Below, in pieces: positions 1-5,916 of a stretch of 5,916 nucleotides of DNA; positions within the stretch are counted from its first letter, which is position 1; the number at the start of each line of letters is the position of its first letter. The DNA lies in the IMG/VR virus record IMGVR_UViG_2703718798_000018; one strand, written 5' to 3'. This DNA comes from a virus. Taxonomy: Duplodnaviria; Heunggongvirae; Uroviricota; Caudoviricetes. The position numbers were made by a program, and so were the translations under genes. The notes under the pieces are model-generated. The model did not search any database and was not told where the DNA came from. It saw nothing but the letters and a program-made list of their open reading frames with translations.

Positions 1-252
1 TTACCATATTTCGTCACCCGCAGGGGTGGATTTACCCCAGACATCCTGCTCGCTAAGTTCCGCGGCGTTCATGTCACACTGTGCCAGCAGTTCATCAAGC
101 GAGTAGCGCCTGGAGATGGGTGTCAGAATCAGTTGGTTGTTGCTCACCTGCGCTTCCACGCTCTGCCCCGGCTGTAAGTTAAGTTCTTTCATTACGATAT
201 TGGGAATGACCATACCTGCACTGTTCCCCCATCTTTTTATGGTAATACGCAT
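1..252 (-). CDS. chpS: ChpS (ChpBI) antitoxin of the chpSB toxin-antitoxin pair, MazE-like; complete, stop codon at 1-3
   Basis: Translation from the ATG at 252 (MRITIKRWGNSAGMVIPNIVMKELNLQPGQ...DEIW, 83 aa) matches my recollection of E. coli K-12 ChpS essentially residue for residue. AAGGAG sits 6 nt upstream on the minus strand. The ORF track's 85-aa form starts at an upstream GTG (258). Not alignment-verified. Confidence 0.85.
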   Translation of the reverse strand: MRITIKRWGNSAGMVIPNIVMKELNLQPGQSVEAQVSNNQLILTPISRRYSLDELLAQCDMNAAELSEQDVWGKSTPAGDEIW

Positions 253-261
253 CTGCACCTC

Positions 262-290
262 CTTAAGTTATACAAAGTATAACTCACGGT
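262..290 (-). promoter_or_regulatory. Candidate chpSB promoter/operator: palindrome TTATACAAAGTATAA (268-282) just upstream of the chpS RBS
   Basis: Inverted repeat TTATAC-AAA-GTATAA read directly from the sequence. TA operons are typically autoregulated through palindromic operators overlapping the promoter. No experimental evidence here. Confidence 0.4.
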
Positions 291-425
291 GCTACAGGAA
301 ACGTTTTACCCCTGCGCATTTGTGAATGCCAGCAGAGTTTTTTATGCGTTAATAGATATGGAAAGCGGCTCGGAGAGAAAAGCAAAAGGTGAGGGAATTA
401 CAAAACAGAATGCGAGTCGTCTCGC

Positions 426-451
426 AAAAAACAACGCCACCCGAAGGTGGC
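426..451 (-). terminator. Candidate rho-independent terminator on the minus strand, ending either the int transcript or a host gene upstream of chpS
   Basis: Minus-strand read: GCCACC-UUCG-GGUGGC (6-bp GC-rich stem, UUCG loop; plus coords 436-451) followed by GUUGUUUUUU (426-435). A second small hairpin GCGAG-TCGT-CTCGC lies at 412-425. Confidence 0.4.
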
Positions 452-455
452 ATAA

Positions 456-490
456 GGGGGTAGCGCGTATCGCTATCCCCCTTTATATAT
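456..490 (+). other. Imperfect 10-bp GC-rich hairpin (GGGGGTAGCG / CGCTA(T)CCCCC, one bulge) followed by TTTATATAT; possible att-junction or terminator-like element
   Basis: Pairing checked base by base (456-465 with 471-481, T476 bulged). Function not assignable from sequence alone. Confidence 0.25.
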
Positions 491-541
491 CAAATAGTTA
501 CGAGTTCAAAGTAGTTCGGAATAGTGCCATTTAGTCCCCGT

Positions 542-1537
542 TTATGGGCAAAATCTGGACAACTCCGCAACCGGATTGAACCTTACCGCGTCCTGGAGAT
601 AATCAGGTGCAAAGTGCGCATAGGTCATTGTCTGCTGAATTGTGCTGTGCCCTAAAATACGCTGAAGGGTAATAATGTTCCCTCCATTTATCATGAAATG
701 AGTTGCGAATGTGTGCCGTAAAACATGCACAGACTGACCGACTGGTAAATCAGGCCGCACAGTCCTTATTGCACTTCTGACTATCGCATAACTGGGGTTC
801 ATTAATCTTCCCGTCGCTTTGACTTTAATCAGAGATTCAAGATCTTTAGCTATAGGAATAACCCGCCGCGATCCATTCTTTGTCTCCATGAAAATAACCT
901 TCCCACCAATTATGTGTTCACCTTTAATATTGGCAACTTCACCCCAGCGCCCGCCTGTAGCCAGGCTTAACAATACAGCCTTAAGATTATCGCCAGATAA
1001 AAGTGCGGTTAGCCTGGGAATATCATCATGTGCAAGATAAGCCATTTCCGGCTGATTAATTGTTAGCTTGCGTATCTCGTGAAACGGGTTATCACCCACA
1101 AACTCTTCAACATCAATCAGCTTTTCAAAGAAACCGCTCATCATTGCACAATAACGATTTACCGTTGACTGCTTAATTCCGCGATTCATTAATTCAAGGC
1201 GATATCTGATAATATTTTTTCGGGTTAAGTGGTCACTTCTGTTAATACCAAGCTCTTGCATATCACGAAGAACCGCTTCAATTCTGACCCGATTCATCGC
1301 GCCATAACGATGATTCTTACCGTGGTACACCCACCACAGTTCCAGAAGATCGCTTAACGCTTTACGTTCAATAGGTTTTTCGACCCAGTCCTTATCGTGA
1401 TAATGCGTCAGAACATGGCGTTCATACATCGCCGCTTCACCACGGGTAGGAAATCGCCGCCGAAATCTTCTTCCTTCAGATCCAGCAGGCCGCACGTCCA
1501 CACAGTATTTGCCATCAGCGAGCTTCTTAATCGACAT
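542..1537 (-). CDS. int: Tyrosine site-specific integrase, P2 Int family (331 aa)
   Basis: N-terminus MSIKKLADGKYCVDVRPAGSEGRRFRRRF and C-terminus HVLRHTFATHFMINGGNIITLQRILGHSTIQQTMTYAHFAPDYLQDA closely resemble P2 Int as I recall it, including the R/H/R/Y catalytic region. Start chosen at the ATG at 1537 with a G-rich RBS; the ORF track's start at 1573 adds 12 residues with no homology support. Confidence 0.9.
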   Translation of the reverse strand: MSIKKLADGKYCVDVRPAGSEGRRFRRRFPTRGEAAMYERHVLTHYHDKDWVEKPIERKALSDLLELWWVYHGKNHRYGAMNRVRIEAVLRDMQELGINRSDHLTRKNIIRYRLELMNRGIKQSTVNRYCAMMSGFFEKLIDVEEFVGDNPFHEIRKLTINQPEMAYLAHDDIPRLTALLSGDNLKAVLLSLATGGRWGEVANIKGEHIIGGKVIFMETKNGSRRVIPIAKDLESLIKVKATGRLMNPSYAIVRSAIRTVRPDLPVGQSVHVLRHTFATHFMINGGNIITLQRILGHSTIQQTMTYAHFAPDYLQDAVRFNPVAELSRFCP

Positions 1538-1603
1538 AAGGAAGCCCCCCAATGAAAACATCATCTTGATCACAATTTTGAGAAATAAAGGCCAGATGGA
1601 CCG

Positions 1604-1903
1604 TTAACCAGTCTTCTTGCCGGAGTGGGATGATTCCGCTTCGCTTTGCCCAATGTGTGCGAGAGCCGGTACCACCTGCCCGGCCTTTGGTTCGACCTCA
1701 TCGAACAAAAACCAGTCACGGTATTTACGGAAACGAGCGTGCCGCAAAAGAAGGATCCCAAAATCAAGAGGCATCTTAGATTTCCCACTTTCATAGCCAT
1801 GATATGTATAGTAATTAATTCCAATTAAATCAGATAGTTCCTTCATTTTCATCCGTTCGGACTCTCTGATAAGTTTTAATTTCTCATTTTGCGGTATTGA
1901 CAT
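1604..1903 (-). CDS. C: Immunity repressor, P2 C-type (99 aa)
   Basis: Translation from the ATG at 1903 is 99 aa, the same length as P2 C. The C-terminal VPALAHIGQSEAESSHSGKKTG resembles the P2 C tail as I recall it. GGAGG lies 11 nt upstream on the minus strand. Position (upstream of int, same strand, divergent from cox) fits P2. Confidence 0.8.
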   Translation of the reverse strand: MSIPQNEKLKLIRESERMKMKELSDLIGINYYTYHGYESGKSKMPLDFGILLLRHARFRKYRDWFLFDEVEPKAGQVVPALAHIGQSEAESSHSGKKTG

Positions 1904-1932
1904 AATTTTTCTAACCTCCAATAATTTTTGTG
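1897..1932 (+). promoter_or_regulatory. Candidate early promoter Pe: -35 TTGACA (1897-1902), 17-nt spacer, -10 AATAAT (1920-1925)
   Basis: Hexamers read directly. The -35 is a perfect consensus and the -10 matches TATAAT at 5 of 6, with optimal spacing, and the orientation points into cox. The -35 overlaps the C start codon. The leftward C promoter could not be placed confidently. Confidence 0.5.
1902..1929. promoter_or_regulatory. Candidate repressor operator: perfect 9-bp direct repeat ATAATTTTT at 1902-1910 and 1921-1929 (19-bp period) bracketing the Pe spacer and -10
   Basis: Repeat read directly from the sequence. P2 C is known to bind directly repeated half-sites around the early promoter rather than a palindrome. 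Assigning these particular repeats as the operator is inference. Confidence 0.45.
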
Positions 1933-2010
1933 TATAGCAACACAAGAATAGTCGCAATTGGTTCTACATGGTCCCTATTCGAAAAAGGGGCCAATAACGG
2001 AGGATACCAG

Positions 2011-2436
2011 ATGCAAGAAGTCACTCAAAACGCGCCTGAATCGCCTGCCGAAACACAGTGCGATCAGTTGACAGATGCGCCAGAAACCGCACACCAAAAG
2101 ACCGGGCGCAAAGCCCCTGAACGCCAGGAAATCAGGCTTTCACAAAACCCTTCTCATCTCCTGTCAAAAGAAGGGTTTGCGATGTATATCGGCAAGACCG
2201 TTGACGCCATCGTGAGCATGGCAAAAGCAGGGAAATTACCCGCTGTGTACATGGCGGATCCCCTCAAACCTGGCGGAAACGCCGAACTTTACATCAACCG
2301 GAAAGCATGGGATGAAGCCTGCGATCGACTCACTGAAAACGCACCGCAAGAATGGCACGAATGGGAAAACCGACTTTTTTTATTTAAGCCAGCAGCTGGT
2401 TCACGGAATAAACGCATCAGTAAAAAAGCTGCGTGA
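2011..2436 (+). CDS. cox: Cox-like excisionase/early repressor with an N-terminal extension of about 50 aa (141 aa total)
   Basis: The core GFAMYIGKTVDAIVSMAKAGKLPAVYMADPLKPGGNAELYINRKAWDEA resembles P2 Cox (about 91 aa) as I recall it. Start chosen at the ATG at 2011 with GGAGG 6-7 nt upstream; the track's 1930 start is a GTG inside the promoter region. Confidence 0.6.
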   Translation: MQEVTQNAPESPAETQCDQLTDAPETAHQKTGRKAPERQEIRLSQNPSHLLSKEGFAMYIGKTVDAIVSMAKAGKLPAVYMADPLKPGGNAELYINRKAWDEACDRLTENAPQEWHEWENRLFLFKPAAGSRNKRISKKAA

Positions 2437-2466
2437 TATAGAACTGGCAATCATTGGAGGGGCAAG

Positions 2467-2697
2467 ATGATTAAACACACGGAAATCAGACAAAGAATAA
2501 AAATAAGCGACGACGCTTCAGTAATAATCTGTAATCAGAACTTAGATGCCATTGTTCGGGCTGGCAACGATTTGTATTTCCATTACCCGACCCATTGCAT
2601 CGTTGTGACATTTGAAACAGAAGAGTCCTTAAAAAATGCAATGGAGCAGACAGGATTTCAGAATGAAACAGTAATAAGAAAAGACAACTGGGCATAA
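2467..2697 (+). CDS. Hypothetical early protein (76 aa)
   Basis: ATG preceded by a GGAGGGG RBS; same strand as the early operon. No recognisable motif. Confidence 0.6.
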   Translation: MIKHTEIRQRIKISDDASVIICNQNLDAIVRAGNDLYFHYPTHCIVVTFETEESLKNAMEQTGFQNETVIRKDNWA

Positions 2698-2749
2698 ATG
2701 CCAATACACCGTTATTTCAATTCTTTTAACTTAAGCGGGTTTTTCCGAT

Positions 2750-3088
2750 ATGACACAGCGACGCAACTTCCGCACTGGCACAGAACACCACGCTAACCGT
2801 TTCTCAACCAGCGCATCACGCAGCAACTCGCACTACAGCCTGCAGGAAACGCACGCCACACCTGACGGGCATCTGGTTAAACAAACCGGTAAACACACCT
2901 GGCTGATTAATGATGCCGGAATTGTCATACACAGAGGCGCACGCAACCCGATTACCGGAAATACCTGTTACTCCCTGACTCGCGGAGATGAGCAGTTCGG
3001 GCAGGATTTCACCCTGCACGAAGCATTAAGAACGGCAGACCGATTAATCAGCGGTCGCAGTTTTCAGCACCCGGAACATCGCCGCTGA
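2750..3088 (+). CDS. Hypothetical early protein (112 aa); start uncertain
   Basis: Only in-frame ATG; the RBS is weak and the N-terminal 40 residues are low-complexity (S/T/R/H-rich). The C-terminal two thirds look more protein-like. Confidence 0.45.
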   Translation: MTQRRNFRTGTEHHANRFSTSASRSNSHYSLQETHATPDGHLVKQTGKHTWLINDAGIVIHRGARNPITGNTCYSLTRGDEQFGQDFTLHEALRTADRLISGRSFQHPEHRR

Positions 3089-3107
3089 TAAATAAAAGGA
3101 TTCAGCC

Positions 3108-3350
3108 ATGATCGAAGCCTACAAAATACTTATTAATAATGCGTTGCAGCGTTATCACTTCGAACTCGCAAACCGGGGTGTAACCCGGGACGAAGGACTT
3201 CGTAACTCACTGCGGGGCGCAATTATGGGACTGTATAACTGCGCACTGGGCAGCGATGACCGCGAAGCACTGGAAGAATTAAAAGTTATTGTGGCCGAAC
3301 TGTTTGAAGGTGAAATCGTTGAGCCTTATTTCACAGAGGTAGCAGCATGA
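3108..3350 (+). CDS. Hypothetical early protein (80 aa)
   Basis: ATG with an AAAGGA RBS; its stop overlaps the next start in an ATGA arrangement. Confidence 0.6.
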   Translation: MIEAYKILINNALQRYHFELANRGVTRDEGLRNSLRGAIMGLYNCALGSDDREALEELKVIVAELFEGEIVEPYFTEVAA

Positions 3351-3472
3351 GCGTATTTCTTTCATGGGTGATTCTGATTATTTCCGTGCTTATGGCGATT
3401 GGCATTATGCGAATTATCGAAGCGCTGAAAAATATCGAATCTTTATTTACTGGCGAAGAACGCCGTAAATAA
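3347..3472 (+). CDS. Small hydrophobic peptide (41 aa: MSVFLSWVILIISVLMAIGIMRIIEALKNIESLFTGEERRK), predicted single transmembrane helix; not in the supplied ORF track
   Basis: Translated by hand. The ATG at 3347-3349 overlaps the TGA stop (3348-3350) of the upstream ORF, giving ATGA coupling. A 20-residue hydrophobic stretch is followed by a charged tail; stop is TAA at 3470-3472. Confidence 0.45.
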   Translation: MSVFLSWVILIISVLMAIGIMRIIEALKNIESLFTGEERRK

Positions 3473-3551
3473 ATAACCAACCGGACAGAAAACATTAAAA
3501 CCATCCGCATCTGCGGAGGGCTTCACTCAATCCAGAAACGGAGAAACAGCT

Positions 3552-3830
3552 ATGAGCACCAATACACCTACAGAAATAAACAAACTATTTACCGACCCGG
3601 CGCATATTGAATTGACGCAAAAAACGCTGACTGAAATAACCAATGTACTGGATGAAAGAATATCAGAAATAGATAAAGACAAGCATTTTGCCACCTACAT
3701 GGCCCTGCAAATGCAAAGCATGGCAATGGTGACAGCAAAACAGACCATCAGTGAACTCTATATGAAAAACCTGCGCCTCGAGCGCGAACTGGCAGAACTC
3801 CGGGCACAGTCCGGCCAGTTTTCAGCGTGA
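3552..3830 (+). CDS. Hypothetical early protein (92 aa) with a coiled-coil-like C-terminus
   Basis: ATG with a GGAG RBS; the C-terminus LRLERELAELRAQ has a heptad-like pattern. Confidence 0.6.
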   Translation: MSTNTPTEINKLFTDPAHIELTQKTLTEITNVLDERISEIDKDKHFATYMALQMQSMAMVTAKQTISELYMKNLRLERELAELRAQSGQFSA

Positions 3831-3841
3831 GGGGCAGGACG

Positions 3842-4093
3842 ATGAACAGCATATTTACCGCCACAAGACGAACCCTGCTGACGCATTTCACCGATGCCGC
3901 AGGCCGCGAGTTCATGGTGGAAAGTTATTTGATCACAACGACCACGCCGTGCCCGTCAGACGCTGATTATCTCTACATCCATCTGGCTGACGGCACACAA
4001 ATCACCGCGATTGCCAGTACCGTTCGCGAAGTAATGACCATCAGAGGGGCATGGAAATCAGAAACACAAGCCCACGGAGAGCTGCGGCCATGA
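3842..4093 (+). CDS. Hypothetical early protein (83 aa from ATG 3842; alternatively 88 aa from GTG 3827 overlapping the upstream stop)
   Basis: ATG at 3842 preceded by GGGGCAGGAC. The GTG at 3827-3829 overlaps the upstream TGA (3828-3830), so coupling from either start is possible. Confidence 0.55.
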   Translation: MNSIFTATRRTLLTHFTDAAGREFMVESYLITTTTPCPSDADYLYIHLADGTQITAIASTVREVMTIRGAWKSETQAHGELRP

Positions 4094-4302
4094 TCAGCAA
4101 GTACACCACCAACGCACGTAAACCCGGTAAAGACGCACGCCACCACATCGCCGTACTCCGCAATCTGTTACTGGAGGAAATCGACGACTTCACGGCGACG
4201 CTGAGCGGTCCGGGCGCACCAGTAACACCAGGTGAGATCCACCGGGACCTTAAACGCCGTATTGAAAACGCCATTGATTACACCCTGAACCCGACCGAAT
4301 AA
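4090..4302 (+). CDS. Hypothetical early protein (70 aa from ATG 4090; alternatively 83 aa from ATG 4051)
   Basis: ATG 4090-4092 overlaps the upstream TGA 4091-4093 (ATGA coupling) with GGAGAG about 9 nt upstream. The 4051 start would overlap the upstream gene by 43 nt. Confidence 0.55.
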   Translation: MISKYTTNARKPGKDARHHIAVLRNLLLEEIDDFTATLSGPGAPVTPGEIHRDLKRRIENAIDYTLNPTE

Positions 4303-4328
4303 CCGGAACAGTAACGGAGGTTATCGCG

Positions 4329-4883
4329 ATGAGACTTACACCAATGGGAACGCCAAGCAAAGCTCCGGCACATGTAAAGCCGTGGACACAACAGGAAGAT
4401 CGGTTACTCATCTCGCTTTATCAGGAACACAACACACATCAGTTCGCCGAACGAATTCAGCGAACCCGTAAAGCAGTTATGCACCGGATTCGTTTTTTAC
4501 GTAATCGTGGGCTGATTGGCCGCAAGAGAAAAGCACCACTGAGTACAGAAGTCATAGCCTTTCTTATTAAAAACCGTCATGTAAAAACCGCACAGGAAAT
4601 GGCTCTGGAAGCGGGATGCAGTGAGTGCACAGTGAGGTACACACTGCGTAAACGGGGTTACAACCTGCAAAAATGCGGTGAGAACCACCATTGCGCCAGA
4701 TACAGCGATCATCTGGTTGAGCTGGTCACGGAGCTACGCGACATACACAACATGACGTTCTGCATGATCGCTGAACACATCAACAGCACGACACAAATGC
4801 ACATTAACGACGATACGGCGTTTCATCTCTACCACCGCCGCACCGCAACTGACGCAGTGCTCCGTGAACTGTTACCGGGCTGA
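4329..4883 (+). CDS. Hypothetical protein (184 aa) with a basic helix-rich N-terminal half and a Cys/His cluster; putative DNA-binding regulator
   Basis: GGAGG sits 8 nt upstream of the ATG. The sequence contains C-x2-C, then 15 residues, then C-x5-C (CSEC...CGENHHC). The DNA-binding assignment is based on composition and motif only. Confidence 0.65.
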   Translation: MRLTPMGTPSKAPAHVKPWTQQEDRLLISLYQEHNTHQFAERIQRTRKAVMHRIRFLRNRGLIGRKRKAPLSTEVIAFLIKNRHVKTAQEMALEAGCSECTVRYTLRKRGYNLQKCGENHHCARYSDHLVELVTELRDIHNMTFCMIAEHINSTTQMHINDDTAFHLYHRRTATDAVLRELLPG

Positions 4884-5003
4884 GTGATCATCATGCACAC
4901 ACAAAAAAACCGCTTGCCAGCGTTCGCCTGGTCGGGTTACAGTTTTCCCGCACCTCATAAAACGGGTGCCGGGATTTCCACCCCGCCGATAACCAAAGCG
5001 CAC

Positions 5004-5024
5004 AACCGCGCCAGCGGTTTTTTT
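5004..5024 (+). terminator. Candidate intrinsic terminator ending the cox-side operon
   Basis: AACCGC-GCCA-GCGGTT hairpin (6 bp, 4-nt loop) immediately followed by a run of 7 T (5018-5024), about 120 nt downstream of the 184-aa ORF stop. Confidence 0.5.
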
Positions 5025-5065
5025 GTGCGTACTGTATTGCCACGTCTTTTTCGCGTCAGAATTAT

Positions 5066-5141
5066 GGCGGGGCGTACGGGGCCGACTTCGGTCGGGCCGG
5101 GTTCTTTGGTTACCGGTTGTGGAAACCCTGTACGCCTCGCC
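5066..5141 (+). ncRNA. Candidate structured RNA element (about 76 nt): 16-bp closing helix with two G-U wobbles, enclosing a UUCG-capped hairpin and a second short hairpin
   Basis: 5066-5081 (GGCGGGGCGTACGGGG) pairs with 5126-5141 (CCCTGTACGCCTCGCC): 14 Watson-Crick pairs plus 2 G-U, possible only in a plus-strand transcript. Inside are CCGAC-UUCG-GUCGG (5082-5095) and CCGG-N12-CCGG (5097-5116). A possible promoter TTGCCA (5037-5042), 17-nt spacer, AATTAT (5060-5065) lies just upstream. Neither reading frame across it looks protein-like. Prediction only. Confidence 0.3.
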
Positions 5142-5167
5142 ACCCCGAGTTTTCCACCTCTGGATGG

Positions 5168-5184
5168 TGAGTTTTCAAAATTCA
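5168..5184. promoter_or_regulatory. Near-palindrome TGAGTTTTCAAAATTCA upstream of the 75-aa gene; candidate operator or promoter element
   Basis: 8-bp arms with one mismatch around a central C. GAGTTTTC also occurs as a direct repeat at 5147-5154 and 5170-5177. It sits 20-35 nt upstream of the AAGAGG RBS of the ORF at 5204. Confidence 0.3.
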
Positions 5185-5203
5185 CAACCAAAGAGGCCAC
5201 ACC

Positions 5204-5431
5204 ATGGCAAACCGCAAACAACAGCGCGCCCGCGCTGAGCGTCTTCACATCCGGACTGAAATCAACCGCAGACTCCATCGGGCTGCATCTGTCTCCTTCA
5301 TCATGCAGTCAAACGTATTACACCGACTTAACGACGGTATCGCTGCCGGGTATTACGCGGCAGTCTTCAGCTATCTGGCCGAAGACCTGGCAGAACTGCA
5401 AGACCTTATCAACCAGCAACACCACCACTAA
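5204..5431 (+). CDS. Hypothetical small protein (75 aa) with a highly basic N-terminus and an acidic C-terminus ending QQHHH
   Basis: ATG with AAGAGG 7 nt upstream; the N-terminus MANRKQQRARAERLHIRTEINRRLHR is strongly basic (possible nucleic-acid binding). Confidence 0.55.
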   Translation: MANRKQQRARAERLHIRTEINRRLHRAASVSFIMQSNVLHRLNDGIAAGYYAAVFSYLAEDLAELQDLINQQHHH

Positions 5432-5499
5432 ACAACATCCTGAAGCCATCCCGCACCCGTGCGCGGGAGGCTTCCGCACGTCTGTTACCGGAGGTTCTC

Positions 5500-5916
5500 A
5501 TGAAGAACGTTAAGGGACTTTCAGATATTCAGGATTTTTTTAACTGGATGTGGGCAGTGGATCCCCGGCTGGCTTCCCGCCTGAACGACTGGCACGACTA
5601 TTACCGCCGCGCCTGTAAACGGGCCGCCAGACGCGTCACCACATACGGGGATTTCTCCTTCACCGTTGACGACCGTTACCGCGTGGACGTGAAAGGTGAT
5701 GGTGATGGTTTTGGTTTATTTCACATCAACGGAACCGACAGCACCGCCATCAGCTGGTCGTCGTCAGAGATGACGCTTGTTCTGGAAATGACAACGCACA
5801 GCGTGGCCATGAAAGGCATATACACCGCAGAAGACTTTATCGGTGAATACCAGCGCCTTCTCGTGCTGTACCGCGCGGCGTTTCAGGCGGCAACTGCCGG
5901 GGAGTGCGACGCATGA
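5500..5916 (+). CDS. Hypothetical protein (138 aa); complete, stop at 5914-5916
   Basis: ATG with GGAGG 7 nt upstream; no motif recognised. Confidence 0.6.
   Translation: MKNVKGLSDIQDFFNWMWAVDPRLASRLNDWHDYYRRACKRAARRVTTYGDFSFTVDDRYRVDVKGDGDGFGLFHINGTDSTAISWSSSEMTLVLEMTTHSVAMKGIYTAEDFIGEYQRLLVLYRAAFQAATAGECDA

Follow-up and report, generated by a model that had tools for sequence, protein, structure and literature searches.

The closest described counterpart of the locus analysed here is that of phage P88 (Xuanwuvirus P88, Peduoviridae; NC_026014), whose attP core was published as the 14-bp sequence GCCACCCGAAGGTG (Chen et al. 2017, PMC5285337) and whose GenBank record starts with that core. 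In P2, the textbook case of this architecture, a 27-bp core is used at locI, near 2.165 Mb in K-12 coordinates, whereas the ytfP site described below lies near 4.448 Mb. The P2 record gives the attachment region in the order P arm Int site, IHF site, core, Cox sites, P' arm Int site; the last of these, at 24470-24496, overlaps the 3' end of int (stop at 24462) and lies 87-113 bp from the core. The consensus for P2-type arm sites is tgTGGaCa (PMC3448106).

The window, by which we mean the whole 5,916-nucleotide stretch of DNA analysed, joins Escherichia coli chromosome to phage sequence. It is almost certain that its positions 259-541 are the int-side junction (attL = B-O-P') left when a temperate P2-family phage resembling P88 entered the intrinsic terminator of ytfP at its stem-loop, through site-specific recombination by a tyrosine recombinase. 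An earlier note made from the sequence by eye had already used the name attL; with the P' arm on the side of int, that name is right by the P2 convention. The features on which the argument draws are these:

1-252, minus strand: chpS antitoxin gene; the translation is ChpS (Pfam MazE_antitoxin, E = 1.3e-11), and chpB is located past the left edge of the window.
259-301, minus strand: upstream region specific to the chpSB cassette; native host DNA, 100% identical to the empty site, with a Shine-Dalgarno sequence and an inverted repeat.
302-434, minus strand: intergenic host DNA on the downstream side of ytfP, found whether or not chpSB is there; a hairpin or terminator-like site at 411-426 is followed by TTCTGTTTTG.
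425-453, minus strand (the strand of int and ytfP): predicted intrinsic terminator, in which the core hairpin is joined by the host T-run GTTGTTTTTT.
435-451, no strand assigned: att core (O), CGCCACCCGAAGGTGGC; a perfect palindrome, GCCACC-CGAA-GGTGGC, and the stem-loop of the predicted ytfP terminator.
452-566, no strand assigned: phage P' arm of attL (B-O-P'), with a hairpin, a conserved block, TAGT repeats and candidate arm-type Int repeats.
542-1537, minus strand: int, which is read toward att and encodes a tyrosine integrase of the P2 type (331 aa); the stop codon (reverse complement TAA) is at 542-544.
1604-1903, minus strand: gene for a C-type immunity repressor (HTH), upstream of int, in the same position as P2 C and P88 C.
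2011-2436, plus strand: cox (excision directionality factor, Pc repressor), divergent from C; Pfam Phage_Cox, 1.1e-27.

Positions 1-451 of the window are 100% identical to the chromosome of the prophage-free strain E. coli EC5 (chpB-chpS-211 bp-ytfP), and host identity ends at base 451, 13 bp before the expected stop codon of ytfP. The empty site in EC5 has the order ppa / chpB-chpS / ytfP-tamB, with ytfP starting 13 bp past the end of the match. Because the 100% match to EC5 ends at 451, positions 259-451 are native chromosome and everything from 452 onward is foreign. When positions 1-700 were used as a megablast query against 5,426 complete E. coli genomes, 4,751 matched the host part. Sampled empty-site genomes ended their match at 451, or at 454 with two chance matches, and a match covering at least 80% of the query, that is, one extending past 451, was found in 13 of the 5,426. 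Sequence from 452 onward (int, C, cox and early genes) occurs in only a handful of the same genomes. The boundary, then, runs as host to 434, core at 435-451 and phage from 452.

Comparison with prophage-free E. coli genomes was the check that the earlier note had proposed, and by placing the breakpoint at base 451 it bears out most of what that note had read by eye. The 3' end of int (542-544) does lie about 290 bp from the start of chpS (252), and ytfP does precede chpS on the same strand in empty-site genomes, the order that the earlier note gives for K-12. The proposed insertion of a P2-family prophage between ytfP and chpSB is also upheld, with 1-451 contiguous with ytfP in prophage-free strains and the full-length relatives belonging to the P2 family. 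Two arrangements had been named as incompatible with that reading, and neither was found: prophage-free genomes do not have int contiguous with chpS, and chpS is not phage-borne cargo, chpSB being present without the phage. Breakpoint, core, family membership and P2-like layout are observed directly here; for the attR of the element, its completeness and its ability to excise we infer from 97-99% identical relatives, because the window contains one end only. A tRNA-type att site was considered and rejected, since no tRNA or tmRNA gene was found at or near the junction or elsewhere in the window.

Alignment of the empty site, both ends of the KY202 prophage and the window leaves a single common segment, the 17-bp sequence CGCCACCCGAAGGTGGC. 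It is found in attB of EC5, of K-12-like chromosomes and of 13E0767; in attL of the window, KY204, KY202 and Z1323; and in attR of KY202, a copy at the other prophage end such as the earlier note had advised looking for. That note had been unable to pick out an att core by eye, although the core turns out to be one of the hairpins it had itself drawn, 436-451. Positions 436-449 match the published 14-bp core of P88 exactly, and the same 14 bp occur in all eight of the E. coli lysogen junctions examined as well as in the P88 record. Where the core region of P88 reads GGTGAC, that of the window type reads GGTGGC, which makes it a perfect 16-bp palindrome.

Strain cq9, which carries a P88-type phage, bounds the exchange further. 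Its attL reads GCCACCCGAAGGTGAC against GCCCCCCGAAGGTGGC in attR, and because the mismatches between the two cores flank the 10-bp segment CCCGAAGGTG (440-449), exchange is confined to that segment; strand exchange by the phage of the window is accordingly predicted to fall within these 10 bp. The far end of the element is predicted to read ...TTTTCGC-GCCACCCGAAGGTGGC-GT(A/G)..., 13 bp after the ytfP stop codon.

The 12 bp that separate the ytfP stop codon from the core differ between attR of KY202 (CCATATGCATAC) and attB of EC5 (TAATAAAAGCAC). An extended, imperfect core or a phage-borne 3' end of ytfP was considered and rejected; because K-12-like empty sites carry the KY202 version, the difference is a host polymorphism. 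Two sharply different 12-bp alleles, GTGCTTTTATTA and GTATGCATATGG, thus adjoin the core in E. coli between identical flanks (positions 2952-2963 of locus L001 and 1452-1463 of locus L005). It is conceivable that they are a scar of past phage traffic.

Similarity to P88 extends beyond the 14-bp core. The order att-int-C-cox-DUF4761-DUF4754 is the same, and the P' arm is laid out alike: both phages have a hairpin, the block ATATATCAA(A/T)TAGTTAC and a pair of arm repeats that spans the stop codon of int. They differ in the int and C region, where DNA identity is about 76%, in the sequence of the P' hairpin stem (through compensatory changes), in the immunity repressor and in several early genes. 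Int is 80% identical to P88 Int, and Cox 84% identical to P88 Cox. A synthetic attP, composed of the KY202 P arm, the core and the P' arm of the window, was compared by BLAST with 50,697 phage records, and its att region was found in P88 only; the other matches reflect how generally the 3' end of int is conserved. Among those records, no isolated phage except P88 has the int-att region in common with the window. The attP join predicted for a phage of the window type, TTTTCGYGCCACCCGAAGGTGRCATRA, had no match in IMG/VR.

The relationship to P2 is one of layout and homology. Int is 44% identical to P2 Int over 324 aa (BLASTP, E = 2e-104), in an alignment that includes the conserved HxLRH and terminal Tyr region; it matches the Pfam families Int_N (1.1e-19) and Phage_integrase (2.9e-15), and in relatives the same 996 nt are annotated by RefSeq as phage integrase. 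As in P2, int is read toward att from the C side, and the gene order att-int-C with a divergent cox matches the P2 record. Cox, at 141 aa, is longer than the 91 aa of P2 Cox and has an N-terminal extension, and the core is a terminator hairpin, unlike that of P2. Matches of the C repressor to Pfam HTH_19 and HTH_3 are weak, both falling below the curated cutoffs. A Pe-like promoter lies at 1897-1925 (TTGACA-17-AATAAT, 11 of 12 positions matching); the early operon is on the plus strand, and the window ends before the replication endonuclease gene.

Positions 452-566, the P' arm, are absent from empty-site genomes. Nine int-side junctions were aligned, and they divide into a window-type and a P88-type lineage. 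The stem of the hairpin at 456-481 differs completely in sequence between the lineages while its pairing is kept; both sides have changed at 6 of the 15 pairs, in what are essentially two independent lineages. A further stretch, CTTT(G/A)ATATATCAA(A/T)TAGTTAC, is near-invariant across the lineages; in it, and in the conserved block CTTTATATATCAAATAGTTAC, lies a match to the IHF consensus at 488-500. This is the only exact match in the window, against 0.34 expected, a level reached by 58 of 200 shuffles and therefore not significant alone; the consensus is kept in nine of nine junctions, with one A/T difference at an unspecified position. It lies on the int side, whereas the IHF site of P2 is on the other arm, the ogr side. 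Repeats containing TAGT at 495-538 are candidate Cox boxes.

A conserved sequence, TTTATGGGCAA(A/T)ATCTGGACAACTC, spans the int stop codon, and within the 3' end of int stand the direct repeats TGGGCAA (545-551) and TGGACAA (556-562), 11 bp apart and 94-111 bp from the core. These candidate arm repeats fit the consensus tgTGGaCa, and P2 likewise has paired arm repeats 11 bp apart, its P' pair overlapping the int 3' end. The P arm of both KY202 and P88 has a pair to match, ATGGCAA(A/T)ATGTGGACAA, at a distance of about 50 bp from the core, and at least two arm-type repeats are predicted on each side of the core. TGGRCAA is a short motif, no more frequent in the window as a whole than chance would give, and the case for these repeats rests on their position, spacing and conservation.

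By analogy with P2 and with lambda-type heterobivalent integrases, Int would bind the inverted core half-sites GCCACC and GGTGGC through its core-binding and catalytic domains, and the paired arm repeats (tgTGGrCAA) on each arm through its N-terminal domain. Staggered cuts some 6-8 bp apart would be made around the loop of the palindrome and strands exchanged within CCCGAAGGTG, at exact cleavage positions that we infer from the same comparison. Cox, possibly together with IHF, would bind and bend the P' arm to direct excision.

Folding of positions 400-500 (101 nt) returns exactly three stem-loops, as the earlier note had counted, with z = -5.7 against dinucleotide shuffles. Taken singly, the hairpin at 411-426 is weak (z = -2.2, a value matched in 9 of 200 shuffles), that at 434-453 has z = -3.45 and -13.4 kcal/mol, and that at 454-485 has z = -3.98. 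A pattern scan places minus-strand terminators at 453-434 (8-bp stem and 4-nt loop, then TGTTTTTTGC) and at 426-411 (then TTCTGTTTTG), and a plus-strand terminator at 456-480 (then CTTTATATAT); terminator-like sites number four in 2.1 kb, where shuffles give 1.8 +/- 1.3. In empty sites the core hairpin starts 13 bp after the stop codon of ytfP and is followed by GTTGTTTTTT, so that on the minus strand a GC-rich stem-loop runs directly into a U-run, the rho-independent form. Core hairpin and T-run together would be the intrinsic terminator that ends the tamA-tamB-ytfP transcript, and it is this predicted ytfP terminator that is the target of the phage.

With the hairpin as core and the host T-run on the side of chpS, integration puts the predicted working terminator of ytfP behind int. 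In the lysogen the complete terminator stands 89 nt past the int stop codon, with the second host hairpin behind it, and the copy of the hairpin left after ytfP is followed by CGAAAACTGATG, with no T-run. Integration would in this way hand a working terminator to int and leave ytfP with a hairpin that lacks its U-run. It had been suggested earlier that a minus-strand terminator at the junction insulates chpSB from int read-through. A terminator there is predicted by the scan and agrees with the fold; it is host-derived, because the hairpin and host T-run come to sit behind int only on integration, and it separated ytfP from chpSB even before the phage arrived.

We think it unlikely that a core of this kind has regulatory consequences, the 3' end of the int mRNA depending on the integration state and ytfP reading into the prophage. 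If it did, C-int transcripts of the lysogen would end at the core hairpin and host U-run, and on the excised or infecting genome, which has CGAAAACUG after the hairpin, transcription would continue into the P arm. An integration-dependent int 3' end of this sort would be the mirror image of lambda sib. There too att lies between int and what follows it, so that integration and excision leave int with different 3' sequences, but here it is the integrated state that gains a canonical terminator and the excised state that has a hairpin without a T-run, and the likeness is one of analogy only. The tamAB-ytfP operon, without the U-run of its terminator, may on the same supposition read into cargo at the attR end (a hypothetical protein, the hok/gef region).

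On the other side of the junction, RefSeq places the start of chpS at the ATG at 252, with an in-frame GTG at 258, and annotates the same 252 nt as chpS at the empty site of EC5. The neighborhood is not constant in the species. About 1,600 of the 4,751 matching genomes match 302-451 only, at about 87% (megablast); in the four of these that were inspected, ppa adjoins the site and chpSB is missing. Three of the four (Z1323MEC0001, ETEC1734 and PEC148) carry the phage family at the same core. Because the same phages use the same core beside ppa, where there is no chpSB, the adjacency of the prophage to chpSB is incidental. From the alignments, chpSB is chromosomal, and the upstream region 259-434, which includes the promoter region of chpSB, is unaltered host DNA. 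The chpSB pair itself behaves as a presence/absence cassette whose right boundary precedes the start codon of chpS by about 50 bp. Directly upstream of the chpS Shine-Dalgarno sequence, in native host sequence, is a perfect inverted repeat, GTTATAC-AAA-GTATAAC (267-283), which may be the operator through which ChpS and ChpB regulate their own expression.

The variable presence of chpSB, with some 1,600 genomes matching 302-451 only and ppa adjoining in the four inspected, could be taken to mean that chpSB is phage cargo, or that int to chpS forms one mobile unit whose true junction lies beyond chpB. We give this next to no credence: chpSB stands beside ytfP without the phage in thousands of genomes, the phage occupies the same core without chpSB, and chpSB is absent from the genome of P88. 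It is very improbable, too, that the element is a P4-like satellite or phage-inducible island with a P2-type integrase. The thought arises from an integrase, 86.8% identical in DNA, that in seven genomes lies beside toprim/primase and ogr/delta-like genes, but those elements have neither the P' arm nor the int 3' end of the window, matching it at 597-1502 only, and the early gene order of the window, C-cox-DUF4761-DUF4754-derepression, is the same as that of P88, KY202 and KY204.

A decayed prophage remnant or integrated island, with the junction a fossil attL, seems unlikely. In its favour, only 5.9 kb of the element are visible, the relative at the same site in ETEC1734 is degraded, with its int truncated by an IS66 element, and KY202 has tail-fibre pseudogenes. 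Against this, the reading frames of int, C and cox are intact and match their families over the full length, and the 97-99% identical relatives are full-length prophages, about 33 kb in size, that have both copies of att. Decay would in any case alter the activity of the junction, not its identity as the attL of a P88-like prophage.

Near relatives of that prophage are found in KY204 and KY202, in each of which a prophage of about 33 kb lies between chpS and ytfP, with int-C-cox and the junction 98-99% identical to the window; KY202 matches 88% of the whole window at 97.6%. They have the complete set of P2-type genes, among them those for Cox, a replication endonuclease, a portal protein, the large and small terminase subunits, a GPO scaffold, a P2-family capsid protein and ogr. 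Such phages are infrequent: int of the window type, at 95% identity or more, is found in 5 of the 5,426 genomes and the P88 type in about 31, which makes about 36 of 5,426 (about 0.7%) for both types. An Int-based locus search among GTDB species representatives returned only integrases of at most 54% full-length identity, in other genera, which were uninformative for this att site. What the result serves is correct annotation, with the boundary fixed to the base and the prophage identified as a P88-like member of the Peduoviridae.

The attachment core is itself already known from the publication on P88, the architecture is that of P2 as given in textbooks, and RefSeq has annotated prophages nearly identical to this one. 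A literature search on ytfP or chpS combined with prophage, integration or P2-like found the site not described by gene name. That the core is the stem-loop of the ytfP terminator, and that exchange is bounded to 10 bp, seem not to be stated in the literature consulted; they are refinements, not discoveries.

Several observations concern the relatives rather than the window. ETEC1734 is a decayed occupant of the same site (L048, 1443-2798), in which an IS66-family insertion has cut short a P88-type int at its N-terminus, with another int fragment about 3 kb distant. At the attR ends of related prophages, cargo next to the P arm is variable (L003, 12166-13283; L054, 10933-11671; L004, 34928-35068) and lies directly downstream of the ytfP hairpin that has no T-run. 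A Hok/Gef toxin gene is present in all three attR ends examined, accompanied in cq9 by a yidD-like gene and in KY202 by hypothetical proteins.

The integrase with 86.8% DNA identity to window positions 597-1502 belongs to a different element (L008 and L009, 2431-3441; strains E94 and C25 and five more genomes). A toprim/primase-like gene follows it directly and an ogr/delta-like zinc-finger gene lies nearby, which suggests that the element is a P4-like satellite; int genes may be exchanged between helper-type phages and satellites. These integrases were considered as further occupants of the ytfP site and rejected, the element being a different one elsewhere in the chromosome, and their int 3' end and att arm differ from those of the window.

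Within the early operon of the window, two small RNAs stand in tandem just upstream of the derepression protein gene (5204-5431; Pfam PF25738): an isrK Hfq-binding RNA at 4950-5024 on the plus strand (Rfam, 64.3 bits, E = 1.7e-12) and, directly after it, a C4 antisense RNA at 5060-5147 on the plus strand (Rfam, 83.4 bits, E = 6e-16). The 209-aa open reading frame at 4884-5513, which overlaps both RNAs, is probably spurious; in relatives an "ash family" pseudogene is annotated there. The region looks like a C4-controlled antirepressor module of the P1/P7 type, carried in a P2-family phage.

Follow-up and report, generated by a model that had tools for sequence, protein, structure and literature searches.

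A long Cox protein with a predicted disordered N-terminal tail in a P2-like prophage of Escherichia coli

A cox-like gene in a P2-like prophage of Escherichia coli raises the question of whether the N-terminal extension of its 141-aa product is a genuine part of the protein and, if so, what it may contribute to a protein family whose P2 member has no such extension. The window, by which we mean the whole 5,916-nt stretch of DNA that was analyzed, is the left end of a P2-like (P88-like) prophage located beside the chpS/chpB toxin–antitoxin locus. A first-pass annotation had described a 141-aa Cox-like ORF at 2011–2436, and read the sequence ahead of its core either as an extra domain or as leader upstream of a non-ATG start. 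The ORF (plus strand, 141 codons and a stop) was recovered here with its N-terminal sequence exactly as quoted there. We conclude that this gene very probably encodes, from ATG 2011, the full-length Cox of a P2-like (Xuanwuvirus P88-like) prophage, and that the product is a member of a long Cox lineage with a disordered, bipartite N-terminal tail.

A megablast search with positions 1500–2700 identified a 99.2% identical stretch in E. coli JNEC-KY202, in which RefSeq annotates chpS first, then a phage integrase and an HTH protein, and lastly a 'Cox family DNA-binding protein' of 141 aa. In the window, the following features precede cox.

1–258, minus strand: chpS.
542–1537, minus strand: P2-type tyrosine integrase, 331 aa (Pfam Int_N and Phage_integrase; annotated in relatives).
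1604–1903, minus strand: C-type immunity repressor, 99 aa (phrog_147, E = 4e-33; HTH_19/HTH_3), divergent from cox.
1897–1925, plus strand: Pe-like early promoter TTGACA-17-AATAAT, 11 of 12 consensus matches.

In NZ_AP045178 the C-type repressor is annotated as an HTH protein and the ORF corresponding to 2011–2436 as a Cox family DNA-binding protein; in phage P88 the latter is gp03. [quoted passage not shown] The −35 element of the Pe-like promoter overlaps the start codon of C, as it also does in P2 according to annotation and sequence. Leader length is similar as well, with 107 bp between the C start and the cox ATG in the window, 105–118 bp in relatives and 114 bp in P2; by this switch geometry, a P2-sized leader is already present upstream of 2011. 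In one E. coli relative (L025, 1714–2392), two HTH genes encoding 97 aa and 85 aa take the place of the single C repressor between int and cox.

The cox-like gene itself has these start signals and parts.

1999–2003, plus strand: Shine–Dalgarno sequence GGAGG, 7 nt before ATG 2011, within the conserved element GGAG(G/A)ATAnCA(A/G).
2011–2436, plus strand: cox-like gene, present in the ORF list (Pfam Phage_Cox, E = 1.1e-27; phrog_1831, E = 2.8e-50).
2128–2388, plus strand: Cox core, residues 40–126, predicted winged helix-turn-helix followed by two C-terminal helices (Pfam, AlphaFold2, Foldseek, dN/dS 0.01–0.06).
2389–2433, plus strand: basic C-terminal tail, residues 127–141 (PAAGSRNKRISKKAA), net charge +5, pLDDT 41–49.

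The match to Pfam PF10743 (Phage_Cox) scores 96.1 bits against a cut-off of 27.5 and aligns residues 40–120 with profile positions 1–86 of 87, and the match to phrog_1831 (121 positions) covers residues 25–133. No NCBIfam model matches the protein. Among solved structures, P2 Cox (PDB 4lhf) is the sole significant sequence match, and it is also the best Foldseek hit (E = 9.4e-5, TM 0.70 on target) for an AlphaFold2 model built from a 61-sequence homologue alignment; this is a monomer model and cannot place the tail within a Cox filament. The predicted elements are β1 (50–52), α1 (53–60), α2 (64–72), β2 (78–82), β3 (91–96), α3 (97–109) and α4 (113–124), with pLDDT above 90 across residues ~50–110. 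This order agrees with the published topology of P2 Cox, β1-α1-T-α2-β2-L-β3-α3-α4, in whose crystal structure the first six residues are disordered (PMC3936717). On the grounds of profile matches and predicted structure, the Cox assignment is solid.

Alignment against the P2, W-phi and 186 proteins, which the first-pass annotation had proposed as a check, places P2 Cox Met1 at residue ~37–40 and confirms that P2 lacks the extension. Because homology to P2 Cox starts there, the extension amounts to ~39 aa relative to P2 Met1. The earlier estimate of a core beginning around residue 50 is right for the folded core, since the first ordered element, β1, is formed by residues 50–52, but it is too late for the start of homology. 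P2 Cox was described correctly as a protein of about 91 aa with an N-terminal DNA-binding region: it has 91 aa, with the winged helix at its N-terminus.

Compared with P2 Cox (91 aa; 4lhf), the window protein thus belongs to the same family and has the same predicted fold and topology, but the two are only ~29% identical, and P2 Cox has neither the ~39-aa disordered N-terminal tail nor the basic C-terminal tail of ~15 aa; by alignment, the latter is missing from W-phi Cox too. The 186 Apl protein is 22% identical in the alignment and also has no N-terminal tail. The recombination directionality factors Apl and lambda Xis, both small winged-helix proteins, bend DNA and bind to direct repeats in helical phase, and Apl, like Cox, is also a switch regulator (PMC7498355). 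Lambda Xis has an unstructured, partner-binding tail, but at its C-terminus (PMC3936717), whereas the disordered acidic and basic tail of the window Cox is N-terminal.

The protein is not of the short P2/W-phi type of Cox ('group 1': ~90 aa, with the winged helix within the first ~10 residues). It is assigned to a longer subfamily because it has 141 aa, aligns P2 Met1 at ~37–40 and begins its first strand at 50–52, and like that subfamily it combines a core with a variable N-terminal tail and a conserved distal start. A search of a 5.8-billion-protein collection returned 137 relatives, from E. coli, Salmonella, Yersinia, Erwinia, Rahnella, Pectobacterium, Serratia, Ewingella and Enterobacter. 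Tails were scored in 120 sequences (119 listed homologues and the window protein), and all 118 full-length homologues scored carry one, of 17–73 aa (median 32 aa) relative to P2 Met1. Two 102-aa Salmonella entries (P0076 and P0079) were considered as natural tail-less forms and rejected: in both, the ORF runs open off the end of its contig, and they start at a re-called codon because their contigs end within the tail-coding region. In the Salmonella contigs concerned (L029–L031), assemblies seem to break repeatedly inside this region.

An exhaustive search of representatives clustered at 50% identity found just 24 clusters, so the subfamily is compact; the same search gave no new functional lead. 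The same type of Cox, with tails of ~24 aa, is found in several sequenced Peduovirus phages, among them D8, 11W, 12W, S164, pro147, pro483 and Yersinia phages. Of isolated phages, Escherichia phage P88 (Peduoviridae, Xuanwuvirus) is the closest; its gp03 is 84% identical over all 141 residues and has the same start and the same neighbors; nothing substantive distinguishes the window Cox from P88 gp03 or from the 141-aa RefSeq protein. At least 1000 contigs carry the exact window protein under the name 'Cox family DNA-binding protein' (141 aa).

Nilsson et al. 2011 divide P2-type Cox proteins into two groups, of which group 2 is larger, is predicted to form a winged helix and has only six conserved residues in common with the P2-like group 1 (PMC3448106). 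We infer that the window lineage falls in this group 2. The larger winged-helix Cox described there fits the window subfamily, and the paper does not discuss what the extra length does (PMC3448106). The novelty that the first-pass annotation implied is not borne out, as the feature is typical of a large and already annotated subfamily; the 141-aa Cox is an ordinary, already catalogued member of its long branch.

Among the open-access papers searched, none studied an N-terminal extension of Cox. To our knowledge, all mechanistic work on Cox has used the P2, W-phi and 186 proteins, which have no tail. Cox proteins with charged tails that are predicted to be disordered are used by a large share of the P2-like prophages of Enterobacterales.

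Every computational test favors translation of this tail over a role as leader. The GGAGG had been identified earlier as the strong ribosome-binding site serving ATG 2011, and it is: besides ATG 2011, the in-frame starts are limited to GTG 1930, which lies without a Shine–Dalgarno sequence at or upstream of the predicted Pe transcription start, TTG 2068 (codon 20), also without one, and ATG 2182 (codon 58), which is already within helix 1 of the core. A start at ATG 2011 would give a tail peptide beginning MQEVTQNAPESPAETQ... We examined the DNA of 25 loci, comprising 13 species representatives from a genome scan together with Salmonella and E. coli contigs. The element GGAG(G/A)ATAnCA(A/G) followed by a start codon is kept in all 25, across about nine genera (E. 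coli, E. albertii, Salmonella, Yersinia, Erwinia, Rahnella, Pectobacterium, Serratia, Scandinavium and Pseudescherichia); the start is ATG in 22 loci and GTG in 3, and its distance from the Shine–Dalgarno sequence is fixed at 7–8 nt throughout. In many loci the start is fixed by a TAG in the same frame two codons before it. Five loci (L010, L011, L016, L018 and L019) have no alternative in-frame start ahead of the core.

The reading frame is conserved as well. In 21 non-redundant loci, the tail-coding DNA ranges from 69 to 207 nt and the tail frame contains no stop codon in any of them, compared with 27 and 69 stops in the other two frames; all length changes must therefore be multiples of three. 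Nei–Gojobori dN/dS in the E. coli set is 0.13–0.36 for the tail and 0.01–0.06 for the core, and between the window and P88 the tail shows an excess of synonymous over nonsynonymous changes (Fisher p = 0.002). In some other lineages tail dN/dS is 0.7–1.4. Overall, the tail is under weak purifying selection. Sequence-specific constraint on it is thus weak, since the ratio approaches 1 in those lineages, and the constraint seems to act mostly on frame, charge pattern and scarcity of hydrophobic residues. Constraint on such features, and not on exact sequence, is usual for disordered regions. The tail peptide could also be near-neutral in function. On this computational evidence, the annotation question is settled in favor of the 141-aa call; shorter starts in some records are artefacts, and longer ones probably are as well.

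Deposited cox starts in two phages deviate from this pattern. Those of D8 (L004, 1423–1794, ATG 1423) and S164 (L005, 1399–1785, TTG 1399) have no Shine–Dalgarno sequence and lie 5–10 codons upstream of the GGAGGATA(G/T)CAAA and GTG/ATG start that all relatives conserve. Both are probably mis-annotated, and the true products would be 118 aa.

The tail has two parts of opposite charge.

2011–2097, plus strand: distal tail, residues 1–29, acidic, T/Q/P/A/E-rich and predicted disordered; its sequence and length vary among homologues.
2098–2127, plus strand: proximal basic patch, residues 30–39 (KTGRKAPERQ), directly before the P2 Cox-homologous region.

An acidic, Q/T/P-rich and likely disordered stretch had been described. 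The disorder agrees with the predicted model, in which residues 1–40 have pLDDT 31–48 and no secondary structure (mean 31–39 for residues 1–29, and below 50 for residues 6–34); the acidity applies to residues 1–29, with a net charge of −6, but not to residues 30–39, with +3. Bulky hydrophobic residues make up 8% of the tail and 32% of the core. Across homologues the distal part has a mean charge of −4.5 and the last 10 tail residues a mean of +2.4. In E. coli and Salmonella sequences the basic run is of the K/R-K-x-P-E-R-x-E kind, and it is looser in the others. An acidic stretch followed by a lysine/arginine patch and then the core also occurs in more distant, Arsenophonus-like clades (P0133 and P0135).

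A P2-type Cox acts as a repressor of Pc, is needed for excision and inhibits integration. P2 Cox forms helical oligomers that wrap DNA with helically phased cox-boxes; in this way Pc is blocked, and at attP the excisive intasome is given its shape (PMC3936717). Two sets of phased direct repeats in the window lie at positions that correspond to the annotated Cox binding sites of P2.

1951–1980, plus strand: three 10-bp-phased direct repeats (GTCGCAATTG / GTTCTACATG / GTCCCTATTC) at the expected position of Pc, candidate cox-boxes.
504–543, plus strand: four 10-bp-phased GTNC repeats adjoining the 3′ end of int, candidate Cox site of the attP arm.

The units at 1951–1980 are of the GTnnC/T type, and their register is kept in 20 aligned loci. 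At 504–543, the pattern GTNC-N6 x3 gives 2 overlapping matches against 0.03 expected. Phased repeats recur at both positions, the presumed Pc region and the 3′ end of int, in related loci. By analogy with the P2 layout (PMC3936717), these repeats are candidate cox-boxes of the long-Cox subfamily, although the GTNC-N6 repeats are unlike the P2 cox-box TTAAA(G/C)NCA (PMC3936717). A matrix derived from them holds 6.4 bits and cannot discriminate sites, with 28 matches against 29 expected from shuffled sequences; it is of no use for locating further sites, those within the tail-coding DNA included. A conserved leader RNA stem-loop directly ahead of the Shine–Dalgarno sequence (GGTCCC...GGGGCC, 1969–1990) with apparent compensatory changes was also considered; it was dropped because RNAalifold on 20 loci gave no consensus pair and because the 10-bp-phased direct repeats explain the signal better.

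Judging from homology and context, the core would act like P2 Cox, oligomerizing on the 10-bp-phased repeats and thereby shutting off Pc and directing excision at attP. As for the tail, we tentatively suggest, by analogy with the charged tails of other DNA-binding proteins, that the basic patch adds DNA contacts and that the acidic segment moderates the binding of DNA or the growth of filaments, or engages a partner. The patch, located next to β1, could reach the DNA backbone or the minor groove; the acidic segment could damp DNA binding or the spreading of filaments, or could bind a partner, for instance Int. In that case the tail would adjust the switch, with no new activity added. Should it tune filament formation on DNA, or tie Cox to immunity type, that would be an incremental refinement of the model for the P2-type switch.

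Comparison of closely related prophages revealed that the tail lies within a recombining block. Six pairs of prophages (window/L023, L026/L027, L016/L017, L016/L020, L015/L019 and L003/L005) are otherwise ~95–100% identical and drop to 40–75% identity in one block, which begins at about −300 and ends at about +70 to +120, counted from the cox ATG (~1710–2130 in the window). This block spans the N-terminal HTH half of C, the Pe/Pc switch and the Cox tail, so that recombination swaps the tail along with immunity specificity. The central part of the tail (residues ~11–28) differs between immunity types, and among heteroimmune phages the Cox core and the candidate binding repeats stay constant. 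The joint exchange may be simple linkage between two conserved recombination anchors, or the tail may be matched to its switch.

The main rival reading is that the tail peptide is a functionally neutral passenger, that what matters is the encoding DNA, as a spacer in the hypervariable immunity block or a carrier of immunity-specific cis-acting sites, and that the frame is kept for the sake of the core. We consider this unlikely, though several observations speak for it. In all six pairs the right edge of the block falls exactly at the tail/core junction, whatever the length of the tail; tail dS exceeds core dS in several pairs (for example 0.75 versus 0.25, and 1.9 versus 0.41); and the near-neutral dN/dS of some lineages and the 17–73 aa range of tail lengths are also as expected of a passenger. 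Yet the charge composition is kept everywhere, dN/dS in the E. coli set is well short of that in those lineages, no full-length tail-less homologue was found in the subfamily, and no phased repeats or other recognizable sites were found within the tail-coding DNA (2011–2127).

A more doubtful proposal is that the tail is a functional, immunity-linked module, swapped along with the DNA-binding half of C and the Pe/Pc operators. Because it is exchanged with these elements and the core is nearly invariant, the tail could match its cognate switch; it might inhibit Cox itself as an acidic mimic of DNA, or it might contact the cognate C, Int or a satellite element. If this were true, the tail would set the threshold or the specificity of the lysis–lysogeny and excision decision.

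Production of two isoforms, one long and one P2-sized, by internal initiation or by proteolysis of the tail appears improbable. Disordered tails are frequently protease-sensitive, which is the sole point in its favor; the window has no internal start with a Shine–Dalgarno sequence, and several relatives have no internal start at all.

That the tail folds into a further domain and confers a new activity on Cox is very improbable. The PHROG 1831 profile does extend over part of the tail, to residue 25, and an N-terminal motif, M-Q-E-x-T/A-Q/K-N/T, recurs across genera. However, the low pLDDT was obtained with a 61-sequence alignment, the tail is poor in bulky hydrophobic residues and tolerates indels of up to ~50 residues, and no Pfam or NCBIfam domain was detected in it. 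The earlier suggestion of a Cox variant with an extra domain therefore stands with respect to the additional N-terminal sequence and fails with respect to the domain, which is predicted to be disordered.

The least probable reading, which we regard as next to excluded, is the other one offered at first pass, an untranslated leader with a non-ATG start near the core and a P2-sized product: it would fit the 91-aa and 90-aa Cox proteins of P2 and W-phi, with their N-terminal winged helices, and the 102-aa database entries, but those entries are contig-edge truncations, no homologue begins at the equivalent of P2 Met1, only TTG 2068 and ATG 2182 are available between 2011 and the core, and the 25 conserved distal start elements, the five relatives lacking any alternative start, the 21 stop-free frames and the P2-length leader upstream of 2011 all stand against it.

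Several further features were observed downstream of cox. A 76-aa ORF with its own GGAGG follows directly (2467–2697) and has no Pfam or PHROG match; it is called in L023, is not annotated in a near-identical RefSeq prophage (L001), and is absent from P88, where DUF4761 directly follows cox. A hydrophobic ORF of 41 aa at 3347–3472, whose P88 counterpart is annotated as a membrane protein, runs over the stop codon of the DUF4754 gene. A 184-aa protein at 4329–4883 has weak Myb/HTH matches (phrog_323, 'transcriptional regulator, D5-like') and precedes an isrK/C4 region, in which Rfam models identify, above gathering score, an isrK Hfq-binding RNA (4950–5024, 64 bits) and a C4 antisense RNA (5060–5147, 83 bits). 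These two RNAs are directly upstream of a 75-aa ORF (5204–5431). In the near-identical prophage, RefSeq names this ORF 'derepression protein' and has an 'ash family' pseudogene that overlaps the region. Together, the stretch 4950–5431 looks like a P1/P4-style module of C4 RNA and antirepressor within the early operon of a P2-like prophage.

Follow-up and report, generated by a model that had tools for sequence, protein, structure and literature searches.

Seven small genes between cox and A in a P88-like prophage of Escherichia coli, with an invariant core and variable cargo

In the P2 family, a run of small early genes is situated between cox or apl and the replication gene A; it comprises orf78, B and orf80-83 in P2, and cII, fil, dhr and CP79-84 in 186. 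These genes are joined by -1 and -4 stop/start junctions and are mostly non-essential. In the case of P2, the promoter Pe overlaps the start of the C repressor gene, and gpB is the helicase-loading protein required for lagging-strand synthesis. In the case of 186, fil blocks division and dhr blocks replication, both being listed as host-directed early genes, and the record states that translation of A requires translation to the end of orf84. In P88, the genes after cox include gp04 (DUF4761), gp06 (DUF4754), a gp07 peptide overlapping gp06 by ATGA, gp08 and gp10, together with gp05, gp09 (winged HTH), gp11 and gp12 (membrane protein plus SPFH); then come the genes of a derepression protein and of endonuclease A, with a conserved ORF between them. 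P88 can be induced with mitomycin (PMC5285337). Furthermore, the P2-like phages carry a defence hotspot (old, tin, retrons and others) between gpA and gpQ (Rousset et al. 2022, PMC9122126).

The window, the whole stretch of 5,916 nucleotides that was analysed, is the left end of an E. coli P88-like (Xuanwuvirus, Peduoviridae, P2-family) prophage, and this end adjoins chpS. In the closest complete genome, with 97.6% identity to the window, the gene for the replication endonuclease A begins at the final four bases of the window and shares the strand of the array; P2-type genes for ogr, portal, terminase, scaffold, capsid and gpM come after it. Replication and morphogenesis genes in that genome lie further right, where an earlier note on this DNA had expected them. 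The arrangement of int, repressor, Pe-like site and cox matches the annotated P2 record, in agreement with that note's proposal of a temperate P2-family early operon, and its placing of cox ahead of the array is confirmed by a Pfam match (Table 1). The cox gene has a pN/pS of 0.13-0.16. The DNA identity to P88 is approximately 72-73% over 24% of the block, a value derived from 5.9 kb, whereas the ICTV genus threshold (~70%) is genome-wide.

Ahead of the array, the plus strand has a single strong promoter-like site, the Pe-like one; like Pe of P2, it overlaps the beginning of the divergently oriented C gene. No plus-strand promoter-like or terminator-like site was found in a sequence scan of positions 1925-4914. 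The first plus-strand terminator-like site after Pe belongs to the IsrK-like sRNA (5004-5019, with a T run), and it is thus the probable 3' limit of the array transcript or an attenuation point. For C4 RNA targets, an RNAduplex scan is dominated by GC-rich windows, and plain 9-nt loop complementarity was used in its place.

Table 1. Features of the window, with strand, product length and principal matches
Feature	Position	Strand	Length	Match or motif
int	542-1573	-		
C-type HTH repressor	1604-1903	-		
Pe-like sigma-70 promoter	1897-1925	+		TTGACA-17-AATAAT, 11/12 match
cox, early operon gene 1	2011-2436	+		PF10743, 1.1e-27; phrog_1831; RefSeq Cox family protein
O1	2467-2697	+	76 aa	
O2	2750-3088	+	112 aa	DUF4761 (PF15958), 162.3 bits vs cut-off 27; residues 7-105 on profile positions 1-99 of 105
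O3	3108-3350	+	80 aa	DUF4754 (PF15946), 1.3e-15, 57.9 bits vs cut-off 27; residues 3-74 on profile 3-74 of 80; phrog_2549
O4	3347-3472	+	41 aa	
O5	3552-3830	+	92 aa	
O6	3842-4093	+	83 aa (88 aa with GTG 3827 start)	
O7	4090-4302	+	70 aa	
O8, next operon gene	4329-4883	+	184 aa	phrog_323 'transcriptional regulator', 9e-30
IsrK-like sRNA	4950-5024	+		Rfam RF01394, 64.3 bits vs gathering score 50

Seven same-strand ORFs, O1 to O7, with sizes from 41 to 112 aa, fill positions 2467-4302; the earlier note gave this size range correctly and counted six. Its description of dense one-strand packing after cox holds, with 1675 of the 1836 nt (91%) coding and a greedy same-strand ORF cover of 0.92, a value reached by none of 1000 first-order Markov resamples (0.43 ± 0.13, maximum 0.88). 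Three stop/start overlaps had been listed. The ATGA overlaps at 3347 (O3/O4) and 4090 (O6/O7) are present, and the former is kept at all related loci examined, with an invariant GCATGAG junction and the same overlap between gp07 and gp06 in P88. The third, at 3827/3842, is probably not an overlap. A GTGA exists at 3827 (O5 stop and alternative O6 start), but ATG 3842 appears the better-supported O6 start: it is the RefSeq-annotated start in four complete genomes, conservation among the O6 relatives begins only at MNSIF/MHNIF, and AGGA and GAGGGG motifs lie upstream of it. With this start, the O5/O6 junction is more likely an 11-nt spacer. Shine-Dalgarno motifs precede every ORF but O2, including a canonical GGAGG 5 nt upstream of the O1 ATG. 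The lack of a recognisable Shine-Dalgarno site at O2 counts against the picture of a coupled operon.

O1 to O7 are real genes in an operon context, and they divide into core and cargo. The gene-content comparison proposed in the earlier note was carried out by tblastn in 82 unique related prophage regions. Four genes form the lineage core, O2 (DUF4761), O3 (DUF4754), O4 and O6, and these co-occur with A in 80-82 of the 82 regions (O3 in 81, O4 in 80). O7 is a frequent accessory gene (41/82), and O1 and O5 are rare cargo (6/82 and 9/82, respectively). Four of the seven ORFs thus constitute an invariant P88-like backbone and are not cargo. Meanwhile, the distance from DUF4761 to A ranges from 1977 to 5319 bp across the regions, corresponding to a cox-to-A block of approximately 2.0-5.3 kb. 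For O2, O3 and O4, pN/pS is 0.12-0.40 at a pS of 0.3-0.6, with 0.12 for O3 and 0.33-0.40 for O4. Among close relatives, O5, O6 and O7 give values from 0 to 0.7, which derive from at most 10 changes and are too few for meaning; at the protein level, O6 and O7 remain conserved between subtypes with 24-48% identity.

Compared with P88, the order after cox is the same, with matches to gp04 (DUF4761, 8e-49), gp06 (DUF4754, 7e-16), gp07 (2e-15), gp08 (1e-5) and gp10 (2e-10). There are also differences: O3 and O6 are of another subtype than their P88 counterparts (41% and ~34% identical), and gp05, gp09, gp11 and gp12 are absent from the window, which has O1, O5 and a 184-aa Myb-like protein (O8) in their place. 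The variable slot after the membrane peptide encoded by O4, occupied by O5 in the window, holds in sister prophages an orphan Dam methyltransferase (PADLOC oMTase, 1e-75) and a DEDDh exonuclease. Like the gpA-gpQ hotspot (PMC9122126), the array is a cargo region that varies strongly among P2-family prophages and is prone to recombination. However, the hotspot is expressed in the lysogen, often from the opposite strand, and holds recognised defence systems, whereas the array occupies the interval from cox to A, within the repressed early lytic operon, and its cargo consists of small non-enzymatic ORFs (in sister phages, the methylase and the exonuclease).

Among the core products, O2 is modelled with a basic disordered N-terminus (pI 10.3), a six-strand β-sheet and a conserved C-terminal helix (GQDFTLxEALRTxDRL). 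For this confident sheet-plus-helix model neither the PDB nor BFVD offers a relative, and the fold search with both structure models built returns no significant fold relatives. All DUF4761 matches in 50,697 phage records belong to P88-like phages, and a scan of genome contigs with the DUF4761 alignment profile reaches three species-representative genomes only. A literature search on DUF4761 and DUF4754 found nothing. O3 is acidic (pI 4.6) and looks helical by its sequence; a word-indexed homologue search yields near-identical sequences only, and a genome-contig scan with the single O3 sequence gives no match. A PDB profile match of O3 to designed helical repeat proteins (3e-8) reflects idealised-helix composition, not homology. 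O4 is a predicted single-pass membrane peptide, with Kyte-Doolittle 19-residue windows of 2.3-2.7 at the N-terminus and a P88 counterpart, gp07, annotated 'membrane protein'; it is putatively coupled in translation to O3 via the ATGA overlap. At locus L001, O3 is 43% and O4 97% identical to the window's copies, so the two recombine independently, which counts against a tightly co-adapted O3-O4 complex. O6 is a small all-beta protein that represents a diverged subtype within the gp08 family of P88. A sub-threshold match of O6 to an SDR model is noise.

O7 shares a conserved C-terminal domain of approximately 45 aa (EIxDFxAxLxxPGxPxTP...) with P88 gp10, which RefSeq names 'ead/Ea22-like' and which has a weak match to PF13935; O7 also matches phrog_4144 (1e-10). 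O7 itself has no match to the lambdoid Ead/Ea22-like family (PF13935) at E ≤ 1 and lacks the N-terminal helical part; three of eight longer O7 relatives match PF13935 (7e-4). O5, read by eye, looks like a helical coiled coil. It has no tblastn match in the 50,697 phage records and belongs to no Pfam, PHROG or NCBIfam family; its weak PADLOC matches are to the candidate defence-system proteins PDC-M64B (3.7e-4) and PDC-M64C (3e-3), and a literature search on PDC-M64 found nothing. Its 4 synonymous and 6 nonsynonymous changes represent too little divergence to test selection. O8, which lies beyond the block described by the earlier note, is a predicted basic Myb/SANT-like HTH DNA-binding protein; its Myb and HTH Pfam matches are sub-threshold, and it is cargo, found in 15 of the 82 regions.

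The best explanation of the block is that it forms the accessory, promoter-proximal section of a P88-like prophage's early lytic operon, encoding Pe-driven, coupled, non-enzymatic early proteins, and we assign a probability of roughly 0.8 to this reading. Once the C repressor is inactivated, the Pe-like promoter would fire, and a single mRNA spanning cox, O1 to O7 and O8 would probably be produced. Short spacers with Shine-Dalgarno sites and the two ATGA overlaps may couple the translation of neighbouring genes, by analogy with P2 and 186. Since the products of O1 to O7 are small, carry no catalytic motif and occur in this lineage alone, they most likely bind macromolecules of the phage or the host at an early stage of lytic growth, and such binding might serve regulation, replication support or host takeover. 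O1 and O5 are rare cassettes in recombination-prone slots. By position and strand, O1 to O7 are most likely counterparts, not homologues, of P2 orf78-83 and 186 fil/dhr. Searches with phmmer --max against the P2 and 186 early proteins give nothing significant (best E 0.07), none of the seven corresponds to a well-characterised early protein of P2 or 186, and the window has no DksA-like zinc finger, DUF2732, DUF5405 or B homologue.

Scans of O1 to O7 against Pfam, PHROGs and NCBIfam find only DUF or unknown-function families and no enzymatic signature. Neither these scans nor profile searches of solved structures reveal a catalytic motif, as the earlier note had stated; its description of the block as being of unknown function also stands in that no ORF has a characterised homologue, but O2 and O3 are established Pfam DUF families. 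Within this early-operon reading, it is conceivable, at well below even odds, that one or more of the lineage-core products represents a new type of effector, acting early in host takeover or counter-defence and restricted to the P88-like phages of Escherichia, Salmonella and Citrobacter. DUF4761, or DUF4754 together with the 41-aa membrane peptide to which it is invariantly coupled by overlap, may tentatively be put forward as the effector candidates. In that event the membrane peptide could, as a similarly tentative suggestion, target an inner-membrane host process, either division or a membrane-bound defence sensor.

The earlier note's lead, host takeover or anti-defence, stays the hypothesis that the note declared it to be. 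An anti-defence arsenal, in which at least one small early protein inhibits a host defence system such as restriction-modification, abortive infection or RecBCD, and is made first so as to shield the incoming or induced genome, is unlikely. The promoter-proximal location of the genes in the early operon and their small, non-enzymatic products are consistent with such an arsenal, and O1 and O5 show the rare, patchy and lineage-limited occurrence that counter-defence cargo often has. Simultaneously, the Dam-type methyltransferase and DEDDh exonuclease of the sister prophages suggest that the slot recruits nucleic-acid-protection functions. However, sequence and profile searches of solved structures, many anti-defence proteins among them, produce no match, and nothing else in the searches points to anti-defence; a PADLOC-DB 2.0 scan gives no defence-system match besides the weak ones of O5. 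In addition, the invariant backbone of four ORFs is not patchy.

P88-like phages have no homologue of P2 gpB, but it is likewise improbable that DUF4761, DUF4754 or the gp08-like protein replaces gpB or otherwise assists the A nickase. No P2 B match exists among the window proteins, yet a P2-type A endonuclease lies downstream on the same strand; the four core genes accompany A almost throughout the regions compared, and the basic disordered tail predicted for DUF4761 could bind nucleic acid. On the other side, the annotated early genes of 186 also include no B homologue, so a B-like function need not exist, and the small early ORFs of 186 are annotated as not essential. Furthermore, O6 is acidic (pI 5.8), the structural matches fall below the usual significance, and Pfam and NCBIfam searches show no sequence similarity to loader or primase-associated families.

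A further alternative to the early-operon reading is that part of the array is non-coding, with O1 a conserved regulatory or non-coding spacer or a decaying remnant and the O5 to O7 frames persisting only through youth; this is very unlikely. O1 is a lineage-restricted ORFan. It occurs in 4 of 5426 complete E. coli genomes, in each case immediately after a cox gene, where it fills the slot ahead of DUF4761, and PGAP leaves three of these four copies unannotated. An exhaustive HMMER search of 1.84e9 representatives finds only its own 90% cluster and one spurious repeat match. That outside match (E 6e-5), to an 1828-aa Ig-like repeat protein over 38 residues, is compositional, and a Methyltransf_23 match of O1 (16 bits against a cut-off of 27) is noise. 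The missing annotation and the absence of wider homologues fit a non-coding O1, and O5 and O6 have pN/pS values of 0.4-0.7 or undefined in near-identical copies. Nevertheless, O1 has its GGAGG, and its frame stays open in a prophage that sits elsewhere in the chromosome and carries another integrase and another cox. It is more conserved than the flanking spacer, with 3 of 231 nt differing from the copy at locus L020 against 6 of 52 nt in the adjoining spacer. Compared with locus L019, half of the substitutions (7/14) fall at third codon positions, with a pN/pS of 0.24. Moreover, O5 relatives at 47% identity retain the reading frame, O6 and O7 keep their protein-level conservation across deeply diverged subtypes, and the O6 model has a pLDDT of ~97 in its core. 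Least likely of all is that the genes are lysogen-expressed morons, conversion or defence cargo like P2 old and tin: the low GC of O1 and O4 (38% vs 45-55% in neighbouring genes) and the weak O5 match to PDC-M64B are compatible with this, but the genes follow cox directly on the strand of the early operon and have no promoter-like or terminator-like sites of their own, the P2-like hotspot lies elsewhere, PADLOC is otherwise empty, and the products are much smaller than typical defence effectors.

As part of a known phage family, the block is ordinary and already annotated, and it will not surprise specialists. P88-like prophages are common in E. coli, and exact copies of O4, O5 and O7 are each found on 1000 or more contigs of the protein collection. 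With the four invariant genes set apart from the swappable cassettes, genetic work has a short, ranked set of candidates. Functions that lytic development needs or profits from are best sought among the core genes, and accessory or counter-defence cargo in the two slots, one behind cox and one behind the membrane peptide.

The element is a P2-family prophage of P88-like type, represented by its left end and adjoining chpSB, because the closest complete E. coli genome (97.6% identity to the window) carries the ogr, portal, terminase, scaffold, P2-family capsid, and gpM genes beyond the replication endonuclease gene A, and the phage-database matches are limited to P88-like phages (genus Xuanwuvirus, family Peduoviridae). 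In this genome, A begins at the final four bases of the window, and the replication and morphogenesis genes lie further right, as the earlier note had expected. At the other end, chpB falls outside the window edge, next to chpS. In several genomes, the same prophage is situated directly after ppa, without chpSB, and the similarity to the window starts at 302. Since chpS ends at 258 and these chpSB-less genomes align from 302, attL, which marks the left edge of the prophage, is expected near 259–302. Two terminator-like hairpins are located back to back between chpS and int (434–480), at 456–480 on the + strand and at 453–434 on the − strand.

Features of the window and occurrence of the gene families in 82 related prophage regions
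Feature	Coordinates	Strand	Length, score or basis	Class	Regions
chpS antitoxin	1–258	−	ORF listing and family scans		
Tyrosine integrase (int)	542–1573	−	ORF listing and family scans		
HTH repressor	1604–1903/1957	−	ORF listing and family scans		
Strong promoter-like site (Pe-like)	1897–1925	+	TTGACA-17-AATAAT		
cox	2011–2436	+	PF10743, 1e-27		
O1	2467–2697	+	76 aa	rare	6/82
O2 (DUF4761, anchor)	2750–3088	+	112 aa	backbone	82/82
O3 (DUF4754)	3108–3350	+	80 aa	backbone	81/82
O4 (membrane peptide)	3347–3472	+	41 aa	backbone	80/82
O5	3552–3830	+	92 aa	rare	9/82
O6 (gp08-like)	3842–4093	+	83 aa	backbone	80/82
O7	4090–4302	+	70 aa	frequent	41/82
O8 (Myb/SANT-like)	4329–4883	+		rare	15/82
IsrK-like sRNA	4950–5024	+	64 bits		
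C4 antisense RNA	5060–5147	+	83 bits		
"Derepression protein" gene	5204–5431	+	75 aa	frequent	54/82
ORF preceding A	5500–5916	+	138 aa	backbone	82/82
P88 gp05-like				frequent	62/82
Winged HTH				frequent	47/82
TM67 + SPFH				rare	10/82

The small-ORF array begins at 2467 and contains seven ORFs (O1–O7), one more than the earlier note had counted. The dense packing on one strand holds, with the seven ORFs occupying 91% of the interval; the one-strand ORF cover is 0.92, against 0.43 ± 0.13 expected and a maximum of 0.88 in 1000 resamples. Both ATGA overlaps, at 3347 and at 4090, are genuine. At the third proposed overlap (3827/3842), a GTGA at 3827 offers a possible start, but a separation of 11 nt between O5 and O6 is more likely, because RefSeq places the O6 start at ATG 3842 in four genomes and the conservation among O6 relatives begins at this methionine, with nothing conserved before it. 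A Shine-Dalgarno motif precedes O1 and O3–O7, and none was seen before O2. P2 and 186 contain the same −1 and −4 junctions, and genes joined this tightly are usual in the phage family.

The gene-content comparison proposed earlier separates a conserved core from variable cargo. Approximately 100 related loci were gathered, and the presence of each family was scored by tblastn in the 82 unique regions containing both DUF4761 and A, in which DUF4761 and A lie 1977–5319 bp apart. Every locus keeps the ATGA junction that joins DUF4754 to the membrane peptide. Mosaic breakpoints are sharp: one falls at this overlapping pair between the window (3108–3472) and the close relative L001 (15364–15728), where O3 is 43% and the overlapping O4 97% identical. 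The slot after the membrane peptide is occupied in sister prophages by a DEDDh exonuclease, a ParE-like protein, an orphan Dam methyltransferase, and a DUF4406 protein. In L014, a sister prophage likewise integrated at the chpS site, this larger cassette is located at 8108–11400, and a reverse-strand 145-aa ORF (6519–6956) occupies the cox–DUF4761 slot. P88-like early genes also appear under Firmicutes labels, in a Vagococcus sp. WN89Y contig (L023) and a 451-bp Enterococcus faecalis contig (P0249), most likely through assembly contamination by enterobacterial DNA.

Where divergence suffices, purifying selection is observed, with pN/pS of approximately 0.29 in O2, 0.12 in O3, and 0.33–0.40 in O4, compared with 0.13–0.16 in cox. 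O6 and O7 show few substitutions among close copies and are kept as proteins across subtypes at 24–48% identity; the O6 structure model is confident (pLDDT ~97, residues 10–66). Relatives of O5 at 47% identity preserve the frame. O1 presents the weakest case of the seven: among four complete genomes PGAP leaves it unannotated in three, and an exhaustive search over 1.84 billion representatives returned only its own cluster. In its favour, it possesses a canonical GGAGG upstream, its frame is intact in a prophage that lies at another chromosomal site and has a different integrase and cox, third codon positions account for half of its substitutions, and it is far more conserved than the spacer beside it (3/231 versus 6/52 differences).

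None of the seven ORFs matches an early protein of P2 or 186, so the array does not consist of characterised P2 early proteins, the outcome against which the earlier note had set its proposal. Pfam assigns DUF4761 and DUF4754 and no other family, PHROGs gives unknown-function families only, and NCBIfam gives no match; the sole PADLOC match is a weak one of the coiled-coil-like O5 to a candidate system. Sequence or profile searches of O1, O2, O3, O6, and O7 against all PDB chains yielded no credible match, and the absence of a recognisable catalytic motif is borne out. O4 contains a predicted N-terminal transmembrane helix (Kyte-Doolittle 2.3–2.7), the residues of which are strongly conserved. 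The C-terminal domain of O7 is common to P88 gp10, annotated as Ead/Ea22-like, and O7 itself does not match the corresponding Pfam family.

Because the scan shows the + strand free of promoter-like and terminator-like sites from the Pe-like promoter to the IsrK terminator (~5004–5024), the array is most likely co-transcribed with cox, and derepression would yield one transcript carrying both. From their position, size, and lack of catalytic motifs, O1–O7 are most readily interpreted as non-enzymatic early accessory proteins that would bind host or phage components. The genes that 186 carries at this position include fil, which blocks division, and dhr, which blocks host replication. P2-like phages have their characterised defence hotspot between gpA and gpQ, not at the array (PMC9122126).

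To the right of the array (4914–5431), the IsrK, C4, and derepression genes form a module of the sRNA and antirepressor type, with a separate promoter-like site for each sRNA (4914–4943 and 5037–5065). The C4 loop UCUUUGGUU (5103–5111) is exactly complementary to AACCAAAGA at 5186–5194, directly next to the Shine-Dalgarno site of the derepression gene, and a one-mismatch copy lies inside IsrK (4991–4999). The arrangement resembles the c4/ant immunity logic of P1. It also resembles the isrK–anrP module of Gifsy-1 (PMC4825925), and the mitomycin inducibility of P88 (PMC5285337) is consistent with a module of the antirepressor type. RefSeq records an incomplete "ash family protein" pseudogene at ~4890–5277 (L001 17138–17525), exactly where Rfam places IsrK and C4; a protein model has probably matched RNA genes here, and a decayed gene is the less likely reading. 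The 138-aa ORF has no family match, and an ATGA overlap links its end to the A start. This recalls 186, whose record states that A translation requires translation through the end of orf84. The ORF is a candidate for a replication accessory or coupling role.

The array is real, yet an ordinary feature of known architecture, and existing annotations already list its gene families as DUFs or hypothetical proteins. What is new here is the partition into core and cargo, together with the recognition of O1 as a lineage-restricted ORFan.

Follow-up and report, generated by a model that had tools for sequence, protein, structure and literature searches.

Does a reading frame of only 41 codons in the early region of a prophage encode a genuine protein and, if it does, what could that protein be doing? 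This question is raised by a small ORF (Table 1) in a stretch of DNA of 5,916 nucleotides, hereafter the window. A preliminary description singled out its 41-aa product, MSVFLSWVILIISVLMAIGIMRIIEALKNIESLFTGEERRK, as an unannotated hydrophobic peptide from a phage early operon, with one transmembrane (TM) helix, a charged tail and a start codon that overlaps the stop of the preceding 80-aa gene. Kil-like host inhibition, superinfection exclusion and type-I-toxin-like activity were named as possible functions.

The early operon of a P88-type prophage

The window covers the left end of an E. coli prophage that is P2-like and, more narrowly, of the P88 type. Among named phages, P88 and its relatives (Peduoviridae, Xuanwuvirus) come closest to it. 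The prophage adjoins a gene that is presumably chpS, encoding the ChpBI antitoxin, which was named by reading its translation. Pe is the only strong sigma-70-like site on the plus strand upstream of the small gene, as judged by a simple consensus scan that leaves a weak internal promoter active in lysogens still possible. The same scan found no further plus-strand promoter and no terminator between Pe and the small ORF. Pe probably drives the genes from cox through DUF4761 and DUF4754 to the small gene, and the placement of the gene in a phage early operon is borne out, since in this P2-like prophage both Pe and cox precede it. The operon of near-identical E. coli prophages continues to a gene for a 'derepression protein' and then to one for a replication endonuclease.

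Table 1. Features of the window in and around the early operon
Feature	Coordinates	Strand	Basis
chpS (presumed)	1..258	-	reading of translation
Integrase gene	542..1573	-	
Helix-turn-helix repressor, C-type, divergent from operon	1604..1957	-	
Early promoter Pe, TTGACA-17-AATAAT	1897..1925	+	consensus scan, 11/12 matches
cox, first operon gene	1930..2436	+	Pfam Phage_Cox
DUF4761 gene	2750..3088	+	
DUF4754 gene, 80 aa	3108..3350	+	PF15946, E 1.3e-15
Shine-Dalgarno-like AGAGG	3335..3339	+	7 nt before ATG, inside 3′ end of DUF4754 gene
Small gene, 41 codons plus TAA	3347..3472	+	ORF; RefSeq CDS match
ATGA start/stop overlap	3347..3350	+	conserved in all intact loci examined
Predicted transmembrane helix, codons 3-21, VFLSWVILIISVLMAIGIM	3353..3409	+	hydropathy, AF2, column conservation
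Predicted juxtamembrane amphipathic extension, codons 22-34, RIIEALKNIESLF	3410..3448	+	hydrophobic moment, AF2 helix 2-34
Predicted charged disordered tail, codons 35-41 (TGEERRK), and stop	3449..3472	+	low pLDDT

The early region is not tied to a single site of integration. In JNEC-KY172 (L001) it is otherwise 99% identical to the window, but its neighbour is dmsA and its integrase gene is placed differently. One early operon is thus found with different integration modules, next to chpS in one case and next to dmsA in the other. The Cox homologue of the window is long, at 168 aa (174 aa in the gene call of the near-identical H1 record), versus 93-95 aa in Shae_phiSM, PhiR44_2, Chuche and L020. 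The Phage_Cox domain covers just residues 67-147, and an N-terminal extension precedes it.

About 30-45 nt past the stop codon of the small gene the window carries a single-copy hairpin, aTCCGC-N4-GCGGAgg (3503-3519, plus strand). The same hairpin occurs at 3090-3105 in L003, 4159-4174 in L017, 4158-4173 in L020 and 3399-3414 in L022. Its stem is invariant and its loop variable across divergent lineages, even where the next gene differs, and it is absent from the L002 group, whose homology ends at the small-gene stop codon. On the plus strand no U-run follows the hairpin; on the minus strand TGTTTT comes after it and gives it the look of a terminator. Phage 186 has a terminator, tR1, in an analogous place of its operon, just after dhr. 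The next gene in the window (92 aa, 3552-3830, plus strand) has weak PADLOC matches to the candidate defence proteins PDC-M64B (E 4e-4) and PDC-M64C (E 3e-3), and no Pfam family was found for it. Two Rfam models match further downstream above their gathering scores, isrK at 4950-5024 (plus strand, 64 bits) and C4 antisense RNA at 5060-5147 (plus strand, 83 bits). Both matches fall within a 209-aa ORF (4884..5513), part of which RefSeq annotates as an 'ash family' pseudogene, and the gene for the 'derepression protein' (5204..5431) follows closely. The arrangement resembles an RNA immunity or antirepressor control unit of the P1/P7/P4 style, here in a P2-like prophage.

Conservation of and selection on the small ORF

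An ORF of 41 codons is by itself within what chance can produce, and we therefore used relatives to judge it. Five lineages were compared over the small ORF (the window type, the L002 group, P88, L017 and L020), with nucleotide identities of 61-85%. Synonymous differences are near saturation (pS 0.30-0.77) versus a non-synonymous pN of 0.11-0.28, with Fisher p-values as low as 4e-6. This gives a pN/pS of about 0.3-0.45 uncorrected and an omega of about 0.1-0.3 after correction. We also considered the overlapping frames. In the other sense frames, including a 34-aa ORF at 3364, pS is below or about equal to pN. The antisense frame mimics selection because it shares third positions with the sense frame; its 59-aa ORF (3331..3510, minus strand) contains a stop codon in the L002 lineage and is therefore not conserved.

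Recombination joints were also examined at the borders of the ORF. In strain Bongo the identity to the window rises from about 50% to 97-100% at about 3345, and in the L002 group (allele WP_252354339.1) homology to the window stops at 3473, one base past the small-gene stop. Mosaic joints are thus located on both borders of the small gene.

The start signals are conserved in a similar fashion. As the preliminary description stated, the start codon (3347-3349) shares bases with the stop of the DUF4754 gene (TGA, 3348-3350). G-rich equivalents of the Shine-Dalgarno sequence (GGGG, GGAG, AGGGG and GGGA) are found at the same distance in all lineages, and the signal is kept although the DUF4754 C-terminus that is encoded there differs. 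Overlap and G-rich signal are both kept in 14/14 intact DUF4754 loci inspected, which with the window amount to 15 distinct sequence versions. The small ORF is also present in two of these loci where it was missed by the gene caller, and PGAP calls it in every genome listed.

The sole clearly broken copy belongs to phage 503458. In this record (NC_049341.1, L021, positions 125-450) the DUF4754 gene and the small ORF are both frameshifted, the latter by a 4-nt deletion, which points either to prophage decay or to an error in the assembly. ORF and overlap are present in all intact relatives, and no case was found in which the ORF has been lost while its neighbours are kept. Taken together, the frame-specific purifying selection, the conserved ATGA and Shine-Dalgarno signals and the recombination joints on the borders argue that the small ORF is a genuine, conserved protein-coding gene. 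The claim of a real 41-aa ORF at 3347-3472 can be retained.

Translation of the small gene may be coupled to that of DUF4754, as the ATGA overlap suggests. The ORF has an exposed Shine-Dalgarno sequence, starts inside the preceding gene and has no long structured 5′ UTR, and local folds are no more stable than shuffles in four of the five lineages. A start-codon hairpin (CAUGA/UCAUG) was considered as a coupling device. It is present in some lineages only, since UCC for Ser6 in L028 and Cys7 in L030 break the pairing, and its z-scores are unremarkable, so it was dropped.

The description of the gene as unannotated is true of the six-frame track only. The gene is already in public databases, as a hypothetical or a membrane protein. 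The window allele is RefSeq entry WP_000110304.1 ('hypothetical protein'), the O157:H7 allele is WP_000021655.1, and gp07 of phage P88 (YP_009113050.1), a member of the same family, is labelled 'membrane protein'. These proteins share 63-100% identity, the position after DUF4754, the ATGA overlap and the TM core; the P88 and O157:H7 alleles are 37 aa long, versus the full 41-aa form in the window. A literature search returned no paper on the small protein or DUF4754, and nothing functional for either WP accession, CP-933T or Xuanwuvirus. The window-type allele is rare, with copies in 23/5426 complete E. coli genomes. The P88-type DUF4754-peptide pair occurs in 1363 of the 5426, O157:H7 included.

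Wider searches delimit a narrow family, whose members are peptides of 30-45 aa from P88-like phages (Xuanwuvirus, P2-like). A tblastn search of a phage collection with the small peptide matched 12 phage records at 56-66% identity, and P88-like phages only. When 1.84 billion representative proteins were searched exhaustively with a profile, just 15 clusters matched (20-59 aa; E values of 6.7e-25 to 1e-10 for family members), each recognisably this peptide or its fragments or frameshifts. The TM-core consensus of the family is M-S/N-I-F-x-S-W-x-x-L-I-I-S-V-x-x-A-I-G-I-M-R-I-I. The window ORF matches it and has both of the traits that mark the family, homology in the TM core and an ATGA position 3′ of a DUF4754 gene in a Pe early operon. 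Outside the family, the peptide has no Pfam match at E values up to 1, PADLOC has no match for either the peptide or the DUF4754 protein, the PHROG matches of the peptide are inconsistent (E above 0.04, none of known function), and a PDB sequence search with it gave a chance hit only. The earlier remark that nothing in the sequence says which function applies still holds, and no characterised family is matched.

Predicted helix, conserved face and partner gene

Residues 3-21 of the peptide have a Kyte-Doolittle mean of 2.74 and a negative sum on the Hessa scale, and they form the top-hydrophobicity 19-mer among the 68 window ORFs of at least 30 aa. The N-terminal flank (MS) is uncharged. The C-terminal flank contains five K/R and four D/E, with K/R confined to this side, and the hydrophobic moment peaks at residues 19-30. 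AlphaFold2 (AF2) predicts one straight helix over residues 2-34 with no hinge (pLDDT 90-97 over the first 30 residues) and disorder for residues 35-41. The single predicted TM helix with a charged tail, as first described, agrees with this picture. By the positive-inside rule only, the topology would be N-out/C-in, with residues 22-34 in the cytoplasm.

Within the TM segment the conserved residues are S6, L10, S/A13, A17 and G19. The periodicity of column conservation is helical and heptad-like and peaks at 103-105 degrees per residue (permutation p-value about 0.008, which is approximate because the 15 sequences are related). The conserved stripe consists of I/V3, 6/7 (S6), L10, S/A13, A17, I20, I24 and E31, with G19 nearby, and its small residues (S6, S/A13, A17 and the nearby G19) fall in the membrane part. 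A specific helix-helix interface would be expected to leave such a trace, one conserved face that continues from the bilayer into a cytoplasmic stalk. The same heptad pattern would also be compatible with self-association into an oligomer or pore.

The ancestral-type tail has the motif ...FTG[DE]x[RH][RH]K, and the tailed 41-aa form is regarded as ancestral because it is found in four divergent lineages. In the P88 clade the tail is being lost. Nonsense codons end the peptide at position 38 in P88 and O157 and at position 31 in Chuche (leaving 30 aa), and in PhiR44_2 and two separate clusters (P0032 and P0033) a one-base deletion in a T-run results in a 45-aa product with a frameshifted tail. 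Over codons 31-41 of this clade (L003, L005, L006 and L022) the losses occurred independently and by several routes, with the TM core intact. The tail is thus dispensable in some lineages and eroding in the P88 clade, which places the selected core at residues 1-30.

The DUF4754 gene invariably sits directly 5′ of the small gene in all intact loci. An extra gene is sometimes found between DUF4761 and DUF4754, but never between DUF4754 and the peptide gene. Across the compared lineages the peptides share 51-78% amino acid identity versus 26-93% for the DUF4754 proteins, and the peptide is usually the better conserved of the two. Furthermore, an identical peptide allele (100% at the amino acid level) occurs behind DUF4754 alleles that are 42% identical, with a recombination joint exactly between the genes. 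The link between the two genes is therefore positional and probably translational, not allele-specific.

The DUF4754 protein is confidently predicted to form a three-helix bundle with a floppy C-terminus (pLDDT 85.5), and P73 and Y74 are conserved in the flexible C-terminal segment. No match to this fold with E below 0.3 was found in the PDB or BFVD, so the fold gives no functional lead. A word-indexed protein search with DUF4754 returned five matches, and a scan of genome contigs with the protein gave no confirmed relative. Database 'DUF4754' proteins of 103-128 aa were considered as natural fusions with the peptide and rejected. They are frameshift read-throughs into other frames, and the sole in-frame fusion is a singleton.

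Possible functions of the peptide

The best explanation overall, to which we give a roughly even chance, is that the peptide is an early lytic product that packs against a membrane protein as a host-modulating accessory factor. The small gene would be transcribed from the repressor-controlled Pe in an operon that runs from cox through DUF4761, DUF4754 and the peptide gene to the replication genes. As Pe is the only promoter found, with no other promoter or terminator on the plus strand, the peptide would be made on infection or derepression and not in the stable lysogen. Translation would begin at the ATG at 3347, aided by its own Shine-Dalgarno sequence and by ribosomes terminating at the DUF4754 TGA. 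The product may then be one long helix, with residues 3-21 across the inner membrane and the two-residue N-terminus outside, residues 22-34 as a cytoplasmic amphipathic stalk and a short charged tail at the end; the functional core would be residues 1-30. The conserved heptad face would pack against another TM helix, either of a host inner-membrane protein, the presumed target, or of the peptide itself. We suggest that the peptide is a non-essential early factor that modulates a host membrane machine, like the small single-pass regulators of E. coli.

A host-directed role has a precedent, since the early operons of P2-like phages carry fil and dhr in phage 186. The 186 record describes fil as 'overexpression blocks cell division' and dhr as 'inhibits host DNA replication', and both are located just after the switch region. 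Like the small gene, they are small and follow soon after the lysis-lysogeny switch in the early lytic operon of a P2-like phage. They are non-essential, overlap each other and are annotated as host-directed. Fil (75 aa) and Dhr (66 aa) are nevertheless unrelated to the peptide in sequence, and no long TM-like stretch was noticed on reading their translations. A tblastn search of the 186 genome with the peptide gave no match, and for the kil-like inhibition that was first suggested, and that stays a candidate role, no homology of the peptide was found to Fil, Dhr, lambda Kil or any characterised inhibitor.

Small single-pass membrane regulators include MgrB, AcrZ, MgtS and Blr of enterobacteria and SidA of Caulobacter, which is a TM division inhibitor. 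The peptide shares with this class a length below 50 aa and one TM helix, and its proposed mode of action, in which the conserved face packs against a larger membrane protein, would be a further likeness. Unlike the MgrB-type regulators it is phage-encoded and located inside an operon, and no homology to them was found in Pfam or NCBIfam. TatA and TatE also have an N-out TM helix followed by an amphipathic helix, and the NCBIfam TatA model PRK04561 matches the peptide weakly, with E values of 0.004-0.11. We rejected this identity. The scores of 12-17 bits are far under the curated cut-off of 104, there is no match to the Pfam Tat family (MttA_Hcf106) at E values up to 1, and the predicted helix has no hinge. 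The resemblance to TatA most likely reflects hydrophobic composition only.

Several other roles can be set against an early host-modulating factor. The peptide could be a membrane anchor or partner of the DUF4754 protein, made with it in a coupled fixed ratio, with the stalk recruiting the three-helix protein to the inner membrane. This fits the four-base overlap, which is invariant across DUF4754 alleles only 26-61% identical, the lack of any gene between the two (unlike the DUF4761-DUF4754 gap) and the joint frameshifting of both genes in phage 503458, and the conserved flexible segment around P73 and Y74 could serve for docking. An anchor is plausible but less likely than the host-modulating reading, as the same peptide allele follows 42%-identical DUF4754 alleles with the joint between the genes, and so there is no allele-specific co-inheritance. 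Moreover, P88, Chuche and PhiR44_2 have lost the obvious docking tail to truncation or frameshift, and the DUF4754-peptide 'fusions' in databases, in-frame or out-of-frame, look like frameshift artefacts. A membrane-damaging toxin (Fst, TisB, Hok-like or holin-like), which would oligomerise, dissipate the proton-motive force and arrest the host, is quite unlikely. Fst-type toxins have an N-terminal TM helix and a charged C-terminal tail, and the peptide resembles them in size and layout. More generally, type I toxins (Fst, TisB, Hok, Ldr, Ibs) are short and hydrophobic with a charged tail, a form that the peptide shares. Of all ORF products in the window it is the most hydrophobic, and small residues on a conserved helix face would fit self-association. 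Yet the gene is inside, and apparently coupled to, a long early operon ahead of the replication genes, where early depolarisation would presumably harm the phage. Type I toxins differ further in having an antisense RNA gene and an independent promoter. For the small gene we found neither a promoter of its own nor a conserved antisense promoter. Promoter-like sites on the minus strand are no commoner than in shuffles, and their positions are not conserved, with sites that differ or are missing in P88 and O157; Rfam has no antisense RNA over 3300-3550, which includes the ORF. The type-I-toxin-like option of the preliminary description thus lacks its defining architecture and is not supported. 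Nor does the setting suit a holin or pinholin, as the gene is located between cox and the replication endonuclease gene with no endolysin or spanin neighbour and hence no lysis cassette, and there is no PADLOC or Pfam toxin match.

Superinfection exclusion is a further candidate. T4 Imm and Sp exclude superinfecting phages during the lytic cycle, and an early factor of this kind would block DNA entry or receptor function. The peptide is a predicted small inner-membrane protein of a temperate phage, P2-like phages often use accessory genes against other phages (old, tin and fun(Z) of P2 are cases in point), and the 186 record labels orf97 'expression from plasmid blocks 186 infection'. The exclusion genes of temperate phages are, however, normally expressed in lysogens, and the small gene is behind a repressed Pe, with no other plus-strand promoter found in the simple consensus scan. 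This makes the classical lysogen form of exclusion, which had been among the first suggestions, unlikely, the only strong plus-strand promoter upstream being the repressor-controlled Pe. PADLOC has no match for the peptide, and no homology or match was found to known exclusion proteins or to known defence or exclusion families, so that we hold an early exclusion factor to be very unlikely too. Finally, the peptide itself could be functionless and the ORF be kept for a cis effect of its translation, on Rho-dependent polarity or on a neighbour, or for a cis-acting DNA site. The ORF is indeed very short, mutations that destroy the tail are tolerated, and a conserved hairpin is found just downstream. 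But selection acts at the level of amino acids, as the pN/pS and omega values above indicate, the DUF4754 protein is usually the less conserved of the pair, and third positions are almost saturated, whereas the hydrophobic character and specific residues of the peptide do not vary. The ORF also ends about 80 nt before the next gene and therefore cannot couple to it. A purely cis-acting role is the most improbable of these alternatives.

A bolder version of the host-modulating reading is that the peptide, by itself or together with the three-helix DUF4754 protein, serves as a dedicated inhibitor that targets a single essential machine in the host inner membrane (a TM component of the divisome or a translocase subunit, for example) through its conserved S6-L10-S13-A17 face. 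We regard this as unlikely. As it stands, the small gene is a well-supported but ordinary uncharacterised accessory gene of a phage.

Small membrane peptides often escape annotation or keep the label 'hypothetical', and the small gene described here is clearly under selection. If the peptide binds a specific host membrane protein, it would be a natural 30-residue ligand or inhibitor for that target. If a host target proves real, this would also provide a first function for the DUF4754 neighbourhood of P2-like early operons. And if the peptide is indeed a dedicated inhibitor, then about a quarter of sequenced E. coli, including O157:H7, would carry a previously unrecognised host-takeover module.

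Follow-up and report, generated by a model that had tools for sequence, protein, structure and literature searches.

The flagged stretch at positions 4884-5203 of the window (the whole 5,916-nt stretch of viral DNA that was analysed) encodes an RNA of the known C4/CI antisense "immunity" family of phages P1 and P4, together with its partner, an isrK/seqA RNA. This cassette guards an anti-repressor gene, and the element that hosts it is a P2-family prophage of E. coli. Taken as a whole, the arrangement is very probably a P4/P1-type RNA immunity cassette, located within the early operon of a prophage that is P88-like (Xuanwuvirus, P2 family). No new RNA is involved, as the family, the fold, the target logic and the overlapping long ORF all have direct precedents in P1, P4 and Gifsy-1.

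The initial annotation had proposed a plus-strand structured RNA in a P2-family prophage, and the Rfam matches, fold and covariation described below bear this out. Its three suggestions for function, namely a regulatory sRNA, a decoy or a cis-acting leader, each touch on the truth, and it rightly placed the action on the downstream gene unit. It had also set retrons aside, and indeed no Pfam reverse-transcriptase match occurs among the ten main ORFs of the window, and the neighbouring genes in relatives encode a derepression protein, a hypothetical protein and a replication endonuclease. The description as a GC-rich island holds only in a mild form: the stretch is enriched (55.3% GC versus 48.6% for the window), but 31 of 280 segments of that size have at least as much GC; the C4 core by itself reaches 66.7%.

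The cassette is ordinary, known and mostly unannotated. Of 5426 complete E. coli genomes, 1158 contain it (identity of at least 80%). The sampled records listed give no annotation for it, and other records examined show it as an 'ash family protein' pseudogene or as a hypothetical protein on the minus strand. The practical value of the present analysis is the annotation of the cassette, whose parts are as follows.

4884-5513, plus strand: 209-aa open frame (GTG at 4884, ATG at 4893), analogous to P4 eta
4914-4943, plus strand: sigma-70-like promoter TTGCCA-18-TACAGT inside the long ORF, predicted start near 4950
4950-5024, plus strand: isrK/seqA-like RNA comprising two hairpins, an unpaired segment and an intrinsic terminator; bears the a1 and b1 boxes
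5004-5024, plus strand: intrinsic terminator of isrK (stem 5004-5019 plus T run), which is the 3' hairpin of the isrK model
5065-5142, plus strand: core of the C4/CI-type antisense RNA: closing helix of 17 bp, UUCG-capped hairpin, and second hairpin whose 12-nt loop holds b'
5204-5431, plus strand: gene for a putative 75-aa epsilon-like anti-repressor ('derepression protein'), homologue of P4 epsilon
5500-5916, plus strand: 138-aa ORF (phrog_3237), the next gene of the operon, followed in relatives by that for the replication endonuclease gpA

The C4 and isrK RNAs

Although the initial annotation named no matching family, the Rfam search that it proposed for the region returns two. The C4 antisense RNA model (RF01695) aligns over its complete length (positions 1-87 of 87) with 5060-5147 on the plus strand, scoring 83.4 bits against a GA of 45 (E about 6e-16, more exactly 6.2e-16). 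The isrK model (RF01394) is likewise matched in full at 4950-5024 on the plus strand, with 64.3 bits against a GA of 50 (E 1.7e-12). Both RNAs therefore belong to these families by the thresholds of the models themselves. A third model, c4-a1b1 (RF03163, GA 46.7), finds no match in the window even at E values up to 10, the a1 and b1 boxes themselves being present; elsewhere it scores 44.1 in P4 and 47-57 in several relatives.

The minimum free energy (MFE) fold of the C4 RNA agrees with the family consensus. Its closing helix pairs U5065 and G5066-G5081 with C5126-C5141 and A5142, which makes 17 bp where 16 had been counted earlier, and it includes the two G-U pairs already recognised (G5070-U5137 and G5078-U5129). 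These would be C-A mismatches on the minus strand, in line with the earlier argument that the two pairs are meaningful only as plus-strand RNA. Hairpin 1 (5082-5095, CCGAC-UUCG-GUCGG) and hairpin 2 (5096-5100 with 5113-5117, loop of 12 nt) complete the three-way junction with a UUCG-capped hairpin that was proposed from the start. The fold energy of -49.9 kcal/mol compares with -35.6 +/- 3.3 for 200 dinucleotide shuffles, none of which is as good (z -4.35); for the isrK fold z is -3.62.

One structural proposal has to be dropped. An alternative hairpin at 5080-5098, which uses G5080 and G5081, had been offered as the basis of a switch-like fold, and we rejected it given a predicted pair probability of 0.002 and a cost of +4.5 kcal/mol. 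The true competitor of the C4 fold, as far as folding models indicate, is the a1/b1 region of isrK: in the predicted MFE structure of the read-through RNA 4950-5230, a1/b1 is paired in cis with a'/b' of C4.

Strong support for the C4 fold comes from comparative sequence analysis. We aligned 58 distinct relative sequences with MAFFT (alignment A1) and applied no covariance-model realignment, because a bias towards the structure was to be avoided. Across these sequences, 93.4% of cells are paired, versus 76.7% for shuffled data and at most 49% when the alignment is slid by one column, and the covariation score of 0.474 versus 0.175 is equalled by none of 500 shuffles. Double-sided changes occur in 13 of the 14 pairs of the outer closing helix and in four of the five pairs of hairpin 1, the latter having been partly pre-filtered for pairing and the former having passed through no such filter. 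In a few divergent sequences, a one-column register slip in A1 lowers the paired fraction of the outer helix to 87%, and 45 of the 58 sequences form all 17 of 17 ungapped closing-helix pairs. The compensatory changes for which the initial annotation had advised looking are thus plentiful, and the combination of a three-way junction with covariation support is that of the C4 family.

Transcription of both RNAs probably begins at the promoter at 4914-4943, which we regard as the isrK/C4 promoter and the counterpart of PLE in P4. Its predicted start near 4950 coincides with the first base of the isrK model. In all 11 close relatives, the -35 element is invariant and the -10 reads TACAGT or TACATT, whereas the spacer sequence differs. 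Inspection by eye revealed no recognisable LexA box near this promoter. The terminator noted earlier at 5004-5024 is present, and the present analysis found it independently of the isrK model as well.

It had also been suggested that a promoter at 5037-5065 (TTGCCA-17-AATTAT) lies directly ahead of the helix. If so, C4 would be an independent primary transcript that acts in trans as an sRNA on host or other targets, a reading to which we assign a very small probability. The match to consensus is real (9 of 12 positions) and the AATTAT -10 is conserved. However, the -35 is altered in 7 of 10 close relatives that are near-identical in the rest of the flanking sequence, and AATTAT lies in a 5' flank that is conserved as part of the C4 model. 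Furthermore, a start about 7 nt downstream of the -10 would fall inside the covarying helix and therefore cut off much of its 5' strand. In Gifsy-1, moreover, where STnc1160 depends on the isrK promoter, the homologous RNA vanishes when that promoter is deleted (PMC4825925). For these reasons we rejected 5037-5065 as the start of C4.

Target boxes and the probable target gene

Like P1 c4 and P4 CI, the C4 RNA of the window has complements on both of its sides, and the downstream one falls on the ribosome-binding site of the first gene. Six boxes make up this system.

4975-4981, plus strand: a1, UUUCCAC, in the loop of isrK hairpin 2, complementary to a'
4990-4998, plus strand: b1, UAACCAAAG, in isrK, complementary to b'
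5103-5112, plus strand: b', UCUUUGGUUA, in the loop of C4 hairpin 2
5119-5125, plus strand: a', GUGGAAA, in the single-stranded junction of C4
5151-5157, plus strand: a2, UUUCCAC, 9 nt past C4, complementary to a'
5186-5194, plus strand: b2, AACCAAAGA, overlapping the Shine-Dalgarno sequence AGAGG (5192-5196) of the epsilon-like gene, complementary to b'

Within the single window, the loop-target duplexes of 7-9 bp are modestly better than shuffles (p 0.003-0.08). Because these statistics are weak, the argument rests on a cross-locus analysis, in which complementarity between cognate and non-cognate boxes was compared at 58 loci by counting matches of at least 7 nt. For a', cognate matches are found with a1 in 97% of cases and with a2 in 91%, versus 8% and 5% for non-cognate pairs. 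For b', the corresponding values are 69% versus 8% with b1 and 79% versus 6% with b2. The geometry is also conserved, with a2 fixed at +8 to +12 in most loci and most b2 matches at +39 to +44. Among the 11 close relatives, sequence differences are almost confined to the six boxes, and these change in concert. Relative L001 shares the backbone but has a different b' (a' ACUGCGAA, b' GAUCUCUUGUAG).

The only additional 8-nt target match for C4 in the window lies at 1685-1692 on the minus strand, in the C repressor gene (1604-1957, minus strand). We considered the C repressor mRNA as an extra target and rejected it, as the match fails to co-vary in L001 and chance alone predicts about 0.2 matches of this kind. 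This failure likewise speaks against an independent C4 transcript with targets elsewhere.

Judging from sequence, the gene under control of the cassette is the 75-aa epsilon-like gene, to which homology assigns an anti-repressor role. Its product matches the Pfam family Derepression (PF25738) at 29.1 bits, above the GA of 27, and resembles P4 epsilon in BLASTP (36% identity over 50 aa, E 4e-9); the RefSeq name is 'derepression protein'. At other loci, the first gene past b2 usually encodes a protein of anti-repressor type (Rha, Bro-N, ORF6N or P22_AR_N) or one that is Kil/Icd-like. A search of NCBIfam with the 209-aa, 75-aa and 138-aa products gave nothing useful.

The Kil/Icd-like neighbours raise the question of whether C4 is the RNA antitoxin of a type I-like toxin-antitoxin pair, like c4/icd in P1 and CI/kil in P4. 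In many relatives, a 64-aa Kil/Icd-like protein is indeed encoded by the first gene past b2, the Kil-like ORFs of relatives having 63-65 aa. Against this, the window and its 12 closest relatives lack a Kil/Icd-like gene, and b2 stands directly before the epsilon-like gene. A kil of about 65 aa, whether as the C-terminus of the long ORF or as the first gene past CI, is absent from the window, where an epsilon-like ORF in a different frame is the first gene instead. An antitoxin role for this RNA is accordingly most improbable.

The 58 RNAs carry 32 types of a' and 47 types of b' in 55 combinations. The two boxes reassort freely, and identical a' or b' sequences precede epsilon-like, Kil/Icd-like and Rha-type genes. 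We might speculate that the two boxes constitute a combinatorial RNA 'address code' across kinds of mobile elements, with the eta-like frame of P88-like phages serving as a translation-dependent pass, although we consider this unlikely. If the address code were real, the C4 RNA or isrK decoy of one resident element could silence or unlock the anti-repressor of another, and a P4-like satellite, for example, could read or manipulate a P88-like helper. If the pass were real, a frame that is open across the whole epsilon gene would let lytic transcripts ignore the cassette.

The overlapping 209-aa frame

It was initially stated that the region has no convincing ORF, which is wrong. A 209-aa frame begins directly after the stop codon of the 184-aa gene upstream, extends across the promoter at 4914-4943, isrK, C4 and, out of frame, the epsilon-like gene, and ends 14 nt within the next ORF. 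From isrK to b2 it is free of stops in 40 of 58 relatives, compared with 2 and 7 relatives for the remaining two frames, and stop triplets in the variable boxes number 18, 16 and 2 by frame (binomial 8e-5). Through the epsilon gene, the frame has no stops in 13 of 13 cases, whereas the third frame has 1-5. As in P4, a long ORF thus starts upstream of the internal promoter, crosses both RNAs and is kept open.

Might the region be merely protein-coding, for an 'Ash family' or eta-like protein, with an incidental RNA fold? Besides the maintenance of the frame, this proposal can point to the PGAP label of the region ('ash family protein' pseudogene), to several PHROGs that match aa 7-121, and to a hit of Pfam Phage_ASH (PF10554) at aa 19-108. 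The Phage_ASH hit, however, is confined to the part over isrK and C4 and reaches 22.3 bits, below the GA of 26, and the protein models match just the stretch over the RNA genes. A coding function by itself also leaves unexplained the pair-preserving double substitutions of the closing helix and the co-variation of six boxes at a distance. Furthermore, the length of C4 among relatives (73-81 nt) does not change in multiples of three, and 18 of the 58 relatives have no open plus-strand frame at all. We therefore give this proposal almost no credence.

According to the initial annotation, a conserved ORF matching the 209-aa frame would refute the RNA. Such an ORF exists, yet the RNA stands. RNA genes and a translated frame that overlaps them occur together, as they do in P4 eta, whose mechanism has been summarised previously (PMC10111431).

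Mechanism and comparison with known systems

The most likely mechanism, on the present analysis, is of the P1/P4 type, in which a processed antisense RNA would prevent the anti-repressor gene from being translated and stop transcription from entering it. All steps beyond box complementarity and co-variation are inferred by homology with P1 c4, P4 CI and Gifsy-1 IsrK/STnc1160. Transcripts from the promoter at 4914-4943 would start near 4950 and give the isrK/seqA-like RNA, which would end at the terminator, and those that read through would be processed to a C4 RNA of about 77 nt, in keeping with the dependence of the homologous Gifsy-1 RNA on the isrK promoter (PMC4825925). In P1 and P4, the 5' end of the C4-type RNA is made by RNase P. 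The a' and b' boxes of C4 would then pair with a2 and b2 on RNA made from that promoter, keeping ribosomes from entering the epsilon-like gene, and the transcript, left untranslated, would be terminated. Since kil is absent between C4 and epsilon, unlike in P4, the termination step may differ.

In a lysogen, and upon homo-immune superinfection, the anti-repressor would consequently stay off, as would, probably, the genes that lie further along the same transcripts. Copies of the target in the isrK decoy could sequester C4 in cis or in trans and so tune or reverse the block. In contrast, transcripts from the upstream early promoter would be translated through the cassette in the eta-like frame, coupled to the upstream gene. 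This translation would suppress the terminator and the RNA folds, letting lytic transcription reach the replication gene.

A different outcome is suggested by the isrK - orf45/STnc1160 - anrP locus of Salmonella Gifsy-1 (Hershko-Shalev et al. 2016, PMC4825925). There, IsrK pairs with the downstream region, the tested outcome was activation of the anti-repressor, and constitutive STnc1160 left toxicity unreduced (PMC4825925). Given these findings, the plain reading that C4 represses is not proven to hold for every member. By analogy, the short isrK RNA might act in trans on the read-through transcript, opening an inactive fold and activating translation of the anti-repressor, and the C4 fold would then be mainly a structured target or leader. 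Such positive control has been demonstrated experimentally at that homologous locus, and the cis pairing of a1/b1 with a'/b' predicted for 4950-5230 resembles its 'structure A' (PMC4825925). However, b2 of the window lies on the Shine-Dalgarno sequence of the epsilon-like gene itself, with no orf45-type ORF between C4 and that gene, and the C4/CI RNA is a repressor in P1 and P4. Moreover, the complete C4 fold is conserved and covaries, which argues for a functional RNA in its own right. We rate positive control of this kind as a serious candidate with somewhat less than an even chance, and it is more a complement than an alternative to the P1/P4-type explanation.

The window shares with Gifsy-1 an isrK-family RNA with a presumably leaky terminator, a structured RNA after it that would likewise be processed, and then an anti-repressor gene, as well as the complementarity of isrK to the downstream RNA. 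They differ in that Gifsy-1 is lambdoid, that its orf45 is translationally coupled to anrP, where the window has no orf45-like ORF start between C4 and the epsilon-like gene, and that activation by isrK in trans is demonstrated there.

The immI region of phages P1 and P7 reportedly reads a1b1 - c4 RNA - a2b2 - icd - ant1/2, an order said to go back to Citron & Schuster (1990, 1992; both listed in PMC8546580). The two systems have in common the Rfam family, an antisense RNA, presumably processed in the window too, that is encoded in the operon under its control, a b2 box where ribosomes bind ahead of the next gene, an anti-repressor target, and box variation that would act as immunity specificity (compare P1 with P7). 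The window differs in its anti-repressor, which is a small epsilon-like protein in place of Ant1/2, in the lack of icd, and in its upstream target element, which is a terminated isrK-type RNA.

A close likeness in organisation is offered by P4, whose immunity region runs PLE - seqA - CI RNA/seqB - seqC - kil/eta - epsilon - alpha. Its experimentally studied CI RNA and seqA region match the same two Rfam models in the same order and orientation (60.8 bits for seqA against RF01394). Both elements have a long ORF that extends from upstream of the internal promoter over both RNAs, an epsilon homologue downstream with replication genes next, and two-box complementarity on both sides of the RNA. In P4, however, the long ORF has 214 aa with Kil as its C-terminus and ends at the epsilon start, whereas the frame in the window overlaps the epsilon-like gene out of frame, kil is missing and b2 sits on the Shine-Dalgarno sequence of the epsilon-like gene itself. 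The a' and b' sequences differ as well, and the 138-aa gene is unrelated to P4 orf151, to which no similarity was found. Finally, P4 is a satellite and the element of the window is a P2-family helper-type phage. The RNA immunity module and the epsilon-type anti-repressor of the satellite P4 are thus also present in a phage of the helper type, and this sharing is relevant to the induction of P88-like prophages and to helper-satellite cross-talk.

Identity and setting of the flagged stretch

The initial annotation singled out 4884-5203 as a candidate structured RNA that it could not match to a known family, but an Rfam scan returns two full-length matches far over their gathering scores. These are the C4 antisense RNA (RF01695) at 5060-5147 (plus strand; 83.4 bits, threshold 45, E 6e-16) and the seqA-like RNA isrK (RF01394) at 4950-5024 (plus strand; 64.3 bits, threshold 50). 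In the reference genome of the satellite phage P4, both models match in the identical order, with the CI RNA as the C4 match (74.9 bits), the seqA region giving isrK at 60.8 bits plus c4-a1b1 at 44.1 bits, and the epsilon gene immediately downstream. The 75-aa ORF that follows the flagged stretch in the window matches Pfam Derepression (29.1, threshold 27) and aligns with P4 epsilon (BLASTP, 36% identity over 50 aa, E 4e-9), similarity that marks it as a homologue of epsilon, an anti-repressor that binds the P2 C repressor (PMC2995052). Together, the Rfam matches, their P4 equivalents and the epsilon homologue identify the 'island' as a P4-type immunity cassette inside a helper-type phage.

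The window element is a P88 / Xuanwuvirus-type prophage of the P2 family in an E. coli chromosome, P88 itself being a mitomycin-inducible P2-like phage (PMC5285337). Its gene order is as follows.

Genes and frames of the window
1-258, minus: chpS antitoxin gene, in the E. coli chromosomal part of the window
542-1573, minus: integrase
1604-1957, minus: C-type HTH repressor
1930-2436: Cox
between Cox and the 184-aa gene: DUF4761, DUF4754 and several small ORFs
4329-4883: Myb/HTH DNA-binding protein, 184 aa, directly 5' of the flagged stretch
4884 (GTG) or 4893 (ATG) to 5513, plus: 209-aa frame that spans isrK, C4 and the epsilon-like gene in full
5204-5431: 'derepression protein', 75 aa, epsilon-like, after the flagged stretch
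5500-5916: 138-aa ORF, after the epsilon-like gene

In relatives, the replication endonuclease gpA comes next after the 138-aa ORF. The chromosomal neighbours of the prophage are chpS-chpB-ppa (window 1-541), and the integrase gene starts about 280 nt from chpS.

Fold, covariation and production of the C4 RNA

The helix, hairpin and terminator that had been noticed from the sequence are all present in the window. The closing helix (U5065/G5066-G5081 with C5126-C5141/A5142) comprises 17 bp, and its two G-U pairs (G5070-U5137 and G5078-U5129) make it meaningful only as plus-strand RNA. It encloses the UUCG hairpin at 5082-5095 (CCGAC-UUCG-GUCGG) and a second hairpin (5096-5100 with 5113-5117) with a 12-nt loop. 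The intrinsic terminator at 5004-5024 is likewise real. The C4 minimum free energy of -49.9 kcal/mol compares with -35.6 +/- 3.3 in shuffled sequences (z -4.35; equalled by 0 of 200). The description of the region as GC-rich suits the RNA core (66.7%), whereas the 320-nt stretch is only mildly enriched (55.3% versus 48.6%). The hairpin proposed to compete with the closing helix would form with a pair probability of 0.002 at a cost of 4.5 kcal/mol, and we do not retain it.

To collect relatives, viral contigs were scanned with a degenerate pattern and the matches filtered by structure, which gave 82 instances with 58 distinct C4 sequences, the window included. All 16 relatives tested reach the C4 gathering score; isrK is above threshold upstream in eight of them and c4-a1b1 is found in four, two of which also carry isrK. 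By tally, the closing helix retains 17 of 17 ungapped pairs in 45 of the 58 sequences despite widely differing strands. Aligned by plain MAFFT, the sequences show pairing in 93.4% of cells; shuffling lowers this to 76.7%, and a one-column shift of the partners to no more than 49%. Given that 13 of the 14 outer closing-helix pairs also show both-sided changes, and that the covariation score (0.474 versus 0.175) was matched by 0 of 500 shuffles, the helix passes the covariation check that the initial annotation had proposed.

The promoter placed by that annotation at 5037-5065 fares less well. Seven of 10 relatives have a changed -35 element, the '-10' belongs to the conserved flank at the 5' end of the C4 model, and an RNA begun at the usual distance of about 7 nt beyond it would be missing most of the covarying helix's 5' strand. 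All 11 close relatives keep the hexamers of a promoter-like site at 4914-4943 (TTGCCA-18-TACAGT), whereas its spacer varies in sequence, and transcription from it is predicted to start near 4950, where the isrK model begins. Deleting the isrK promoter in Gifsy-1 abolishes the homologous RNA, STnc1160 (PMC4825925). From this dependence and the conservation pattern, we infer that C4 would arise, as in P1 and P4, by processing of transcripts that read through the isrK terminator.

Target boxes and specificity

Two boxes exposed in C4 (a', b') each have one complement upstream in isrK (a1, b1) and another downstream of C4 (a2, b2).

Boxes of the cassette
4975-4981: a1, UUUCCAC, loop of the second isrK hairpin
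4990-4998: b1, UAACCAAAG, in isrK
5103-5112: b', UCUUUGGUUA, loop of hairpin 2
5119-5125: a', GUGGAAA, junction
5151-5157: a2, UUUCCAC, downstream of C4
5186-5194: b2, AACCAAAGA, overlapping the Shine-Dalgarno of the epsilon-like gene (AGAGG, 5192-5196; ATG at 5204)

Taken alone, the window duplexes outperform shuffled loops only by a modest margin (p 0.003-0.08), and the decisive support for these predicted targets is the comparison across loci. The boxes are diverse (32 a' types and 47 b' types over 58 loci), and we scored exact complements of at least 7 nt at cognate loci versus non-cognate pairs. Complementarity was found for a1 in 97% versus 8%, for a2 in 91% versus 5%, for b1 in 69% versus 8% and for b2 in 79% versus 6%. 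Box positions after C4 are mostly fixed (a2 at +8 to +12, b2 at +39 to +44). Among 11 close relatives, the six boxes change jointly and nearly all other cassette bases are conserved; such a pattern is the signature of a putative immunity-specificity determinant. The window cassette shares its layout with both P1 c4 (a1b1 / a'b' / a2b2) and P4 (seqA / seqB / seqC).

The a' and b' boxes reassort independently (55 combinations among the 58 distinct C4 loci), and identical boxes precede different gene classes (epsilon-like, Kil/Icd-like and Rha). Such sharing is a hint that prophages and satellites of different kinds may be cross-immune. Within the C repressor gene, the mRNA carries 8 nt that match the b' target core (AACCAAAG, 1685-1692, minus); the match stays unchanged in a C4-bearing relative (L001) whose b' differs, and so is probably due to chance.

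The first gene after b2 in other loci encodes Rha, Bro-N, ORF6N, P22_AR_N, Kil/Icd-like or epsilon-like proteins, which are mostly anti-repressor types. In two loci (L018, C4 at 1876-1963, and L119), that position is taken by a protein of 85 aa that matches a Tad2-like domain in Pfam (Thoeris anti-defence 2-like; 27.7 bits, threshold 25) and is not of anti-repressor type. A further C4-bearing contig (L003) also carries an unrelated HEARO RNA (RF02033, 106 bits) at 7332-7573.

The long frame and a proposed mechanism

The stretch had been called apparently non-coding, but this is not simply so, because the 209-aa frame is kept open in relatives. It starts directly after the upstream gene's stop and 5' of the internal promoter, uses a different frame from the epsilon-like gene and ends 14 nt inside the next ORF. 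By tally, 40 of 58 relatives have no stop in it over the length of the cassette, whereas the two remaining frames are open in 2 and 7. Stop triplets in the variable boxes number 18, 16 and 2 by frame (binomial 8e-5, for loci that are not independent). At epsilon-type loci, the long frame runs without a stop through the epsilon gene in 13 of 13, even with epsilon identities down to 64%, and the third frame has 1-5 stops. This suggests that the two form a maintained overlapping gene pair. By frame arithmetic, the downstream gene of Kil- and Rha-type relatives is in frame and constitutes the C-terminal part of the long ORF; the P4 counterpart is a 214-aa ORF (8168-8812) whose last 65 residues are Kil. 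Judged by this layout, the window has the eta/kil arrangement.

Protein-family matches to the 209-aa frame are confined to residues encoded over the RNA genes, Pfam Phage_ASH reaching a below-threshold 22.3 bits. The matched part is 4884-5246 (aa 7-121) in the window, 8138-8525 in L001 and 8168-8584 in P4. Labels over the RNA genes include Phage_ASH and the PGAP 'ash family protein' (pseudogene); the P4 RefSeq 'cI gene product / transcriptional repressor' CDS and PHROGs 995, 821, 6928 and 3960 ('transcriptional regulator/repressor') are also confined to the isrK/C4 part. Such labels look like translations of the RNA cassette or eta frame rather than evidence of a repressor protein. In P88, whose isrK and C4 lie at 3051-3125 and 3161-3248 (both plus), RefSeq places the hypothetical protein SF19_gp13 (3056-3244, minus) directly across the two RNAs, which is probably a spurious gene call.

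According to a summary of Forti et al. 1999 (PMC10111431), the transcript of the internal constitutive P4 promoter is quickly terminated through CI and seqA RNA interactions, and this termination is prevented when full-length eta is translated from an upstream promoter in coupling with the preceding gene. By analogy with P1, P4 and Gifsy-1, processed C4 would block translation of the epsilon-like gene, termination would follow, and isrK would act as a decoy. The only rival with real weight is that a Gifsy-1-type activating role of isrK is also at work here. A real alternative fold is predicted for the read-through RNA 4950-5230, whose minimum free energy structure pairs a1/b1 with a'/b' in cis, a counterpart of 'structure A', an inactive form that experiments on Gifsy-1 have shown. 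Translation of the eta-like frame would prevent termination, such that early-promoter transcripts of the prophage, translated through the cassette as for P4 eta, would reach the replication gene, and the 75-aa protein would serve as an anti-repressor.

At 80% identity or more, 1158 of 5426 complete E. coli genomes (RefSeq) contain the window cassette (4940-5203), with up to four isrK-C4 cassette copies per genome, and 11 of 12 sampled records list no annotation under the match. We found no description of three local details, namely the absence of kil, b2 lying directly on the epsilon Shine-Dalgarno and the long frame overlapping epsilon. This kind of cassette is already known, and existing models readily detect the window copy, which differs from that of P4 in being without kil.

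What the first reader, a model, noticed from the sequence alone, without database searches (positions are those of the whole stretch)
5147..5916. Separate two-gene unit (75-aa basic protein plus 138-aa protein) behind its own palindrome-containing control region
These two genes follow the terminator and the structured element, and are preceded by a near-palindrome (5168-5184) and a GAGTTTTC direct repeat. This suggests a transcription unit regulated independently of the cox operon. A small basic protein followed by a larger partner is a layout shared by toxin-antitoxin and some abortive-infection or anti-defence modules, though nothing in the sequences proves that. The window ends exactly at the second gene's stop, so any further members of the unit are not visible.
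Basis: inference. Interest (0 to 1): 0.45.

Follow-up and report, generated by a model that had tools for sequence, protein, structure and literature searches.

The report
Antisense-RNA-gated antirepressor and replication genes
The two genes are not a toxin-antitoxin pair: they are the first genes behind a phage P1/P4-type antisense-RNA switch (isrK plus C4 RNA) in a P2-like prophage, a known kind of control found here in front of a P4 epsilon-like antirepressor homologue and the phage replication gene.

Summary
The window is the early end of a P88-like (Xuanwuvirus, P2-family) prophage. The "terminator and structured element" are Rfam isrK (4950-5024) and C4 antisense RNA (5060-5147).

C4's two single-stranded segments are complementary to sites inside isrK and in the leader of the 75-aa gene. 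These are a' GTGGAAA with a1 and a2, and b' CTTTGGTT with b1 and b2. b2 runs into that gene's Shine-Dalgarno. The layout nearly matches the annotated phage P1 c4-icd-ant region. All three copies co-vary across 15 loci, P4 included.

The 75-aa protein is a homologue of the P4 epsilon antirepressor, and the prophage carries a P2 C-type repressor. The 138-aa protein is a divergent relative of P2 Orf83 (DUF5405). In relatives its stop overlaps the start of replication gene A, so the unit continues to the right.

The GAGTTTTC repeat is an accident, because its first copy overlaps the variable a2 site. The near-palindrome is at most a leader RNA hairpin.

Verdict: a new member of a known kind; the toxin-antitoxin reading is not supported. 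That the epsilon-like protein acts on the phage's own repressor remains inferred and has one observation against it.

The parts
4914..4943 (+). Promoter-like site for isrK (-35 TTGCCA 4914-4919, 18-nt spacer, -10 TACAGT 4938-4943), ending 6 nt before the isrK 5' end
   Evidence: 9 of 12 consensus matches. One search shows a -35/-10 pair at the same position upstream of isrK in 14 other loci although the spacer sequences differ. P4 is among them (TTGCCT ... TATAGT), where the site corresponds in position to the promoter I recall as PLE.
4950..5024 (+). isrK / P4 seqA-type RNA. It carries a1 (TTTCCAC, 4975-4981), b1 (AACCAAAG, 4991-4998) and an intrinsic-terminator-like hairpin with a T-run (stem 5004-5019)
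   Evidence: Rfam RF01394, 64.3 bits against a gathering score of 50. Terminator scan. Complementarity. Covariation with C4.
5060..5147 (+). C4-type antisense RNA. b' is CTTTGGTT (5104-5111, loop of the second hairpin). a' is GTGGAAA (5119-5125, single-stranded stretch before the 3' strand of the closing stem)
   Evidence: Rfam RF01695, 83.4 bits against a gathering score of 45, full length 1-87. The minimum-free-energy fold agrees with the model. Covariation.
5136..5171 (+). Alternative helix between the 3' strand of the C4 closing stem (CTCGCCA, 5136-5142) and TGGTGAG (5165-5171). It presents a2 (TTTCCAC, 5151-5157) in an 8-nt loop
   Evidence: Fold. On alignment A3, 97.1% of cells are paired, 5 of 7 pairs change on both sides, and 0 of 500 shuffles reach the observed score.
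5167..5185 (+).
   Evidence: Fold of the processed leader. By eye, the pairs are kept in P88, Shae_phiSM and N51 through wobble changes, weakened in 569R5 and absent in the Sp13-like prophage. The evidence is weak.
5186..5196 (+). b2 target (AACCAAAGA plus a G.U pair at 5195) overlapping the Shine-Dalgarno AAGAGG (5191-5196), 7 nt before the ATG at 5204
   Evidence: b2 pairs 8 of 8 with the cognate b' in 15 of 15 loci and ends 8-12 nt before the start codon in nearly all of them.
5204..5431 (+). 75-aa homologue of the P4 epsilon (E) antirepressor, with a basic N-terminal half
   Evidence: Pfam PF25738 'Derepression', 29.1 bits against a cut-off of 27. 36% identity over 50 residues to P4 epsilon, E 4e-9. 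phrog_3688. RefSeq names homologues 'derepression protein'.
5500..5916 (+). 138-aa protein, a divergent and N-terminally extended relative of P2 Orf83 / DUF5405. It has its own Shine-Dalgarno GGAGG upstream of the ATG at 5500
   Evidence: phrog_3237. The P88 121-aa gene at the same position is a remote homologue (hhalign 98.5%). Distant family members reach the PF17399 cut-off. The best viral fold match is a DUF5405 protein. P2 Orf83 (DUF5405) sits directly upstream of P2 gene A and overlaps it.
5913..5916 (+). ATGA: stop of the 138-aa gene overlapping the start codon of the replication endonuclease gene A, which is cut off by the window end
   Evidence: The window ends GCATGA. In E. coli N51 the 138-aa gene ends at 8037 and the 2.5-kb replication endonuclease gene starts at 8034.
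1604..1903 (-). P2 C-type immunity repressor of the prophage (99 aa), the presumed target of the epsilon-like protein
   Evidence: phmmer against the PDB: P2 C protein 2L49/2XCJ, E 9.3e-24.

Best explanation
Positions 4914-5916 are the start of an RNA-gated unit inside the early region of a P88-like (P2-family) prophage. It is built like the immI operon of phage P1 and the immunity region of satellite phage P4.

Proposed sequence of events:
1. A promoter upstream of isrK transcribes the isrK RNA, which carries sites a1 and b1 and mostly stops at its own terminator.
2. Read-through transcripts contain the C4 RNA, which is probably cut out as a stable RNA of about 85 nt.
3. C4 pairs through a' and b' with a2 and b2 in the leader of the 75-aa gene. 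Because b2 runs into the Shine-Dalgarno, this blocks translation of that gene.
4. By loss of translation and premature termination, expression of the downstream 138-aa gene and of replication gene A is also prevented.
5. isrK carries the same two target sequences, so it can bind C4 and modulate this block.

The 75-aa protein is a homologue of the P4 epsilon antirepressor. It most likely inactivates a P2 C-type repressor by binding it. The 138-aa protein is an Orf83/DUF5405-like accessory protein of unknown activity that is translationally coupled to gpA.

Shown here: the RNA family matches, the complementarities and their covariation, the overlap with the Shine-Dalgarno, the conserved position of the promoter-like site, the protein homologies and the synteny.

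Inferred: C4 processing, the translational block and its polarity on downstream genes, the role of isrK, and binding of the epsilon-like protein to the repressor.
For: RNA families and layout:
- Rfam C4 scores 83.4 bits and isrK 64.3 bits, both above their gathering scores.
- The 7-mer TTTCCAC and the 8-mer AACCAAAG each occur on the + strand only twice in 5.9 kb, once on each side of C4, and their complements lie in C4.
- The layout nearly equals the annotated P1 record. The a2 site starts 4 nt after the C4 end in both. b2 ends 11 nt before the start codon in both.

Covariation:
- In 15 loci, a' pairs 7 of 7 with both a1 and a2 in every locus. There are 9 different a' sequences, and 0 of 198 non-cognate combinations reach 7.
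- b' pairs 8 of 8 with b2 in 15 of 15 loci and with b1 in 14 of 15. There are 12 different b' sequences.
- On alignment A3, 99.5% of cells are paired, 14 of 15 pairs change on both sides, and the covariation score is 0.925 against 0.195 in shuffles (0 of 500). Slid controls give 29-52% paired.
- Six P88-like elements carry six different a'/b' combinations, each with matched targets. This holds even though N51 is about 95% identical to the window in this region.

Comparison with P4 and proteins:
- P4 has isrK, C4 (its CI RNA), epsilon, two ORFs and the replication gene alpha in the same order.
- The promoter-like site is conserved in position, P4 included.
- The 75-aa protein matches P4 epsilon, and the prophage repressor is P2 C-type.
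- P4 E binds P2 C (PMC2995052).
- The ATGA overlap with gpA is seen in N51.

Literature:
- In Gifsy-1, the isrK promoter drives read-through into a downstream antirepressor gene, and an RNA of about 80 nt is processed from the region that corresponds by position to C4 (PMC4825925). That this Gifsy-1 region (orf45 / STnc1160) is itself a C4-type RNA is my inference; no Gifsy-1 sequence was scanned here.
Against: - No expression data exist for this element. C4 processing, the translational block and polarity on gene A are all inferred from P1, P4 and Gifsy-1.
- The epsilon-like allele does not follow the repressor type. The window and N51 proteins are 96% identical, but their C repressors are only 34% identical.
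- P88 and an O157 Sp13-like prophage share a 95% identical epsilon-like protein, but have unrelated repressors. So action on the phage's own repressor is not secured.
- The Pfam hit is only just above its cut-off (29.1 against 27).
- If the isrK terminator and C4 also act on transcripts coming from the early promoter, it is unclear how gene A is expressed during lytic growth.
- No LexA box or other signal input was found.
- The Gifsy-1 study interpreted the corresponding region as a translated small ORF activated by IsrK, not as a repressor RNA.
Confidence: 0.75

Rival explanations
1. Gifsy-1-type activation. The read-through leader folds by itself into a translationally inactive structure, and the short IsrK RNA acting in trans opens it and switches on the 75-aa gene. 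The C4-like stretch would then be mainly part of the leader, or a small translated ORF, rather than a trans-acting repressor.
For: This mechanism was shown by experiment for the Gifsy-1 isrK-orf45-anrP locus (PMC4825925). The window has the same isrK family and the same alternative helix involving the 3' strand of C4, which co-varies.
Against: In the window the reading frame that starts at the ATG inside C4 (5064) does not stop at the 75-aa start. It runs on out of frame to 5513, so there is no orf45-like coupling. The three-way covariation, with b2 on the Shine-Dalgarno, is what the P1 repressor model predicts. P1 C4 and P4 CI are established trans-acting repressors (the P1 record annotation; the P4 summary). 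The two models are not exclusive.
Confidence: 0.15
2. The RNA switch is as in the best explanation, but the 75-aa protein does not act on the phage's own repressor. It would instead act on C-type repressors of other resident P2-family prophages, or on another target altogether.
For: The epsilon-like allele is uncoupled from the repressor type. P4 epsilon itself acts on another element's repressor. The gene sits exactly where P1 has icd, a cell-division inhibitor.
Against: There is no similarity to P1 Icd. The window and P88 repressors share a nearly identical C-terminal half. Residues Thr67 and Ile70, which matter for E binding in P2 C, lie in the C-terminal half of that protein. One allele could therefore serve several C variants, although the correspondence between the two regions rests on my reading, not on an alignment. 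P88 and Sp13 yield phage or excise after mitomycin C although C-type repressors lack a cleavage domain (PMC5285337; PMC2669165).
Confidence: 0.2
3. One reading: an autonomous two-gene toxin-antitoxin, abortive-infection or anti-defence module controlled by a palindromic operator.
For: A small basic protein is followed by a larger acidic one, and a near-palindrome lies upstream.
Against: Neither protein matches a toxin, antitoxin or defence family in Pfam, NCBIfam or PADLOC. Gene 1 belongs to the epsilon family, and gene 2 is Orf83/DUF5405-related and overlaps gpA in relatives. A 68-nt gap separates the two genes. The palindrome is no more than chance gives and is not kept in the Sp13-like relative, and the direct repeat is not conserved.
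Confidence: 0.03

Closest known systems
Phage P1/P7 immI operon (c4 - icd - ant)
   Same: The order of parts is the same: promoter, a1 and b1, C4 RNA with b' and a', a2 and b2, then the first ORF. b2 lies on the ribosome-binding site of that ORF. The spacings are nearly identical: a2 starts 4 nt after C4, and b2 ends 11 nt before the ATG. The first ORF has a similar size (75 against 73 codons).
   Different: The upstream element is of the isrK type with its own terminator, whereas P1 matches Rfam c4-a1b1. The first ORF is not Icd-like. No large Ant1/2 antirepressor follows. The downstream genes are Orf83-like and gpA, and the host phage is P2-like, not P1-like.
Satellite phage P4 immunity region and left operon (promoter - seqA - CI RNA - seqC ... 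epsilon - orf151 - orf106 - alpha)
   Same: P4 scores for both isrK (60.8 bits) and C4 (74.9 bits) in the same order, with matched a and b sites and a promoter-like site at the same position. An epsilon gene and then the replication gene follow downstream. The 75-aa protein is 36% identical to epsilon over 50 residues.
   Different: In P4 a 137-codon ORF lies between seqC and epsilon, and about 107 nt separate isrK from C4. Here the epsilon-like gene is the gene directly gated. The 138-aa protein is not similar to P4 orf151 or orf106. The replication gene is P2-type A, not P4 alpha. This element is a complete helper-type phage with its own C repressor.
Gifsy-1 isrK - orf45 - anrP locus of Salmonella and the same cassette in Stx and other lambdoid phages
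   Same: In the lambdoid loci scanned here, an isrK and C4 pair precedes genes annotated as antirepressor or Rha family, about 72% identical in DNA to the window's pair. In several Stx and lambdoid phages the cassette also sits in the early operon just before the replication genes. For Gifsy-1 itself, read-through from the isrK promoter and a processed RNA of about 80 nt are shown by experiment.
   Different: The gated gene there is a large Rha/Ant-type antirepressor, and in Gifsy-1 a coupled small ORF is reported. Here it is a 75-aa epsilon-type protein, and there is no coupled upstream ORF. No Gifsy-1 sequence was scanned here, so its membership of the same cassette is inferred from the paper.
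P4 epsilon-like gene of prophage Sp13 (P2-like) in E. coli O157 Sakai
   Same: An O157:H7 prophage has the same epsilon-like, 121-aa, replication endonuclease trio behind isrK and C4. I take it to be Sp13-like from its P2-like gene content, without comparing it to the Sakai sequence. The Sp13 authors noted the epsilon-like gene and the unexpected mitomycin C inducibility (PMC2669165).
   Different: That paper, in the passages I read, does not describe RNA control. The O157 prophage has an unrelated repressor and another C4 specificity.
P2 Orf83 (DUF5405) - gene A junction
   Same: A small gene of unknown function lies immediately upstream of the replication endonuclease gene and overlaps it. 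There is remote sequence and fold similarity over the beta-sheet and the two C-terminal helices.
   Different: The 138-aa protein has an extra N-terminal helical part of about 45 residues. It does not itself reach the Pfam threshold. hhalign to P2 Orf83 is weak (E 0.0014, probability 17%).

Membership tests
C4 antisense RNA (Rfam RF01695) / P1 immI-type control | Covariance-model score above the gathering threshold over the full model | tested here: met
   83.4 bits against 45, model positions 1-87 of 87.
C4 antisense RNA (Rfam RF01695) / P1 immI-type control | Two single-stranded segments (a', b') complementary to a2 and b2 downstream, with b2 on the ribosome-binding site of the first downstream ORF | tested here: met
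   a' 5119-5125 pairs with a2 5151-5157. b' 5104-5111 pairs with b2 5186-5193 and beyond, overlapping the Shine-Dalgarno AAGAGG. The geometry matches the P1 record.
C4 antisense RNA (Rfam RF01695) / P1 immI-type control | A second copy of the targets (a1, b1) upstream of C4 in the same transcription unit | tested here: met
   a1 is at 4975-4981 and b1 at 4991-4998, both inside isrK.
C4 antisense RNA (Rfam RF01695) / P1 immI-type control | Antisense and target segments change together between heteroimmune relatives | tested here: met
   Six P88-like elements carry six different combinations.
C4 antisense RNA (Rfam RF01695) / P1 immI-type control | A stable processed RNA in vivo that represses the downstream genes in trans | not testable with these tools
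   This needs a Northern blot or RNA-seq and reporter fusions.
isrK / P4 seqA RNA (Rfam RF01394) | Covariance-model score above the gathering threshold, with its own promoter and an intrinsic terminator | tested here: met
   64.3 bits against 50. Promoter-like site at 4914-4943 and terminator-like hairpin at 5004-5019 with a T-run. The promoter position is conserved.
P4 epsilon (E) antirepressor, Pfam PF25738 'Derepression' | Sequence membership | tested here: met
   29.1 bits against a cut-off of 27. BLASTP to P4 epsilon gives 36% identity over 50 residues, E 4e-9.
P4 epsilon (E) antirepressor, Pfam PF25738 'Derepression' | A P2 C-family repressor is available as a partner | tested here: met
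   The window gene at 1604-1903 (-) matches the P2 C protein 2L49/2XCJ at E 9.3e-24.
P4 epsilon (E) antirepressor, Pfam PF25738 'Derepression' | Binds the repressor and derepresses the prophage | not testable with these tools
   A structure job for the complex was not available. This needs a two-hybrid or pull-down assay and an induction assay.
P4 epsilon (E) antirepressor, Pfam PF25738 'Derepression' | The allele follows the repressor type, as expected if the interaction is specific to the phage's own repressor | tested here: not met
   The window and N51 epsilon-like proteins are 96% identical but their C repressors only 34%. The P88 and Sp13-like epsilon-like proteins are 95% identical but the repressors are unrelated.
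P2 Orf83 / DUF5405 (PF17399) | Direct profile match of the 138-aa protein | tested here: not met
   The window protein has no Pfam family.
P2 Orf83 / DUF5405 (PF17399) | Transitive homology, similar fold and the same position before gene A | tested here: inconclusive
   Family members P0159 (29.0 bits) and P0161 (21.6 bits) reach the cut-off of 21.6. The best Foldseek viral hit is a DUF5405 protein at E 0.025. hhalign to P2 Orf83 gives E 0.0014 but only 17% probability. The position is the same.
Type II toxin-antitoxin module | Recognisable toxin or antitoxin domain in either protein | tested here: not met
   Pfam, NCBIfam and PADLOC give none.
Type II toxin-antitoxin module | A self-contained two-gene operon with a conserved operator | tested here: not met
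   Gene 2 overlaps gpA by ATGA in relatives. The palindrome and the direct repeat are not conserved and are no more than chance gives.
P1 Icd (cell-division inhibitor in the same position) | Sequence similarity | tested here: not met
   No BLASTP alignment with E <= 100.

The most novel reading that the evidence does not exclude
P88-like (P2-family) phages would run two layers of immunity. One is a C-type protein repressor at the early promoter. The other is a fast-diversifying C4 RNA that gates both an epsilon-type antirepressor and the replication initiator gpA. Because the epsilon-like allele is uncoupled from the phage's own repressor type, the protein may serve in conflicts between prophages or between helper and satellite, by derepressing other P2-family residents, rather than in self-induction. 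The shared module would also tie the origin of the P4 satellite's immunity-epsilon region to helper-type phages.
Probability: 0.15. Interest if true: 0.6.

Novelty: new member of a known kind. Interest (0 to 1): 0.35.

Why it matters
About a fifth of complete E. coli genomes (1159 of 5426) carry an epsilon-like gene of this kind. In the P88-like elements examined here it sits behind an isrK and C4 pair.

If the model holds, these P2-family prophages have an RNA layer of immunity that also gates their replication gene. It would give a concrete, testable lead on why P88 and Sp13 respond to mitomycin C although their repressor type lacks a cleavage domain.

The many C4 specificities among otherwise nearly identical prophages point to selection for heteroimmunity.

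For annotation, genome records often do not mark the RNA genes. ORFs named 'ash family protein', 'hypothetical protein' or 'transcriptional regulator' are laid over them instead.

Tried and rejected
- Toxin-antitoxin or defence reading: no family hits in Pfam, NCBIfam or PADLOC.
- P1 Icd homology of the 75-aa protein: none.
- Homology of the 138-aa protein to P4 orf151 or orf106: none.
- Structure of the 138-aa protein: the first AlphaFold run, with 13 close sequences, was unusable (pLDDT 54). A second run, with distant homologues from the exhaustive search, gave pLDDT 80.
- LexA box near the module: none. The only near-match in the window is at chance level and lies inside the Myb-like gene.
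- GAGTTTTC x2 as a P2 C-type operator: the idea was tempting because the 22-bp spacing equals that of P2 O1/O2. It is rejected because the motif is absent from the region between the C and cox genes, where the early promoter is expected, and copy 1 is not conserved.
- A b-like 8-mer in the C repressor mRNA (1685-1692): not conserved in P88 or N51, so it is taken as chance.
- Second promoter-like site at 5037-5065, just before C4: its -35 is not conserved among loci, so it is not relied on.
- MAFFT did not keep a2 and b2 in register across all loci. Their covariation was therefore counted with a script, not with the pair-count tool.
Full report
**Observation.** The two ORFs are present as described: 5204-5431 (75 aa) and 5500-5916 (138 aa). 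The 75-aa protein is basic (pI 9.97). Its N-terminal half is very basic and its C-terminal half is acidic. The 138-aa protein is acidic. The near-palindrome at 5168-5184 (TGAGTTTTCAAAATTCA) has one non-complementary position. GAGTTTTC occurs only at 5147 and 5169. The window ends ...GCATGA. Neither small motif stands out statistically. There are 13 near-palindromes of that grade in the window against 8.0 +/- 2.9 in shuffles. There are 6 close 8-mer direct repeats against 2.25 +/- 2.09.

**Context.** The window is the left, early end of a P2-family prophage. In order it holds:
- a MazE-type antitoxin gene, probably of the host;
- an integrase;
- a 99-aa repressor that matches the solved P2 C protein at E 9.3e-24;
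- a Cox-family gene and a run of small early genes.

The closest relatives are P88-like phages (genus Xuanwuvirus) and E. coli prophages. The window contains no tRNA gene.

**The 'terminator and structured element'.** An Rfam scan finds isrK at 4950-5024 (64.3 bits, gathering score 50). It finds the C4 antisense RNA at 5060-5147 (83.4 bits, gathering score 45, full length). isrK ends in a terminator-like hairpin with a T-run.

C4 has two exposed segments: b' CTTTGGTT (5104-5111, a hairpin loop) and a' GTGGAAA (5119-5125). Their complements occur on the + strand exactly twice each, once on each side of C4:
- a1 TTTCCAC at 4975 and b1 AACCAAAG at 4991, both inside isrK;
- a2 TTTCCAC at 5151 and b2 AACCAAAG at 5186, in the leader of the 75-aa gene.

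b2 extends to AACCAAAGAG and so covers the Shine-Dalgarno AAGAGG, 7 nt before the ATG at 5204.

The annotated phage P1 record has the same parts in the same order: promoters, a1, b1, C4, a2, b2, then the 73-codon icd gene. The spacings are almost the same. The a2 site starts 4 nt after the C4 end in both, and b2 ends 11 nt before the start codon in both.

**Covariation.** I collected the module from 15 further loci:
- three P88-like phages;
- nine Stx or other lambdoid phages;
- two Klebsiella phages;
- P4 and P1.

The counts below cover the window and the 14 other isrK-type loci. P1, whose upstream element is of the c4-a1b1 type, served only as the annotated reference.
- a' pairs perfectly (7 of 7) with both a1 and a2 in every locus, although there are 9 different a' sequences. 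None of 198 non-cognate combinations reaches 7.
- The 8-nt core of b' pairs 8 of 8 (G.U allowed) with b2 in 15 of 15 loci and with b1 in 14 of 15. There are 12 different sequences, and non-cognate pairs reach 8 in only 1.5-3.9% of cases.
- The pair-count tool on alignment A3 gives 99.5% paired cells for a1:a' plus b1:b'. Fourteen of 15 pairs change on both sides. The covariation score is 0.925 against 0.195 in shuffles (0 of 500). Slid controls give 29-52% paired.
- Two more E. coli prophages (N51 and an O157 Sp13-like element) add further specificities, each with matched targets.

Six P88-like elements therefore carry six different a'/b' combinations. N51 does so although it is about 95% identical to the window across this kilobase. 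This is the pattern expected of an immunity-specificity determinant. It is strong evidence that the pairings are functional.

**Promoter and comparison with P4.** A promoter-like site (TTGCCA, 18 nt, TACAGT; 4914-4943) ends 6 nt before the isrK 5' end. A -35/-10 pair sits at the same place in all loci examined, although the spacers differ. In P4 that site corresponds in position to the promoter I recall as PLE.

P4 itself scores for isrK and for C4, which is its CI RNA. Downstream of them come a 137-codon ORF, epsilon, orf151, orf106 and the replication gene alpha. The Gifsy-1 study had already called IsrK a structural homologue of P4 seqA. It showed that the isrK promoter drives read-through into a downstream antirepressor gene, with an RNA of about 80 nt processed from the region that corresponds by position to C4 (PMC4825925). 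In several Stx and lambdoid phages the same cassette precedes genes annotated as antirepressor or Rha family and lies just upstream of the replication genes.

The first GAGTTTTC copy (5147-5154) overlaps a2. It therefore changes in relatives with another a' (Shae_phiSM, 569R5, N51, Sp13-like). The second copy lies in a constant stretch. The repeat is thus an accident of this particular specificity.

That constant stretch, TGGTGAG (5165-5171), pairs with the 3' strand of the C4 closing stem (5136-5142). The resulting helix holds a2 in an 8-nt loop. It co-varies: 97.1% of cells are paired, 5 of 7 pairs change on both sides, and 0 of 500 shuffles reach the score.

The near-palindrome itself can form an 8-bp RNA hairpin (5167-5174 with 5178-5185) in which the DNA mismatch is a G.U pair. 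By eye, P88, Shae_phiSM and N51 keep it through wobble changes, and the Sp13-like element does not. I regard it as a possible leader hairpin, not as an operator.

The 22-bp spacing of the repeat equals that of the P2 O1/O2 operators. However, the motif is absent from the region between the C and cox genes, where the early promoter is expected. No LexA box is present.

**The 75-aa protein.** It matches Pfam 'Derepression' (PF25738, 29.1 bits against a cut-off of 27). It aligns with P4 epsilon at 36% identity over 50 residues (E 4e-9). It shows no similarity to P1 Icd. P4 E is an antirepressor that binds P2 C, and P2 C residues Thr67 and Ile70 matter for that interaction (PMC2995052).

The window's repressor is of that family. 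It shares a nearly identical C-terminal half with the P88 repressor, while the DNA-binding half differs.

One observation weighs against a simple interaction with the phage's own repressor. The epsilon-like allele does not follow the repressor:
- window against N51: epsilon-like 96% identical, C repressors 34%;
- P88 against Sp13-like: epsilon-like 95% identical, repressors unrelated.

An epsilon-like gene in the P2-like prophage Sp13, and the unexpected mitomycin C inducibility of that prophage, were noted in 2009 (PMC2669165). P88 was also obtained by mitomycin C induction (PMC5285337).

**The 138-aa protein.** Its family is narrow:
- 33 clusters, those with a source name all E. coli or Shigella;
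- only 20 proteins at E <= 0.001 among 1.84 billion representatives;
- no tblastn match in the phage collection.

The best viral Foldseek hit is a DUF5405 protein (E 0.025). Two distant family members reach the DUF5405 cut-off. P2 Orf83, the gene that directly precedes and overlaps P2 gene A, is itself DUF5405. hhalign to P2 Orf83 is weak (E 0.0014). I read the protein as a divergent, N-terminally extended Orf83-like gene. Its activity is unknown.

**Extent and distribution.** In E. coli N51 the 138-aa gene ends 4 nt after the start of the 2.5-kb replication endonuclease gene, an ATGA overlap. The window ends on that ATGA. The unit therefore continues into gpA.

An epsilon-like gene is present in 1159 of 5426 complete E. 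coli genomes. In most of the hits listed only the first 71 nt match. Only 65 genomes carry this allele pair. Among phage records the epsilon-like protein is found only in nine records, all P88-like or Xuanwuvirus phages.

**Mechanism.** The best-supported model is a P1 immI / P4-type RNA switch.
1. The isrK promoter makes isrK, and by read-through it makes C4.
2. C4 binds a2 and b2 and blocks ribosome access to the epsilon-like gene.
3. As in P1 and P4, this also prevents expression of the downstream genes, here Orf83-like and gpA.
4. isrK carries decoy or target copies of the same sites.

The complementarities, their covariation and the synteny are shown here. The processing of C4, the block, its polarity and the antirepressor activity are inferred from P1, P4 and Gifsy-1.

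**Verdict.** The finding is real, but it is a new member of a known kind, not a toxin-antitoxin-like novelty. Interest is moderate to low, and 0.35 is my judgement. Points of specialist interest are the P4-like immunity-epsilon module inside a helper-type phage, its position in front of gpA, and the uncoupling of the epsilon allele from the repressor type.

Noticed in passing
window 4938-5207 (frame of the 209-aa ORF 4884-5513): The mechanical ORF that runs across isrK and C4 weakly matches Pfam Phage_ASH (22.3 bits, cut-off 26), and the match covers exactly the RNA genes. RefSeq records list an 'ash family protein' among the features under matches that span this region. This protein family may largely be a translation of the conserved isrK and C4 RNA genes.
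   Followed up: partly
window 4897-4917 and 5010-5030: A 21-nt inverted copy (90% complementary) of the isrK terminator region lies just upstream of the isrK promoter-like site. Read on the - strand it looks like a terminator. It could stop leftward transcription, or it could be a relic of cassette insertion.
   Followed up: no
window 5204-5274; E. coli genomes: In most of the E. coli hits listed, only the first 71 nt of the epsilon-like gene match (about 84-92% identity), and the rest of the gene does not align. There is a sharp mosaic boundary inside the gene. Either the basic N-terminus or an RNA-level element there is under separate constraint.
   Followed up: no
window 1604-1903 (-) and 5204-5431; L001, L018, L020, L003: The epsilon-like allele and the immunity repressor type are uncoupled between prophages. 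The window and P88 repressors share a nearly identical C-terminal half but differ in the DNA-binding half.
   Followed up: partly
L004 1146-2297, L011 1273-2106, L007 1147-2304, L010 2444-3061: In several phage records a long ORF annotated as 'transcriptional regulator', 'regulatory protein' or 'hypothetical protein' is laid across isrK and C4 and fused to the downstream gene. The start codons of those genes are probably mis-set.
   Followed up: no
L008 (phage phi191) 2523-2606: An sRNA-Xcc1 match (79.6 bits) lies in front of a second gene annotated as an anti-repressor, downstream of the isrK, C4 and Rha cassette. This would be two different RNA elements before two antirepressor-type genes in one phage.
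   Followed up: no
window 1685-1692 (- strand mRNA of the C repressor): The C repressor mRNA contains AACCAAAG, the b-type target of this phage's C4. The match is not conserved with the cognate b' in P88 or N51, and about 0.2 such matches are expected by chance, so it is probably a coincidence.
   Followed up: yes
window 1-258 (-): A MazE-family antitoxin gene lies at the window edge next to the prophage integrase (Pfam MazE_antitoxin, E 1.4e-11). From memory it resembles E. coli ChpS. It is probably host DNA flanking the attachment site. No tRNA gene is present.
   Followed up: partly
window 5432-5499: The 68-nt spacer between the two genes contains an imperfect GC-rich hairpin (CCCGCAC...GTGCGCGGG) with no T-run, followed by the Shine-Dalgarno GGAGG of the 138-aa gene. 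Its role is unknown.
   Followed up: no
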